Notes under the pieces: generated by a model
What the model was told of the DNA's origin: nothing
What the model saw: only the letters and a program-made list of their open reading frames with translations
Databases searched by the model: none
Assembly: GCA_002790835.1 (NCBI GenBank)
Contig: PFVX01000056.1
Span: 24,508 to 88,507 of the forward strand
From: a bacterium CG_4_9_14_3_um_filter_65_15
GTDB taxonomy: Bacteria; Krumholzibacteriota; Krumholzibacteriia; LZORAL124-64-63
Length of the DNA: 64,000 nt
Reading direction: 5' to 3'
Program-made: the position numbers and the translations under genes
Part shown: one piece after another, positions 1 to 64,000 of the stretch
How the letters are laid out: each line of letters begins with the position of its first letter
How positions within the stretch are numbered: the first letter of the stretch is position 1

Positions 1-8721: not shown

Positions 8722-9909
8722 ATGCCGGACAATAACCTGAAGGTGCTATTTTTGGAACCATTTGACACCGGATCCCACCGGGCGTTCCGGGAGGGATTGG
8801 AGGCCTGGTCCCGGCACCGGATTTCCTGCCTGACCCTGCCGGGAAGGTTCTGGAAGTGGCGGATGCGCGGAGCCGCCGCCTGGTTCGCAGACAAGATCAA
8901 CGGCGGGGATTTCGGCCATACCGATGTGCTGCTGGTCACCGGGTTCCTCAACGTCGCCGACCTGCGGGGCCTGCTCAGGCCGCCGCTGGACCGAGTGCCC
9001 ATCCTGCTGTACATGCACGAGAACCAGCTCACCTATCCTCTGAGTCCGCACGAGGAATTCGATTTCCATTTCGGGTTCACCAACATCATCAGCGCCCTGG
9101 CGGCCGATCAGGTGGTCTTCAATTCCCACTACCACCGGGACCTTTTCCTGGAGGCCATTCCGGGGTTCCTGAACAAGATGCCCGAGTCCGTCCCGCGGGG
9201 CGTGCCCGGTCGCATCGCCGAGCGCAGCGGCGTGCTGGCGGTGGGGCTGGAACGGCCCCCCCTGCCCGACGATGCCTACGCCCTCTTCCGGGGAGGCCTC
9301 TGCGATGCGTCGGCCGGACCACCGTGGCCGCGGGCGGGCCGCCATCGCATCCTGTGGAACCATCGCTGGGAATTCGATAAGCGTCCGGGGGATTTCGCCG
9401 CGGCGGTGGCGACCTTGCTGGACCGCGGGCTGGATTTCGAGGTGGCCCTGTTGGGGGATCCTGCGGGAAACGAAGAGGTTTTTGAACCCTTGCGCCGGAG
9501 GTTGGGCAACCGACTGACGGCCTGGGGTTTTCTCCCGGACCGTTCGCAGTATGCGGCTCACCTTGCGGCGTCGGATATCGTGGTGTCGTGCGCCGACCAG
9601 GAATATTTCGGCATCGCCGTGGCCGAGGCCGTCCACGCCGGATGCTACCCGGTTCTGCCCCGGCGCCAGGTCTATCCCTCGCTGTATGGCTCCGCCTGCT
9701 CGGGAAGGCATTTCTACGGTGACCAGGACGAATTCGTCGCCTTGCTTGCCAGCCTGCTGACCACCGACGATTGCGGCCACGTCTGCAGCCTCGATGGGGA
9801 AGTGGATTCCTGTTGCTGGTCCCGCATCGCTCCGAAGTATGATAGATTGCTCGACGTCGTCGGATGCTCCCCGAATCGGAGCGCGGCGGGGGAGGTGGTC
9901 GATGGGTAA
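8722..9909 (+). CDS. Glycosyltransferase with N-terminal DUF3524 (QTMAN/GTDC1-like, tRNA-queuosine mannosyltransferase-type) domain plus GT4 C-terminal domain
   Basis: N-terminus KVLFLEPFDTGSHRAF...WKWRMRG is characteristic of the DUF3524 family. A C-terminal GT4 signature follows (EYFGIAVAEAVHAGCYPVLP). Confidence 0.7.
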   Translation: MPDNNLKVLFLEPFDTGSHRAFREGLEAWSRHRISCLTLPGRFWKWRMRGAAAWFADKINGGDFGHTDVLLVTGFLNVADLRGLLRPPLDRVPILLYMHENQLTYPLSPHEEFDFHFGFTNIISALAADQVVFNSHYHRDLFLEAIPGFLNKMPESVPRGVPGRIAERSGVLAVGLERPPLPDDAYALFRGGLCDASAGPPWPRAGRHRILWNHRWEFDKRPGDFAAAVATLLDRGLDFEVALLGDPAGNEEVFEPLRRRLGNRLTAWGFLPDRSQYAAHLAASDIVVSCADQEYFGIAVAEAVHAGCYPVLPRRQVYPSLYGSACSGRHFYGDQDEFVALLASLLTTDDCGHVCSLDGEVDSCCWSRIAPKYDRLLDVVGCSPNRSAAGEVVDG

Positions 9910-10717
9910 GCTGCGGCCCATGCGGGGTTGTCTGCTCGATGTCGAAGGGGTCCTGGTCCGCAACAAGGCCTACGAGCCGGTGTGCGGGGCGGTGGAATGG
10001 ATGGCCCGCCTGGGGCGATCGCAAATGCCGTTTTGCCTGGTGACCAACAACACCACCGACACTCCGGCCGAGCTTCTGGAGCGTCTCGCCGCCGCCGGTT
10101 TCGACCTGGCGCCCGAGAACCTTGTGGGCGCCCTGGAACTGGGAACCGAGCTCTTGCGCGCCCGCAGTTTGCGGCGGATCTGCTGGCTGGGCGTCCCCCG
10201 CCTGCGGGAATACTGGCAGGAGGCGGGATTCGAGCTGACCGGGGGCGGGGATTGCGAGGCCGTGGTCATAGGGGTCAACCCCGAGCTGTGCATCGCGGAC
10301 CTCGAGGATGTTCTGCCGGCTGTCCTGGATCGCGGCGTGGATGTCGTCTGCCTGCACCGCAACCTTTTTTACCTCGACGCCCTGGATCGGCGCCGCATGG
10401 GGCCGGGGTGCTGGTCCGCCGCCCTGGAGGCCCTGGAGGGGCGCGGCCGGATGGTGATCGTCGGCAAACCGGACCCCCGCATCTATCGTGCGGCCCTGAA
10501 AAGAATTGGCGTGGGTGCCTCGGATACTCTATTTATCTCCGATGACCCTGTTGCCGACCTGGTGACCGCCGGACGGCTGGGAATGCGCACCGTGTTCGTC
10601 CTTTCGGGCAAGCACGCCGATCATGAAATCCTGGGTCGCATGGACCAGGACGACTGGCCTGACGTCATCTGTGGCGGTTTGGCCGATGTGAACCTTGACC
10701 AAGAGGATGCTTCCTGA
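9902..10717 (+). CDS. HAD-superfamily hydrolase, subfamily IIA (NagD-like sugar/nucleotide phosphatase)
   Basis: Motif I LLDVEGVLV is a DxE variant of the DxD motif. Also ...VTNNT and a C-terminal ...GKPDP...FISDD...GMRTVFVLSG. The ATG at 9902 overlaps the upstream TAA. Confidence 0.7.
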   Translation: MGKLRPMRGCLLDVEGVLVRNKAYEPVCGAVEWMARLGRSQMPFCLVTNNTTDTPAELLERLAAAGFDLAPENLVGALELGTELLRARSLRRICWLGVPRLREYWQEAGFELTGGGDCEAVVIGVNPELCIADLEDVLPAVLDRGVDVVCLHRNLFYLDALDRRRMGPGCWSAALEALEGRGRMVIVGKPDPRIYRAALKRIGVGASDTLFISDDPVADLVTAGRLGMRTVFVLSGKHADHEILGRMDQDDWPDVICGGLADVNLDQEDAS

Positions 10718-11601
10718 TGTCGGAAACCCCCGTTGCCGCACCCGCCAAGCCCCGGCGCAATCCCGCGCTGGCCCAGCAGATGGTGAACCATACCCTGAGT
10801 ACCTGGGATCTGGCGCAGCGACGAGCGGGCAGGCCGGAGGACGAGCGGAGCTTTCTCATCACCATGCGGGCCCACCAGCGCCTGGTCTCATCCTTTGAAC
10901 GGGAACGGGGGATTCCCCAGGCCTCGCGCAGCCGTTTCCTGTTGCGAGGGGACGCGCGGGGAAGCTGCCTGTTGATCCATGGGATCTCCACCGGCCCCGG
11001 CGACCTGGAGGAACTGGGCAACCATCTCCACGAAGGCGGATTCGACGTCTACATCATGCGCCTGCCCGATTTTGGCCGCGACGGTGTGACGATCAGCGAT
11101 AATTCCTGGGAATCCTACCTGAACCAGGTGCAGGGATGTTATCGCCTGCTCGCCTCGGGACCGGGCAAGGTCCATCTGGTCGGACTGGGCTACGGTTCCA
11201 CCTTGGCCCTGCTGCTGGCCAAGAACGAGAGGCCGGGCTCGCTGACCCTGCTGGCTCCCGCCCTGATCGCCCGGGAATCCCTGATCCAGAGGATCATGAT
11301 CCGCCTGCGGATGCACCGCATCGGGTTCCTGCGCAGGCGGCTGGGTTGGAATGTCGACCTGGTCGAGGGCATGGATCGCGCCCGGGGAATTGCCGGGAAT
11401 ATCAAGGTGCCGATTTTTGCCGCCCAGTGCCAAGACGATGAGCGGGCCTCACCCGATTCCCTGCGGTTCCTGCAGCGGAAGGCGCGCCATCGGGCGTCGC
11501 TGTTCCAGCTTTTTCCCGAAGGGGGGCACAGTATCCTCGGCTCCCACGGGGACGGTGCCCTTTATGCGGGAATCACGGATTTCATCTGCGCCGGAGGCTG
11601 A
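10717..11601 (+). CDS. Alpha/beta-fold hydrolase (esterase/lipase-like)
   Basis: Alpha/beta-hydrolase-like layout: LLIHGISTGPGD..., nucleophile-elbow-like VGLGYGSTLALLLA, and C-terminal ...GGHSILG. The start overlaps the HAD stop (TGATG). Confidence 0.6.
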   Translation: MSETPVAAPAKPRRNPALAQQMVNHTLSTWDLAQRRAGRPEDERSFLITMRAHQRLVSSFERERGIPQASRSRFLLRGDARGSCLLIHGISTGPGDLEELGNHLHEGGFDVYIMRLPDFGRDGVTISDNSWESYLNQVQGCYRLLASGPGKVHLVGLGYGSTLALLLAKNERPGSLTLLAPALIARESLIQRIMIRLRMHRIGFLRRRLGWNVDLVEGMDRARGIAGNIKVPIFAAQCQDDERASPDSLRFLQRKARHRASLFQLFPEGGHSILGSHGDGALYAGITDFICAGG

Positions 11602-11607
11602 CCGGCC

Positions 11608-12396
11608 TCAAAGATCCAGCGTTCGGCGGTCGATTCCCGCTTGCTGGGCCAGGTTGAGGGCACGCTGCCTGTGGGCCTGCGAAGGGCTCCGCCGGAACCG
11701 GTTCAAGGCGTCCAGGAAGCGGTCCTGAGCCGCAGACCGGTCATCATCCCGATCCGGGTAGTCCTGGGTGGACTCGGGGCTATCCGTCACCAGGGCCACC
11801 AGTTGACGTTCGCTCAAGCGGGCGCCCAGATCCCAACGGCCGCGCCCCAGGGTTTCCAGCACCTGAACGTATTCCGCGAAGTGACGCGCCACCCTGGCTG
11901 CGGTGGCCGCCAGGGGGACCGGCTGCCTGCCGTGCTCCAGCAGGGCCGCCGCCGCTTCGTAGCAGGCCCGTCCACAGACCATGTCCCGCCGATGGCCATC
12001 TTCCCGGGTCATGCCCCACAGGCCGGCTCGCCTGCGCCGGTCCTCGCCCCTGCCGAATAAACCCAGGTTCAACAATCGCTGCTCGCCTTGTTCCAGGTAC
12101 CAGCGCGCCCGCGCCTGACGACCCAGGGTCTTGGACGGGGGTTGCCATTGGGGCATGGAGCCGAAGAGGGCCCCCGATTCGTTGTCCAGCCGCGCGGTCC
12201 GGGTCAGCAGATCGGCCAGGTAGATGTTGACGTCCTCGTCGTTTTCTTCGGCCCCGGTGGGGAATGTCGATTTTGCCCGGGCCTCGAGCAACTCCTCCAG
12301 GAAGAAAAACGACAGCGGTCGAGGGGTGGACCAGTCGGGGAACAAGGGCCGGAAAACGGGCTCCTGTTGGCGGGCACGGGGGCGGATTGCGGGCAT
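11608..12396 (-). CDS. Hypothetical protein
   Basis: ORF with an SD-like AAAGGA upstream of the second ATG. No recognisable motifs. Confidence 0.4.
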   Translation of the reverse strand: MPAIRPRARQQEPVFRPLFPDWSTPRPLSFFFLEELLEARAKSTFPTGAEENDEDVNIYLADLLTRTARLDNESGALFGSMPQWQPPSKTLGRQARARWYLEQGEQRLLNLGLFGRGEDRRRRAGLWGMTREDGHRRDMVCGRACYEAAAALLEHGRQPVPLAATAARVARHFAEYVQVLETLGRGRWDLGARLSERQLVALVTDSPESTQDYPDRDDDRSAAQDRFLDALNRFRRSPSQAHRQRALNLAQQAGIDRRTLDL

Positions 12397-12751
12397 GGAT
12401 CCATTCCTTTCATTGCCGTTCAGCAATCAAATAGCAGGGAACGTGCCGACTTGAATGGGAAAATATCTTTTTAATTTACTTAAAATAAACGAGTTACCAG
12501 TAACCCAAAATCTCGGTGTCTCGGGCGTCCGCTCAGGTGGCTGATATCTGCACAGCGGGAATTGTTGGTTTTTTTGCTTTGGTTCGGCAGAAAACTGTCG
12601 AAAACCATCTCGACGTGGTGCGGAGGCCTGGAGGCCGCGGCCTTGTCCATAGGGGTTCCTCGCATGGGACGTCAGCGTTCTTGAAGCGATGGGAACCAGC
12701 AGCGGATGGAAGCGGGCCGATGGCCCCTCTCGAACGGGAAAGGATGCGGGC

Positions 12752-14671
12752 ATGAGCCAACGCAAGCCGATGTCAGGCAAGGCCGGGAAATCGGATCGAA
12801 AGGCCGGTGGCAAATCCAGGGGCAGGAAGCGGTCCCAGCAGGAAGGCTTCTCTGACTTCATGGACCTGGCCGAGGATGAGGATCCGGGTATGCCCGATGT
12901 TCCGGCCCCCGCTGCGACCGCTGGTGACGGCGGTACCGACACCGCCCCCAACAAACGGGGACCCGCTCGCATCGTCGTGACCGATCTTCATGGCCCGGCC
13001 TGGGCCTGGGGCCTGTGGCCAGCGGTCTGCACCCTGGTGGTCGGCGGGGCCATGGCCAGTGCCCTGCGGTTTCTTTACCACGGCCAATGGAACGTGCTGT
13101 GGGATTATTCAGGTCTGACGAATCTGCAAGGCCTGCTCGACCTCAACGCCTACCCGCAGAATGTCTTTCTGGCGGTGGTCATCATCGCGATCCTGCTGCT
13201 GGTCATGGTGGGTTACCGCCTCAGCAGCATCATCGGGGATCTGCAACGGCGAACCGTCGCCCAGGGAGAACTGTTGGGCCGACTGACGACTTTGCGTTTC
13301 GACAACCAGGCGGCCTGGCAGGACCCCCTGTTCAAGATGAACCCCAACGTCGAAACCTTCACCGCCGATCTCCTGGGCGCCTGGCGTCACCAGGCAGCCC
13401 GCATGGATCGTATGGCAGGCTTGGAGGGTGAGTGCCACCGCCTGGAGAAGGCGCTGAGCGAGGATTCCCGCGACGACCTGGCCGGGAACTTCTCGATCCC
13501 GGTGGTGAGTATGATCGCCGATGAGGTTCTGCAGCTGTTCGACGGCCGGGATGCGGCCATGGAGGACCAGGAGAGCCACCAGGCGAAATTGGGAAGCAGG
13601 GGCCATGACCTGATGGCGGACGTTCAGGATGCCCGCGGCTGGCAGCGCTACACCCAGGATCAACTGAACATGCAGGGCGATGCCGTGCTCAAAGCCAGCG
13701 CTCACCTCAACTCCGCAGGCACTCAGTTGGCCAAGGACCCCCGCTTCAGCTGGAAGCCGGAGGACGTGCTCGCTTTGCTGGCGGATCTCCGGGTGCAGCT
13801 TCAGGGCCGGGGCGCATCCGTCGCTCAACCCAAGGCGGACGGGGGCGCGGATTCGGACCTGCTGGATCGCCTCTCCAAGTTGAGTTTCCAGATCGGCATG
13901 GAAGTCGCCCGGTTGGGTAACCGCGGCGAACGCCTGGCGCCCATGGCCCAGACCCTGGAAGAGGTGGCCAAGGCCGTCCGGGCCCAGGGCATGGGTGGCG
14001 GAGCGCCCGGGGTCGTGCCCGCAAGCCTGACCAAACGACTGCAGGAGCAGATTTCCGCGTTCGAAAAAGCGGCCAAGCGTCCGGAGCGTCATTTGCCGAC
14101 ACTGGTGGTCAAGTTGGGCCAAACCGCCCGGGATGCCGCGGAAAACCTGGGCAAGATCGCCGACAGCTTCGAACCCCAGTACGAGCGCCTGGGTCGCATG
14201 GGCCAGGCTTGTGCCGAGTTGACCGGGGTGGAATTCGACGCCTCCCAGGCCATCGATTCCTCCGCCGGCGAACTGGAACTGAGCAATTACGATCCTTTCC
14301 TGCGGCAAGAGCCGGAGGAGGACATTCCCGTCATCGATCCTTTCCTCGAAAGATCCGACAACCTGACCGTGACCGAGGGCGGACTGGACCCGTTCGCCAT
14401 CTCCAACAACGTCTTGCCCGGCAGCGAGGATGAGTATGCCCAGGCTGCGGCGCCGGCATTTTCCCAGCCGAGCGAAACCGGGCTTCCTGACTCCGGGCAG
14501 AAGGTGTATGATCTTGCGGAATTCGGTGCCGTGAAATTGTCGGCGGATTCCCCCGCCGGCAGGGAAACGGTCCACGACCTGTCGGACTTCGGTGCGGTGC
14601 CCCTGGACCGCGCTGTGGGCGACGACAGGGTCTACGACCTGAGTGAATTCGGAGCGCGGCGCCTGGACTGA
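12752..14671 (+). CDS. Hypothetical membrane-anchored coiled-coil protein with C-terminal tandem short motifs
   Basis: Basic/acidic N-terminus, two predicted TM helices (WAWGLWPAVCTLVVGGAMA and FLAVVIIAILLLVMVGY), then a long helical region. Near the C-terminus there are 3x DPF motifs and 3x (V/Y)(Y/H)DLxEFGAxxL repeats. A possible alternative start is at 12689. Confidence 0.5.
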   Translation: MSQRKPMSGKAGKSDRKAGGKSRGRKRSQQEGFSDFMDLAEDEDPGMPDVPAPAATAGDGGTDTAPNKRGPARIVVTDLHGPAWAWGLWPAVCTLVVGGAMASALRFLYHGQWNVLWDYSGLTNLQGLLDLNAYPQNVFLAVVIIAILLLVMVGYRLSSIIGDLQRRTVAQGELLGRLTTLRFDNQAAWQDPLFKMNPNVETFTADLLGAWRHQAARMDRMAGLEGECHRLEKALSEDSRDDLAGNFSIPVVSMIADEVLQLFDGRDAAMEDQESHQAKLGSRGHDLMADVQDARGWQRYTQDQLNMQGDAVLKASAHLNSAGTQLAKDPRFSWKPEDVLALLADLRVQLQGRGASVAQPKADGGADSDLLDRLSKLSFQIGMEVARLGNRGERLAPMAQTLEEVAKAVRAQGMGGGAPGVVPASLTKRLQEQISAFEKAAKRPERHLPTLVVKLGQTARDAAENLGKIADSFEPQYERLGRMGQACAELTGVEFDASQAIDSSAGELELSNYDPFLRQEPEEDIPVIDPFLERSDNLTVTEGGLDPFAISNNVLPGSEDEYAQAAAPAFSQPSETGLPDSGQKVYDLAEFGAVKLSADSPAGRETVHDLSDFGAVPLDRAVGDDRVYDLSEFGARRLD

Positions 14672-14706
14672 CCTTGGGTTCGGCGGACCGCCCCGGAAAG
14701 GCGTCT

Positions 14707-15294
14707 ATGTCGGGTCCTGGAGAACTCGCGGCGATCCTGCAGGAATGGGACGACCGCCTGGAATCGGCTGCAACCGGCCGTGACCAGGCGGTCGCTTTTT
14801 CATTACCCGTGCCGGTTTCCGCGTTCGTGCGGATGGAACTGGCCTTGCTGGTGCTGATCAGGGAATCCGACGGGGCGCTGGCTGCCGATCTGCAACGTCT
14901 CGACCGTTCCCTGCGCGGGGTCCACGCAGCATTGGCCAGCGTGCCTCACCGCTGCACGCGGGAGTTGGTCCTGGCCTGTATCACCCTCGCCGATTTTCTC
15001 GAAGTGCTCGTGGGCCGCCAGGATGAAAGCGGCGGGGAGGCCTCTGTGGGCGATGACCCCGCCTGGTTGCAGCTCGCCGCCCGGTTCCAGCGCGCCGCCG
15101 GACCCTGCGGCGTCATGGATCTGTTGATGTCCGAGTTGGAGACCTGGACGACGCGCTGGGGCAGATCGGAACCCGATGCCGAGACGGAGCGCGACCTTGC
15201 CGCGCACTGGCGGCGCGTGCGCGAGTACGGCGACGCCCTGTTCGAGCAGGGCGTTCTGGATTCCCTCGGATTCCCACCCGGAAAAAATCGCTGA
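14707..15294 (+). CDS. Hypothetical protein (possibly co-operonic with the upstream membrane protein)
   Basis: The ORF begins 3 nt after the upstream stop. SD GAAAGG lies before the ATG at 14707. No known motifs. Confidence 0.4.
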   Translation: MSGPGELAAILQEWDDRLESAATGRDQAVAFSLPVPVSAFVRMELALLVLIRESDGALAADLQRLDRSLRGVHAALASVPHRCTRELVLACITLADFLEVLVGRQDESGGEASVGDDPAWLQLAARFQRAAGPCGVMDLLMSELETWTTRWGRSEPDAETERDLAAHWRRVREYGDALFEQGVLDSLGFPPGKNR

Positions 15295-15515
15295 TCCCCT
15301 ATTGCGTATTGCACGGTGAAAGAGGATCCGATGGTATCCTGCACCGTCTCACCGTCCCGCGAAGCCCGCGGTGATTCCCCGTAGCTACCGGTAATTCCTT
15401 CAGAAACCCCGATTGGTGTCGATATGAATACCATCCCCTGCCGGGCATGGGAGTTGCTGTTTCCCCGTTGGTGTCGTGGCACACAAGGTTCAGCAACTTG
15501 AGAGGAGACACCTCC

Positions 15516-15734
15516 ATGTCCGATTACAAGGTTCCGATGCCAATGTCCGGGGGAGACAATTTCCCGATGGCGGAGGTCATGACTTCGGTGGAAGCGGCGC
15601 AGTACCTGAAGATGCATGTCAAGACGGTTTGTCGCCTGGCCAAGGAAGGCAAGATCCCCGCCCGCAAGGTCGGCAGCGAATGGCGTTTCCTGCGCTCGGT
15701 GCTCGACGGTTGGTTGGCCGAATCTCTCGTGTGA
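15516..15734 (+). CDS. Excisionase-family helix-turn-helix DNA-binding protein
   Basis: MTSVEAAQYLKMHVKTVCRLAKEGKIPARKVGSEWRF matches the excisionase/MerR-type HTH_17 pattern. A strong SD GAGAGGAG precedes it. Confidence 0.65.
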   Translation: MSDYKVPMPMSGGDNFPMAEVMTSVEAAQYLKMHVKTVCRLAKEGKIPARKVGSEWRFLRSVLDGWLAESLV

Positions 15735-15744
15735 AAGAGGCGTC

Positions 15745-18042
15745 ATGGCCCTGCAGTTTCAACCTCTGAAGCTTCCCGCACCCGACCTGTTCGGCATCGG
15801 ACTGAACGGGTCGTACGGACGCGGCGACAAGACCCACCTGCTCGACCTGGCCCACAAGTGCCTGGCCAAGGACAAGCTGAAGGTCGTGGTCGATGTTTCG
15901 GAGTTGAAGAACCTGGGCGGCGGCGGTGCGGCGGCCTTCGCGGAATTCCAGTCCCTGCTGGTCGAGGCCGGTGGGGAGGCGGTGATTGTCGGTGCGCAGG
16001 ATGTCGTGCTCCGCTTCCTGACCGGAAAGTTCAAGGACCTGCCCCTCCGGCATTTTTCCGATGAAAAATCCGCAGTGGAAGCCCTCACTTCGCTGCCGGA
16101 CACCGCAAGGGAAAAGACAGCGACCGCCGTCGAGGAGGCCCCGGTCGCAGCGGACGACGAGATCGATTTGACGTCGTTCTGCGAAGAGGTGCCCGAACCG
16201 GAACCCCTCGCCGAGGTGGAGGAAGACGAGGACGCCACGAGCCTCGACGAAATCGGGGCGGAAGTGGGGGCGATCGGATTCTCCGCGGAGGAATTCGAAT
16301 TCGACGAGGCCGAGCCCGAGGATTCCACACCCGCCGTCGCGGATGATCCGGCGTCGGATGAGGCGCAGGAGTCGGTGAAGGAGTCGGTCCAGGAGTCGGC
16401 GGACACCACCGCTTCCGGTCGTCGCCGCGAACACAGTTACACTTCGTTGTCCGACGCCATCAGCGCCCTGGGCCGATGGTCGGCCTCCGGTTCGGACGGG
16501 GAATTCGGAAAATCCCTGGAGAACCTCCTGTTCAGCCACGGGCTGGCGGATTCGGCGACCTTCCTGGCGCGACGCGACGACTGCTACACAGACGGCGATG
16601 GACACTGGAGCATCGGGACCGACTGCAGTCTGGTGCGCCAGCTTTTCGATCGGCTGCAACCGCTGACCATTCTGGATATCCAGGACGAGGACCTCACGGA
16701 CCAGGAGGTCTCACTGCTCGAAGGCGTCACACCGGACATCATGTTGCCGGTCCAGAACGAGGGTGAGCCGGGGGCGATCCTCCTGCTCAAACGGGCCGAT
16801 GGCGAGGAGGAATACTCCGTCGTCGAGCACTTCGCCCTCGAACTGCTGATGCGGGTCCTGTCCGGGGAGGAGATGGGCGGATCGCCGGCCAAAGCGGACA
16901 AGGGGTCACCCGCTGTCGCGGCAGCCGATGAATCCGACGCTGATTTCCTGGAACAGGTGGCTTGGACCCGGCCGGCCGCGGGTGACGAAACGCAGGCCGA
17001 GGTGTTGCTCCGGCTGGCGCTCGACCTTCCCGATGCGGAGGATCGTCCCCACTTCTGGCGTATTTTCGCCCGGAACCTCTGGCCCATTCTGCCCATCTCC
17101 ACGCTGGCCTTCCTCGGTCCGGACAAACGTCGGGCGCCCATCATGGTGGGCCGCAACGACGCCTTGGCCGGCATCAACCTGGGCGTCAACCGACTGAAGG
17201 TCTATTTCCAAACCATGGAACGCCCCGTGGCCACGGGCAACCTGCCGGACTTTTTCAAGGACACCAAGTCGTCCCTGCTCGAGGCCGGCGTCGACTGGAT
17301 CATTTCCCTGCGCTGGGAAGACCACTACCTCGGCACGGCGTTCTTCAGCCTGGATGAGGAGTTCGAACAGGTCGAGGACGAGGTGGCCGAAGGAATCAAT
17401 GAACTGTTCGGCGAGACGGCACGCATGCTTTCCCGCTTCGACGATTCCCATGTGAACGCCGACAGCAATCTCGAGCTGGTCGCCATGCTTCTGGGGCAGC
17501 GGGAGAAACGGATGTTCGGCAGCGACGAACAGACGCATTCCATGGTGACTAACCTGCGACGCCTGGCACGGGCCATGGGGTTCCCACCCGACCAGGAGCG
17601 GGACCTGATCTACGGCTGCCTCCTGCGGGATGTCGGGCTCATCGACAAGGACGACGACCTGCTGGGTCCGCCCGAACAGCTGGATCCCGTGCAGTGGTCC
17701 CTTTACCGGCGCCACCCCGAAGAGGGCGCGCGGCTGCTGGAAAAAATGCGGATGTCACCGACTGTCATCGAGGTCGTGCGCCATCACCACGAGCGCTTCA
17801 GCGGGGACGGTTTTCCGGCCGGACTCGAGGGTCGTGAAATCCCTCTGTGTGCCCGGGTGGTCACCGTGGTGGAGAACTACGTCGCCATGGTCGTGGGGAC
17901 GACTGTGCGCGAGCCGGTCGCTCCGGAGGACGCCGCGCGGATCATGCTTGATAATCTGGGTCAGCGCTACGATCCGGACCTGGTGCAGCTTTTCCTGCGT
18001 GCGGTGATGCCGGACCCGGGGCGGGAGCCGGTCCGGGTTTGA
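15745..18042 (+). CDS. Multidomain signalling protein: STAS (anti-sigma antagonist-like) domain, acidic linker, GAF-like domains and a C-terminal degenerate HD-GYP domain
   Basis: N-terminal STAS-like fold, a roughly 100-aa Asp/Glu-rich linker, two GAF-like regions, and a C-terminus VRHHHERFSGDGFPAGL (HD-GYP signature with GDGFP). The HD motif reads LLRDVGL, so the catalytic His is replaced by Arg. It starts 11 nt after the HTH gene. Confidence 0.7.
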   Translation: MALQFQPLKLPAPDLFGIGLNGSYGRGDKTHLLDLAHKCLAKDKLKVVVDVSELKNLGGGGAAAFAEFQSLLVEAGGEAVIVGAQDVVLRFLTGKFKDLPLRHFSDEKSAVEALTSLPDTAREKTATAVEEAPVAADDEIDLTSFCEEVPEPEPLAEVEEDEDATSLDEIGAEVGAIGFSAEEFEFDEAEPEDSTPAVADDPASDEAQESVKESVQESADTTASGRRREHSYTSLSDAISALGRWSASGSDGEFGKSLENLLFSHGLADSATFLARRDDCYTDGDGHWSIGTDCSLVRQLFDRLQPLTILDIQDEDLTDQEVSLLEGVTPDIMLPVQNEGEPGAILLLKRADGEEEYSVVEHFALELLMRVLSGEEMGGSPAKADKGSPAVAAADESDADFLEQVAWTRPAAGDETQAEVLLRLALDLPDAEDRPHFWRIFARNLWPILPISTLAFLGPDKRRAPIMVGRNDALAGINLGVNRLKVYFQTMERPVATGNLPDFFKDTKSSLLEAGVDWIISLRWEDHYLGTAFFSLDEEFEQVEDEVAEGINELFGETARMLSRFDDSHVNADSNLELVAMLLGQREKRMFGSDEQTHSMVTNLRRLARAMGFPPDQERDLIYGCLLRDVGLIDKDDDLLGPPEQLDPVQWSLYRRHPEEGARLLEKMRMSPTVIEVVRHHHERFSGDGFPAGLEGREIPLCARVVTVVENYVAMVVGTTVREPVAPEDAARIMLDNLGQRYDPDLVQLFLRAVMPDPGREPVRV

Positions 18043-18823
18043 CGGGGCGGCTTCGGCGGGGTCCTCTCTCGCCGGACCGGTAGATGCGACCCAGTTCCAT
18101 GGCCAGGTCTTCCTGCGACAGTCCCCGCTTGATCCGTCCGTCGTGCACCACACTGATGGCGCGCGTTTCCTCCGAGACCACGATCACCACACAATCGCTC
18201 TGCTCGGAAATCCCGATGGCTGCCCGGTGGCGAGTGCCCAGCACGTAGCCGAGTTCCTCCTGCTCGGTGATGGGCAGGACGACGGCCGCCGCGGCGATCC
18301 GACCCTGGCTGATGATGACCGCCCCGTCGTGCAGGGGACCGGGCGGGGTGAACACCGTTTCCAGGGTGGCGGCGGTGATTTCGGCATCCAGCAACACGCC
18401 CTTCTGGATCCAGTCGCTGAGTTTCACCTCGCGCTCGATGACGATCAGGGCGCCCAGGCCGCGCTTGCTCAGCCGCTTGGCCGCCTGCAGGATTTCCTCT
18501 TCGGCGGGAATGCGGTCCACGGCCCGGAACATGCCCAGGCCGCGGCGCAGGCCCAGGTTGGTCAGGGCGGAGCGCAGCTCGGGCTGGAAGATGATGATGA
18601 AGGCCACGACCCAGACGGTCTTGAGGGTGCCGATGATGCTTCCGACCACGATCATGCGCAGGTTGGTGGCCAGGAAGGAGAGGATCAGCAGGAAGGCCAG
18701 GCCGGCGAACATCTGGATCACCCGCGTGTCCTTGATGAACACGATGAGGCGGTACAGCAGATACGCCACGATGATGATATCGAGGAGATCGATCAGGGGG
18801 CTTTGGATGATCTTGTTCCACAT
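17942..18823 (-). CDS. cdaA: Diadenylate cyclase CdaA (membrane-bound c-di-AMP synthase) with Pro/Ala-rich C-terminal tail
   Basis: Three N-terminal TM helices (LLDIIIVAYLLYRLIVFI...). DAC-domain motifs LHDGAVII and GTRHRAAIG. A low-complexity C-terminal tail of about 45 aa overlaps the 3' end of the convergent HD-GYP gene by about 100 bp. Confidence 0.85.
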   Translation of the reverse strand: MWNKIIQSPLIDLLDIIIVAYLLYRLIVFIKDTRVIQMFAGLAFLLILSFLATNLRMIVVGSIIGTLKTVWVVAFIIIFQPELRSALTNLGLRRGLGMFRAVDRIPAEEEILQAAKRLSKRGLGALIVIEREVKLSDWIQKGVLLDAEITAATLETVFTPPGPLHDGAVIISQGRIAAAAVVLPITEQEELGYVLGTRHRAAIGISEQSDCVVIVVSEETRAISVVHDGRIKRGLSQEDLAMELGRIYRSGERGPRRSRPVKPGPAPAPGPASPHAGKAAPGPDRSADPDYQA

Positions 18824-19343
18824 GATGGAAGCAAGGTATCACCGCCTCGATAGCGGAACAACAGGAGTTTGGCGCCTGACGGGCCACCAAGTCGGTATTC
18901 CAAGGCCACGAACCGGGGGCCATCTGCTGGCATGACCTGATGACCCATGATCCGGACCAGGCCGGCGGTTTCCACCGGGGCCTTCCGGGTTGGGCGATCC
19001 GGGAAATGGAATTTCCCAGGTTCCCGTCCTATTATACTTTCGCGAGCGGACCCGAGCTCTGGAACTCGGCGGCAAGGAACTGGTGGCTCCGAAGGACAGT
19101 CCGGGCCACGGGCGCTTCGCCGTCCTGCAGGACCCGCAGGACCCGCAGGATGCCGGTTTTCGCCGTGCATCAAGCGCAACAAGCCTGAGTGAGGGCGACA
19201 ATGCGCCCCCGACGAAATGGATTTGAGATGGGAAGAATCGCTTTGACCAAGAAGGACTGGCTGCTGGCTCTGGTGATCATCGCGGGCGCGGCGGCTCTGA
19301 TATCGGCACTGTCCATGTAGATCGCGGGGCCGGGCGTCCTCTC

Positions 19344-19700
19344 GTGGAAGTCCTGGTCCCGGCGTTGTTGCTGGTGGTCATGCACCGGGGATGGGAACCC
19401 GCTCACCTCTTGCTCTGGGTCGGGTCCTATCTGGATGATCTGCTATGCCTGCCGGTGGTTCTGGGGGTGGTCCTGGCGTCCCTCCGGTGGTTCCGGCACC
19501 GACCCGACCTCACGCTGCCGGTCCAACTGGGATTGGTGACCCTGGTCCTGTATGCCGGCTGGTTTGAACTGGTCCTGCCCCGGGTGAACTCCCGGGCCAC
19601 CGCCGATCCCCTCGATGCCGTCGCCTATGCGGTCGGCCTGGCCCTGTTCATGGTCTTCATCAACCGACCGGTCTTTGCGGGCCGGGAAAGGAAAACCTGA
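19344..19700 (+). CDS. Small hydrophobic membrane protein (hypothetical)
   Basis: GTG start, 118 aa, three hydrophobic segments. It is preceded by a separate 30-aa TM-peptide ORF (19228-19320, MGRIALTKKDWLLALVIIAGAAALISALSM) in another frame. Confidence 0.3.
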   Translation: MEVLVPALLLVVMHRGWEPAHLLLWVGSYLDDLLCLPVVLGVVLASLRWFRHRPDLTLPVQLGLVTLVLYAGWFELVLPRVNSRATADPLDAVAYAVGLALFMVFINRPVFAGRERKT

Positions 19701-20308
19701 TGGATGCGTTCGCCGCCATCGAAGCCCGTCGCGCCGTCAAGAAGTTCGACCCCCAGCACCGGATGACGGAGGCGGAGATCGAACGGTTGATGCGGGCGGC
19801 GGCCCTGACGCCGACCTCCTTCAACATCCAGAACTACCGCTTCGTGGTGGTGACGGACCCGGACCGGAAACGGCAGATCCGCGCCGCGGGCTGGAATCAG
19901 GCGCAGTTCAGCGAGTGCTCGGCTCTGGTGATCGTATGTGGGGATCGTGGGGCCTACGCCAAGGATCCCGCCCGGTACTGGGCCCATGTCGAGGACAAGA
20001 CCCGGGAGGCCATCGTGGGCATGATCACCGGATACTACGGCACCCACCCGGAAGGCCGCCGGGACGAAAACCTCCGCTCCGGGAGCATGGCGGCCATGAC
20101 GATCATGTTGGCGGCCAAGGCCATGGATTATGACACCTGCCCCATGGTCGGGTTCGATTTCGACGCCGTCGCGAGCCTGATCGCCCTGCCGCCGGCTCAC
20201 GACATCATCATGGCCGTGGCGGTGGGCAAGGCCCTGGAACCGGCTCGTTCACGCACGGGGCAGGTCCCCCTGGCGGAGCTGGTGCTTCGCGACCGCTTCG
20301 ACTCGTGA
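19700..20308 (+). CDS. Nitroreductase-family NAD(P)H:FMN oxidoreductase
   Basis: AIEARRAVKKFDP...TPTSFNIQNYRFVVV... fits the nitroreductase fold pattern. Confidence 0.75.
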   Translation: MDAFAAIEARRAVKKFDPQHRMTEAEIERLMRAAALTPTSFNIQNYRFVVVTDPDRKRQIRAAGWNQAQFSECSALVIVCGDRGAYAKDPARYWAHVEDKTREAIVGMITGYYGTHPEGRRDENLRSGSMAAMTIMLAAKAMDYDTCPMVGFDFDAVASLIALPPAHDIIMAVAVGKALEPARSRTGQVPLAELVLRDRFDS

Positions 20309-20351
20309 CTGGCGCTGGACAGCAAACCTCCGCGTGGTTAATGTCCCGGGC

Positions 20352-20906
20352 ATGAAGATCGCGTTCATCGGCACTCACGGCGTGGGCAAGACGACCCTAT
20401 GCTACCAGTTGGCAGCGGTATTGAAGCGCCTGGACATCGGCGTGGATCTGGTCAAGGAAGTCGCCCGGGGGTGCCCCCTGCCCATCAACCGCGAGACCAA
20501 CGCGGCGGCGCAGAACTGGATCCTGCACACCCAGGTCTCGCGTGAAATCGAACTCGCCGCCCGCAACGACGCCATCGTCTGTGATCGCGCGGTGGTGGAC
20601 AATTACGCCTACATGGTTCACGCCGCGGGGCATCGACCCGAGATCGAGCCCTTCATCCGCCACTGGATGTCCACCTACACCCTGCTGGTCAAGGTGCCGG
20701 TGGTGGCCCCGCCTTCCTTCGACGGAACCCGGGATACCTCGGTGGACTTCCAGCTCGCCATCGATTCCCTGATCGACGAGCTGTGTCGGGATTTCGGCCT
20801 GGCGCCCCTCCATCTGCCCCCTGCGGCACGGGACCGGTGGGTGGAGGAGGTCCTCAAGGCGATGGACCTTCCCAGCCGACCACCCCAGATGGATCTTTTC
20901 TCCTGA
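20352..20906 (+). CDS. P-loop NTPase (AAA_28/NadR-kinase-like ATPase)
   Basis: Walker A IAFIGTHGVGKTTL. Small single-domain ATPase/kinase-like protein. Confidence 0.55.
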   Translation: MKIAFIGTHGVGKTTLCYQLAAVLKRLDIGVDLVKEVARGCPLPINRETNAAAQNWILHTQVSREIELAARNDAIVCDRAVVDNYAYMVHAAGHRPEIEPFIRHWMSTYTLLVKVPVVAPPSFDGTRDTSVDFQLAIDSLIDELCRDFGLAPLHLPPAARDRWVEEVLKAMDLPSRPPQMDLFS

Positions 20907-21101
20907 TTGACCATTTCCGGCAATTTGCAGGCGGTCTGGGGCGTTTTGCATCCTCATCGGGTGCGCTGGTCTTTTTTGCGCCCGAATCAGGAATTTTTGG
21001 CGGGGAACGGGTTTTGCATTAAATTAGGGGGCAGGACACGGAAGCGACCCCGACCGAGCCTGCCGGAGCCGAACCCCGCCTCGTGCGGTTGACCCCATAT
21101 T

Positions 21102-22001
21102 TTGTGGAGAGAAAAATTGTCGTCCTTGAGCTTGCGGGTAATGACCTTCAACCTGCTGACCGCCAACAAGAAACAACGCACCCACCCCTGGCGCCTGCGC
21201 AAGCGGAACATCGCGCGCATCATCACCGCCTTGGGGCCGGACGTCGTGGGCACCCAGGAAGCCAATTTCCGCCAGCTGAGCGAACTGGCTGAATTGCTTC
21301 CGGATTACGACTTCCACGGCGAAGGCAACCTCGGCCGGGACATGGTGCACAGCGATCAGAGCTGGTTCTGCGCCACCTTTTTCCGCCGTGACCGGGTCCG
21401 GCAACTGGACGCCCCCGGACAGAGCGACACCCTGTGGCTTTCCCCGACCCCGGAAATCCCCGCCTCGTCCTTCAATCTCGGCACCCGCCCGCGGCTGGTG
21501 ACCTGGAACAAGTTCGAATTGCTGGGCTCCGGCCGGGAATTCATCTTCGGCACCACGCACCTCGAGGCGGTCAACCGCTGGCACCGCAAGCGCAGCGCCG
21601 AGATGTTGCGCCGTTACGTGAGCGATCGGGTCGCCGAACTGGGTTCCGATATTCCCGTGTTCCTGACCGGCGACTTCAACGCGGTGGCCGATTCCCCGGA
21701 GATCCGGGCCATGGCCGACCCGCGTCCGGGCCTGGAGCCCCTGTACGACGCCTGGGCCGAGGTGCGCGCGGGAGACTGCCCGGTGGGCTGTTCCGACGGC
21801 GAGACCTTCCGGGGCCTGGGTCTGCGCGACCGTGTGGGGCGCAAACTCATGGGGCCGCGCCGCATCGACTACGTGTTCTTCCGGCCGCGCCCGCTGGTGC
21901 GGTCCGTCAGCCGGGTCGACTACGCCGATCTGGAACACCGCCAGCAGGCCTTGCCGTCGGACCACTACCCCGTGGTCGCGGAATTCGAGCTTGCGGGGTG
22001 A
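21102..22001 (+). CDS. Endonuclease/exonuclease/phosphatase (EEP) family protein
   Basis: LRVMTFNLL...VVGTQEA...GTTHLEA...LTGDFNA...SDHYPVVAEF are canonical EEP motifs. The true start is probably the TTG at 21117 (SD GGAGAG) or the ATG at 21141. Confidence 0.7.
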   Translation: MWREKLSSLSLRVMTFNLLTANKKQRTHPWRLRKRNIARIITALGPDVVGTQEANFRQLSELAELLPDYDFHGEGNLGRDMVHSDQSWFCATFFRRDRVRQLDAPGQSDTLWLSPTPEIPASSFNLGTRPRLVTWNKFELLGSGREFIFGTTHLEAVNRWHRKRSAEMLRRYVSDRVAELGSDIPVFLTGDFNAVADSPEIRAMADPRPGLEPLYDAWAEVRAGDCPVGCSDGETFRGLGLRDRVGRKLMGPRRIDYVFFRPRPLVRSVSRVDYADLEHRQQALPSDHYPVVAEFELAG

Positions 22002-22029
22002 CCCCGGCTTCTGGCATGATCGCCTTGTG

Positions 22030-22509
22030 AACGCCGTCCCAACCATCATCGAAGATGCCCTGCGCCTGATACCCGCTCCCGTAGCGGTGATCGGTGCCGC
22101 TTCTGAGGGAACCCTGGGTGGACTGACAGCCGCCTGGTTGACCCGCGTCTCCCTGGATCCGCCCCTGCTGCTGGTGGCCATCGGCCGGCAGCGCTTCACC
22201 TACGACCTGCTGCGCCATTCCACCGCCTTCACGGTGTCCCTACTGCATGCCGATCAGGTCGCCGAAGCACGCCTTTTCGGACTGTACTCGAGGCGCGAAC
22301 GGGATAAATGGGATGAAGTGGACCACGATTTGCTTGGCGAGGGTATTCCGGCCCTGCGCCGTTGCAGCGCGCGTTTCCTGTGCCGGATCGGGGACATGGT
22401 CCCCACCGGCGATCACGACCTGTTCATCGGCCGCGTCGAGAGCGCGGAGATCCTGGCCGGACAGCCGGCATTGCCCATGCGGGGCCGCGATTACGCCCCG
22501 TCCGAATGA
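22030..22509 (+). CDS. Flavin reductase-like (FMN-binding split-barrel) protein
   Basis: LIPAPVAVIGAASEGTLGGLTAAWLTRVSLDPPLLLVAIGR... is typical of flavin reductase domains. The start is uncertain (GTG at 22030). Confidence 0.55.
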   Translation, partial: NAVPTIIEDALRLIPAPVAVIGAASEGTLGGLTAAWLTRVSLDPPLLLVAIGRQRFTYDLLRHSTAFTVSLLHADQVAEARLFGLYSRRERDKWDEVDHDLLGEGIPALRRCSARFLCRIGDMVPTGDHDLFIGRVESAEILAGQPALPMRGRDYAPSE

Positions 22510-22616
22510 GCGCCGTCCAGGGGCCGCTTGCCGATTCCCCGGATGGGGTTAGAATGTCGCCTAGGGCCGGCTCGGGCCCGCACGAACCGGATTTGAACCC
22601 CCAGGAGGTTGGCCGT

Positions 22617-22976
22617 ATGGAATCAACCCGCTCTGAGCTGATCAACAGCACTTTTCCCCCCGAGATCCAATCCCTGCCCAAAGTCGAGATTCCCGTAGAT
22701 GGCGTGACCGGATACTGCCTGCAGAACAAGGACCGGCAGGTGGTTTTTTTCCGGTTCGACGAAGGGGTCACGTTTCCTGATCACAGCCATTGCGAACAGC
22801 TGGGCATGGTGGTCGAGGGCGAAATGATCATAGAGATCGAAGGTCAGAGCAATCTGTACCAGACCGGGGATACCTACCGCGTCCCCGGGGGTGTCAAACA
22901 CCGCGCCAGTTTCACGCGGCCGACGACCCTGATCGACATGTCCGAGGCGCCCGACCGTTATCCGGTCCTCCGCTGA
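22617..22976 (+). CDS. Cupin-domain protein
   Basis: About 119 aa with a cupin two-motif pattern (GVTFPDHSHCEQLGMVVEGEM ... GDTYRVPGGVKH). SD GGAGG precedes the ATG at 22617. Confidence 0.6.
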   Translation: MESTRSELINSTFPPEIQSLPKVEIPVDGVTGYCLQNKDRQVVFFRFDEGVTFPDHSHCEQLGMVVEGEMIIEIEGQSNLYQTGDTYRVPGGVKHRASFTRPTTLIDMSEAPDRYPVLR

Positions 22977-22999
22977 TTCCGGCGACATTGTTGCTTGAC

Positions 23000-23030
23000 G
23001 GCCTCCCTGCATGGGGAGGCCGTTTTTATT
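23000..23030 (+). terminator. Rho-independent terminator after the cupin gene
   Basis: 8-bp GC stem ggcctccc/gggaggcc, a 6-nt loop, then GTTTTTATT. The T-run overlaps the stop codon of the convergent M16 gene. Confidence 0.65.
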
Positions 23031-25743
23031 CCCGTGGGCCGACGACCACTTCGCAGCGACCGCTACGGACCAGGCTTGCCGACACGGCCTGGATGTCCGC
23101 GGGGGTGACCGCTTGGAGGCTGGCGATCAGGTCGCCCAGGTCGTCCGCGGGCCGGCCGTAGACACGGTTGCGCATGGCCCGGCTGATCCGGGAGGAGTTG
23201 GACTGGCTGCCGATGGCGAGATTGCCGCAAAGCTTGGCGCGCGCCCGTTCCAGTTCCTCGGCGGCCACCGGCTCGTCGACCATGCGGTCCAGTTCGGCCA
23301 GCAGGGTTTCCCGGGCGGCGTCTTCCGATTCGGGCGCAGTCAGCACGTAACCCAGGAACATTCCCTGGCCGAATCCGGCGGTCGTCATCACGCCCGTGTT
23401 GTAGCACAGGGAGCGCCGGTTGCGCAGTTCTTCGAACAGCCGGCCACTCTGGCCGTTGAGGATTTCCTTGTAGAGCATCCGGGCCGGGCGCATCTCGTCG
23501 GGGTTGCGCGGACCGGGCCAGCCGACCAGCAGAACACATTGGTTGATGCGACGCCTCAGTCGCACGAGTTCGGCATCCCGGCGCACATGGGCTGGGCCGG
23601 GATCCGGACGCTCGGCAACGCCCGCGGGCAGCCCGGTCAGCATCTTGTCGAGACGCGGCAGCAGTTTCTCGGGGTGGATGTCGCCGGAAACGACGATCTG
23701 CAGGGCCTGTGGCCGCCACACGGCGGAGTGGGCATCCGTCACCTGCCGCCGGTCCAGACGGGGCAGGCTTTCGCTGGTGCCCACCAGGGGCCGCCCATAG
23801 GGGTGGTCGCCGTAGAGCATCTCGCGCAGTTTGACCACCCCGAGCTGCAGGGGGTTGTCCTCCAGTGATGCCAACTCCTCCAGGGCCAGACGACGCTCCT
23901 GTTCGATCTCGTCCGCGGCGAAGTCCGCTCGTCCGATGATGTCGGCCAGGATGTTCAGGGGGCCGTCCAGGCGGTCGATCAGGCCGGAAAAAATTAGGCC
24001 GGTAAAGTCGCGGTCGGTGACGGGGGAGATGCTTGCGCCGGCCGCCTCCAGACGGCCGTGAAGCACGGCGGAGTCCATCCCGGCGGCTCCCTTGACCTGA
24101 ACCGATGCGCTCAGGGAGGTCAGGCCGCTTGTGGCGGCGGTTTCCCCGCACGCCCCGCCCACCGAAGTCACCGCCAGGGTGACCACGGGCAGGGTGCGGT
24201 CGATGCGGTAGCAGATTTCGGCGCCGCAGGACAGGGTTTCGGTGACGAAGGGCAGGACTTCCCCGCCCAGGGCGATCATGACCTGGAACCCGGTCACCGT
24301 ATCGCTTGCGATTTCGCCGCCGCCGTCATTGGTCAGGGAATCCTTCAACATGTCCGCCAAGGAATCCGGGTCGGTCGGATGACCGGCCGTGTCGGCGTCC
24401 TCGGGAGAGTAGATCACCACGCTGATCTGGTCGCGGGCGAACACCTGACCGGCCAGTTCGGCCACCTTGCCGCGCGTGACCCGGCCGATGCGGGCGGGGA
24501 AAGTGAAGGCCCCTTCGAGGTCGTCCAGCAGGGCTTGGCTACCCATGAGTCGGGCCTGTCCCTGCACCGTCTCAGCCCCGAAGTGGAAGGCCCGCAGCAC
24601 GCGGACCCGGGCGCGTTCCAGTTCCTCGTCGGTGCCTCCGGTGCGCTTGAGGTCCTCCAGGACGCCGACGACGGCCCGCATGGCGGCGGGCAGGCGTTGG
24701 GTATCGGTTTCCAGATCGATGACGAATACACCCTCGCGCGGCCCGGCCTCGCCCATGACGACAAAATCGTCGATGAGGTGCTTGGTCTCCTGGATCTCGC
24801 GGTAGATACGGCTGCTTCGCCCCTCGGAAAGGATCTGGTTGATCACTGCCATGACCTGGTCGGGATCATCCCCGTGGCCGGGGGCGGAGAAGACCAGCTT
24901 GGCGTAACACTTCTTGATGTCGCCCTTTTCGGTGCGCAGCCGGGGGCCGTCGTGGCGCGGCTCGGCGCCGGGGGAGGCGACCATGGCGGTCTCGGGCGCG
25001 GGAGTCTCCGGCGGCCGCGAAGCCGTCGCGAACTTTTCCCTGATCAGGGCGAAGGCATCTTCGGCGGTGAAGTCGCCCACCGCGACCACGACCATGTTGT
25101 CGGGCCGATAGGCGCTGCGCCAGTAGGCCATGATCTGTTCGCGGCTGCGCTCGCGCAGGTTCTCGTCCCGACCCCCGATGGGGTGGCGGTAGGGGCTCTC
25201 GCTGAAAGCCAGGTCCAAACCCCAGCGCCAGGTGATCCCGTAGCCGAAAGGCACGTCGTCGTACATGTGGTTCTCGTGGACGAGCACCTCGCGTTCCGCG
25301 TCCAGGGCCGCCGGTTCGAACGTGCTGTGAAACGGGACGTCGCTCAGGATGTCCACGGCCACAGCCAGTTCATTCGCCGGAACGGTGATGTGGTAGTTGG
25401 TGCTCTCGTAACCCGTGCCGGCGTTGGTGGATCCTCCGGCCTCGGCGACTTCGCGGGCGAAATCGCCTTCCCCGCGCCGCGTCGTCCCCTTGAACAGCAG
25501 GTGTTCGATGCCGTGGGACCACCCCCGCAGGGCGGCGGGCTCGCGGTTGCTGCCGGCGCCCACCCACACGTTGCAGATGGCCACGGGGGCGCGGTGGTTT
25601 TCGCGGATGATCACGCGCAGGCCGTTGGCGAGGCGCGCGGTGAAGAGGCCGGGGCACAGTTCGCAGGGATGGATCTGGCCGTCGGGGTGGAAATCGTTGT
25701 TCATGGTTTCGCTTTCGCCAGGTGGGTCGGTGGTTGGATCCAT
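23026..25743 (-). CDS. M16-family zinc metallopeptidase (pitrilysin-like), two tandem M16 units
   Basis: Inverted zinc-binding motif HGIEHLLFKGT (HxxEH), followed by a second inactive-type M16 half, about 900 aa in total. No signal peptide. An alternative start is at 25705 (MNNDF). Confidence 0.8.
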   Translation of the reverse strand: MDPTTDPPGESETMNNDFHPDGQIHPCELCPGLFTARLANGLRVIIRENHRAPVAICNVWVGAGSNREPAALRGWSHGIEHLLFKGTTRRGEGDFAREVAEAGGSTNAGTGYESTNYHITVPANELAVAVDILSDVPFHSTFEPAALDAEREVLVHENHMYDDVPFGYGITWRWGLDLAFSESPYRHPIGGRDENLRERSREQIMAYWRSAYRPDNMVVVAVGDFTAEDAFALIREKFATASRPPETPAPETAMVASPGAEPRHDGPRLRTEKGDIKKCYAKLVFSAPGHGDDPDQVMAVINQILSEGRSSRIYREIQETKHLIDDFVVMGEAGPREGVFVIDLETDTQRLPAAMRAVVGVLEDLKRTGGTDEELERARVRVLRAFHFGAETVQGQARLMGSQALLDDLEGAFTFPARIGRVTRGKVAELAGQVFARDQISVVIYSPEDADTAGHPTDPDSLADMLKDSLTNDGGGEIASDTVTGFQVMIALGGEVLPFVTETLSCGAEICYRIDRTLPVVTLAVTSVGGACGETAATSGLTSLSASVQVKGAAGMDSAVLHGRLEAAGASISPVTDRDFTGLIFSGLIDRLDGPLNILADIIGRADFAADEIEQERRLALEELASLEDNPLQLGVVKLREMLYGDHPYGRPLVGTSESLPRLDRRQVTDAHSAVWRPQALQIVVSGDIHPEKLLPRLDKMLTGLPAGVAERPDPGPAHVRRDAELVRLRRRINQCVLLVGWPGPRNPDEMRPARMLYKEILNGQSGRLFEELRNRRSLCYNTGVMTTAGFGQGMFLGYVLTAPESEDAARETLLAELDRMVDEPVAAEELERARAKLCGNLAIGSQSNSSRISRAMRNRVYGRPADDLGDLIASLQAVTPADIQAVSASLVRSGRCEVVVGPRE

Positions 25744-25801
25744 TATGGAGGCGCCGGGGGGATTGCCAAGGGCAAAGGCGGAAAACCGGGAGACAGGGGG
25801 G

Positions 25802-26641
25802 TCAATCCTCGCGCAGGAAAAGGTCCGCCCAGGTTGCAGGCAGGTGGCCACGGGGCGCAACCAGGGCCAGGGCCAGATCACCCTCGATCCAGACCAGGGC
25901 TTCCCGTTCCCAGCCCTCGCCGTGATACACACGGTGACCGCGCACGATCCGGAAACCCATGTCGCCGGGAGTGAGTCCCTCGGCCGGGACGGCGAACAGG
26001 ATGGCCTCGTTCCCGTCGGGGGTGGCGTAGGCCGCGAGGGCGGAAAGGCGGTTGACGGTATGCCAGACCCGACCGCCTTCCAGGACGAAGTCGGGTGTGC
26101 CGGCCGGCAGATCAGGGGAGAAATGCAATGAACCCTCCAACCACCGGGTCAAAGCGGCCGGATCGTTCATGCGGACTTCGAGGGAGTTGTCCAGTTGCGC
26201 GAACAGATAATGGTCATGGGTCACGTCGAGGATGTAATCGCCGAGGGTCCGGGCAACCTGTCCGGACGTCTGGCCGCTCCGGAACACGCCCTGCCGATCC
26301 AGCAGGACGCCCAGCACCAGCGAGGCGGCCATGGCCACCGGGATCAGCGCCTGGCCCCAGCGGCGAAAGGAGCGCCTGCCCGCGGATCCGGGGATTTGCC
26401 GGGGAATTGACGGCGGAGTTGTCGCCGCCTCCAGGTGGGACTCGAGGGTCGCGCGCAGGCCGGCCGGGATGGCGGCGGAATAGCGGGGCAAATCCTTCAG
26501 GCGCCCGCCCATTGCCTCCACGCCGGCCAGGAAACGGCGACAGTGGGGACACCGGCTGGCGTGGGCGGCGTGCTCGGGCGTCCAGGTATCGCCGCGGGGA
26601 TCGTCATGGATGATGGGACACAGGGCTGTCGGATGACTCAT
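25802..26641 (-). CDS. Anti-sigma factor (zf-HC2 type) with single TM helix and periplasmic domain
   Basis: N-terminal HASRCPHCRRF is an H-x3-C-x2-C zinc motif. A TM segment ALIPVAMAASLVLGVLL follows. It lies immediately downstream of the ECF sigma gene (6-nt gap). Confidence 0.6.
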   Translation of the reverse strand: MSHPTALCPIIHDDPRGDTWTPEHAAHASRCPHCRRFLAGVEAMGGRLKDLPRYSAAIPAGLRATLESHLEAATTPPSIPRQIPGSAGRRSFRRWGQALIPVAMAASLVLGVLLDRQGVFRSGQTSGQVARTLGDYILDVTHDHYLFAQLDNSLEVRMNDPAALTRWLEGSLHFSPDLPAGTPDFVLEGGRVWHTVNRLSALAAYATPDGNEAILFAVPAEGLTPGDMGFRIVRGHRVYHGEGWEREALVWIEGDLALALVAPRGHLPATWADLFLRED

Positions 26642-26647
26642 GACGAT

Positions 26648-27322
26648 TCACGCTCCTTCCCGGCGGAGTTGGGTCTCATCCTGGGGTTCGGACAAGAGAC
26701 GGTAAAGCCTCCGTCGCGCCCGGTGCAAACCCGACCGCAGAGTCCCCAGGGGAATCTCGAGACTGGCCGCCGCTTCTTCATAAGGCCAGCCTTCCACGTC
26801 GACCAGCAGGAGGCCGGCCCTCCACAAGGGCGGAAGCTGTTGCAGGGCACGGTCGAGATCGGCCGAAAAGGCGTTGCGGATGATTTCGGGTTCCCAATCG
26901 GGATCCGCCAGGGTGTTCTCCACCGCCCAATCCGCATCGGCGTCCCACTGGTCTTCCGGACGGGCTCGGAGTTGGCGCCAGTGGTCACGGCAGGTGTTGT
27001 GAACGATGCGGGCCAGCCAGCTGCGGCCGTTGCTGCCGGGCGTGAAATTGCCGAATCCGCGCAGAGCCTTGATGAAGGCTTCCTGGGCCACGTCCTTTGC
27101 ATGGTCCCCACCGGCGCAGACACTGCACGCCATGCGATACAGCACGTCGAGGTGGGGCATGATCTCCGCATCGAAGCGGAGTCGGTCTTGTGGTGAGAGG
27201 TACGGATCCAAGGTGCACGGTCCAGGCAAAAGGTGAACCCGAAATTCCAACCCTTCAAGCTTAACGCATTTGCCGCCACTTGTCGCATACTCCTGTGTCG
27301 CCGGGCCGGGATTCGATGTCAC
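26648..27322 (-). CDS. RNA polymerase sigma-70 factor, ECF subfamily
   Basis: Region 2 DRLRFDAEIMPHLDVLYRMA...VAQEAFIKALRGF. Region 4 EAAASLEIPLGTLRSGLHRARRRL. The true start may lie downstream of 27322. Confidence 0.8.
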   Translation of the reverse strand: MTSNPGPATQEYATSGGKCVKLEGLEFRVHLLPGPCTLDPYLSPQDRLRFDAEIMPHLDVLYRMACSVCAGGDHAKDVAQEAFIKALRGFGNFTPGSNGRSWLARIVHNTCRDHWRQLRARPEDQWDADADWAVENTLADPDWEPEIIRNAFSADLDRALQQLPPLWRAGLLLVDVEGWPYEEAAASLEIPLGTLRSGLHRARRRLYRLLSEPQDETQLRREGA

Positions 27323-27379
27323 CCTGGGCTGATCTCGGGCTCTGCCTCAGCAGGAACCCCGGCCCGGTTTTCTTGTGCC

Positions 27380-27991
27380 CTAGCGGAACAGGGCCTTGAC
27401 CTGGGACCAGCTGCGGTCCTCGTTGGCCACCACGTCACCGCTGGGCTCGACCTTGCCGTCCCACATCTCGGTATAGCCGGGTTCCACCAGGTCGGCGTTG
27501 CGGTACACCGCGACCAGGAACGGCCATCCGGTCTGGTCCGCGGGGGCCAGGTCGTTCAACCGCGCGCCGCTGTTCCAGTCCACGTAGCCGTTGGCCGAAC
27601 CGAGGGTTCCGAGCAGCATGGTGTGGGTCAGGGAAGTCAAGACCCCGCCCAGGATCATGGCACCGTCACGGAAAGTGGAGGGATTGGCATAGTCCGCCGC
27701 CGTGGACGCATCCTCGTAGATGGCCACGAACCCTCCGCTGTACACGTCGGAGGCACCGCTGCCGGTCAGGGTCAGGCCGGTCACGACCAGGGTGTACTGG
27801 GCGCCGGGGGTGTTCAGAGGCAGCGGTGCTTCCGGTGCGTCACCGTTGAGAATAATCCCGTAGGCCACGGCATCCTGGCCGACGGCCGCAGGCAGCACCG
27901 CTTGCCCCGTGAAATCGAAGAACTGGACGGCTTGGGCTCCCGTCGCTAGGACGGAAAGGAGCAACAGGCTGACGATGGCAATTGTCTTCAT
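27380..27991 (-). CDS. Secreted hypothetical protein, paralog A
   Basis: Signal peptide MKTIAIVSLLLLSVLATGAQA. SD GGAGGA. Similar in length and C-terminal W-containing motif to paralog B. Confidence 0.5.
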   Translation of the reverse strand: MKTIAIVSLLLLSVLATGAQAVQFFDFTGQAVLPAAVGQDAVAYGIILNGDAPEAPLPLNTPGAQYTLVVTGLTLTGSGASDVYSGGFVAIYEDASTAADYANPSTFRDGAMILGGVLTSLTHTMLLGTLGSANGYVDWNSGARLNDLAPADQTGWPFLVAVYRNADLVEPGYTEMWDGKVEPSGDVVANEDRSWSQVKALFR

Positions 27992-28025
27992 GGCATTCTT
28001 CCTCCGCGGAATTCGGGTTAAGCGC

Positions 28026-28703
28026 CTAGTTGCCGGCGCTGAACTGGGATTTGAGATCGCCCCAGCTGATGTTTTCGTTGTCCACCGCGGAATCGACATC
28101 CAGGATGCCGTCCACCTGCAGATCGTAACCCGCGGGGATGTTGGCTCCGGTCAGGTCGTTGAAGGTCCCGGCGATGGTGTAGGAGCAGTCCGAACAGGGG
28201 CCGGCCAGGGCCGTGCCGCCGGTGGCGTCGATGGTGCCCTGGAACACGCCGCTGCCGGAAGCCTGCATGACCAGCGTGAACGAGGTGAAGTCCCCCATGA
28301 AGACAAGGTCGCCGTCGATAAACGTGGACGGAGCGGTCGGGTTCGGCGGGGAAACACCCCAGTCGTGGTTGTGATCGAAGGATGCGTACACGGCGATGGT
28401 GCCGCCGGTGTAGAGGGTTGTGGCGGTGCCGGTCGTCTGGTTGACGGTGGCGCCCTGACTGACCAGGCCCTCGATAAAGAGGGTTGCTTCCTGTGTGCCG
28501 AGGTCGACCTGGAACAGCGGGTCGATCTGACTGACGGTGCAGGCCACCGCCAGCTGATCGCCCGGATCGCTGGGCACCAGACCACCGGTTTCATAGGCGT
28601 AGCCGACGTAATCGACGACGGCCGCGGCGGCGCCCCGGACGGCGAATACGCCGATGGCCAGCACGCTCAATGCGATGACGGATCCCTTCAAGCCTTGCTT
28701 CAT
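28026..28703 (-). CDS. Secreted hypothetical protein, paralog B
   Basis: Signal peptide MKQGLKGSVIALSVLAIGVFAVRGAAA. SD GGGAGG. Shares architecture with paralog A (Gly/Thr-rich, C-terminal ...SWGDLKSQF versus ...SWSQVKALF). Confidence 0.5.
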   Translation of the reverse strand: MKQGLKGSVIALSVLAIGVFAVRGAAAAVVDYVGYAYETGGLVPSDPGDQLAVACTVSQIDPLFQVDLGTQEATLFIEGLVSQGATVNQTTGTATTLYTGGTIAVYASFDHNHDWGVSPPNPTAPSTFIDGDLVFMGDFTSFTLVMQASGSGVFQGTIDATGGTALAGPCSDCSYTIAGTFNDLTGANIPAGYDLQVDGILDVDSAVDNENISWGDLKSQFSAGN

Positions 28704-29087
28704 GGACTCTTGCCTCCCTGATGATTGCTTTGTCCCGGATGGCGACACCCGGGACGGGGCGATTGCGGGTTACGGGGGGACAACGGAGGGGAGAGGGCGG
28801 AAAGTTCCTGAAAGAGGATAAAAATTAGAAATATTTATAACTTCAATATATTCAACAAGTCACGTCCCTCGAGATTCCGGTCGACTCCGTGCCCGAGAGC
28901 TGCGGCACCGGAATCGACGCCCGCAGGACAGCCGCCGATAGGCGCCGAGACGGCCGCGTCGCCCACGCCGCCAACGCCGCCCACGCCGCGGCGGCGAACC
29001 TCCCGATTCCTTCATTGACGGGGCCACGGCGATTGGCCAGTTTAGACGCGATTCCAACTCGGTTCCCCCCGATCATCGAGGCATGTC

Positions 29088-31175
29088 GTGGCAACCCCGT
29101 CCTACAGCCGTATTCGACGTACCCTGTTCCGGCTCGTGGAGCGCTTCGAGCCCGACGAGACCACCATCATGGTGGTCATCGCGGTATTGGTCGGCGTGGC
29201 CGGTGGTTTCGGAGCCATCCTGTTTCGTTGGCTGGTGAACTTCTTCCAGGGTTTCGTTCTCGGCCAGGGGGAAAGCACGGTGGAGCTTCTTTTGGCCGTG
29301 CCCTGGTGGCACAGGCTCTTGCTGCCCGTGCTGGGGGGGGTGATCGTGGGTCCGTTGGTGTATTTCGGGGCTCCGGAGGCCAAGGGCCACGGAGTCCCCG
29401 AGGTGATGAACGCCATGGTATTCAAGAAAGGCGTGATCCGGCCCATCGTCGCGGCGGTCAAGATCCTCGCCAGCGCCATCACCATCGCCTGCGGCGGTTC
29501 GGTGGGGCGGGAGGGGCCCATCGTGCAGATCGGCGCCGGCATGGCCAGCACCATCGGCCAGTGGCTGCGGTTCTCACCCCAACGCCTGCGGACGCTCATC
29601 GGCTGCGGCGCCGCCGCCGGCATCGCCGCCACCTTCAACGCTCCCATCGCCGGGGCCTTCTTCGCCCTGGAAATCCTCATGCGGGATTTCGCGTTGGTGA
29701 CCTTCAGCCCGATCATCGTCTCCAGCGTGGTGGCCACGGCCATCAGCCGCGAGTTCCTGGGGGCCAATCCCTCCTTCATGGTACCTGATTTCGCCATGGA
29801 GAGTTCTCTGGAGCTTCCCTTCTACCTGCTGCTGGGGCTTCTGGTGGGGCTGGTGGCCATGGTCTACGTGCGCACCCTCTACGCCTCCGAGGGATTCTTC
29901 GACCGGCTGCGGATTCCCTCCTGGAGCAAGCCTGCCCTGGGGGGAGTGGCCCTCGGTCTGCTTTTGATCTGGTTCCCGCAGGTTTACGGCGTGGGGTATA
30001 GCTCCATGGTCCACGCCCTCAACGGGAACATGGCCCTGGGGCTGATGGCCTTGCTGGTGGTCGTCAAGTTGGTGGCGGTGGACCTCACCCTGGGCTCGGG
30101 AGCCTCCGGCGGGATCTTCGCTCCGGCTCTGTACCTCGGGGGCATGACGGGCGGAGCCTTCGGCGCGGCCCTGCTCTTCCTCTTTCCCGGGGCCCATCAT
30201 GCGGTGGGAACTTTCGCCATGGCCGGCATGGCCGCCATGGTGGGTGCGGCCACCGGCGGGCCGCTGACGGCCATCCTCATTCTTTTCGAGATGACCGGCC
30301 AGTACCAGGTGATCCTGCCGCTGATGCTCGCGAGCATCGGCGCGGCCTTGACCTACCGCACCCTGATGGATGAGACCATCTTCACCCTGAAATTCGCCCG
30401 TCAAGGCAGACAGATCCACTTCGGCCGCGAGAGCGCCATCCTGCGCAATTTCCACGTCCAGGACATCATGGAGGTCAATCCCCATACGGTTCGCCAGGGC
30501 GATGGACTCGACCGCATTCTCAAACTCTTTTTGGACAACAAGGACGACCACTATTACGTCGTGGACGAGGCCGGAGGGCTCATCGGGCTGATTTCCATCC
30601 ACGACATCAAGGATCTGCTGCACGAGGATGGGTTGGGAAAATTCCTCATCGCCGAGGACATCCACACCCCGGCGGGGGATTTCGTGTACCGCCGTGACAA
30701 CCTCGAGGATTGCCTGCTGAAGCTCGGCAAGCTGGACCACACCGATCTGCCGGTTCTTTACAGCCCGGAAAAACCCGTGCTGGTGGGCCTGATCACGCGG
30801 CAGTCCATCTTCGAAATCTACAACCGCGAGGTGCTGCACCAGGAGGATATGGGCATCAAGCTGGTCACCGGCGAGGGTCGCATGCACGACTGCGTCGAGT
30901 TGCCGGAGCAGTACAAGGTGCAGCTCTTCGTGCCCCCGGTGGAATGGGAGGGCAGGACCCTGCAGGAGTTGGCCCTGCGGCCCCGCTACGGGATCTCGGT
31001 TCTGGCGGTCAAACAACGCAATTACCTGGGTGGTCTGGAGAATCGCATCCCGGACCCCGGGCAACCCCTGAGACCGGGGGACCGCCTGATCATCGTGGGT
31101 GAGGTTGGGGCCCTGGAACGGCTCCTTCAGGAAACCAACACTTCCTCATTTGCTCCCGGTGGGCAGGAATCGTGA
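29088..31175 (+). CDS. ClC-family chloride channel/transporter with C-terminal CBS pair and TrkA-C domain
   Basis: ClC selectivity motifs GGSVGREGP and GIFAPALYLGG, about 10 TM helices, then CBS domains and a TrkA_C-like end. GTG start. Confidence 0.8.
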   Translation: MATPSYSRIRRTLFRLVERFEPDETTIMVVIAVLVGVAGGFGAILFRWLVNFFQGFVLGQGESTVELLLAVPWWHRLLLPVLGGVIVGPLVYFGAPEAKGHGVPEVMNAMVFKKGVIRPIVAAVKILASAITIACGGSVGREGPIVQIGAGMASTIGQWLRFSPQRLRTLIGCGAAAGIAATFNAPIAGAFFALEILMRDFALVTFSPIIVSSVVATAISREFLGANPSFMVPDFAMESSLELPFYLLLGLLVGLVAMVYVRTLYASEGFFDRLRIPSWSKPALGGVALGLLLIWFPQVYGVGYSSMVHALNGNMALGLMALLVVVKLVAVDLTLGSGASGGIFAPALYLGGMTGGAFGAALLFLFPGAHHAVGTFAMAGMAAMVGAATGGPLTAILILFEMTGQYQVILPLMLASIGAALTYRTLMDETIFTLKFARQGRQIHFGRESAILRNFHVQDIMEVNPHTVRQGDGLDRILKLFLDNKDDHYYVVDEAGGLIGLISIHDIKDLLHEDGLGKFLIAEDIHTPAGDFVYRRDNLEDCLLKLGKLDHTDLPVLYSPEKPVLVGLITRQSIFEIYNREVLHQEDMGIKLVTGEGRMHDCVELPEQYKVQLFVPPVEWEGRTLQELALRPRYGISVLAVKQRNYLGGLENRIPDPGQPLRPGDRLIIVGEVGALERLLQETNTSSFAPGGQES

Positions 31176-31222
31176 GGGGTGGCGGTTGTTTTGCTCGTCT
31201 CCGGGGAGCGGTAGCATGGCAA

Positions 31223-31259
31223 GAGAAAGCGGACCCTTCGCCCTGAGGTCCGCTTTCTC
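31223..31259 (+). terminator. Perfect 13-bp-stem hairpin downstream of the ClC gene, possible terminator; a T7 run follows ~45 nt later
   Basis: gagaaagcggacc / ggtccgctttctc with an 11-nt loop. No immediately adjacent U-tract. A second weak structure and TTTTTTT lie at about 31285-31310. Confidence 0.35.
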
Positions 31260-31396
31260 GTCTCGCCCGTGCCATGTTCGCTGGAAAAACGCATGTTTTC
31301 GCTTTTTTTCCGTTCGAGAAGATCCTGTTGTCTTCTCCCGATGAAGGGATATACGATGCCCGAAACGGAAAGTTCCCCACTTTTTGCGGGAGGATC

Positions 31397-32902
31397 ATGA
31401 ACCCCCTGAACGTCCTGATGGTGGCCGCGGAATACGCCCCTCTGGCCAAGGTGGGTGGGTTGGGCGACGTCACCGCCGCTCTGGCCGATGCGCTTGTGGC
31501 GCGGGGCCACCGGGTCAAAATCGTGCTGCCCCTGTACCGGGATCTGGACCGGGACCGGCTGGGTCTGCGCCCCCTGCGGAAATTGCCGCCGCTGGCGGTG
31601 CGGGTGGGCGACCGGATGCACGACATCCGGTTTTTCGTGGTGGGGCGCGGGTCGGGTCGGCTCCAGGTCCTGTGCGTGGAATGCGAATCCCTGTTTGGGA
31701 GGCCGGGCATCTACACCGATGCGGGCGGCGCGGATTTTTCCGACGCCGTCCGGCGATGGGCACTGCTGAGCCGGGCGGCCCTGCTCTTGCCCCGGGCGCT
31801 GGAATGGCCGGTGGACATCATCCACGCCCACGATGCCCAGGCCGTACCGGTGTTGCTGAACCGCCGGCTCTGGTATGCCGGTCGCGATTTTCCCGGGCCC
31901 GCGGCGACGGTTTTGACGATCCACAATCTCGCACACCAGGAGATCCACCCCGTGTCCGCGGCCGAGGACCTGGGTTTGCCTTCAAGCCAGGCCGTGTATC
32001 CGGGTTTGCTGGAGTACCACGGCCAGGTGAACCTCCTGAAGGCGGGGATCCTGGCGGCCGATCGGGTCAATACCGTCAGTCCGGGATATGCGCGGGAAAC
32101 CGTGACGGACGCGAGCCTGGGATGCGGCCTGCAGAGTGTCCTGGCCGGACGCGGCAAGGCGTATGAGGGCATTCTCAACGGGACCGACTATCGGATCTGG
32201 GATCCTGCCCGCGACTCCTCCCTGCCCGCCGCATTCTCGGTGAACGACCTGGCCGGCAAGGAAACCTGTCGCCGCGAATTGCTGAAGCAGTTCGGCTTGA
32301 AGCCGGCCAATGGCCGCGACGGCCGCCCGGAACGGCCGGTTTGCGGGTTCGTCGGTCGTCTCGTCACCCAGAAGGGTGTGGACCTGCTGGCTCCCGTCCT
32401 GCCCCGTCTGGCGGCGGACGGATTCACCTTCGTCGTTCAGGGCACGGGGGAATCGCGCCTGGAAGCGACCATGACCGATCTGGCCGGGCGCTATCCCCGG
32501 AACATCGCCTTTTGCGACCGCTACGACGAAGCCTTGGCTCACCGGATCTATGCCGGATCCGACGTTTTCCTGATGCCCAGCCTGTTCGAACCCTGCGGGC
32601 TGTCCCAGATGTACGCCCTGCGCTACGGCACACCTCCGGTGGTGCGCGCGACCGGAGGACTCGTCGATACGGTCACGCCATGGAACGATTCCGCGGCTAC
32701 CGGTTTTGTCTTCTCCGCTCCCACCAGCGAGGGCCTGCTGGCGAGTTTGCGACAGGTGGAAAAGGTCTGGCGGGACCCCGCGGCCTGGCGCAAGCTCCAG
32801 ATGCGCGGCATGAAGGCCCGCTTCGATTGGTCCACGGCCGCGGGGCATTACGAGCAGCTCTACCAGGCGGCGTTGTCCCGACGCGAGGAGTCCCTGCCAT
32901 GA
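31397..32902 (+). CDS. glgA: Glycogen synthase (ADP-glucose type)
   Basis: N-terminal AAEYAPLAKVGGLGDV motif, about 500 aa. SD GGGAGGA. Confidence 0.9.
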   Translation: MNPLNVLMVAAEYAPLAKVGGLGDVTAALADALVARGHRVKIVLPLYRDLDRDRLGLRPLRKLPPLAVRVGDRMHDIRFFVVGRGSGRLQVLCVECESLFGRPGIYTDAGGADFSDAVRRWALLSRAALLLPRALEWPVDIIHAHDAQAVPVLLNRRLWYAGRDFPGPAATVLTIHNLAHQEIHPVSAAEDLGLPSSQAVYPGLLEYHGQVNLLKAGILAADRVNTVSPGYARETVTDASLGCGLQSVLAGRGKAYEGILNGTDYRIWDPARDSSLPAAFSVNDLAGKETCRRELLKQFGLKPANGRDGRPERPVCGFVGRLVTQKGVDLLAPVLPRLAADGFTFVVQGTGESRLEATMTDLAGRYPRNIAFCDRYDEALAHRIYAGSDVFLMPSLFEPCGLSQMYALRYGTPPVVRATGGLVDTVTPWNDSAATGFVFSAPTSEGLLASLRQVEKVWRDPAAWRKLQMRGMKARFDWSTAAGHYEQLYQAALSRREESLP

Positions 32903-34671
32903 TCGACGAAGGTGCCGGTCGCCCCGAAGCCGAAATCCTCTCGGCGGCTTTCTACCAGAGCCCGTTGCCGCTGATCGTGGTTGCCGACGGAGGGACGGTC
33001 TCGGCCGTCAGCCATGAGGCCTGCGCCTTGATGGGTCTGTCCCGCGAAGAACTTCTGGGCAGGTCGGTGAACGGATATTTCCTGCCCCAGCTTCCCATCG
33101 GGCGCTGCTTCGAACTCAAGGAATGCCTGGACCAGCGCTGTCGCCGGGAAATGCTTCCGGGCCGTGGCGACCCCATCCCGGTGGAGATCCTGTGCCGGCC
33201 CTTCCGGGTCGGCAGCGACGAGGGCGAGGATCTGGAAACGGAATACAACCATTGCCTGCTGTACATCTCCGACACGCGCAAACGGGACTACGAGGACGAG
33301 CTGCGCGCGGCCCGAGTGGCCAAGCTGTCCCTGTTGAATCAGGTGAGTGAAGCCCTCTACGGCGCGAATCTGACCCTGGACCAGGTCCTGGAGGCGGTGC
33401 TGATCTGCATCACCGCCGGCCAGGGGTTGCGGTTCAACCGGGCGTTCCTGCTGCTTGTGGACGAAGAGGTGGGGGTGATGCGGGGCGAGATCGCCATCGG
33501 GCCCAGCGACCAGGACGAGGCCGGTCGGATCTGGACCGACCTCTCCCATCAGCCCGAAGACCTGTTCTCCATGATGACCAGCTACGACCAGTCCATCAAG
33601 CAGACCGATGCGGCGGTCAACGCCATCGTCAAGACCATGAGCGTTTCCCTATCGGACCACGACAACGTTCTGGTGCGCAGCATGGAGGAGCGCCAGGCCA
33701 TCCGCATTACCCCGGACATGGATCTGCCGGGCGTGGCGGCCATCAGGCAATGGCTCGGCTGCGACTGTTTCGCCGTCGCACCCTTGATGACGCGCAGCGG
33801 CATACTGGGCGCGATCATCGCGGACAACGCCATCAGCGGCCAGCGGATCACGGATCTGGATCTGGAATTCCTGCAACTTTTTGCCAACCAGAGCGCCAGC
33901 GCCATCGAAAACAGCCGCCTCTACACCGAACTGGAAAGGCGGCTGATCGATCTGCGCCAGGCCCATCAGAAACAGCGGGAGCACCAGGAGACCCTGCTGC
34001 GCATGGAACGCCTGAGCGTCATGGGCGAGACCTCGGCCATCGTGGCCCACGAGCTGCGCAACCCCCTGGTGGCCATCGGGGGGTTCGCCCGCGCCCTGGT
34101 GCGCAACCTCGATCAGGACGACCCCAACCACAGGTATGCCGGCATCATCACCGAAGAGGTCTCGCGGATGGAGACCATCATCCACGACCTCCTGGACTTC
34201 ATCCGGCCGCAGAAACTCCAACGCAAGGTGGTGGTCGTCGATGACCTGGTGACCGCCACGGTGGAACGTTTCGGGGGAGAGATCCAGGCCAAGGGGATTG
34301 AACTCGCCCTGGACCTGCAAGCCGGAGGGGCCAAGGTATCCTGCAATCCCATCGAGATCCAGCAGGTGCTGCAGAACTTCCTGGTCAACGCCATGCAGGT
34401 CATGCCGGAAGGGGGAAGCATCGAAGTGCGTACCCGCCAGGTCACCGGCGGTGTTCAGGTCGAGGTCTGCGATACTGGTCCGGGAATTGCAGAAAACATG
34501 AGCGACAAGCTGTTTGCGCCGTTTTTTACCACGAAACCGACCGGTAGCGGACTGGGATTGACCATCTGTCAGCAGATCATCAAATCCCATGGTGGAGTGG
34601 TGGGAGTGCGCAACCGCACGGAAAAAGGAGCCGGTTTTTCGTTCATCCTCCCCCTTCCCAAGGATTCCTGA
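32899..34671 (+). CDS. Cytoplasmic sensor histidine kinase (PAS-GAF-HisKA-HATPase_c)
   Basis: PAS-like N-terminus, a GAF region, H-box AHELRNPL, and an ATPase G-boxes region CDTGPGI...GSGLGLTI. No TM segments. The ATG overlaps the glgA stop (ATGA). Confidence 0.8.
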   Translation: MIDEGAGRPEAEILSAAFYQSPLPLIVVADGGTVSAVSHEACALMGLSREELLGRSVNGYFLPQLPIGRCFELKECLDQRCRREMLPGRGDPIPVEILCRPFRVGSDEGEDLETEYNHCLLYISDTRKRDYEDELRAARVAKLSLLNQVSEALYGANLTLDQVLEAVLICITAGQGLRFNRAFLLLVDEEVGVMRGEIAIGPSDQDEAGRIWTDLSHQPEDLFSMMTSYDQSIKQTDAAVNAIVKTMSVSLSDHDNVLVRSMEERQAIRITPDMDLPGVAAIRQWLGCDCFAVAPLMTRSGILGAIIADNAISGQRITDLDLEFLQLFANQSASAIENSRLYTELERRLIDLRQAHQKQREHQETLLRMERLSVMGETSAIVAHELRNPLVAIGGFARALVRNLDQDDPNHRYAGIITEEVSRMETIIHDLLDFIRPQKLQRKVVVVDDLVTATVERFGGEIQAKGIELALDLQAGGAKVSCNPIEIQQVLQNFLVNAMQVMPEGGSIEVRTRQVTGGVQVEVCDTGPGIAENMSDKLFAPFFTTKPTGSGLGLTICQQIIKSHGGVVGVRNRTEKGAGFSFILPLPKDS

Positions 34672-34804
34672 TTGGTCCGGATGTTTATTTATCATGGACT
34701 GCGGAGATCAACTGGCATCATCCCGGGTGATTTGTTAAGGTGTGATGGGAGCTTGAGGAGAATGCCCTGAACGGGTAGGGTGGATGGACGCAGGAGGCAA
34801 AATT

Positions 34805-35176
34805 ATGAGCAGGATCCTCATTGTCGATGATGAACCCCACCTGCGATTGCTGTACGAGACGGAATTGCGGCGTGCCGGGTTCGAGACCATGACCGCTTCC
34901 AATGCGGTGCAGGGGCTCGAATTCGTAGAGACCATGGAGCCCGATCTTGTTATTCTCGACATCCGGATGGCGGGAATGGACGGGATCGAGGCCATGCAGC
35001 ACATCATGGAACGCGATCAGCGGGTCCCCGTCATTCTGAACACGGCCTTTTCGAGTTACAAGGACAACTATCTGACCTGGGCCGCGGACGCGTACCTGAC
35101 CAAATCGTCTGACGTCACCGAGCTGGTGGAAACCGTTAAGCAGGTTCTGGAGAAGCAGGCCACCGCCCACGGTTGA
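34805..35176 (+). CDS. Single-domain response regulator (CheY-like receiver)
   Basis: ILIVDDEPHLR...DLVILDIRMAGMDG... SD AGGAGG. Confidence 0.8.
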   Translation: MSRILIVDDEPHLRLLYETELRRAGFETMTASNAVQGLEFVETMEPDLVILDIRMAGMDGIEAMQHIMERDQRVPVILNTAFSSYKDNYLTWAADAYLTKSSDVTELVETVKQVLEKQATAHG

Positions 35177-35234
35177 CGACGGCTCCCGATCTGGTTGACG
35201 CATCGCCCGTGGCTGCAACCGTGGAGCCTGACCC

Positions 35235-36479
35235 TTGAGCATTCGCAAACTTGTGCGGGGTACGCTGACCCTCATCCTGGCGGGCGGCCAGGGCCAGCGC
35301 CTGTATCCCCTGACGCGTGACCGTTCCAAGCCTGCCGTTCCCTTCGGCAGCGCCTACCGGATCATCGACTTCACCCTCAGCAATTGCATCAACAGCGGGC
35401 TGCGGCAGATCTACGTCCTGACCCAGTACAAATCCTTTTCCCTGGACCAGCATCTGCAGCGGGGTTGGAACATCTTCAGCTACGAGGCCGGAGAGTTCCT
35501 GTACCGGATCCCGCCCCAGCATCGGGTCGGGCAACGCTGGTACGGGGGCACCGCAGACGCCGTCTACCAGAACATCTACCTGCTGGAAAACCGCAAGCCC
35601 GATCACGTGCTGATCCTCTCGGGCGACCACATCTACCGCATGGACTACGGCAAGCTCCTGGAGTTCCACGCCGGCCACAAGGGGTGCATGAGTCTGGCGG
35701 CCGCGGTCGTGCCGCGGCAGGGCGCCGCGGAGTTCGGGATCCTGGAGGTGGATGAGACCTGGAAGGTGGTGGGCTTCGCGGAGAAGCCGGCCAATCCCAA
35801 GACCATTCCCGGTGACCCCGACCATTGCCTGGTGAACATGGGGGTCTACATCTTCGAGACCGCCGACCTGGTGCGCGAACTCAGTCAGGACGCCCGCATT
35901 CCCGACAGCCACCATGACTTCGGCAAGAACATCATTCCCCAGCTGGTGGACAAGGGTGAGGTCTACGCCTACCCCTTCCGGGCTTCGGACACCCATGAGC
36001 CTCGCTACTGGCGGGACATCGGCACCCTGGACAGCTACTACGAGACCACCATGGATCTGGTGAGCCGGAAGCCCCGTTTCGATCTCTACGACCCCCGCTG
36101 GCGCTTCCGGGCCTGGCAACCGCCGGTCCCGCCGTTCAAGTCCGCCCACGGGTTCACCGAGGACGGCAAGTTGCCGGGCGTGGTGGCGGATTCCATCGTG
36201 GGCGGGGGAACCGTCATCTCCGGCGGCCACGTCGAACATTCGGTCCTGGGCCGCAGCGTGCGGGTCAATTCCTACAGCAGCGTAACCGAGAGCATCCTCA
36301 TGGACCACGTGCAGGTCGGCCGTTACGCCAAGGTGCATCGCTGCATCATCGACAAGAACGTGATCATTCCCGAGGGGATGGAAATCGGCTTCGACCGCGC
36401 CAAGGACGAAAGCATGTTCACGGTCTCGGACGGCGGCGTGGTGGTCGTGCCCAAGAACATGGACCTGAGCGAGGTTTAA
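35235..36479 (+). CDS. glgC: Glucose-1-phosphate adenylyltransferase
   Basis: LILAGGQGQRLYPLTRDRSKPAVPFGSAYRIIDFTLSNCINSG is the canonical GlgC N-terminus, with a C-terminal left-handed beta-helix. TTG start inferred. Confidence 0.85.
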   Translation: MSIRKLVRGTLTLILAGGQGQRLYPLTRDRSKPAVPFGSAYRIIDFTLSNCINSGLRQIYVLTQYKSFSLDQHLQRGWNIFSYEAGEFLYRIPPQHRVGQRWYGGTADAVYQNIYLLENRKPDHVLILSGDHIYRMDYGKLLEFHAGHKGCMSLAAAVVPRQGAAEFGILEVDETWKVVGFAEKPANPKTIPGDPDHCLVNMGVYIFETADLVRELSQDARIPDSHHDFGKNIIPQLVDKGEVYAYPFRASDTHEPRYWRDIGTLDSYYETTMDLVSRKPRFDLYDPRWRFRAWQPPVPPFKSAHGFTEDGKLPGVVADSIVGGGTVISGGHVEHSVLGRSVRVNSYSSVTESILMDHVQVGRYAKVHRCIIDKNVIIPEGMEIGFDRAKDESMFTVSDGGVVVVPKNMDLSEV

Positions 36480-37279
36480 AGCCGGTATTGGTCCGGTCGC
36501 CGGTCGCCGAAGATGTGGTTGCGCGGAGTCACCTGCTGGACGATGTCGGCGAGGTCGATGGCGGCGGTGGCCGCACCCTCGCTCTCGCGATCCAAGCGGG
36601 TCAGGACGTCTCCGAGGGGTGAGACGATCTGGCTCATGCCGATGAACTCCAGACTCTGGCCGGTGCGGCACTCGCTGCCGATGCGGTTGGCGGTGACGGC
36701 GAAGACCCGGTTCTCCTGACAGCGGGTCACCATGGCCGCGGGGCACCAGGGCAGGATCAGGTTCGAGGGGTGGCACAGGATCTGTGCGCCGGCCAGGGCC
36801 AGTGAGCGCCCCGCTTCGGGAAAAAGCCAATCGAAGCAGATCATCATGCCGATCCGCGCGCCGCAGGCCGTCACCACGCCGAACCCCCGGTCGCCTGGTT
36901 GAAAGATCTCCTTTTCCCGATCGAAGAGATGGACCTTGCGGTAGATCTCCCGGCTGCCGTCGGGGCGCACGAGGATGGAACTGTTGTAGACATGGTCGGC
37001 TGATTTTTCCGCGAGACCGGCGACGAGGGTAGAGCCCGTGGCCGCGGGTTTTGCCGTCAAGGCGGTGGTGATCGGACCGCCCGCCCCCCCGGGGGCGGCC
37101 TCCTCGGCGACGGCGGCGGCTTCGGCCGGGTCGCGGAACTGGTAGCCGGTGGCGAAGAGCTCGGGCAGAACGACCAGATCGCAATCGGCGGGGACGAGGT
37201 CCAGGGCGCGCACGAGATTGCCGCGGATGTCACCGAACACCGGCTGTGTCTGGACGGCTGCGATGGTCAGGCTGCTCAC
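36476..37279 (-). CDS. Carbon-nitrogen hydrolase family protein (nitrilase/amidase-like)
   Basis: ...LPELFATGY... and a catalytic Cys context ...MMICFDWLFPE... GTG start with SD GAAGGAG. Confidence 0.75.
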   Translation of the reverse strand: MSSLTIAAVQTQPVFGDIRGNLVRALDLVPADCDLVVLPELFATGYQFRDPAEAAAVAEEAAPGGAGGPITTALTAKPAATGSTLVAGLAEKSADHVYNSSILVRPDGSREIYRKVHLFDREKEIFQPGDRGFGVVTACGARIGMMICFDWLFPEAGRSLALAGAQILCHPSNLILPWCPAAMVTRCQENRVFAVTANRIGSECRTGQSLEFIGMSQIVSPLGDVLTRLDRESEGAATAAIDLADIVQQVTPRNHIFGDRRPDQYRL

Positions 37280-37394
37280 GGGACGCTCCTTCGGGTTCGG
37301 GTCCCCCCGATCGGTTGATCGGATGCGGCGCCGAGTGTCCGCTCGTTGTATCCTACCGGATGGGCGCTTGGGGCATTAGATTCCCCTACCCAGC

Positions 37395-38465
37395 ATGGCA
37401 CAGCCCAGCCTCGAAGAGGAGCATTTCTTGACCCTGGACCGGAAGCCCGTTCGTATCGACCCGCGCACACCCTGGCTGGCGGACGTGCGGCGCATGCTGT
37501 CGCCCATGGCCGGGGTGACGGACCGGCCCTTCCGGGACATCTGCCGTCGTTTCGGCGCGGACATGGGCTTCTGTGAATTCGCCTCCGCCAGCGGCTTGAC
37601 CTACGGGGGCGAGGCCACCTGGCGCCTGGTCGACACCGACGGGGAACAGGGGCTGGTGGGCGTGCAGATTTTCGGCAGCAACCCCGAGCACATGGCATCG
37701 GCTTCGCGGCTGCTGGTCGACAAGCGGATGGACGTGCTGGACATCAATTTCGGCTGCCCCGCCAAGAAGGTGGTCCGCAAGTGCGGCGGCAGCGCCCTGC
37801 TCGCCGACCTGCCGTTGCTGGAGCAGATCGTGCGGGCGGTCGTCGCCAACAGCTGCGTTCCCGTGAGCGCGAAGATCCGCACCGGATGGGACGAGGACTC
37901 GGTCAACTATCGCGAGGTGGGTCGGTTGTTGCAGGAACTGGGCATGGTCTGGGTCACCATCCACGGTCGCACCCGCGCCCAGAAGTTCTCCGGGCAGGCC
38001 GACTGGGGCCGGATCGCGGACCTCGTCGAGGCCCTGGATATTCCGGTGATCGGCAACGGGGACGTGACCGACGCCGAATCCTACCGGGACCTGGTCCGGC
38101 AGACCCGCTGCCACGCGGTGATGATCGGCCGCGGCGCCATCGGAACCCCCTGGTTGTTCGCAGGTATGCGGGCGGTCGACGACGGGCAACCACCGTCGCA
38201 GGTGGAGTTTGCCGAGATGTGCTCCGTCACCTGCGATCACATCCGCGGCGAGGTCGCCGCGCGCGGTGAACAACAGGGCTGCCTGGTGGTGCGCAAGCAC
38301 ATCTCGCGCACCTTTCGCGGTTACCCGGGTGCCGCTTCCCTGCGGCGCAGGCTCTACGCCACCGTCGAAAGCGCCGAGATGATCGCCATCCTCACCGCCG
38401 CGGCTGCCGCGGGCCGGCCCGAATCCGACGCAGAGAATCTGACGCAACCGGAGGCGAATCGATGA
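37395..38465 (+). CDS. dus: tRNA-dihydrouridine synthase (DusB-like)
   Basis: LSPMAGVTDRPFR...NFGCPAKKV...IHGRTR...GNGD are Dus family motifs, with a C-terminal helical domain. Confidence 0.8.
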   Translation: MAQPSLEEEHFLTLDRKPVRIDPRTPWLADVRRMLSPMAGVTDRPFRDICRRFGADMGFCEFASASGLTYGGEATWRLVDTDGEQGLVGVQIFGSNPEHMASASRLLVDKRMDVLDINFGCPAKKVVRKCGGSALLADLPLLEQIVRAVVANSCVPVSAKIRTGWDEDSVNYREVGRLLQELGMVWVTIHGRTRAQKFSGQADWGRIADLVEALDIPVIGNGDVTDAESYRDLVRQTRCHAVMIGRGAIGTPWLFAGMRAVDDGQPPSQVEFAEMCSVTCDHIRGEVAARGEQQGCLVVRKHISRTFRGYPGAASLRRRLYATVESAEMIAILTAAAAAGRPESDAENLTQPEANR

Positions 38466-39250
38466 GTGCGACCCCGCGCGGCCACCTGTCCTTCATGACG
38501 ATGCTGGCGTTGGTGGTCCTGCTCCTGTCGGGCGGATGCGCCAAGCGGGTGGGGGGACCAGAGGCCAGGACCGCCCAACCGGTGGTGACCGGCAACATCA
38601 TCGAGCATACCGTGCAGCCCGGCGAGGATCTTCCCGCCATCGCCGACGACTACTACGGCGATCCCGGCCACGCCGCCGACATCGCGCTGCTCAACGGGCT
38701 GACCGAGGGAGGGCGCCTGGTTCCCGGTACGGTGCTCAAATTGAGGTTCGATTCCGATCAGTGGGGCGGCGCCCAACGCCGGGCCCAGGCATTGGTGCCG
38801 TACAACGAGGGCGTGGAAATGCTGGCGACCGAGCGCCTCGGCGAAGCCCAGGCCCGCTTCGAGCAGGCGCTGGACATCGCGCCCGATCTCCTGGCTGCCC
38901 GTTACAACTTGGCCTTGGTCCTCTTGAAACGGGGTCGGTCCGATGCCGCCCTGGAACACCTGGACATCCTGGTGGCCCAGCGACCCGAAGCCGAGGATTT
39001 CGCGTTCGCCCGGGGAAACGCCCTGTTCCAGACCTCCAACTTCCCCCTCGCCGCGGCCCAGTTCAACGCCCTGCTGGCCATGGATTCGGGCAACAAGCGG
39101 GCGGCCTTCGGATATGCCCGCAGCCTGCAGGAGGCCGGTGATCGTCAGGGCGCGGTGACGGCATGGGGGAACTACCTGAAGCTGGATTCCTCGTCCGGCT
39201 GGGCCGACGCCGCCCGCAGGAACCTCGAGGCCCTTCAAAATGGGGATTGA
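38462..39250 (+). CDS. Lipoprotein with LysM domain and TPR repeats
   Basis: Lipobox LLLSGGC. A LysM-like segment (HTVQPGEDLPAIADDYYGD), then TPR-like helices. The start overlaps the dus stop. Confidence 0.6.
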   Translation: MSATPRGHLSFMTMLALVVLLLSGGCAKRVGGPEARTAQPVVTGNIIEHTVQPGEDLPAIADDYYGDPGHAADIALLNGLTEGGRLVPGTVLKLRFDSDQWGGAQRRAQALVPYNEGVEMLATERLGEAQARFEQALDIAPDLLAARYNLALVLLKRGRSDAALEHLDILVAQRPEAEDFAFARGNALFQTSNFPLAAAQFNALLAMDSGNKRAAFGYARSLQEAGDRQGAVTAWGNYLKLDSSSGWADAARRNLEALQNGD

Positions 39251-40583
39251 TGCGCCTCCCCTGATCGATCTGCGGGATTTCGACCTCGAGCGACGAACCG
39301 CAGGCGACGACCTGCGGATCCTCTCCGGTGTGAACCTGCGCCTCGAGGCGGGGCAGTGGATCGCCCTGCTGGGCGCCAACGGATCAGGCAAGTCATCCCT
39401 CTTGAAATATCTGGCAGCTGAGGACTCCCCCGCGGGGGAGGGCACGGCCTACATGGCCCAGGATCCCGATGAACAGCTCGTGGCTCAGACCGTGGCCGGG
39501 GAAATCGCCCTGGGGCGCGCCGGATTGGACCCGGGCGCGGAGTTGGCCCGGTTCCAGCTGGAGGATCAGGCGGCGCTGGATCCGCGCCTGCTCTCGGCGG
39601 GTCAGAAACAACGCCTGGTCCTGGCGACGGCCTTGGGTTGCGCGCCCCGGATCCTGCTCTGCGACGAACCCACGGCTCTGCAGGACTCCCACCAGGCCGG
39701 GTGGATCCTGGAGCAGTTGGACGCCTGGCGGCGGGAGCCCGGCCGCGGCCTGCTGACGGCCACCTGTGACCGGTACGAGGCCCAGCGGGCCGATTGGCTG
39801 GTGGTGCTGCGGGGCGGGGCCGTTGTGGTCCAGGGTCCGCGGGAGGCAGTGTGGAACGAAGGCGCGGTTCAGGAACTCCTCCTGGACCGGGACCAGGAGA
39901 ACCGGCGCGAGGACGGGCGGCTCCGACCGGCGACCGAGGGGGAATCCGTTCTGATCCTGGAGGATGTGGGATGTGACTTTGCCGGGCCCGGTGGCGGGTT
40001 CGCGGGGTTGGACCTCCAGGTCGGTCGAGGCGGTCGGGTGGGGCTGACCGGCCCCAACGGGTGCGGCAAGAGTACCCTGCTGGCCGTATGCGCGGGACTG
40101 CGCCCTCCGCAGCGGGGCTCGGTGCGGGTGGACGGGCGCCGTTTCTACCACGATGGGGGGGCCGACCTGGATCACGGCCTGACCATGTTGGCGCCGCAGT
40201 TTCCCGAATACATGTTCCTGTGCCCCCGGGTGAGCGACGAAATCTCATTCGGTCCTCCGGCTTCCCCAGCGCCACCCGAAGCCTTCCTGGGCCGCCTGGG
40301 GCTGGATCCGACCCTCCGGCACCGGAATCCCCACGACCTGAGCACGGGGGAGCGCCGGCGCTTGGCCGTGGGCCTGGTACTGGGCAGCGCCAGGCCCCTG
40401 CTGCTGTTGGATGAGCCCACCGCAGCCCTGGATCGCCGCGGTCGCGCGCAGATCCTGGACCTGCTGGACGAAGCTCCGACCGACAGTTCCCTGGTCATCG
40501 CGTCCCACGATCGAGGTTTTTTGGCCGCCGCCGGATGCCGCATCCTGGAAATGGGGCTTGCTGGTCTCGCAGAGGGTTGTTAG
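39240..40583 (+). CDS. ABC-type ATPase with two fused nucleotide-binding domains (CbiO/ECF-A-like), no adjacent permease
   Basis: Two Walker A motifs (GANGSGKSSLL; GPNGCGKSTLL), two signature motifs (LSAGQKQRL; LSTGERRRL) and two Walker B motifs. The start overlaps the upstream stop. Confidence 0.75.
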   Translation: MGIDAPPLIDLRDFDLERRTAGDDLRILSGVNLRLEAGQWIALLGANGSGKSSLLKYLAAEDSPAGEGTAYMAQDPDEQLVAQTVAGEIALGRAGLDPGAELARFQLEDQAALDPRLLSAGQKQRLVLATALGCAPRILLCDEPTALQDSHQAGWILEQLDAWRREPGRGLLTATCDRYEAQRADWLVVLRGGAVVVQGPREAVWNEGAVQELLLDRDQENRREDGRLRPATEGESVLILEDVGCDFAGPGGGFAGLDLQVGRGGRVGLTGPNGCGKSTLLAVCAGLRPPQRGSVRVDGRRFYHDGGADLDHGLTMLAPQFPEYMFLCPRVSDEISFGPPASPAPPEAFLGRLGLDPTLRHRNPHDLSTGERRRLAVGLVLGSARPLLLLDEPTAALDRRGRAQILDLLDEAPTDSSLVIASHDRGFLAAAGCRILEMGLAGLAEGC

Positions 40584-42175
<1,592 letters not shown>

Positions 42176-42231
42176 AACATCCCGGTCGGCGTCGGGTTCA
42201 GCACGTCGGCCCCAATCAATGAGGTTCCTGC

Positions 42232-43557
42232 ATGCAGTGGAGTTGGAAGCGGATTCCCGCCGAATACCTGGTGACCAATGTGAAGATCTACCAGGGCGCT
42301 AAGATCAGCCGACGCCTGGGATTCCTGCACGTGAAGAAGGGCCGCATCGAACAGGTGGGCGTCGGCGCCCCCTCGCGCGAGGGGCTGCCCGTCCTGGATG
42401 GACGCGGAATGGTCTGCGCCCCCGGCCTGATCGACCTGCACGTGCACTTCCGCGAACCGGGCCAGGAGGAGAAGGAGACCATCGCCTCCGGAAGCCTGGC
42501 CGCGGCCTGCGGCGGTTTCACGTCCGTGGTGTCCATGCCCAACACCGAGCCGGCCATCGACCATTCCGGCATGGTGAAGTACGTGGTGGACCGGGGCAAG
42601 GAGGCCGGCCTGTGCCGGGTCTTCCCCACCGGCGCGATCAGCAAGGGTCGCCAGGGTGAGCAGATGTGCGAGTTCGGCGACATGGTCGCCGCCGGGGCCG
42701 TGGGTTTCACCGACGACGGATCGCCCGTGGCCAACGGCGCCTTGATGGCCAACGCCCTCAAGTTCGCCCGCATGCTGGGTGTGCCGATCATCAGCCACGC
42801 CGAGGACCTTTCGATCGTGGGCAACGGTGTGATGCACGGAGGTTACTGGTCCGCCCGCCTCGGTCTGGCCGGGATGGCCCGGGCCGGCGAGGACGCCGCG
42901 ACATTCCGGGAAATCGAGCTGGCACGGGCCACCGGCGGGCACCTGCACGTGGCGCACGTCTCGACCCGGGGAGCGGTCGCCATGATCCGCCGGGCCAAGG
43001 AGGAAGGGGTGCACGTCACGGCGGAGGCAACCCCGCACCACTTCAGTCTCGACCACTCGCGCTGCCGCGACTACTCGCCGCTGTTCAAGATGAACCCTCC
43101 CTTGCGCGAGCCGGAGGACATCGAGGCGGTCGCCGAGGGCCTGACCGACGGCGCCCTCGACTGCATCGCCACCGACCACGCCCCCCACACGGCCACGCAG
43201 AAGGAATACCAGTTCGACCAGGCGCCTTTCGGGGTGCTGGGTTTGGAGACGGCCTTCGCGGTCGGGGTAACGTATCTTGTGAAGAACAAGGTCATGGATC
43301 TGGGCCGTCTGATCGGACTCATGTCCGAGAGGCCGGCCGGGGTACTGGGCTTGCCTTATGGGCGCCTGGAAGAGGGGGCGGTGGCGGATTTCACGCTGCT
43401 GGACCCGGATCATACCTGGACGGTGTCCGTGGATCATCTGCAGTCCCGCAGCCGGAACTCGAGCTATCTGGGCGAGGAACTGACCGGGAAAGCGGGCGCG
43501 ACCTTCCTGCGCGGGCGGTTGACCTGGCATGATGAGGATGTGATCGGCGCCGAATAA
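42232..43557 (+). CDS. pyrC: Dihydroorotase (multifunctional-complex type)
   Basis: DLHVHFREPG... metal-binding His motifs and an amidohydrolase fold. Length is 441 aa. Confidence 0.85.
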   Translation: MQWSWKRIPAEYLVTNVKIYQGAKISRRLGFLHVKKGRIEQVGVGAPSREGLPVLDGRGMVCAPGLIDLHVHFREPGQEEKETIASGSLAAACGGFTSVVSMPNTEPAIDHSGMVKYVVDRGKEAGLCRVFPTGAISKGRQGEQMCEFGDMVAAGAVGFTDDGSPVANGALMANALKFARMLGVPIISHAEDLSIVGNGVMHGGYWSARLGLAGMARAGEDAATFREIELARATGGHLHVAHVSTRGAVAMIRRAKEEGVHVTAEATPHHFSLDHSRCRDYSPLFKMNPPLREPEDIEAVAEGLTDGALDCIATDHAPHTATQKEYQFDQAPFGVLGLETAFAVGVTYLVKNKVMDLGRLIGLMSERPAGVLGLPYGRLEEGAVADFTLLDPDHTWTVSVDHLQSRSRNSSYLGEELTGKAGATFLRGRLTWHDEDVIGAE

Positions 43558-43711
43558 TCCGGTTGCGGAACACAAGTTGCAAGGGTTCCCGGTTCACGAC
43601 CGGGACCGGTGGGAAAAGGTCCGGTCAAGTGGCTATGGAGCCTTAAGGAGCGGTTTCGGGGTGGAAAACGACGGAATGCGCGGTGCCGGAAACGGTCCTC
43701 GACGGAGGTCG

Positions 43712-45565
43712 ATGGGTCCTCTGAGCGGGACAGTGCGCTCCGCCGTCGCCGGTGCGGTCCTGCTGCTCCTGTTGACCGCCGGTTGCGCCAAGTACAACAC
43801 CTTTTTCAACGCCGAGCGAGCCTTCGACAATGCCGAGCAGGTCAGGGAGGAAGCCCTGAAGCGGCACGAGGATCCGCCGGAACCCTCGGGCCAGCAGAAG
43901 GCCAATTACGAGATCGCCATTCGCAAAGCGCAGAAGATTCTCGACGATTTTCCCGGCCACAGCCTCACTGATGATGCGCTCTTCCTGCAGGCCAAGGCGT
44001 ATCACAGGCTCGCGTCCTACCGGATGTCGATCCGCAAGCTGGATCTGCTGTTTTCCAATTTCCCCCAAACGGAATACCAGGAAGAGGCCCTCTACCTTCA
44101 GGGGCTGAACTATCTCCTGATCGGGAGCCTGGCCAAGAGCCAGGAATATCTCGACCGGCTTGCCAAGCTCTTCCCCAAGAGCCGCTACCAGGCCGAGACG
44201 CGCAAGGTCGTCGGGGACAATGCCTTTACCATGCAGGACTGGAACACGGCCTACGATAGCTACCGGGAGTATCTGGCCCAGGACAACGGAGTCCAGAACC
44301 CCGATCAGGTCGGTCTCAAGCTGGGGGAGTGCTGCTGGGAACTGAAGCGATTCTCCGACGGAGTGCCCGTCCTGGATTATGTCATCGAAAACACCTTGAG
44401 CCCCGAGATGTCCTTCCGGGCCAAGCTGCTCAAGGTTCGGATGCTGACCCGCATGAATGAATTCGCTGAGGCAAATGCCCTGATCGGGGAGATCAAACCG
44501 GAGGCCGAGATTTTCCAGTCCGAGGGTATGGTCGCCTTGGCGGAGGCCAAGAACCTCTTCGCCCAGGGTGAGGGCGAGGTGGCAACACCCCTGCTGCAGA
44601 ATCTGCCCGATGAATGGAAGACGGCCGAGGTGAGGGCCGGTGCGGCCGACCTCCTGGGATACAGCTTCCTGAACGAAGGCAAGTGGGCCCTGGCCCGGGA
44701 ACAGTTCAAGACCGCCTTGGCCGGCAAGAGGGTCCTCGAGGACCAGGAACGGACCCGGAGGTTGAGCGGCAATCTCCAGGACTATCTTGCCGCAGAAGCT
44801 GCGCTCAAGGATGCCTCGGGTGAGAAGGTGCCTCGTCTGAAGCTGCTTGAGGCGAACGCCCTGCTGTTCGGACTCGGCCGTCCCCGCCAAGCGGCGGAGC
44901 TGTACATGGAGGCGACGGCCGATACCAATGCCGATCCCGGTGACGCGGCGCGGGCCCTGTACGGCGCCATCCTTGCCTACCGGGACCATCTGGACCGACC
45001 CGATTCGGCGGATATCTTTGCCGCTTCCCTGCAGGAGCGCTTTCCGGATTCTCCCCAGGCGTTCATGGTCGCCTCGGATCCGGGAGATCGGGACCTGCTG
45101 GGTATGCTCCTGGATCGGCAGCGCCGGGTCCAGGCGGATTCCTTGGCCGCCTTGAGTCCCGAACAACGGGCCGCCTTGGTAGCCGTCGGTTCGGAGTGGA
45201 GCCCGGCCATCGCCGACCGATCCCGGAAGGGGACCGGCTTGCGGAGGCGAATGGTGTATCTCTCCCGCCGCGAAAATCTGGTTTACCCCCCGCCGGAAAG
45301 AGGCCCACAAATGGGTCCGTCCCCCGGCCGCAATCCCGTCGCCGCGGCCGACTCTCTGGGTTTGCGTCCGCAATCCACCCTGCCCGAGTCGGTGAGGCCG
45401 GAATACGGGCGTGATCTTCCGGTAACCTTGCCCGACAGTTCCGCGTTGGACATGGCCAGCGGTATCGATACGGTGACCGTTCCCGAGCCCGAGCCGGAAA
45501 AGAAAGTGAAAAAGAACAAATCCGATGGCTGGGACTACCTGCGGAGCCCCGGGGAGCAGCCCTGA
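43712..45565 (+). CDS. TPR-repeat lipoprotein (BamD/YfiO-like N-terminal region) inserted within the pyr operon
   Basis: Lipoprotein signal AVAGAVLLLLLTAGC with SD GGAGG. N-terminal TPR region resembling BamD-type lipoproteins. Long low-complexity C-terminus. Confidence 0.55.
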   Translation: MGPLSGTVRSAVAGAVLLLLLTAGCAKYNTFFNAERAFDNAEQVREEALKRHEDPPEPSGQQKANYEIAIRKAQKILDDFPGHSLTDDALFLQAKAYHRLASYRMSIRKLDLLFSNFPQTEYQEEALYLQGLNYLLIGSLAKSQEYLDRLAKLFPKSRYQAETRKVVGDNAFTMQDWNTAYDSYREYLAQDNGVQNPDQVGLKLGECCWELKRFSDGVPVLDYVIENTLSPEMSFRAKLLKVRMLTRMNEFAEANALIGEIKPEAEIFQSEGMVALAEAKNLFAQGEGEVATPLLQNLPDEWKTAEVRAGAADLLGYSFLNEGKWALAREQFKTALAGKRVLEDQERTRRLSGNLQDYLAAEAALKDASGEKVPRLKLLEANALLFGLGRPRQAAELYMEATADTNADPGDAARALYGAILAYRDHLDRPDSADIFAASLQERFPDSPQAFMVASDPGDRDLLGMLLDRQRRVQADSLAALSPEQRAALVAVGSEWSPAIADRSRKGTGLRRRMVYLSRRENLVYPPPERGPQMGPSPGRNPVAAADSLGLRPQSTLPESVRPEYGRDLPVTLPDSSALDMASGIDTVTVPEPEPEKKVKKNKSDGWDYLRSPGEQP

Positions 45566-46425
45566 TGGGACCGACCGGAATCCCCTCGCCTTGCAGCCTG
45601 GTCGGTGAGGTGATGGCCAACGGACCGGTCAGCAGCGGGTTGATCGAAATGCATCTTCGAGTCCCCGGCGGTTCGGCCGGCCAGCCCACGTTTTTCCCCG
45701 GTCAATTCGCCATGCTCAATCGTCCCGGCGCCTCCGCCTGGACCTTCGGCCGTCCCCTGTCCATCCTGGCCTGGGAGGGCGGGGTTGTGCGTTTTCTCTA
45801 TCGGGCCGTCGGCCGCGGCACCCGGGAATTGGCGGGGCTGGGAGCCGGCTCCGGATTGACTTTTCTCGGCCCCTTGGGCAATCCTTTTCCCGCCGAAACC
45901 GGCGGTCTGCGGCCGGTGTTGATCGCAGGCGGGGTGGGGCTTCCGCCGATCTGGTCGTGGCTCCAGCTTTACGGAGCCCGGGCGGGCGGGCCTGCGCTGG
46001 CCTGTTTCGGGGCCCGCAGCGTGGAGGACGTCCCCTGGACCCTGGTGGGTGATCGGTGGCGCGTGGCGGTCGAGGAGGCTCTTGCGGCCGGAGACGGCCG
46101 GGCGAGCACGGGGTTGGTCACCGAACTGGTGACGGCCGAACTCGGCGACTCCGCCCTGGACGGTGCCTGCTGCGTGATGGCCTGCGGTCCCTGGCCCATG
46201 CTGCGGGCGGTGCGCGATCTGGCGGCTGCGCGTGGATGGCCCTGTTGGCTGTCCCTGGAGGAACACATGGGCTGCGGGTACGGGGTCTGCAAGGGTTGCG
46301 TGGTACCGTTGCGGGAACCGTCCGCCGACGTCGGTTGGCGCCCGGCCACCTGCTGCCAAGAGGGTCCCGTGTTCCCTGTCGATGCACTGGCTTGGGATGT
46401 CATGCAGCCGGAAGGATCCCCATGA
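45565..46425 (+). CDS. pyrK: Dihydroorotate dehydrogenase electron-transfer subunit PyrK
   Basis: FNR-like FAD/NAD domain and a C-terminal 2Fe-2S Cys cluster (CGYGVCKGCVV...C). The start overlaps the upstream stop. Confidence 0.8.
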   Translation: MGPTGIPSPCSLVGEVMANGPVSSGLIEMHLRVPGGSAGQPTFFPGQFAMLNRPGASAWTFGRPLSILAWEGGVVRFLYRAVGRGTRELAGLGAGSGLTFLGPLGNPFPAETGGLRPVLIAGGVGLPPIWSWLQLYGARAGGPALACFGARSVEDVPWTLVGDRWRVAVEEALAAGDGRASTGLVTELVTAELGDSALDGACCVMACGPWPMLRAVRDLAAARGWPCWLSLEEHMGCGYGVCKGCVVPLREPSADVGWRPATCCQEGPVFPVDALAWDVMQPEGSP

Positions 46426-47336
46426 TGCCGGCCTGGTGGCGGACGGATCCCTGTGCCCCTTTCCGGATCGGGCCCCGGGAGTTTCCCGGACGGATTTGGA
46501 CGGCATCCGGCTGTTTCGCCTACGGATTGACCGGCCACGAGATGACCGCGCCCGGCTATGCCTCTCCCTACGAGGGGCTCGGCGCCGTGGTGACCAAGAC
46601 CATTACCCCGGAACCGCGTGCCGGCAACCCGATGCCGCGTCTGGTGGAGACCCCCGCAGGGGCGCTCAACAGCATTGGTCTGGAGAACGTCGGGTTGCGG
46701 GAATTCGTGCGGGACGTCATGCCGCGTCTGGAAGCCGCCGCGGTCCCTTTCGTGGCCAGCATCGCGGCGACTTGCCCGGAGCAGTTCTCCGATTTGGCGA
46801 GGGCCGTGCAGACCGCCGGGGCAAAGATGCGACATTGGCACGGGCTGGAACTCAATCTCAGTTGTCCCAACGTGGCCGAGGGTGGGCACGATTTCGGCAA
46901 GGATCCGGATACCGTTGCGGCCTGCGTGTCTGCCGCCGGCGGGGGCGCCGGCGACCGAGCCCTGCTGGTCAAACTCACCCCGAACGTGGGTGATATCGCC
47001 GCCCTGGCCCGCGCCGCGGCCGCTGCGGGGGCCCATGCCGTCAGCGCGGTCAATACCTTCGTCGGCCTGGACGTGGATCTGGCCACGGGTCGTCCGTGCC
47101 TGCCCCGTCGCTTCGGCGGATATTCCGGCGCGGCCATTCTGCCGCTGGCCCTGGCCAAGGTGGACGAAATCGTCCGCAAGGCGCAGGTCCCGGTGGTGGG
47201 TGTGGGGGGCATCGGGTCAGCGGACGATGCGCTGAAATACTTCGCGCTGGGGGCCGTGGCCGTGCAGGTGGGAACGGCCCAGATGCGGGACCCCTTCTGT
47301 GCGGCGCGGATCGCCCGGCAGTTGCAAACGGGTTAA
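46422..47336 (+). CDS. pyrD: Dihydroorotate dehydrogenase catalytic subunit (class 1B)
   Basis: ...SGCFAYG...NSIGLEN...LNLSCPN...VVGVGGI... motifs. The ATG overlaps the pyrK stop (ATGA). Confidence 0.85.
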   Translation: MMPAWWRTDPCAPFRIGPREFPGRIWTASGCFAYGLTGHEMTAPGYASPYEGLGAVVTKTITPEPRAGNPMPRLVETPAGALNSIGLENVGLREFVRDVMPRLEAAAVPFVASIAATCPEQFSDLARAVQTAGAKMRHWHGLELNLSCPNVAEGGHDFGKDPDTVAACVSAAGGGAGDRALLVKLTPNVGDIAALARAAAAAGAHAVSAVNTFVGLDVDLATGRPCLPRRFGGYSGAAILPLALAKVDEIVRKAQVPVVGVGGIGSADDALKYFALGAVAVQVGTAQMRDPFCAARIARQLQTG

Positions 47337-48370
47337 TCGGGCTCCACGGGGTCGACCCATTCGTCGATCTCCACCTCGTCGCCGGCCTCCAGATCGAGAT
47401 CATCCATCATTTCATCGGTACCGGAGTCCCCATCCTCGGGCAGACCATCGGGAAAATCCGCTTCGAGCAGGTCGGCGAAGGTGTCGATGCGCGAAAGGAT
47501 CCGGGTGGCGAGTCCGTCCCCGATGGACGCGGCCTTTTCCACCGGGCCGTGCGTGGCGAGGCGGTTCAGGCCGGATCCGGTCGTGCCGGTGATCACCAGC
47601 TGGGACTGCTCGACGCGGGCCAGGGCGCCCACCGGCAGATCCTGGTCGGAGATCATGCGGGCGCAAAAGGCCTGTTCGGCCATCAGTTCCGCTGCGCTGG
47701 CTTCCGAATGCAGGGGTTGCAGCAAGGTGCGCGCTTCCTGATCGGTGGTGCGGCCGATGACCACGAGCAGGCCCTGGCCGGGGCCGGGAAGGACGAATTC
47801 CGGCGAGAAGATCTCCGCGACGATGCCTTGGATCCCCAGGTGTTCGGTGACGGCCGCAGGCAGAACCAGGCCGTCGATTTCGCTGCGCCGCAGGTGGGTT
47901 TCCATGGCGCGGTCCACCCCGCCCTGAAGGATCTCGAATTTCAGGTCGGGCCACAGGGCCGCCAGCTGGGAGCGGGCCCGCAGGGAGAGGACACCGACGG
48001 TCCCGCCGGCTTCCATCTCGTCCATGAGCCGGCCCTTGCGGTTCAGGAAGGCGTCGAAGGGGTTGCCGCGATCCGGGACGCAGAGAATGTCCAGCTCCTC
48101 GGGCAGGGGCAGGACCATGTCGTCGGCTTCCAGGACGGCCAGCCGGGCCTCGTCCGCCAGCAGCTTTTCTTCCAGGAATTCGACTTCGCCGCGGCAGGTG
48201 GCCAGGAACGGCTCCTTTACCCGGGCCTTGTTGCGGATGGGGGATGCGAAGAGGTTGAGTTGGCAGGTCAGACGGGGTGCCGCCAGCTGCAACCGGTCAA
48301 TGACCGCCTGGGTCTGGTTGCGGGCCAGAGGTGAGGTGAGGCTGCCGAAACTCAAGACCCTTGTTTTCAC
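47333..48370 (-). CDS. hemC: Porphobilinogen deaminase (hydroxymethylbilane synthase) with acidic C-terminal tail
   Basis: VKTRVLSFGSLTSPLARNQTQ corresponds to the HemC N-terminus (RIGTRGSxLAxxQ). GTG start at 48370 with SD AGAAGG. The track's longer ORF would overlap the upstream gene by 89 nt. Confidence 0.8.
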   Translation of the reverse strand: MKTRVLSFGSLTSPLARNQTQAVIDRLQLAAPRLTCQLNLFASPIRNKARVKEPFLATCRGEVEFLEEKLLADEARLAVLEADDMVLPLPEELDILCVPDRGNPFDAFLNRKGRLMDEMEAGGTVGVLSLRARSQLAALWPDLKFEILQGGVDRAMETHLRRSEIDGLVLPAAVTEHLGIQGIVAEIFSPEFVLPGPGQGLLVVIGRTTDQEARTLLQPLHSEASAAELMAEQAFCARMISDQDLPVGALARVEQSQLVITGTTGSGLNRLATHGPVEKAASIGDGLATRILSRIDTFADLLEADFPDGLPEDGDSGTDEMMDDLDLEAGDEVEIDEWVDPVEPD

Positions 48371-48380
48371 ACTGACCTTC

Positions 48381-49523
48381 TCAAGCTGACGTTGAGGCGG
48401 CTTCCTGTTCCAGGAACTGACCGACCAGGGCTCCGATGCGATGGGCGTCGGCAAAGGGAAGGGCCGCATGGATGGGAAGGGTCAAGACTTCCCGTCCCGC
48501 GCGCTCCGCCTCCGCCATGGACCCGCTGGTCCGACAATACACGGCAAGTTCATGATGATGCAAGGGGGGGTCGTAATAAACACCGGTGTCGATGCCTTCG
48601 CGATCCAGCAGCATGCGCAGGTCGTCGCGGTTGCGGCAGCGCACCCAGTACTGGTGGTAAGTGACCTTCATGCCCCGACCGCCGTTGGGGGTCTGCAGCC
48701 GGTTGGTCGCCGGGATATAGCCGTCGTAGATCTCGGCGACCTTGTCGCGGTCGGCCTGTTCGGCGGCGAAACGCTCGCGGCGGATGCGGATCACCATGGC
48801 CTGCACTTCGTCCAGTCGGCTGTTCCAACCGGTGTACAGGTGGCCGTTCATGCGCACGGGCAGGTGTCCCCTGATCCGGCGGATGAGTTCGGCGTCCTCG
48901 GCGCTGCGGCAGAAGATCATGCCGCCGTCCCCGATTCCCGGCAGGTTCTTGGTGGGATAGAAACTGAGGGTGCTCATGCGGGCGTACGATCCGATGGGCC
49001 GCCCGTCGTAGAACGTGCCCCAGGCCTGGGCCATGTCCGCGATGACCTGGATCCCGTGCTCGGCGGCCACCGCCATGATGGGGTCCATGTCGCAGGGCGC
49101 GCCGAAGATCGGGACCGGCAGGAAGGCCCGGGTCTTCGGCGTGATGGCGTCGGCCAGCAGCCCGGAATCCAGGTTCAGATCCTGGGGCTTGATGTCGACG
49201 AAGACCGGCACGGCATCCAGCAGGATGATCGCTTCCATGGTGGCGTCGAAGGTGTAGGGGGTGGTGATGACCTCGTCACCCGGGCGGACTCCGGCCACTG
49301 ACAGGGCGAGGAACAGGGCGGATGAGCCGGATGCCACACCGACCGCCGCCGGGACTCCACACTCTTCGGCGAGCTTCTCTTCCAGGAGCCGCACTTCCTC
49401 GCCGAGGATGTACTGACCGGACATCAGAAAGCGTTCGAAGCGTTGCAGGATCTCGTCCTTGCAGGGCAGCATGGGGGTGACGAGATCGTACCGCCCGATA
49501 CGTTTGGGCACGGAACTGCTCAT
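48381..49523 (-). CDS. DegT/DnrJ/EryC1/StrS-family PLP-dependent sugar aminotransferase (ArnB-like)
   Basis: ...LGEEVRLLEEKLAEECGV...GSSAL...FYPTKNL... includes the PLP-lysine context. SD GGAAGAG. Confidence 0.8.
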   Translation of the reverse strand: MSSSVPKRIGRYDLVTPMLPCKDEILQRFERFLMSGQYILGEEVRLLEEKLAEECGVPAAVGVASGSSALFLALSVAGVRPGDEVITTPYTFDATMEAIILLDAVPVFVDIKPQDLNLDSGLLADAITPKTRAFLPVPIFGAPCDMDPIMAVAAEHGIQVIADMAQAWGTFYDGRPIGSYARMSTLSFYPTKNLPGIGDGGMIFCRSAEDAELIRRIRGHLPVRMNGHLYTGWNSRLDEVQAMVIRIRRERFAAEQADRDKVAEIYDGYIPATNRLQTPNGGRGMKVTYHQYWVRCRNRDDLRMLLDREGIDTGVYYDPPLHHHELAVYCRTSGSMAEAERAGREVLTLPIHAALPFADAHRIGALVGQFLEQEAASTSA

Positions 49524-49566
49524 GGTTCTCTTCCAGTCTAGGAAGTCCGCCGCAGGGGCGGACTGG

Positions 49567-50892
49567 TCAGGATACTTCCGAAATGTGCGCAGCTCGGCCG
49601 AAGCAATCGTACTTGAATCCGAAACGCTCCAGGTGGGGACGATCATACACGTTCCGGCAGTCGAGAAAAGCATTTCCTGTCATGACCGATTTGACCCGGT
49701 CGAGGTCGAGTTGCCGGTACAGATTCCATTCCGTGGCCAGGATGGTGATTTCCGCCCCTTCGCACGCAGCGTACGGGGAGTCCGTGTAGACGAGGTCGGG
49801 ATGGAAAAACTTGAAGTTTTCCATGGCCGCAGGATCGTGGGCGCGGACGGTGCAACCGAGCTTCTTCAAGCCGTCGACCAGGGGCAGGGTGGCGCTGGAG
49901 CGGATGTCGTCGGTGTTGGGCTTGAAGGCCAGACCCAACATGGCCACGGTCTTGCCCTGGAGGCCGCCGGTCAACCGCTCCGCCTTGGCCAGAGCGCGCT
50001 CGGGCAACGCCGCGTTGACCGCGATGGCGGCGCGGACAACCGACATGTCGTGGTCGTGGCTGTTGGCGATGTGGACGATGGCGTTGGTGTCCTTGGGCAG
50101 ACAGCTCCCGCCGAAGCCCAGCCCCGCATGCAGGAATTTGGGGCCGATACGCTTGTCCAGACCCATGGCCTTGGCCACGTGGGATACGTCGGCCCCCACG
50201 GTCTCGGCCAGGGCGGCCATTTCGTTGATGAAGGAGATCTTGACGGCCAGGAAGCTGTTGGATGCGTACTTGATCAGCTCGGCGGTCTCGATGCCGGTCT
50301 TGACGATGGGCGTATCCAGGAGAAAGAGCGGTCGATAGAGTTCGCGCAGGAGCTCTTCGGCGTGGTCGCTCTCGACTCCGATGACGACCCGGTCGGGGCG
50401 CATGAAGTCCTCGATGCTGGACCCTTCGCGCAGGAACTCCGGATTGCTGGCCATGTCGAACGTCACGTCGTGCTTGATCTGCCCCTGGATGACCTTGCGG
50501 AGCTGGCGGTTGGTGCCCACCGGAACCGTACTCTTGGTGACGATGACCTTGTGGTCGTCGAGCAGGCTGCCGATCTCCTCGCCCACCTTCATCACGAACT
50601 GCAGATCGGCTTCGCCCGAGGGGGACATGGGGGTCTGCACGGCGATGAAGACCACGTCGGCGTCCTTCATGCCCTCGGCGAGCTCGGTGGTGAAGAACAG
50701 CAGTTGTCCGTCCACGTTTTTCAGCACCAGGCGATCCAGCCCCGGTTCGTAGAACGGGATGCCGCCCTTGCGCAGGCTTTCGATGCGCTCGGCGTTGATG
50801 TCCACACAGGTCACGGTGTGCCCGAAGTCGGCCATGCAAGCCCCTGAAACCAGGCCCACGTAGCCCGTTCCCACCATGCAGATGCGGATCAT
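49567..50892 (-). CDS. ugd: UDP-glucose 6-dehydrogenase (nucleotide-sugar dehydrogenase)
   Basis: MIRICMVGTGYVGLVSGACMA Rossmann motif and a catalytic Cys context GFGGSCLPKD. Length is 441 aa. The long 5' extension in the track is spurious. Confidence 0.85.
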   Translation of the reverse strand: MIRICMVGTGYVGLVSGACMADFGHTVTCVDINAERIESLRKGGIPFYEPGLDRLVLKNVDGQLLFFTTELAEGMKDADVVFIAVQTPMSPSGEADLQFVMKVGEEIGSLLDDHKVIVTKSTVPVGTNRQLRKVIQGQIKHDVTFDMASNPEFLREGSSIEDFMRPDRVVIGVESDHAEELLRELYRPLFLLDTPIVKTGIETAELIKYASNSFLAVKISFINEMAALAETVGADVSHVAKAMGLDKRIGPKFLHAGLGFGGSCLPKDTNAIVHIANSHDHDMSVVRAAIAVNAALPERALAKAERLTGGLQGKTVAMLGLAFKPNTDDIRSSATLPLVDGLKKLGCTVRAHDPAAMENFKFFHPDLVYTDSPYAACEGAEITILATEWNLYRQLDLDRVKSVMTGNAFLDCRNVYDRPHLERFGFKYDCFGRAAHISEVS

Positions 50893-51929
50893 GTCGTTTC
50901 CTTTCGCGCGAGGTTCAAGACGTCGGTCAAAGAGTCGTCGATGCTCCACTCGGGCTCCCAGCCCGTGCAGGAACGGATTTTGGTGTTGTCTCCCACCAGG
51001 ATGGGGACATCCGAGGGTCGCATGCGCGCCGCATCGGATTCCACTGTAATCGGACATTTGGCCTGGGCCAACAGGAGATCCAACCCCTGGCGGATGGTCA
51101 GGCCCTGGCCGGAGCACACATGGTACACCTCGCCGGGGGTTCCTTCCTTGATCAGGGCGCGGTAGGCGGTCACCACGTCCCGCACGTCCAGGAAGTCCCG
51201 GACCGCGTCCAGGTTGCCGACTTTCACCAGGGCCTGGCCGCTCCCGCGCTCGGCGGCGGCGATCTGCTGCGCGAAGGCGGGGAAGACGAAACGCGTGTCC
51301 TGGCCGGGACCGATGTGGCTGAAGGAGCGGGTCATGATCACGGGCAGATCGTAGGACCGGACGTACTGGCGGCCGAGCAGGGTCTGGGCGGCCTTGCTCA
51401 CCCCGTAGGGGGAGATGGGCTGGAGGGGCGTGTCTTCCCGCAGGGGATAGGCTTCGGCGGGTTGGGGCCCGTATTCCTCCGCCGAACCGATCATCAAGAC
51501 GGCCGGTCTGTCGCTGACCGGCATCCGGCGTATGGCTTCCAGGAGGTTCAGGGTGCCCAGGACGTTGGTCTGCAGGGTGGCGGCCGGCTCGCGAAAGGAG
51601 ACCGCCGCCGAGCTCTGGGCGGCCAGGTGGTAGACGGTGGCCGGTCGCAGGCGCTCCAGCACCGCGACCAAGCCGGCCGCATCGGCCAGGTCCATCTCGA
51701 TGTGGGCCACGTCGCCGTCGGGGGTGTGGAGGCAGACGGCGCCGGGAAAGCGGGGATCGTCCTCCTCGGTCCGGCCGCCGGCCAGGGGCGACGTCAGCCC
51801 CAGGCTGCACACGGGCAACCCTGCCCGTTGCAGGGAAGCGGTAAGGTGCCGGCCGACGAAGCCTCGGGCTCCGGTTACCAGGGTCCAGGGCAGGTGGGGG
51901 GAGGATGTGGGTTGGTTCACAGGCGTCAT
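50889..51929 (-). CDS. NAD-dependent nucleotide-sugar epimerase/dehydratase (SDR family)
   Basis: TGARGFVGRHL Rossmann motif and YGVSK (YxxxK). Stop/start overlaps with ugd and the CoA-binding gene (ATGA). Confidence 0.75.
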   Translation of the reverse strand: MTPVNQPTSSPHLPWTLVTGARGFVGRHLTASLQRAGLPVCSLGLTSPLAGGRTEEDDPRFPGAVCLHTPDGDVAHIEMDLADAAGLVAVLERLRPATVYHLAAQSSAAVSFREPAATLQTNVLGTLNLLEAIRRMPVSDRPAVLMIGSAEEYGPQPAEAYPLREDTPLQPISPYGVSKAAQTLLGRQYVRSYDLPVIMTRSFSHIGPGQDTRFVFPAFAQQIAAAERGSGQALVKVGNLDAVRDFLDVRDVVTAYRALIKEGTPGEVYHVCSGQGLTIRQGLDLLLAQAKCPITVESDAARMRPSDVPILVGDNTKIRSCTGWEPEWSIDDSLTDVLNLARKETT

Positions 51930-52360
51930 CCGTTCAGCAGCCGCAGCCATTCCTTGTACAGGCAACGGTCCATGACCACGTCCAGGCCCGCACGGACGGC
52001 CTTGGCCGCGGCCTCGGAGTGCATGACTCCCTCCTGCATCCAGATGACCTTGGCACCCGCGGCGATGGCATCGTCCACGATGGGGGGCACGGCCTCGCTG
52101 CGACGGAAGATATCCACCACGTCGATGGTGCCGGGAATATCCTGCAGCGTAGCATACAACGGGGCGCTCAGCACCGGTTCGGTCAGCACCGGGTTGACCC
52201 CCAGCACTTCCAGTCCGCGACCCTGCAGGAAGCGCGCAATGCCGCGGCTGGCGCGATCCTCCTTGGGAGAAATGCCGACCACCGCAACGCGCCGCATGGT
52301 CGACAGGATTTCCCTGACCCGCTCGTCCCCGGGATTCAGAACACCCTCAGTTTGACTCAT
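51926..52360 (-). CDS. CoA-binding domain protein (YccU-like)
   Basis: ...RVAVVGISPKEDRASRG...GLEVLGVNP... is the CoA_binding_2 pattern. Confidence 0.65.
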   Translation of the reverse strand: MSQTEGVLNPGDERVREILSTMRRVAVVGISPKEDRASRGIARFLQGRGLEVLGVNPVLTEPVLSAPLYATLQDIPGTIDVVDIFRRSEAVPPIVDDAIAAGAKVIWMQEGVMHSEAAAKAVRAGLDVVMDRCLYKEWLRLLNG

Positions 52361-52482
52361 GGTCCCACTTTCGCTGCAATGGTAACGCGAGGATCGATCG
52401 CGAAAATAGTCCAACTTGAGCTGGGGGTCAACCTGTCCGCTTTTGCCTCGAGACCGCAGCGGGTTCGATTTTTGCTTTCTTC

Positions 52483-52526
52483 AACCATGACCATGGTTTA
52501 GAATTAATGAATGACCATTCATTAAT
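52483..52526. promoter_or_regulatory. Two adjacent AT-rich palindromes sharing an ATG-AC-CAT core (candidate tandem operator) in the promoter/5'UTR of the Hdr-like gene
   Basis: AACCATG-ac-CATGGTT at 52483-52498 and ATTAATGAATG-ac-CATTCATTAAT at 52503-52526 (a perfect 11-bp inverted repeat). They lie about 55-100 nt upstream of the SD AAGGAG plus GTG start at 52582. Confidence 0.5.
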
Positions 52527-52581
52527 CCCGGGTACGGGGCAGTCGTTTGCCGCAATTCACGCCGGATTCGAAGGAGTAACC

Positions 52582-54591
52582 GTGAACCCCTGGTTGATGT
52601 CCCTGCTGCTCTACGTATTCCTGGCCATGTTCGCCGGGACCATCGCCGACCGTTATTGGATCCTTCGCGCCGGTGAGCCCGATATGCGTTGGGACAGGAT
52701 CGGGCTGCGGCTGCGCAACCTGCTGACCATCGGTTTCGGCCAGAAGCGCCTGCTGTATGAAAAGGCAGCGGGGCGCATGCACGTGGCGATTTTCTCGGGT
52801 TTCCTGGTTGCCCTCCTGAGAACGCTCACCCTCATCGGGCGAGGATATGACCCCCAATACCATCTCCCGTTCCTGGTCGGCCCGGTGGGCGTGGCCTACG
52901 CCTTCCTGAAGGACACGTTGACCCTGGTGGTCCTGGTGGCCGTGGGATACGCCGTCTACAGGCGTCTGGTCCTCAGGCCGCGGCGGTTGCACCTGAGCGC
53001 CGAAGCCGTGCTGATCCTGTTCTGGATTGCCACCCTGATGATCACCGACTTGATCGGGGATGCCGCCCTGTTCCGGCTGCAGCCGGACTTTCCCGAGCGC
53101 ACCGGCGCCTGGGTGGGGAACCTCCTGACGGGGATGTTTGCCGGGAGTGATCCGGCCACCGTCCGCGTGTGGTTCGAGATTATGTTCTGGGGTCATGTGA
53201 TCCTGGTGTTGGCCTTCCTGAACGTGTTGCCGTTCGGCAAGCACTTCCACGTCCTGACGGCCCTGCCTTCGGTGTTCATGGGGCGTTTGACCCCCAGCGC
53301 CGCCCTGGAGAGGATGGAGTTCGAGGGCCGTGAAACGTTCGGCGTGGGCAAGCTGGAGGATTTCAGTTGGCGGCGCATCCTGGACATGTATTCCTGCACC
53401 GAATGCGGTCGGTGCAACGATGCCTGCCCGGCCCACCTGACGGACAAGCCGCTGCGGCCGCGCGAAATCATCACCGATGCGCGCGATCAGGCCTATGAGC
53501 TTTCGGACCACCTCGTCGCCGTCGGCAAGCTCAAGGCCCAGGGCCGGGTCAAGGAGGCTGCCGAGCTGATCGCGGCGCAGGACCGGCCGGCCCTCGTCGG
53601 AGAAGTCAACAGCGAGGACGCCCTGTGGGCCTGCACCACCTGCGGTTGGTGCGTCAGCGCGTGCCCGGTGGTCATCGACCACATTCCCCACATCATCGAC
53701 CAGCGCCGCCATTTGACCATGATGGAAGCCAAGGTCCCGCCGGCCCTGCAGAACGCCCTGAAGGGCCTGGAGAACAACAGCAATCCCTGGAACGTGGGGG
53801 CGGCGGCGCGCGAGGACTGGATCGGGGACCAGCCGGTGCCGCTTTTGCGCGAGAAGGGGCGGGCCGAGTATCTGCTCTTCGTGGGGTGCGCGGGCAGCTT
53901 CGACAGCCGCAACCAGGACGTCATGCGGGCGCTGTGCACTCTCCTGGACAAGGCGCAGGTGGACTACGCCGTGCTGGGCACCGAGGAAGGCTGCTGCGGT
54001 GATCCCGCGCGGCGGGTGGGCCACGAGTACCTGTTCCAGATGCAGGCTCCGGTCAACGTCGAAACCTTCAAGAAGTACGAGGTGCGCAAGGTCGTCACCG
54101 CCTGCCCGCATTGCTTCAACACCATCGCCAACGAGTATCCCGATTTCGGGCTGCAGGACGTGGAGGTGATTCACCACGGTGAATTGTTGGCCGATCTGGT
54201 GGCCGAGGGGCGTCTCAAGGTGGGGGCCGCGGCCGCAGCCAAGGTGACCTACCACGACTCCTGTTATCTCGGGCGGCACAACGGGATCTACGAGGCGCCG
54301 CGCGAGGTTCTGTCCGCGGTCGGAGGCCTGGACCTGGTCGAGATGCCCCGCAACCGGCGCGCAGGCTTCTGCTGCGGCGCCGGCGGCGGCCGCATGTTCA
54401 TGGAGGAGGACCTGGGCACGCGCATCAATCACGCCCGCATCGCCGAGGCGGCCGCTACCGGGGCGTCGGAAGTCTGCACGGCCTGCCCGTTCTGCCTGAC
54501 CATGCTGGGCGACGCCATCAACGAAACCGATCGCTCCGAGAACCTGCGGGCCCGGGATATCGCCGAGGTCCTCCTCGAGAACCTGGAGTAG
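52582..54591 (+). CDS. Membrane-bound Fe-S oxidoreductase: NarI/DsrM-like polytopic cytochrome-b-type domain fused to HdrD/DsrK-like subunit (two 4Fe-4S motifs + two CCG domains)
   Basis: N-terminus with 5-6 TM helices. CTECGRCNDACP and CTTCGWCVSACP motifs. CCG domains FVGCAGS...CCGDP and DSCYLGRHNG...FCCGAGGG...CTACPFC. Confidence 0.75.
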   Translation: MNPWLMSLLLYVFLAMFAGTIADRYWILRAGEPDMRWDRIGLRLRNLLTIGFGQKRLLYEKAAGRMHVAIFSGFLVALLRTLTLIGRGYDPQYHLPFLVGPVGVAYAFLKDTLTLVVLVAVGYAVYRRLVLRPRRLHLSAEAVLILFWIATLMITDLIGDAALFRLQPDFPERTGAWVGNLLTGMFAGSDPATVRVWFEIMFWGHVILVLAFLNVLPFGKHFHVLTALPSVFMGRLTPSAALERMEFEGRETFGVGKLEDFSWRRILDMYSCTECGRCNDACPAHLTDKPLRPREIITDARDQAYELSDHLVAVGKLKAQGRVKEAAELIAAQDRPALVGEVNSEDALWACTTCGWCVSACPVVIDHIPHIIDQRRHLTMMEAKVPPALQNALKGLENNSNPWNVGAAAREDWIGDQPVPLLREKGRAEYLLFVGCAGSFDSRNQDVMRALCTLLDKAQVDYAVLGTEEGCCGDPARRVGHEYLFQMQAPVNVETFKKYEVRKVVTACPHCFNTIANEYPDFGLQDVEVIHHGELLADLVAEGRLKVGAAAAAKVTYHDSCYLGRHNGIYEAPREVLSAVGGLDLVEMPRNRRAGFCCGAGGGRMFMEEDLGTRINHARIAEAAATGASEVCTACPFCLTMLGDAINETDRSENLRARDIAEVLLENLE

Positions 54592-54599
54592 CGTTCGGT

Positions 54600-56957
54600 C
54601 TATTGCTTGCCGGCGCCCGTGCCCCCGATCGGGGTGCGGGTCATGCCCCAGACGGCATCCTCAAACATGGGGTCGCTCCCGTATTTTCGGAACAGGCCGA
54701 GGTCCTGGATGGCGAACCCTCGGTCTTTCGAGACACGGTAACTCGAGCTGGCGTCGCGGAACCAGCCGAAGAAGCCATGGGTATTGGGCGCCACGGGATC
54801 GGTACCCTCGGGATCGACGGAAAACGATCGCATGGTTTCGGTGGCCAGGGTTATGGCGTAGGGGTTGCCGCTGCCCCGGCCGCTGGCGATGGCCTCCTGA
54901 ACGACCTGCTGGGCCCGCTCCCTTTCTCCGAGTTCGCGATCGACATACAGGAGCATCAGCTCTTCCTCGGGGCTGAGGTCGACTCCCCAACCGGGCGCCA
55001 GCAGGCCTTGCGCTTCGGCCAACTGGCGGTGGTCGATCAAGGCCAGGGCCAGGACCGCCCGCGTCAGCGGATCCCGGTCGCGCATATAGCGATTCTGGAG
55101 GATCTCGATGCGACGTTCGGCCTCGGCGGTGTCCACGGCCAGGGAATCGGGCACCGTGAACATCTCGTCGATTTCGGCCTGGTAGCGCTCAAGCATCACT
55201 TCGGGGTTGGCTGCTTCGCCCAGCGGCGTGCCTTGGGCCACCATGGCCACCGTGGCCGAATCGACGCCGGTCTGGGCGGCGGCCTGCAGGATCAGACCGC
55301 GCAGTCGCTGGACCTCCCGGTTTTCCGAGTCCAGCGCCAGGGCTCTTTGCATGTCCGAGGTCGCGGGGCCAAGCCGGCCCGCCTGGAAGCGGAACAACCC
55401 CCGGTTGTACAACCCGGCCACATTCCAGGGATCCAGTTCCACGGCCCGGTCCATGGCTTCAAGCGCCCGTTCCTGGTGGCCAAGGCGGACGCTGGCCACC
55501 CCCAGGGAACGCCAGGCGATCGCGCTGGTGGAATCGGCCTCCACCGCCTCGGTGAGGACGGTCTCCGCCTCCGCAAATTGCTTGGACCGCAAGTTCATCA
55601 AGCCCAGAAGGAGATCGGTGATGGGATCGACCTGACCCAGGGCGGCAAAGGCGGTCCGTGCATGACCCAATTCCCTTTGGGCCGGACCAAAATCTTCGTT
55701 GATGTAGAAGATTCGGCCGCGCAGGGCCTGGCAGATGTCGGGCCGAAGGTTCCGTTGCTCAAGCAGGTCGAGTTGGTGCATGGCGCGCCCGGCGGCCTGG
55801 TCGCGTTGGGCGGGAAACAACCCTTCGGCCAGCAGGTTGATCTGCATCCCGACAAAAGTGAAAGGCGAGCCGCCGACGAAAAAGCGGGGCCCGTATGAGG
55901 TGTAGACGGGCATGTGAGCATCGGGCCAGCCCAGCACCTGGGGCGTGACGTTGTTGGCGCCGCTGGGAAAGGAGAACCGGTAGGGGTGGGTGATCATTCC
56001 CATGCTGTAATAAAGGGGCGCCTGAGAATCACCGGCGAGCTCGGCCACGAGCCCGGCGTCCTGCCAGAAACGGGAGCCGAAGGGAATCTGGGGCCGATGG
56101 GTGTAGGTGGACAGATCGCCGAATTTGGCGAGGGCGAGATTCGGCTTGCCGTCCGCCAGCAGGGCCATGGCCCGGATCCAATTGTTGGCGTAGGCTGAAG
56201 TCTGGTCCTTGAACCCGCGATACGTGAAATCGTGTTGCGGATACTTGATGGGGTCCATGCGCACGGCCAGGGAAATGGCGTCCTGGTAGCGGCCGGAATC
56301 GGCCAGGAGCAGGCCCTTGATCAGCTGCAGTTCCTGATCCCGGGGGTGGTCGGCGAGGCCCTTTTGGGCCTCTGCGAGGCCTTCGTCCCAGCGTGCCAGG
56401 TCGCGGAGGACCCAGGCGCGGTTGCGGCGGATATCCAGCAGGAGATTTTCGTCAACCTCTTGTCCATCCCCGGTCAGGGCATCGGCGGCCGCTCGGGCAT
56501 GGTCGAGGTATTGCAAAGCGCTGAGCTGGTCGCCGACTTCGGCGCTCAATTTGCCCATAGCCGCCCAGCCGGCGACATAGGTGGGGTCGATGGCGGTGGC
56601 CTCCCGCAAGTCCTGCAGGCCGTTGCCGACGCCGTACCCCCCCTGGCTCAAGAGTGGTGGGCCGTCGGGATGATACCATTGCCGCAACTGGGCGTCGGAA
56701 CTTTCCCGGACTTCCCGTTCGAAGTCTCGCCAGCCGTCGGCTTTTTCCAGGGCTTGCCGTCTCAGGGAATCCCGGCGAGCCGGCCTTGCGGCCAGATGGT
56801 CCGCGAGCGATGGCTGGAATGCATCGGCTTCCGCCCGCACATCCTGGAGCGGCGGGTTATCGGCCGGCGCAGGCGACGGGGCCGAGGCGCAACCAATGGA
56901 CTGGCAAACGGCACCGACGAGCAGCAAAGCTGCCAATGACTTCAAATGATAAACCAT
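54600..56957 (-). CDS. Large TPR-repeat protein with signal peptide (probable lipoprotein)
   Basis: N-terminal LAALLLVGAVCQSIGCAS. Many TPR-like helices across 785 aa. Confidence 0.6.
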   Translation of the reverse strand: MVYHLKSLAALLLVGAVCQSIGCASAPSPAPADNPPLQDVRAEADAFQPSLADHLAARPARRDSLRRQALEKADGWRDFEREVRESSDAQLRQWYHPDGPPLLSQGGYGVGNGLQDLREATAIDPTYVAGWAAMGKLSAEVGDQLSALQYLDHARAAADALTGDGQEVDENLLLDIRRNRAWVLRDLARWDEGLAEAQKGLADHPRDQELQLIKGLLLADSGRYQDAISLAVRMDPIKYPQHDFTYRGFKDQTSAYANNWIRAMALLADGKPNLALAKFGDLSTYTHRPQIPFGSRFWQDAGLVAELAGDSQAPLYYSMGMITHPYRFSFPSGANNVTPQVLGWPDAHMPVYTSYGPRFFVGGSPFTFVGMQINLLAEGLFPAQRDQAAGRAMHQLDLLEQRNLRPDICQALRGRIFYINEDFGPAQRELGHARTAFAALGQVDPITDLLLGLMNLRSKQFAEAETVLTEAVEADSTSAIAWRSLGVASVRLGHQERALEAMDRAVELDPWNVAGLYNRGLFRFQAGRLGPATSDMQRALALDSENREVQRLRGLILQAAAQTGVDSATVAMVAQGTPLGEAANPEVMLERYQAEIDEMFTVPDSLAVDTAEAERRIEILQNRYMRDRDPLTRAVLALALIDHRQLAEAQGLLAPGWGVDLSPEEELMLLYVDRELGERERAQQVVQEAIASGRGSGNPYAITLATETMRSFSVDPEGTDPVAPNTHGFFGWFRDASSSYRVSKDRGFAIQDLGLFRKYGSDPMFEDAVWGMTRTPIGGTGAGKQ

Positions 56958-57179
56958 GATGGGATCCTTGTCTGGCGAACAAGATTTCCGCTGCGATATT
57001 CCAAACTCCCCGTTTGAGATTACGGGAAGGAAATTGACCTGTCAATTCCCCCGGCCACCGCGACCCTTGCCATCATTGACCGTTTCTGTTATGCATTTTC
57101 CCCCTTGCAGGGCCGCTGAGGGCGGTTCATGCTCCAAATACTCAAGGAAATCATCGCAGGGATTTGCGGGGAGGATATC

Positions 57180-58223
57180 ATGAACGCCTACGAGCCGGTG
57201 CGCTCCACCGAACGCCTGGACCGGATCTGGAAGAGCGGTAAGGAATTCCTGGGCAGCGAACTGCCCGTCATGTGCGGCGCGATGACGTGGGTCAGCGACC
57301 CCCAGCTGGTCGCGCGCATGAGCAACCTGGGCGCTTTCGGGGTCCTGGCCGCGGGCAACATGCCCCCGGAGATGTGGGCCGACTATGTGGATGAGACCCG
57401 CAAGCTCACCGACCGCCCCTTTGCCGGCAACTGCATCACCATCGCGCCCAACTACCGGGCCCACCTGGACATCCTGTGTGAGAAGAGTGTGGGGCACATC
57501 GTGTTCGCGGGCTCGATCCCGCGCGCCCAGGAAGTGAAGCAGGCCAAGGACAGCGGGGCCAAGGTGCTGTGCTTCGCCTCTACCCAGTCCATTGCCAAGC
57601 GCATGCTGGACTACGGCGCCGATGCGCTCATCCTCGAGGGCAGCGAGGCCGGGGGCCACATCGGCCATGTCTCCACTACCGTCCTGCTCCAGGAGATCCT
57701 GTTCAATTTCGACCGGATTCCCGTGTTCGTGGCCGGGGGCATCGCCACCGGCAAGATGATCGCCCACCTGGTCATGATGGGGGCCGCCGGAGCCCAGATG
57801 GGCACGCGCTTCGTCATGGCCGAGGAGTGCAACGTCCACGAGAAATTCAAGAACGTGTTCAAGCGGTCGCGGGCCCGCGAGGCCATCTCCACGCCCCAGT
57901 ACAGCGTCAAGCTGCCGGTGGTGTCGGTGCGCGCCCTGAACAACCACGCCATGTCCCATTTCGGCGATCTGCAGCTGGAGCTGCTGGAGATGCTGCGCAA
58001 GGGTGAGATCAACCGCCAGGAGGCCCAGTTCAAGGTCGAGGAGTACTGGATCGGGTCGCTGCGCAAGGCGACCGTCGACGGCGACATCGAGCACGGCTCT
58101 CTCATGGCCGGGCAGTCGGTGGGGTTGTTGCGGAAGGTTCAGCCCCTGCGGGAAATCCTCGAAGAGTTGGTCGCCGAAGCCGATGCGGCCGTGGGCGACG
58201 TCGTCGCCCGGCTGAAAGGCTGA
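57180..58223 (+). CDS. NAD(P)H-dependent flavin oxidoreductase, nitronate monooxygenase (NMO/FabK-like) family
   Basis: TIM-barrel FMN motifs ...VMCGAMTWVS...EGSEAGGHIG...VAGGIATG... Confidence 0.7.
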   Translation: MNAYEPVRSTERLDRIWKSGKEFLGSELPVMCGAMTWVSDPQLVARMSNLGAFGVLAAGNMPPEMWADYVDETRKLTDRPFAGNCITIAPNYRAHLDILCEKSVGHIVFAGSIPRAQEVKQAKDSGAKVLCFASTQSIAKRMLDYGADALILEGSEAGGHIGHVSTTVLLQEILFNFDRIPVFVAGGIATGKMIAHLVMMGAAGAQMGTRFVMAEECNVHEKFKNVFKRSRAREAISTPQYSVKLPVVSVRALNNHAMSHFGDLQLELLEMLRKGEINRQEAQFKVEEYWIGSLRKATVDGDIEHGSLMAGQSVGLLRKVQPLREILEELVAEADAAVGDVVARLKG

Positions 58224-58227
58224 CGGT

Positions 58228-59505
58228 TCAGACCGCCGCTTCGGTGTCGGCCTCCATCTCGGCCAAAGCCGTGCTGGCCTTGCCGCATCCGGGATCCAGA
58301 GCCAAGGCCTGCTGCAGGTGATGACGGGCCACCTCGCTCCGGCCGGCCGCCGCATACAGCCGTCCCAGATTCAACCACGGTTCGGCCACACCCGGCAGCA
58401 ACTGGCAGGCGCGCTCCAGCGCCGCCTGGGCCCGGTCTCCCCGCGCGGCCGTCAAATGCCACACGCCCAATGTGTTGTGAAAATGCCCGTTGTTCGGAAA
58501 CAGGTGCAGGGCCACGGCCAGCAGCCGGCCGGCCACGTCGTGTTTGCCCTGGCGAAGGGCGATCTGGGCGCGCAGGTGGCACGCCTCGGCCAACTGCCCG
58601 TCATCGGCACAACCGCTACCCGCCACGGACGCCAGCTGTGCGTCGGCCTGATCCATGCGTCCCGATTCCAGCAACAACCACCCCGCCGTCAAGCGCCGGT
58701 CCGGATGACTCGGCTCGAGGATCAGGGCCCGGTCGATGGCCGCGAGGGCTTCGTCCAGGCGCCCGAGCTGGATGGCGCAATCGGCCAGTTCGGCCCAACC
58801 GGCGGCATTGCGGGGTTCCTGGGCGGTTTTTTGGCGGGCCAAGCGGAGGTAGAATTCCATCTTTGCGGCATCGGCGTTCAAGGTGCCGAAATGATGGATC
58901 GGCACGTCCAGGTTCACGATGTCGAGGCCGGCTGCCTCCACCGATGCTTCGACGGTCTCGTGGACCGCGCCCGCGAAGCGGATGTCCCGGCGTCCGGGAA
59001 AGAGCCGGATCTTGGCCGTGGGGGTGAATCCGGGTGCAGGCGGCCAATCCCCGGTTAGGGCGTGGGGGTCGGGCTGGGGCACGGGACGCCATCCCCGGCG
59101 GCTATACATGCCTCGCAGGTAGTTGCGGGTGTGGATGCGGGCGGCTGCGGGCGCCAGGCCGTCTTGGCGGGACACCCAATCGAGCAAGGTGCGCCAGCCG
59201 CCGTGGCTGAGCCTCTCGTCCGCATCCAGGCATAACACCCAGCGACCCTGAACTTCGTCGAGCACCGCGTTGCGGGCGGCGGCGAAGTCGTTTTCCCAGG
59301 GAATCTCCAGCAGGACCGCGCCGGCGTCGCGCACGATATCCCGCGTGTCGTCGCTGCTGCCTGTGTCGGCGATGACCATCTCGTCCACCCAGGGGGCGGC
59401 GGATTCCAGCAGGGGGGCCAGGAATTGACCAGCATCCTTGACGATCATGGCCAGAGTGAGCAGCCTGCGGCCGTTGGTGGGATGGTTTTCGAATATGTTG
59501 TCCAT
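58228..59505 (-). CDS. Family-2 glycosyltransferase with C-terminal TPR repeats
   Basis: N-terminal LTLAMIVKDAGQFL...ADTGSSDDT...DADE (GT2 DxD), then more than six TPR-like helices. Confidence 0.65.
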   Translation of the reverse strand: MDNIFENHPTNGRRLLTLAMIVKDAGQFLAPLLESAAPWVDEMVIADTGSSDDTRDIVRDAGAVLLEIPWENDFAAARNAVLDEVQGRWVLCLDADERLSHGGWRTLLDWVSRQDGLAPAAARIHTRNYLRGMYSRRGWRPVPQPDPHALTGDWPPAPGFTPTAKIRLFPGRRDIRFAGAVHETVEASVEAAGLDIVNLDVPIHHFGTLNADAAKMEFYLRLARQKTAQEPRNAAGWAELADCAIQLGRLDEALAAIDRALILEPSHPDRRLTAGWLLLESGRMDQADAQLASVAGSGCADDGQLAEACHLRAQIALRQGKHDVAGRLLAVALHLFPNNGHFHNTLGVWHLTAARGDRAQAALERACQLLPGVAEPWLNLGRLYAAAGRSEVARHHLQQALALDPGCGKASTALAEMEADTEAAV

Positions 59506-59719
59506 GGAACCTGTTGCCGTGCTTGTGTTTCCGTTGTTGGCACCCGGATCGGCCGCGGTCGCCGGATGTTGAACTGGTTCCGCGTTGCAGGTTGTGTGCC
59601 GATCGGACGATCCCGCCCTGCCGGGGGCAAGGCTTTCCTTGGTGCCTGAGCAACCTCAGATGCTATACTGCTTGGAATTGTGGCGGATGGGGGCGCGGGG
59701 TCGAGTGAGGGAAAAAGGT

Positions 59720-60919
59720 ATGAAAAAGCTATGCTTGCTGGTATTGCTGCTGATTCCCTGCCGGTCCGGCGCTTTGGGGGCCGGCGCCATCAACATGGTG
59801 TTCAACACCTCCGCCCGCGCCGCGGGCATGGGCGATACGGGCGTGGCCGTGCCCTGGGGCCTGGACGCCGACCATTGGGCCAATCCGGCGCTGCTGGCCT
59901 TCCGGCCCGGGGTCCACTACCGCTCCATCGAATCCCAGCTGGCGCGGGGACCGCTGGACGGCAATTACCTGGAAATGGGCATCCAGCAAGCCATAGACGA
60001 GAACCAGCAGGAACTGGGGGACTTCCACGCCTTTGCCCGGACGAAATCCTGGGGTGTGGGTGTGGATGTGGTGCAGGTCGCCGAGGAGATCCTCGGCTGG
60101 CGGGAGGGCCGATTCAGTCGCTACGTTTCGCTGGCCGGGTGGATGACATGGCACGATTTTGAGGATCAGTTGGTCTTTGATCCGCTCCTGCAGGATTCCG
60201 GGGGGAGCGGCTCGGGCGACGGAACGGCCAAGAGTATGGGCTACGCGGTGCGGGTGACGCCGTATGACGGGGCGCGCGGCACCGAGATGCCCGACAACTG
60301 CCCGATGGGCGTGCGGGTGAGCCTGGCCTACGGCGCCTCGGTCCAGAACAAGACCCAGGACTTCATTTTCCATTCCGGCGAGCCCACTGGCGATCCCTTC
60401 CCGCGCCAGTATGTGTCCGGGGGGGGCCTCAACGCCGAGGTGGCGTTCACCGCGGGGATGCACGAGAAGTGGCAGGGCACTCCCACCGGTTTCTTCCTGG
60501 CGGTGTTCGATCCCCTGATCAGTTTCACACGCACCGCGCAAAACATTGAGCCGGGCTTCGTCTACGAGGACGGGGCCTGGTGCTACGAGCCCGACACGAG
60601 CGATAGGGAAGACGAGAACTCCCGTGGGTGGGAATTGGGCCCGGCCAACATCTACTTCCTGCGCCGTGGACGTGTCGAGGCCGTCTACGGTGATGTTGAC
60701 GGGGACACCCGGGCCGGCGGCTGGAACATCCAGGCCGGCCGCTTCGGCGGCTTCCGCAAGGACTGGGCGGTTGTCCCGCAGGCCTCGGGGCTGCCCACCG
60801 TTCGCCGCAAAACCTGGACCGTCTGGGCCGACCCGGGGAAATTGTGGGTACCTTGTTCTGATTCGCACCCGAACACCCGCCGGTGGTGGCCAGAAACGGA
60901 CCACCGTCGTGTCGCATAA
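59720..60919 (+). CDS. Secreted/outer-membrane hypothetical protein
   Basis: Signal peptide MKKLCLLVLLLIPCRSGALGAG. Gly/aromatic-rich, consistent with a beta-rich outer-membrane protein. No known motif. Confidence 0.45.
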   Translation: MKKLCLLVLLLIPCRSGALGAGAINMVFNTSARAAGMGDTGVAVPWGLDADHWANPALLAFRPGVHYRSIESQLARGPLDGNYLEMGIQQAIDENQQELGDFHAFARTKSWGVGVDVVQVAEEILGWREGRFSRYVSLAGWMTWHDFEDQLVFDPLLQDSGGSGSGDGTAKSMGYAVRVTPYDGARGTEMPDNCPMGVRVSLAYGASVQNKTQDFIFHSGEPTGDPFPRQYVSGGGLNAEVAFTAGMHEKWQGTPTGFFLAVFDPLISFTRTAQNIEPGFVYEDGAWCYEPDTSDREDENSRGWELGPANIYFLRRGRVEAVYGDVDGDTRAGGWNIQAGRFGGFRKDWAVVPQASGLPTVRRKTWTVWADPGKLWVPCSDSHPNTRRWWPETDHRRVA

Positions 60920-60944
60920 TTCCCAGCCCCGGAAAGTTGGATCG

Positions 60945-62369
60945 ATGTCCCGGAAACTCGCGCTCATCTACCTCGTCGACGGCGCCCGCGCCGACGTCAT
61001 GCAGCAGCTTCTCGATGACGGGGATCTGCCCAATATCCAGGAATACGTGGTTTGCAACGGCACCTCCCGCCTGGCCACCACGGTGATGCCCTCGGCCACG
61101 GGCCCGGCCTACCTGCCCTTCATGACCGGATGCTATCCGGGCACCCTGAACATCCCCGGTCTGCGCTGGCTCGACCGGCGCGAATACTTCGCCAAGGCCC
61201 TCGGACGGTACCGTTTCCGCAGCTACAACGGCCCCGAGGCCGGCATGTTCGACGGCGACATGCCGCCCGAACACCCGACCATGTACGAGATCTTCGACAA
61301 CCCGTACAACATCCTGTCGCTGATCACCCGCGGGTTGCCCCGCGGTCACAACCTGACGGCCTGGTCCAAGCCCTTCGCCTACGTGCGGGCCCACCTGACC
61401 CACAACTGGCACCGGGTGGACGCCCTTTCGCGCCGGTGCCTGCTGTCCTGCCTGGACCGTGACCCCGATTTCATCTACGCGGTCTTTCCGGCGGTGGATT
61501 CCTTCTCCCATCTCCAGCATCCCCATCACGACCAGACCCTGCAGGCGTACCGCAACGTGGACATCAGCGTGGGGGAGGTCGTGGCCAAGCTGAAACGGCT
61601 CGGTCGCTGGGACGACACCCTGCTGATCCTGACCGCCGACCATGGGTTGACCGCCACCCACACGCACATGGACTTAGGGCAGTTCTTTCAGAAGCGCGGA
61701 CTGGACACACTGACCTATCCCGGCATCTGGAAGCTGCGGCCGCAGATGTCGGTGATGATCTCAGGGAATTCCTACGGGCTGGTCTACCTCCTGCACGGCA
61801 TGAACGGGGAACGGGATCCCGCGCAGCCCCCGCTCGATGCGGAGATCAAGACCGCATTGGGACCGGTGTGGGACGAGCTGCTGGGACGCGAAGAGATCGA
61901 TCTGCTCATCGCCCAGCGCGGACCGCAGGCGTATGCCGTCATGGCCGCGCGCGGCACCGGGGTGATCGAACGGGTGACGGGCGGCCTGACCTACCGTCCC
62001 GAGAACGGCGACCCCCTGGGTCTGGGTTCCTTGACCACGCCCATGGACGATCGGGAAGCCCTGGCCGCCACGTTCGCTTCCGACTATCCCGATATCCTGG
62101 TCCAGGTGGAGAACTGCTTCAACTGCTCGCGGGGCGGGGACCTGGTGGCCATCGCCCGCAACGGATACGACCTGCGCTCGTCCTTCGAATGGCCGGAACA
62201 TCACGGATCCCACGGCTCCCTGCACCGCGAACACATGATCGTGCCGGTCATCTACAACCGGCAGGATTGGGCCGAGGGGCCCATGCGCACCGTGGATCTG
62301 TTCAACACCATCCTCAAGTGGTCCGGAAGAACCCCCCTGGAGAATACCGATGGCCGAACCCTCTGCTGA
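60945..62369 (+). CDS. Alkaline-phosphatase-superfamily nucleotide pyrophosphatase/phosphodiesterase-like protein
   Basis: ...YLVDGARAD...AVDSFSH...LILTADHGLT... are AlkP/NPP-type metal-ligand motifs. Confidence 0.7.
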   Translation: MSRKLALIYLVDGARADVMQQLLDDGDLPNIQEYVVCNGTSRLATTVMPSATGPAYLPFMTGCYPGTLNIPGLRWLDRREYFAKALGRYRFRSYNGPEAGMFDGDMPPEHPTMYEIFDNPYNILSLITRGLPRGHNLTAWSKPFAYVRAHLTHNWHRVDALSRRCLLSCLDRDPDFIYAVFPAVDSFSHLQHPHHDQTLQAYRNVDISVGEVVAKLKRLGRWDDTLLILTADHGLTATHTHMDLGQFFQKRGLDTLTYPGIWKLRPQMSVMISGNSYGLVYLLHGMNGERDPAQPPLDAEIKTALGPVWDELLGREEIDLLIAQRGPQAYAVMAARGTGVIERVTGGLTYRPENGDPLGLGSLTTPMDDREALAATFASDYPDILVQVENCFNCSRGGDLVAIARNGYDLRSSFEWPEHHGSHGSLHREHMIVPVIYNRQDWAEGPMRTVDLFNTILKWSGRTPLENTDGRTLC

Positions 62370-63456
62370 TACCCGCGACCTCCAGGTCCCGGCAGATCCA
62401 GACCCATCGCCCGCCCCGCCGGGACCGGCCTTCGGCAAGATCCGCACGGGTCTGAGCCTGTTCGTCGTGGTGTCGCTGCTGGGCAACCTGGTCGCCATCT
62501 GGTGGAAGAGGCCCGAGGGGCTCAGTGACCTGGTCGCCCACACCAACTGGTGGCTGGCCGCACTGGTGATCCCGCTGGTGGCGGTCGACCACGTGCTCGG
62601 CGGGCTGCGCTACCGCGTCCTGTTCAACGGCCGGGTCCTGCCTCGGGTCTCCCTGTGGAATTGCATGCGCTCGAACTACGGCAACCTCTTCATGGGGATG
62701 GTGACCCCGGCCCAGACGGGGGGTGGGGCCGCCCAGATCTATCTGTTGTGGCGGTCCGGGGCGACCGTCGGCGACGGCATGATGGCCTCGCTGGTGAATT
62801 TCGCCGCAACCCTGGTCTTTTTCCTGGTGGGGGCTGTGACGGCCTTGTTCCTGCTGCCGGACAACCTCATCGATCCGCGTCTGACGGGGCTGTTTCGCGC
62901 GGGCTTCGTGTTGTTGGCGGGGCTGGTGCTGCTGGTTTTCGGTCTCCTGCAGCTGCCGCAGGTCTTCCTCGGCCTGATCGGGAAACTGTTCAATCTCGTG
63001 CCCCGGCGCTGGGCAAGACTGCGCCGCGGCTGCGAAGGCGTGCTGGTGCGTCTGGAAGTGGAAGTGCAGGGCTTCCGGGCGGCGCTGCAGAAACTGTGGC
63101 GCCTGCAGCCGGGCCTGATGCCGGTGGTGTTCGTCCTGACCATCGCCCTGTTCATGAACAAGTATCTGATCGGGTACGTGATCGCCTCGGCTCTGCAGAC
63201 CGGGGTCCCGTTCTGGATCTTCATCAGTCTGCAGATCTGCCAGCTGTTCCTGATCTACTTCGCGCCGACACCGGGCGCTTCCGGCGTGGCGGAACTGACC
63301 TCGGTGTGGATGCTCGCGGCCATCCTGGCCGAGCAGAACCTCGTGGTCTACACCCTGGCCTGGCGTCTGACCACCTCGGTCCTCGGTGCGGTGATCGGCG
63401 CGGGGGTTTTGCTCCAGGATATCCGGCGCGGTAGGGAATACGGGGCCAAAAAATGA
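62350..63456 (+). CDS. UPF0104/lysylphosphatidylglycerol-synthase-TM-domain (flippase-like) membrane protein
   Basis: About 8 TM helices with Gly/Pro motifs typical of the flippase-like UPF0104 family. It overlaps the upstream gene by 20 nt. Confidence 0.65.
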   Translation: MAEPSADTRDLQVPADPDPSPAPPGPAFGKIRTGLSLFVVVSLLGNLVAIWWKRPEGLSDLVAHTNWWLAALVIPLVAVDHVLGGLRYRVLFNGRVLPRVSLWNCMRSNYGNLFMGMVTPAQTGGGAAQIYLLWRSGATVGDGMMASLVNFAATLVFFLVGAVTALFLLPDNLIDPRLTGLFRAGFVLLAGLVLLVFGLLQLPQVFLGLIGKLFNLVPRRWARLRRGCEGVLVRLEVEVQGFRAALQKLWRLQPGLMPVVFVLTIALFMNKYLIGYVIASALQTGVPFWIFISLQICQLFLIYFAPTPGASGVAELTSVWMLAAILAEQNLVVYTLAWRLTTSVLGAVIGAGVLLQDIRRGREYGAKK

Positions 63457-63480
63457 GCCCCGGCCGTGCGACCGGGGCTC
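63447..63480 (-). terminator. Rho-independent terminator for etfA (minus strand); also sits right after the plus-strand flippase-like gene
   Basis: 9-bp stem gagccccgg/ccggggctc with an 8-nt loop. On the minus strand it is followed by ATTTTTTGG. Confidence 0.6.
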
Positions 63481-63504
63481 CGTTCACGCTGATCAATCTC
63501 CCCC

Positions 63505-64000
63505 TCAACCGCGAAGCTTGATCACTTCCTCGGTCAAGGGCGGCACGATCTGGAACAGGTCGCCCACGATGCCGTAGTCGGCCGCCTTGAAGATGGGCGC
63601 GTTGGCGTCCTTGTTGATGGCGACGATGCACTTGCTGCTGCTCATGCCCGCCAGGTGCTGGATGGCCCCGCTGATCCCGCAGGCGATGTAGAGGTTGGGG
63701 CCCACGGTCTTGCCCGTCTGGCCGACCTGGTGGGAATAGTCCACCCAACCGGCATCCACGATGGCGCGGCTGGCGCCCGCGGCGGCGCCCAGGGCTGCAG
63801 CCAGCTTCTCGATCAGTTCGTAGCTCTCCGGTCCCTTGATGCCCCGCCCGCCGGAAACGACGATTTCAGCCTCGGTCAGTTCCACGTCGCCGGCCCCGAC
63901 CGCCTCGATGGACTGGACCTGGGCCTTGGGGTCCACCCCGGACAGGTCGGGCGAAAAGGCCTCGGCGGCCGCCGCGGCGGCGTTCTCCTCCAGCACGAAA
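63505..64000 (-). CDS. etfA: Electron transfer flavoprotein alpha subunit, C-terminal part (N-terminus beyond window)
   Basis: ...[28 protein letters not shown]...IVAINKD... is the EtfA FAD-binding signature. The ORF is open to the window end. Confidence 0.8.

What the first reader, a model, noticed from the sequence alone, without database searches (positions are those of the whole stretch)
52483..54591. Tandem AT-rich palindromes (shared ATG-AC-CAT core) in front of a fused NarI/DsrM-like + HdrD/DsrK-like membrane Fe-S oxidoreductase
Seen in sequence:
- AACCATGacCATGGTT and ATTAATGAATGacCATTCATTAAT are adjacent, both with 2-bp spacers and identical inner half-sites.
- They lie in a divergent promoter region about 55-100 nt upstream of an AAGGAG-GTG start.
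- The annotated ATG at 52507 lies inside the second palindrome and is probably not the start.
- The gene fuses a heme-b-type polytopic domain to two 4Fe-4S plus two CCG domains.

Inference: this is likely a dimeric-regulator operator pair, controlling a quinol-linked disulfide or other reductase. The quinone-interacting membrane domain and thiol/disulfide-type catalytic subunit are normally separate genes (HdrE/HdrD, DsrM/DsrK).
Basis: partly seen in the sequence, partly recalled or inferred. Interest (0 to 1): 0.5.

Follow-up and report, generated by a model that had tools for sequence, protein, structure and literature searches.

The report
FadR-type operator before an EtfD gene
The longer palindrome is a conserved repressor site of the kind read by the Bacillus fatty-acid regulator FadR, on the promoter of a known membrane enzyme (EtfD/EMO) that passes electrons from fatty-acid oxidation to menaquinone; the shorter palindrome is not conserved, so the finding is real but ordinary.

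Summary
Both palindromes, the AAGGAG-GTG start and the domain make-up are in the sequence as described.

**Palindrome 2 (52503-52526)** is a real operator. Its core TGAAT-N4-ATTCA occurs 26 times in 762 kb of window plus related loci. Every copy lies just upstream of an orthologue of this gene, directly after a -10-like hexamer. The 16-bp unit ATGAAT-GACC-ATTCAT has the half-site and 6-4-6 spacing that TetR-family FadR (YsiA) of Bacillus reads. Bacillus FadR represses fadF, the homologue of this gene. In 120 metagenome loci carrying the same 18-mer, 66 have a TetR regulator or a beta-oxidation/ETF gene next to it.

**Palindrome 1 (52483-52498)** fills the -35/-10 spacer. It is absent from all relatives, including syntenic ones whose palindrome 2 is identical. 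Palindromes of its size occur at chance frequency.

**The gene (52582-54591)** belongs to the known fused family EMO/EtfD/FadF, an ETF:menaquinone oxidoreductase (E=3.6e-120 to the solved M. smegmatis EtfD). An ETF-alpha fragment lies at the window end.

No regulator gene was found in the window, so FadR binding is inferred. Verdict: a new member of a known kind, of low interest.

The parts
52462..52481 (+). Conserved upstream promoter block GGTTCGATTTTTGCTTTCTT: a T-tract plus the position that aligns with the -35-like TTCACc of relatives (52476-52481, TTTCTT here)
   Evidence: 52462-52477 is invariant in the 7 closest relatives. More distant relatives have TTTTTnCTTCAC, then 17 nt, then TAnnnT. 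It is the only such element in the window. Its promoter function is inferred.
52483..52498 (.). Palindrome 1, AACCATGacCATGGTT. It occupies 16 of the 17 nt of the -35/-10 spacer. It is not conserved and is most likely a chance palindrome.
   Evidence: Present in the sequence. Absent from 55 orthologous upstream regions and from syntenic relatives at 80-83% protein identity. Palindromes of this class occur at chance frequency. Only its right arm (CATGG) overlaps a recurrent cCATGnnnTA element.
52499..52504 (+). -10-like hexamer TAGAAT
   Evidence: TAnAAT is invariant in the 7 closest relatives. A TAnnnT ends 2-3 nt before the box in nearly all box-bearing loci. Its function is inferred.
52503..52526 (.). 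Palindrome 2 (24 bp). It contains the 16-bp FadR-type inverted repeat ATGAAT-GACC-ATTCAT (52507-52522) and the conserved core TGAAT-N4-ATTCA (52508-52521). It is the predicted repressor operator and covers the expected transcription start.
   Evidence: Searches show conservation. Searches give the Bacillus halodurans FadR half-site ATGA(A/G)T and its 16-bp inverted repeats. Searches show that the same 18-mer flanks TetR and beta-oxidation genes in metagenomes.
52571..52584 (+). Ribosome-binding site AAGGAG (52571-52576) and GTG start (52582-52584)
   Evidence: Invariant GAAGGAG ... GTGAA in relatives. Most homologues are 664-671 aa.
52582..54591 (+). EMO/EtfD/FadF-family gene, 669 aa. Five transmembrane helices with His67, His205 and His223. 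Two [4Fe-4S] motifs (C272-C282, C351-C361). Two CCG domains (C436, C471-C472, C508/H510/C511; C561, C597-C598, C635/C638).
   Evidence: PDB 9ojn_A (M. smegmatis EtfD) matches at E=3.6e-120 across both the membrane and soluble parts. Pfam finds CCG x2 and Fer4.
51926..52360 (-). Divergent neighbour: a CoA-binding-domain protein (144 aa from ATG 52360). It shares the intergenic region but is not part of the regulated unit.
   Evidence: Pfam CoA_binding_2, E=1.9e-35. Conserved as the divergent neighbour in relatives. A sigma-70-like site on the minus strand lies at 52431-52403.
63505..64000 (-). C-terminal half of the ETF alpha subunit (gene cut by the window end), the presumed electron donor of the EtfD-type enzyme
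   Evidence: Pfam ETF_alpha, E=1.2e-37. Syntenic relatives carry etfB-etfA at this place.

Best explanation
The gene at 52582-54591 encodes a single-polypeptide ETF:menaquinone oxidoreductase of the EMO/EtfD/FadF family.

**Enzyme.** By homology, it takes electrons from reduced electron-transfer flavoprotein, which is loaded by acyl-CoA dehydrogenases. It passes them through two CCG-domain clusters, two cubane [4Fe-4S] clusters and heme b to menaquinone.

**Promoter and operator.** The promoter has a conserved T-rich/-35 block (52462-52481), a 17-nt spacer and TAGAAT (52499-52504). It is followed at once by one 16-bp inverted repeat, ATGAAT-GACC-ATTCAT (52507-52522, inside the 24-bp palindrome 2), which covers the expected transcription start.

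**Regulation (inferred).**
- This repeat is an operator of the type read by TetR-family FadR (YsiA) regulators.
- A FadR-like dimer encoded elsewhere in the genome would sit on it and block transcription.
- Long-chain acyl-CoA would release it, so the enzyme is made when fatty acids are being oxidised.

**Palindrome 1 (52483-52498).** It is the non-conserved promoter spacer of this one lineage, not a second operator.

**Shown:** sequence conservation, motif identity with the Bacillus operator, the association of the motif with TetR and beta-oxidation genes elsewhere, and homology of the enzyme.

**Inferred:** who binds, repression, the effector, the transcription start and the enzyme activity.
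For: **Enzyme**
- Full-length match to solved M. smegmatis EtfD 9ojn_A, E=3.6e-120.
- The heme ligands His78 and His241 of EtfD align with His67 and His223 here. The third conserved EMO histidine is His205.
- All Fe-S cysteines of EtfD are present.
- Scores for DsrK, TmcB, HmcF, TfrB and GlpC are far below the NCBIfam cut-offs.
- An ETF-alpha fragment lies at the window end, and etfBA lies 4-9 kb downstream in four relatives.

**Operator**
- TGAAT-N4-ATTCA occurs 26 times in 762 kb. All copies are upstream of orthologues: 24 of 55 Krumholzibacteriia loci, one Acidobacteriota locus and the window.
- The position is fixed, 2-3 nt after a TAnnnT.
- The 24-mer is identical in relative L201, and the box core and its flanks are invariant across the 7 closest relatives, while the spacer and leader diverge.

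**Type of operator**
- In B. halodurans FadR each monomer reads ATGA(A/G)T and each dimer reads a 16-bp inverted repeat (PMC5397183).
- B. subtilis FadR represses fadF, the EtfD homologue (PMC5397183; PMC13083937).

**Regulon evidence**
- 120 metagenome loci carry AATGAATGNNCATTCATT.
- 35 have a TetR gene beside the site. Of 32 complete ones scanned, 16 have the YsiA-like C-domain PF08359.
- 31 have an acyl-CoA synthetase, FadB/enoyl-CoA hydratase, acyl-CoA dehydrogenase, ETF-beta, ETF-QO or an EtfD-like gene beside it.
- The union is 66 of 120 loci.
- One such TetR (L128) matches B. halodurans and B. subtilis FadR structures at E=6e-40 and 7e-38, and keeps all seven DNA-contact residues.

**Palindrome 1**.
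Against: - No TetR gene lies in the 64-kb window, nor within 4-10 kb of the orthologues. I could not show that this genome, or any Krumholzibacteriia genome, encodes a YsiA-type FadR.
- The same 18-mer also sits beside TetR proteins with other C-terminal domains (TetR_C_6, TetR_C_10, HI_0893 type).
- The Bacillus fadR operator carries two overlapping repeats bound by two dimers. Here there is one centred repeat.
- The etfBA genes of relatives have no full box, and 31 of 55 orthologous promoters lack the box. The regulon, if any, is small and not universal in the class.
- The core TGAAT-N4-ATTCA is also the core of ArgR boxes.
- The promoter and transcription start are predicted, not mapped. 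The -35 position in the window is weak (TTTCTT).
Confidence: 0.68

Rival explanations
1. Palindrome 2 is an operator, but it is read by a regulator other than a YsiA-type FadR. Candidates are a TetR of another subfamily that shares the ATGAAT half-site, responding to a different acyl-CoA or metabolite, or an unrelated dimeric repressor.
For: - Half of the TetR genes found beside the same 18-mer have non-YsiA C-terminal domains.
- Four loci pair such a TetR with a class-III aminotransferase rather than a fatty-acid gene.
- No regulator gene could be tied to this genome.
Against: - The regulated gene is the homologue of B. subtilis fadF, a proven FadR target.
- Where the neighbour of the box is an enzyme, it is mostly a beta-oxidation or ETF-chain enzyme.
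- Five further distant EtfD-like genes carry the same box.
Confidence: 0.17
2. One reading: the two adjacent palindromes form an operator pair for one dimeric regulator that recognises the shared ATG-AC-CAT core.
For: - Both palindromes are perfect, have 2-nt centres, share ATGACCAT and lie 24 bp apart centre to centre.
- Palindrome 1 fills the -35/-10 spacer, a classic repressor position.
- A second palindrome of arm 7 or more within a few nt of the first is expected only about 3% of the time, estimated from the rate.
Against: - Palindrome 1 is absent from all 55 orthologous upstream regions. It is absent even where the 24-bp palindrome 2 is identical (L201), and the spacer is unconserved among the 7 closest relatives.
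- Its half-site AACCAT matches ATGAAT at 3 of 6 positions and lacks the G that FadR contacts.
- The shared centre GACC is variable in orthologous boxes.
- Its class of palindrome is at chance frequency in the window.
Confidence: 0.05
3. Palindrome 2 is an ARG box bound by an ArgR/AhrC-type hexamer. The established consensus is wnTGAATwwwwATTCAnw (from my knowledge of the E. coli and Bacillus literature, not checked in a paper here).
For: The conserved core TGAAT-N4-ATTCA is identical to the ARG-box core.
Against: - The four central positions are G/A, G/A, C/T and C (C in 24 of 26 sites), not A/T-rich.
- There is a single box, not a pair 2-3 bp apart.
- The target is not an arginine gene.
- Neighbours of the 18-mer in metagenomes are TetR and fatty-acid genes. 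No arginine-pathway or ArgR family appears among the 25 commonest families. That scan required G and C at the inner positions, which biases against ARG boxes.
Confidence: 0.03
4. Palindrome 1 is a lineage-specific operator for a second, unknown regulator that this one species acquired on top of the FadR-type control.
For: It is a perfect 7+7 palindrome exactly in the promoter spacer. It is not explained by any conserved element except its right arm.
Against: There is no conservation at all and no second copy in the window with up to 3 mismatches except chance-level hits. Frequency is at chance level.
Confidence: 0.07

Closest known systems
FadR (YsiA) boxes of the Bacillus fatty-acid degradation regulon (TetR family; B. 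subtilis, B. halodurans)
   Same: - The half-site is ATGA(A/G)T and the geometry is a 16-bp inverted repeat, 6-4-6.
- The target includes the EtfD homologue fadF.
- The operator sits on the promoter.
- TetR genes beside identical boxes elsewhere are close to the Bacillus FadR structures and keep their DNA-contact residues.
   Different: - Here there is one perfectly symmetric, centred repeat. The fadR operator in the B. halodurans FadR-DNA crystal structure has two repeats offset by 4 bp and bound by two dimers.
- The host is Krumholzibacteriia, not Firmicutes.
- The regulator gene was not found.
- Only this gene, not etfBA, carries the box in the neighbourhood.
EtfD of Mycobacterium smegmatis/tuberculosis (PDB 9OJN; PMC13083937)
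   Same: - Same fused architecture: five transmembrane helices with heme b, two cubane clusters and two CCG domains.
- E=3.6e-120.
- The heme His ligands, all cluster cysteines and the CPHC histidine are kept.
   Different: - There is no long disordered C-terminal tail (669 aa against 1042 aa).
- The first CCG domain has Cys-Cys (C471-C472) where EtfD has Cys-Thr. A non-cubane [4Fe-4S] cluster is therefore expected rather than the linear [3Fe-4S] cluster (inference).
EMO of Syntrophus aciditrophicus (ETF:methylmenaquinone oxidoreductase; bioRxiv 10.64898/2026.08.18.745454)
   Same: - Same family.
- The three histidines said to be conserved across EMO membrane domains are present (H67, H205, H223).
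- CC motifs are complete in both CCG domains.
   Different: The number of hemes (one, two or three) and the direction or energy coupling cannot be read from the sequence. No direct alignment with SaEMO was made here.
HdrDE and DsrMK
   Same: They are homologous modules: a NarI-like cytochrome b plus an HdrD/DsrK-type Fe-S/CCG protein.
   Different: - Those are two polypeptides with a catalytic thiol/disulfide site.
- This protein is fused. It scores far below the DsrK cut-off (70 against 400 bits) and the TfrB cut-off (171 against 385 bits).
- It carries the EtfD-type histidine that completes cluster D2.
ARG box of ArgR/AhrC
   Same: The core is TGAAT-N4-ATTCA.
   Different: The centre is G/C-containing, the box is single and the gene context is fatty-acid metabolism.

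Membership tests
EMO/EtfD/FadF (ETF:menaquinone oxidoreductase) | [quoted passage not shown] | tested here: met
   Five hydrophobic segments within residues 4-218. Pfam finds CCG x2 and Fer4. The match to 9ojn_A covers residues 27-311 and 340-668.
EMO/EtfD/FadF (ETF:menaquinone oxidoreductase) | Histidine ligands of the proximal heme b (Ms His78/His241; Sa His87/His251) and the third conserved histidine (Ms His223; Sa His233) | tested here: met
   The alignment places His67 and His223 of this protein on His78 and His241. WGH(205)V aligns with MGH of EtfD.
EMO/EtfD/FadF (ETF:menaquinone oxidoreductase) | Cysteine ligands of clusters D1-D4, and the histidine of the CPHC motif that makes D2 non-catalytic | tested here: met
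   C272/275/278/282, C351/354/357/361, C436, C471, C508, H510, C511, C561, C597, C598, C635 and C638. There is an extra Cys472 where EtfD has Thr539.
EMO/EtfD/FadF (ETF:menaquinone oxidoreductase) | ETF (etfAB) in the same genome as electron donor | tested here: met
   An ETF-alpha fragment lies at 63505-64000. etfB-etfA lies at the syntenic place in four relatives.
EMO/EtfD/FadF (ETF:menaquinone oxidoreductase) | ETF-dependent reduction of (methyl)menaquinone; requirement for growth on fatty acids | not testable with these tools
   This needs biochemistry or genetics.
FadR (YsiA-type TetR) operator | Half-site ATGA(A/G)T arranged as a 16-bp inverted repeat (6-4-6) | tested here: met
   ATGAAT-GACC-ATTCAT at 52507-52522, compared with PMC5397183.
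FadR (YsiA-type TetR) operator | Located on the promoter of a fatty-acid degradation gene and conserved in orthologous promoters | tested here: met
   26 of 26 core sites are upstream of orthologues, 2-3 nt after a -10-like hexamer. The promoter itself is predicted only.
FadR (YsiA-type TetR) operator | The same motif marks other beta-oxidation genes and the regulator's own gene (regulon, autoregulation) | tested here: inconclusive
   This holds in metagenome loci of other organisms, where 66 of 120 loci qualify. No second site occurs in this window or in 10-22 kb loci of relatives.
FadR (YsiA-type TetR) operator | A cognate YsiA-like TetR regulator (PF08359) encoded in the same genome | not tested
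   None occurs in the window or near the orthologues.
FadR (YsiA-type TetR) operator | Two overlapping repeats bound by a dimer of dimers, as in the B. halodurans fadR operator | tested here: not met
   There is a single centred repeat. The repeats offset by 4 bp have half-sites ATTAAT and ATGGTC only. This describes one crystallised operator and may not define the family.
FadR (YsiA-type TetR) operator | Binding relieved by long-chain acyl-CoA | not testable with these tools
   This needs a gel shift with and without acyl-CoA.
   The protein is a single polypeptide. DsrK scores 70 bits against a cut-off of 400, TmcB 70 against 735, HmcF 51 against 750 and TfrB 171 against 385.
ARG box (ArgR/AhrC) | 18-bp box with an A/T-rich centre, usually in pairs 2-3 bp apart, in front of arginine genes | tested here: not met
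   The centre is G/A, G/A, C/T, C. The box is single. The gene context is unrelated.

The most novel reading that the evidence does not exclude
The Bacillus-type FadR operator (ATGAAT-N4-ATTCAT) and its link to the ETF-to-quinone step are conserved almost unchanged across very distant phyla: Firmicutes, Acidobacteriota (Vicinamibacterales) and Krumholzibacteriota. It sits in front of EtfD-type and also ETF-QO-type genes. If so, the 16-bp box would be a cross-phylum marker of beta-oxidation regulons. In this class it would gate only the membrane exit of electrons (EtfD, and in most relatives a co-directional FabK-like gene), not ETF itself.
Probability: 0.5. Interest if true: 0.35.

Novelty: new member of a known kind. 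Interest (0 to 1): 0.22.

Why it matters
It replaces a vague '(Fe-S)-binding protein' annotation in an uncultured phylum with a testable function: ETF:menaquinone oxidoreductase induced by fatty acids. It corrects the start codon used in at least one public gene call. It also suggests that a regulator-operator pair characterised only in Bacillus can be used to predict fatty-acid regulons in Acidobacteriota and Krumholzibacteriota. None of this changes what is known about the enzyme family or about TetR operators.

Tried and rejected
- **Palindrome 1 as a degenerate FadR box.** Rejected: the half-site matches at 3 of 6 positions and lacks the contacted G, and there is no conservation.
- **Other copies in the window.** With up to 3 mismatches, only chance-level hits appear for either palindrome. 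The half-site and the shared 8-mer are not enriched.
- **TetR genes in the window.** I scanned seven ORFs of TetR-like size (183-224 aa) plus three others by Pfam, and ran tblastn with 17 box-adjacent TetR proteins against the window and 80 loci. None was found.
- **A Krumholzibacteriia FadR via a protein search.** Starting from a box-adjacent TetR (L128), the search returned only its own clade, Vicinamibacterales.
- **Krumholzibacteriia-style promoters among the 120 metagenome loci.** None was found.
- **The etfBA promoters of relatives.** There is no full box, only a CATTCATT half-site beside the -35 in L204.
- **A leader RNA element.** There is no Rfam match at E up to 1 in 52300-52700. The box lies at the predicted start, so a full hairpin would not be transcribed.
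- **A sigma-54 reading of GG-N10-GC in GGTTCGATTTTTGC.** This is kept in the 7 closest relatives but lost in the wider class, where TTGC becomes TTCC or TTCT, so I did not pursue it.
- **Rex box (TTGTGAA-N4-TTCACAA, recalled from memory).** Rejected on spacing and flanks.
- **Tojo et al. 2011 for the B. subtilis fadF box sequence.** The paper is not held.
- **Structure prediction.** Not run, because sequence homology to a solved structure already covers the whole protein.
Full report
**What is in the sequence**

The intergenic region 52361-52581 separates a minus-strand CoA-binding-domain gene (51926-52360) from a plus-strand gene. The plus-strand gene has an in-frame ATG at 52507 and a GTG at 52582, the latter preceded by AAGGAG (52571-52576). 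AACCATGacCATGGTT lies at 52483-52498. ATTAATGAATGacCATTCATTAAT lies at 52503-52526. The repeat finder reports the second as 11-nt arms, 100% complementary, with a 2-nt gap, and reports the shared ATGACCAT 24 nt apart.

**Are the palindromes more than chance?**

Perfect palindromes with arms of at least 7 and a spacer of at most 4 occur 29 times in the window, against 30.5 +/- 7 in composition-preserving shuffles. Palindrome 1 is one of these ordinary cases. Palindrome 2, with arm 11, is the longest in the window. Neither palindrome has a near-copy elsewhere in the window. The half-site ATGAATG is not frequent: 4 against 6.5 expected, two of them in the box.

**Orthologous promoters**

A scan of one genome per species returned 80 loci encoding relatives. 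About 55 of them are from Candidatus Krumholzibacteriia at 55-83% identity and have the upstream region intact.
- The core TGAAT-N4-ATTCA occurs 26 times in the 762 kb of window plus loci.
- Every occurrence is just upstream of an orthologue: 24 Krumholzibacteriia loci, one Acidobacteriota locus at 44% identity, and the window.
- The box always starts 2-3 nt after a TAnnnT hexamer.
- That hexamer lies 17 nt downstream of a TTCACc-like hexamer preceded by a T-tract.
- In the seven closest relatives the block GGTTCGATTTTTGCTT, the hexamer TAnAAT, the box and the GAAGGAG-GTG start are invariant, while the spacer and the leader are not.
- The syntenic relative L201 (80% protein identity) has exactly the same 24-bp palindrome 2 and an unrelated spacer.

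Palindrome 1 occupies 16 of the 17 spacer positions. It has no counterpart in any relative, and only its right arm overlaps a recurrent cCATGnnnTA element. The central four bases of the box vary (GACC, GGTC, GGCC, AGTC, AGCC and others), so the 'shared ATG-AC-CAT core' is a coincidence of this one sequence.

**Start codon**

Homologues are mostly 664-671 aa and align from residue 1 of the GTG-initiated protein. The distance from box to start ranges from 26 to 101 nt in steps that are not multiples of three. The ribosome-binding site is invariant.

**What kind of operator?**

[quoted passage not shown] Each monomer reads ATGA(A/G)T and each dimer reads a 16-bp inverted repeat (PMC5397183). The window has ATGAAT-GACC-ATTCAT at 52507-52522, with the same half-site and the same 6-4-6 spacing.

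B. subtilis FadR represses five operons, one of which starts with fadF, and is released by long-chain acyl-CoA (PMC5397183, PMC4525379). FadF is stated to be the EtfD homologue (PMC13083937).

To test the link independently, I scanned metagenome contigs for AATGAATGNNCATTCATT. I called the nearest ORF on each side, clustered them, and labelled the clusters with Pfam.

| Neighbour of the 18-mer | Loci |
|---|---|
| TetR-family gene | 35 |
| FadB-like 3-hydroxyacyl-CoA dehydrogenase / enoyl-CoA hydratase | 11 |
| Acyl-CoA synthetase | 8 |
| Acyl-CoA dehydrogenase | 6 |
| EtfD-like gene (31-38% identical to the window protein) | 5 |
| ETF beta | 3 |
| ETF-QO | 2 |
| Any of the above (union) | 66 of 120 |

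Of 32 complete TetR proteins, 16 carry the YsiA-like C-terminal domain PF08359. One of them (L128) matches the B. halodurans and B. subtilis FadR structures at E=6e-40 and 7e-38. It keeps the seven DNA-contacting residues named in the structure paper. Its close relatives are labelled Vicinamibacterales and 'fatty acid metabolism transcriptional regulator'.

The motif is therefore the operator of a fatty-acid degradation regulon in several phyla, and the box in the window is best read as a member of it.

**Limits of that reading**

- I found no TetR gene in the window or within 4-10 kb of the orthologues. I had no way to search the rest of these genomes.
- Half of the box-adjacent TetR proteins belong to other C-domain subfamilies, and four pair with a class-III aminotransferase. 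The half-site is therefore shared by more than one TetR lineage.
- The box here is a single centred repeat, unlike the double repeat of the crystallised Bacillus operator.
- The core is also that of ArgR boxes, but the centre is not A/T-rich (C in 24 of 26 sites at the fourth central position), the box is single, and the context is not arginine metabolism.
- There is no Rfam family in the region.

**The gene**

The 669-aa product matches the cryo-EM structure of M. smegmatis EtfD (9ojn_A) at E=3.6e-120, over both the membrane part (residues 27-311) and the soluble part (340-668).
- The EtfD paper names His78 and His241 as heme b ligands and lists the cysteines of four Fe-S clusters. In the alignment these fall on His67, His223 and conserved cysteines of the window protein.
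- A 2026 preprint on the Syntrophus enzyme (EMO) says three histidines are conserved across the family. The third is His205 here.
- The first CCG domain has Cys471-Cys472 where mycobacterial EtfD has Cys-Thr. It probably holds a non-cubane [4Fe-4S] cluster, as in Hdr and Syntrophus EMO, rather than the linear [3Fe-4S] cluster (inference).
- The CPHC histidine that makes cluster D2 non-catalytic in EtfD is present (His510).
- NCBIfam scores for DsrK, TmcB, HmcF, TfrB and GlpC are far below their cut-offs.
- The fused architecture is common: 1885 proteins with E of 1e-20 or better among the 8000 candidates scored, and nearly all of the 120 best listed are about 660-720 aa.

**Genomic context**

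The window has no beta-oxidation genes. Its right end (63505-64000, minus strand) encodes the C-terminal half of ETF alpha. Four relatives with the same gene order carry etfB-etfA 4-9 kb downstream of the EtfD gene. The presumed electron donor is therefore a conserved neighbour, though without a box of its own.

**Mechanism proposed**

A FadR-like TetR dimer binds 52507-52522, directly after the -10 hexamer and over the expected start near 52510-52513. It blocks transcription until long-chain acyl-CoA opens the dimer; the structure paper reports recognition helices 38 A apart on DNA and 49 A with ligand. The enzyme then carries electrons from ETF through the Fe-S relay and heme b to menaquinone. 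The conservation, the motif match, the regulon association and the enzyme homology are shown. Binding, repression, the effector, the start site and the activity are inferred.

**Verdict**

It is wrong about the pair and about the rarity and likely chemistry of the fused enzyme. This is a new member of two known kinds, a FadR-type box and an EMO/EtfD gene, in an uncultured phylum. Interest is low to modest.

Noticed in passing
window 57129-58223 (+); loci L001-L073 about 100-170 nt downstream of the EtfD orthologue: A FabK-like NMO-family gene follows the EtfD orthologue on the same strand in 52 loci, at 66-92% identity, so the two may form an operon under the box. Its best PDB match is enoyl-ACP reductase FabK 7l00 (E=2e-57); the NCBIfam FabK score of 241 bits is below the cut-off of 453. 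In the window and several relatives (L003, L004, L023, L032, L045, L069, L201, L203) a convergent TPR gene (54600-56957) has been inserted between them.
   Followed up: partly
window 63505-64000 (-): This is the C-terminal half of ETF alpha, cut by the window end. Syntenic relatives have etfB-etfA there, without a full FadR-type box. L204 has only a CCATTCATT half-site abutting a TTGACG -35.
   Followed up: partly
window 52462-52504; upstream regions of L002-L069: The promoters of the EtfD orthologue share an unusual fixed layout (T-tract, CTTCAC, 17 nt containing cCATG three nt before TAnnnT), even in the 31 loci without the box. The pattern TTTTTNCTT-N16-24-TANNNT occurs only once in the 64-kb window. 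The meaning of the CATG element is unknown. In the closest clade the block also reads GG-N10-GC like a sigma-54 site, but this is lost in the wider class.
   Followed up: partly
L180 about 27-80 (metagenome contig Ga-type, GC 0.59): An EtfD-like gene (38% identical) is preceded by two FadR-type boxes 36 bp apart centre to centre (AATGAATGACCATTCATT and TGAATAGTCATTCA). This is a genuine tandem arrangement, unlike the one in the window.
   Followed up: no
L115, L157, L165, L169: The same 18-mer, extended to ATGAATGAATGATCATTCATTCAT, lies between a TetR gene in the cluster that includes non-YsiA C-domain types and a divergent class-III aminotransferase. This suggests that a second TetR lineage uses the same half-site for another pathway.
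   Followed up: no
L117, L147: The canonical ETF-QO (Pfam ETFQO_UQ-bd and Fer4_ETF_QO), which is not homologous to EtfD, is also preceded by the same box. The two analogous ETF:quinone enzymes sit under the same type of operator in different organisms.
   Followed up: no
window 52507-52581; protein P0001: A public (JGI) gene call of 694 aa starts at ATG 52507, inside the operator. Orthologue alignment supports GTG 52582 (669 aa).
   Followed up: yes
window protein residues 471-472 (about 53992-53997): The first CCG domain keeps the Cys-Cys pair that mycobacterial EtfD has replaced by Cys-Thr. A non-cubane [4Fe-4S] cluster is therefore expected there, rather than the linear [3Fe-4S] cluster.
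   Followed up: partly
window 29159-29177: GACCACCATCATGGTGGTC is a perfect palindrome (arms of 9, 1-nt centre), the second longest in the window. It lies inside the ClC chloride-channel gene (29088-31175).
   Followed up: no
window 52403-52462 (-): A sigma-70-like site (TTGACC, 17 nt, TATTTT) for the divergent CoA-binding gene lies at 52431-52403. A weak overlapping palindrome, CCGCTTTTGCCTCGAG/CTCGAGACCGCAGCGG, lies at 52437-52462.
   Followed up: no
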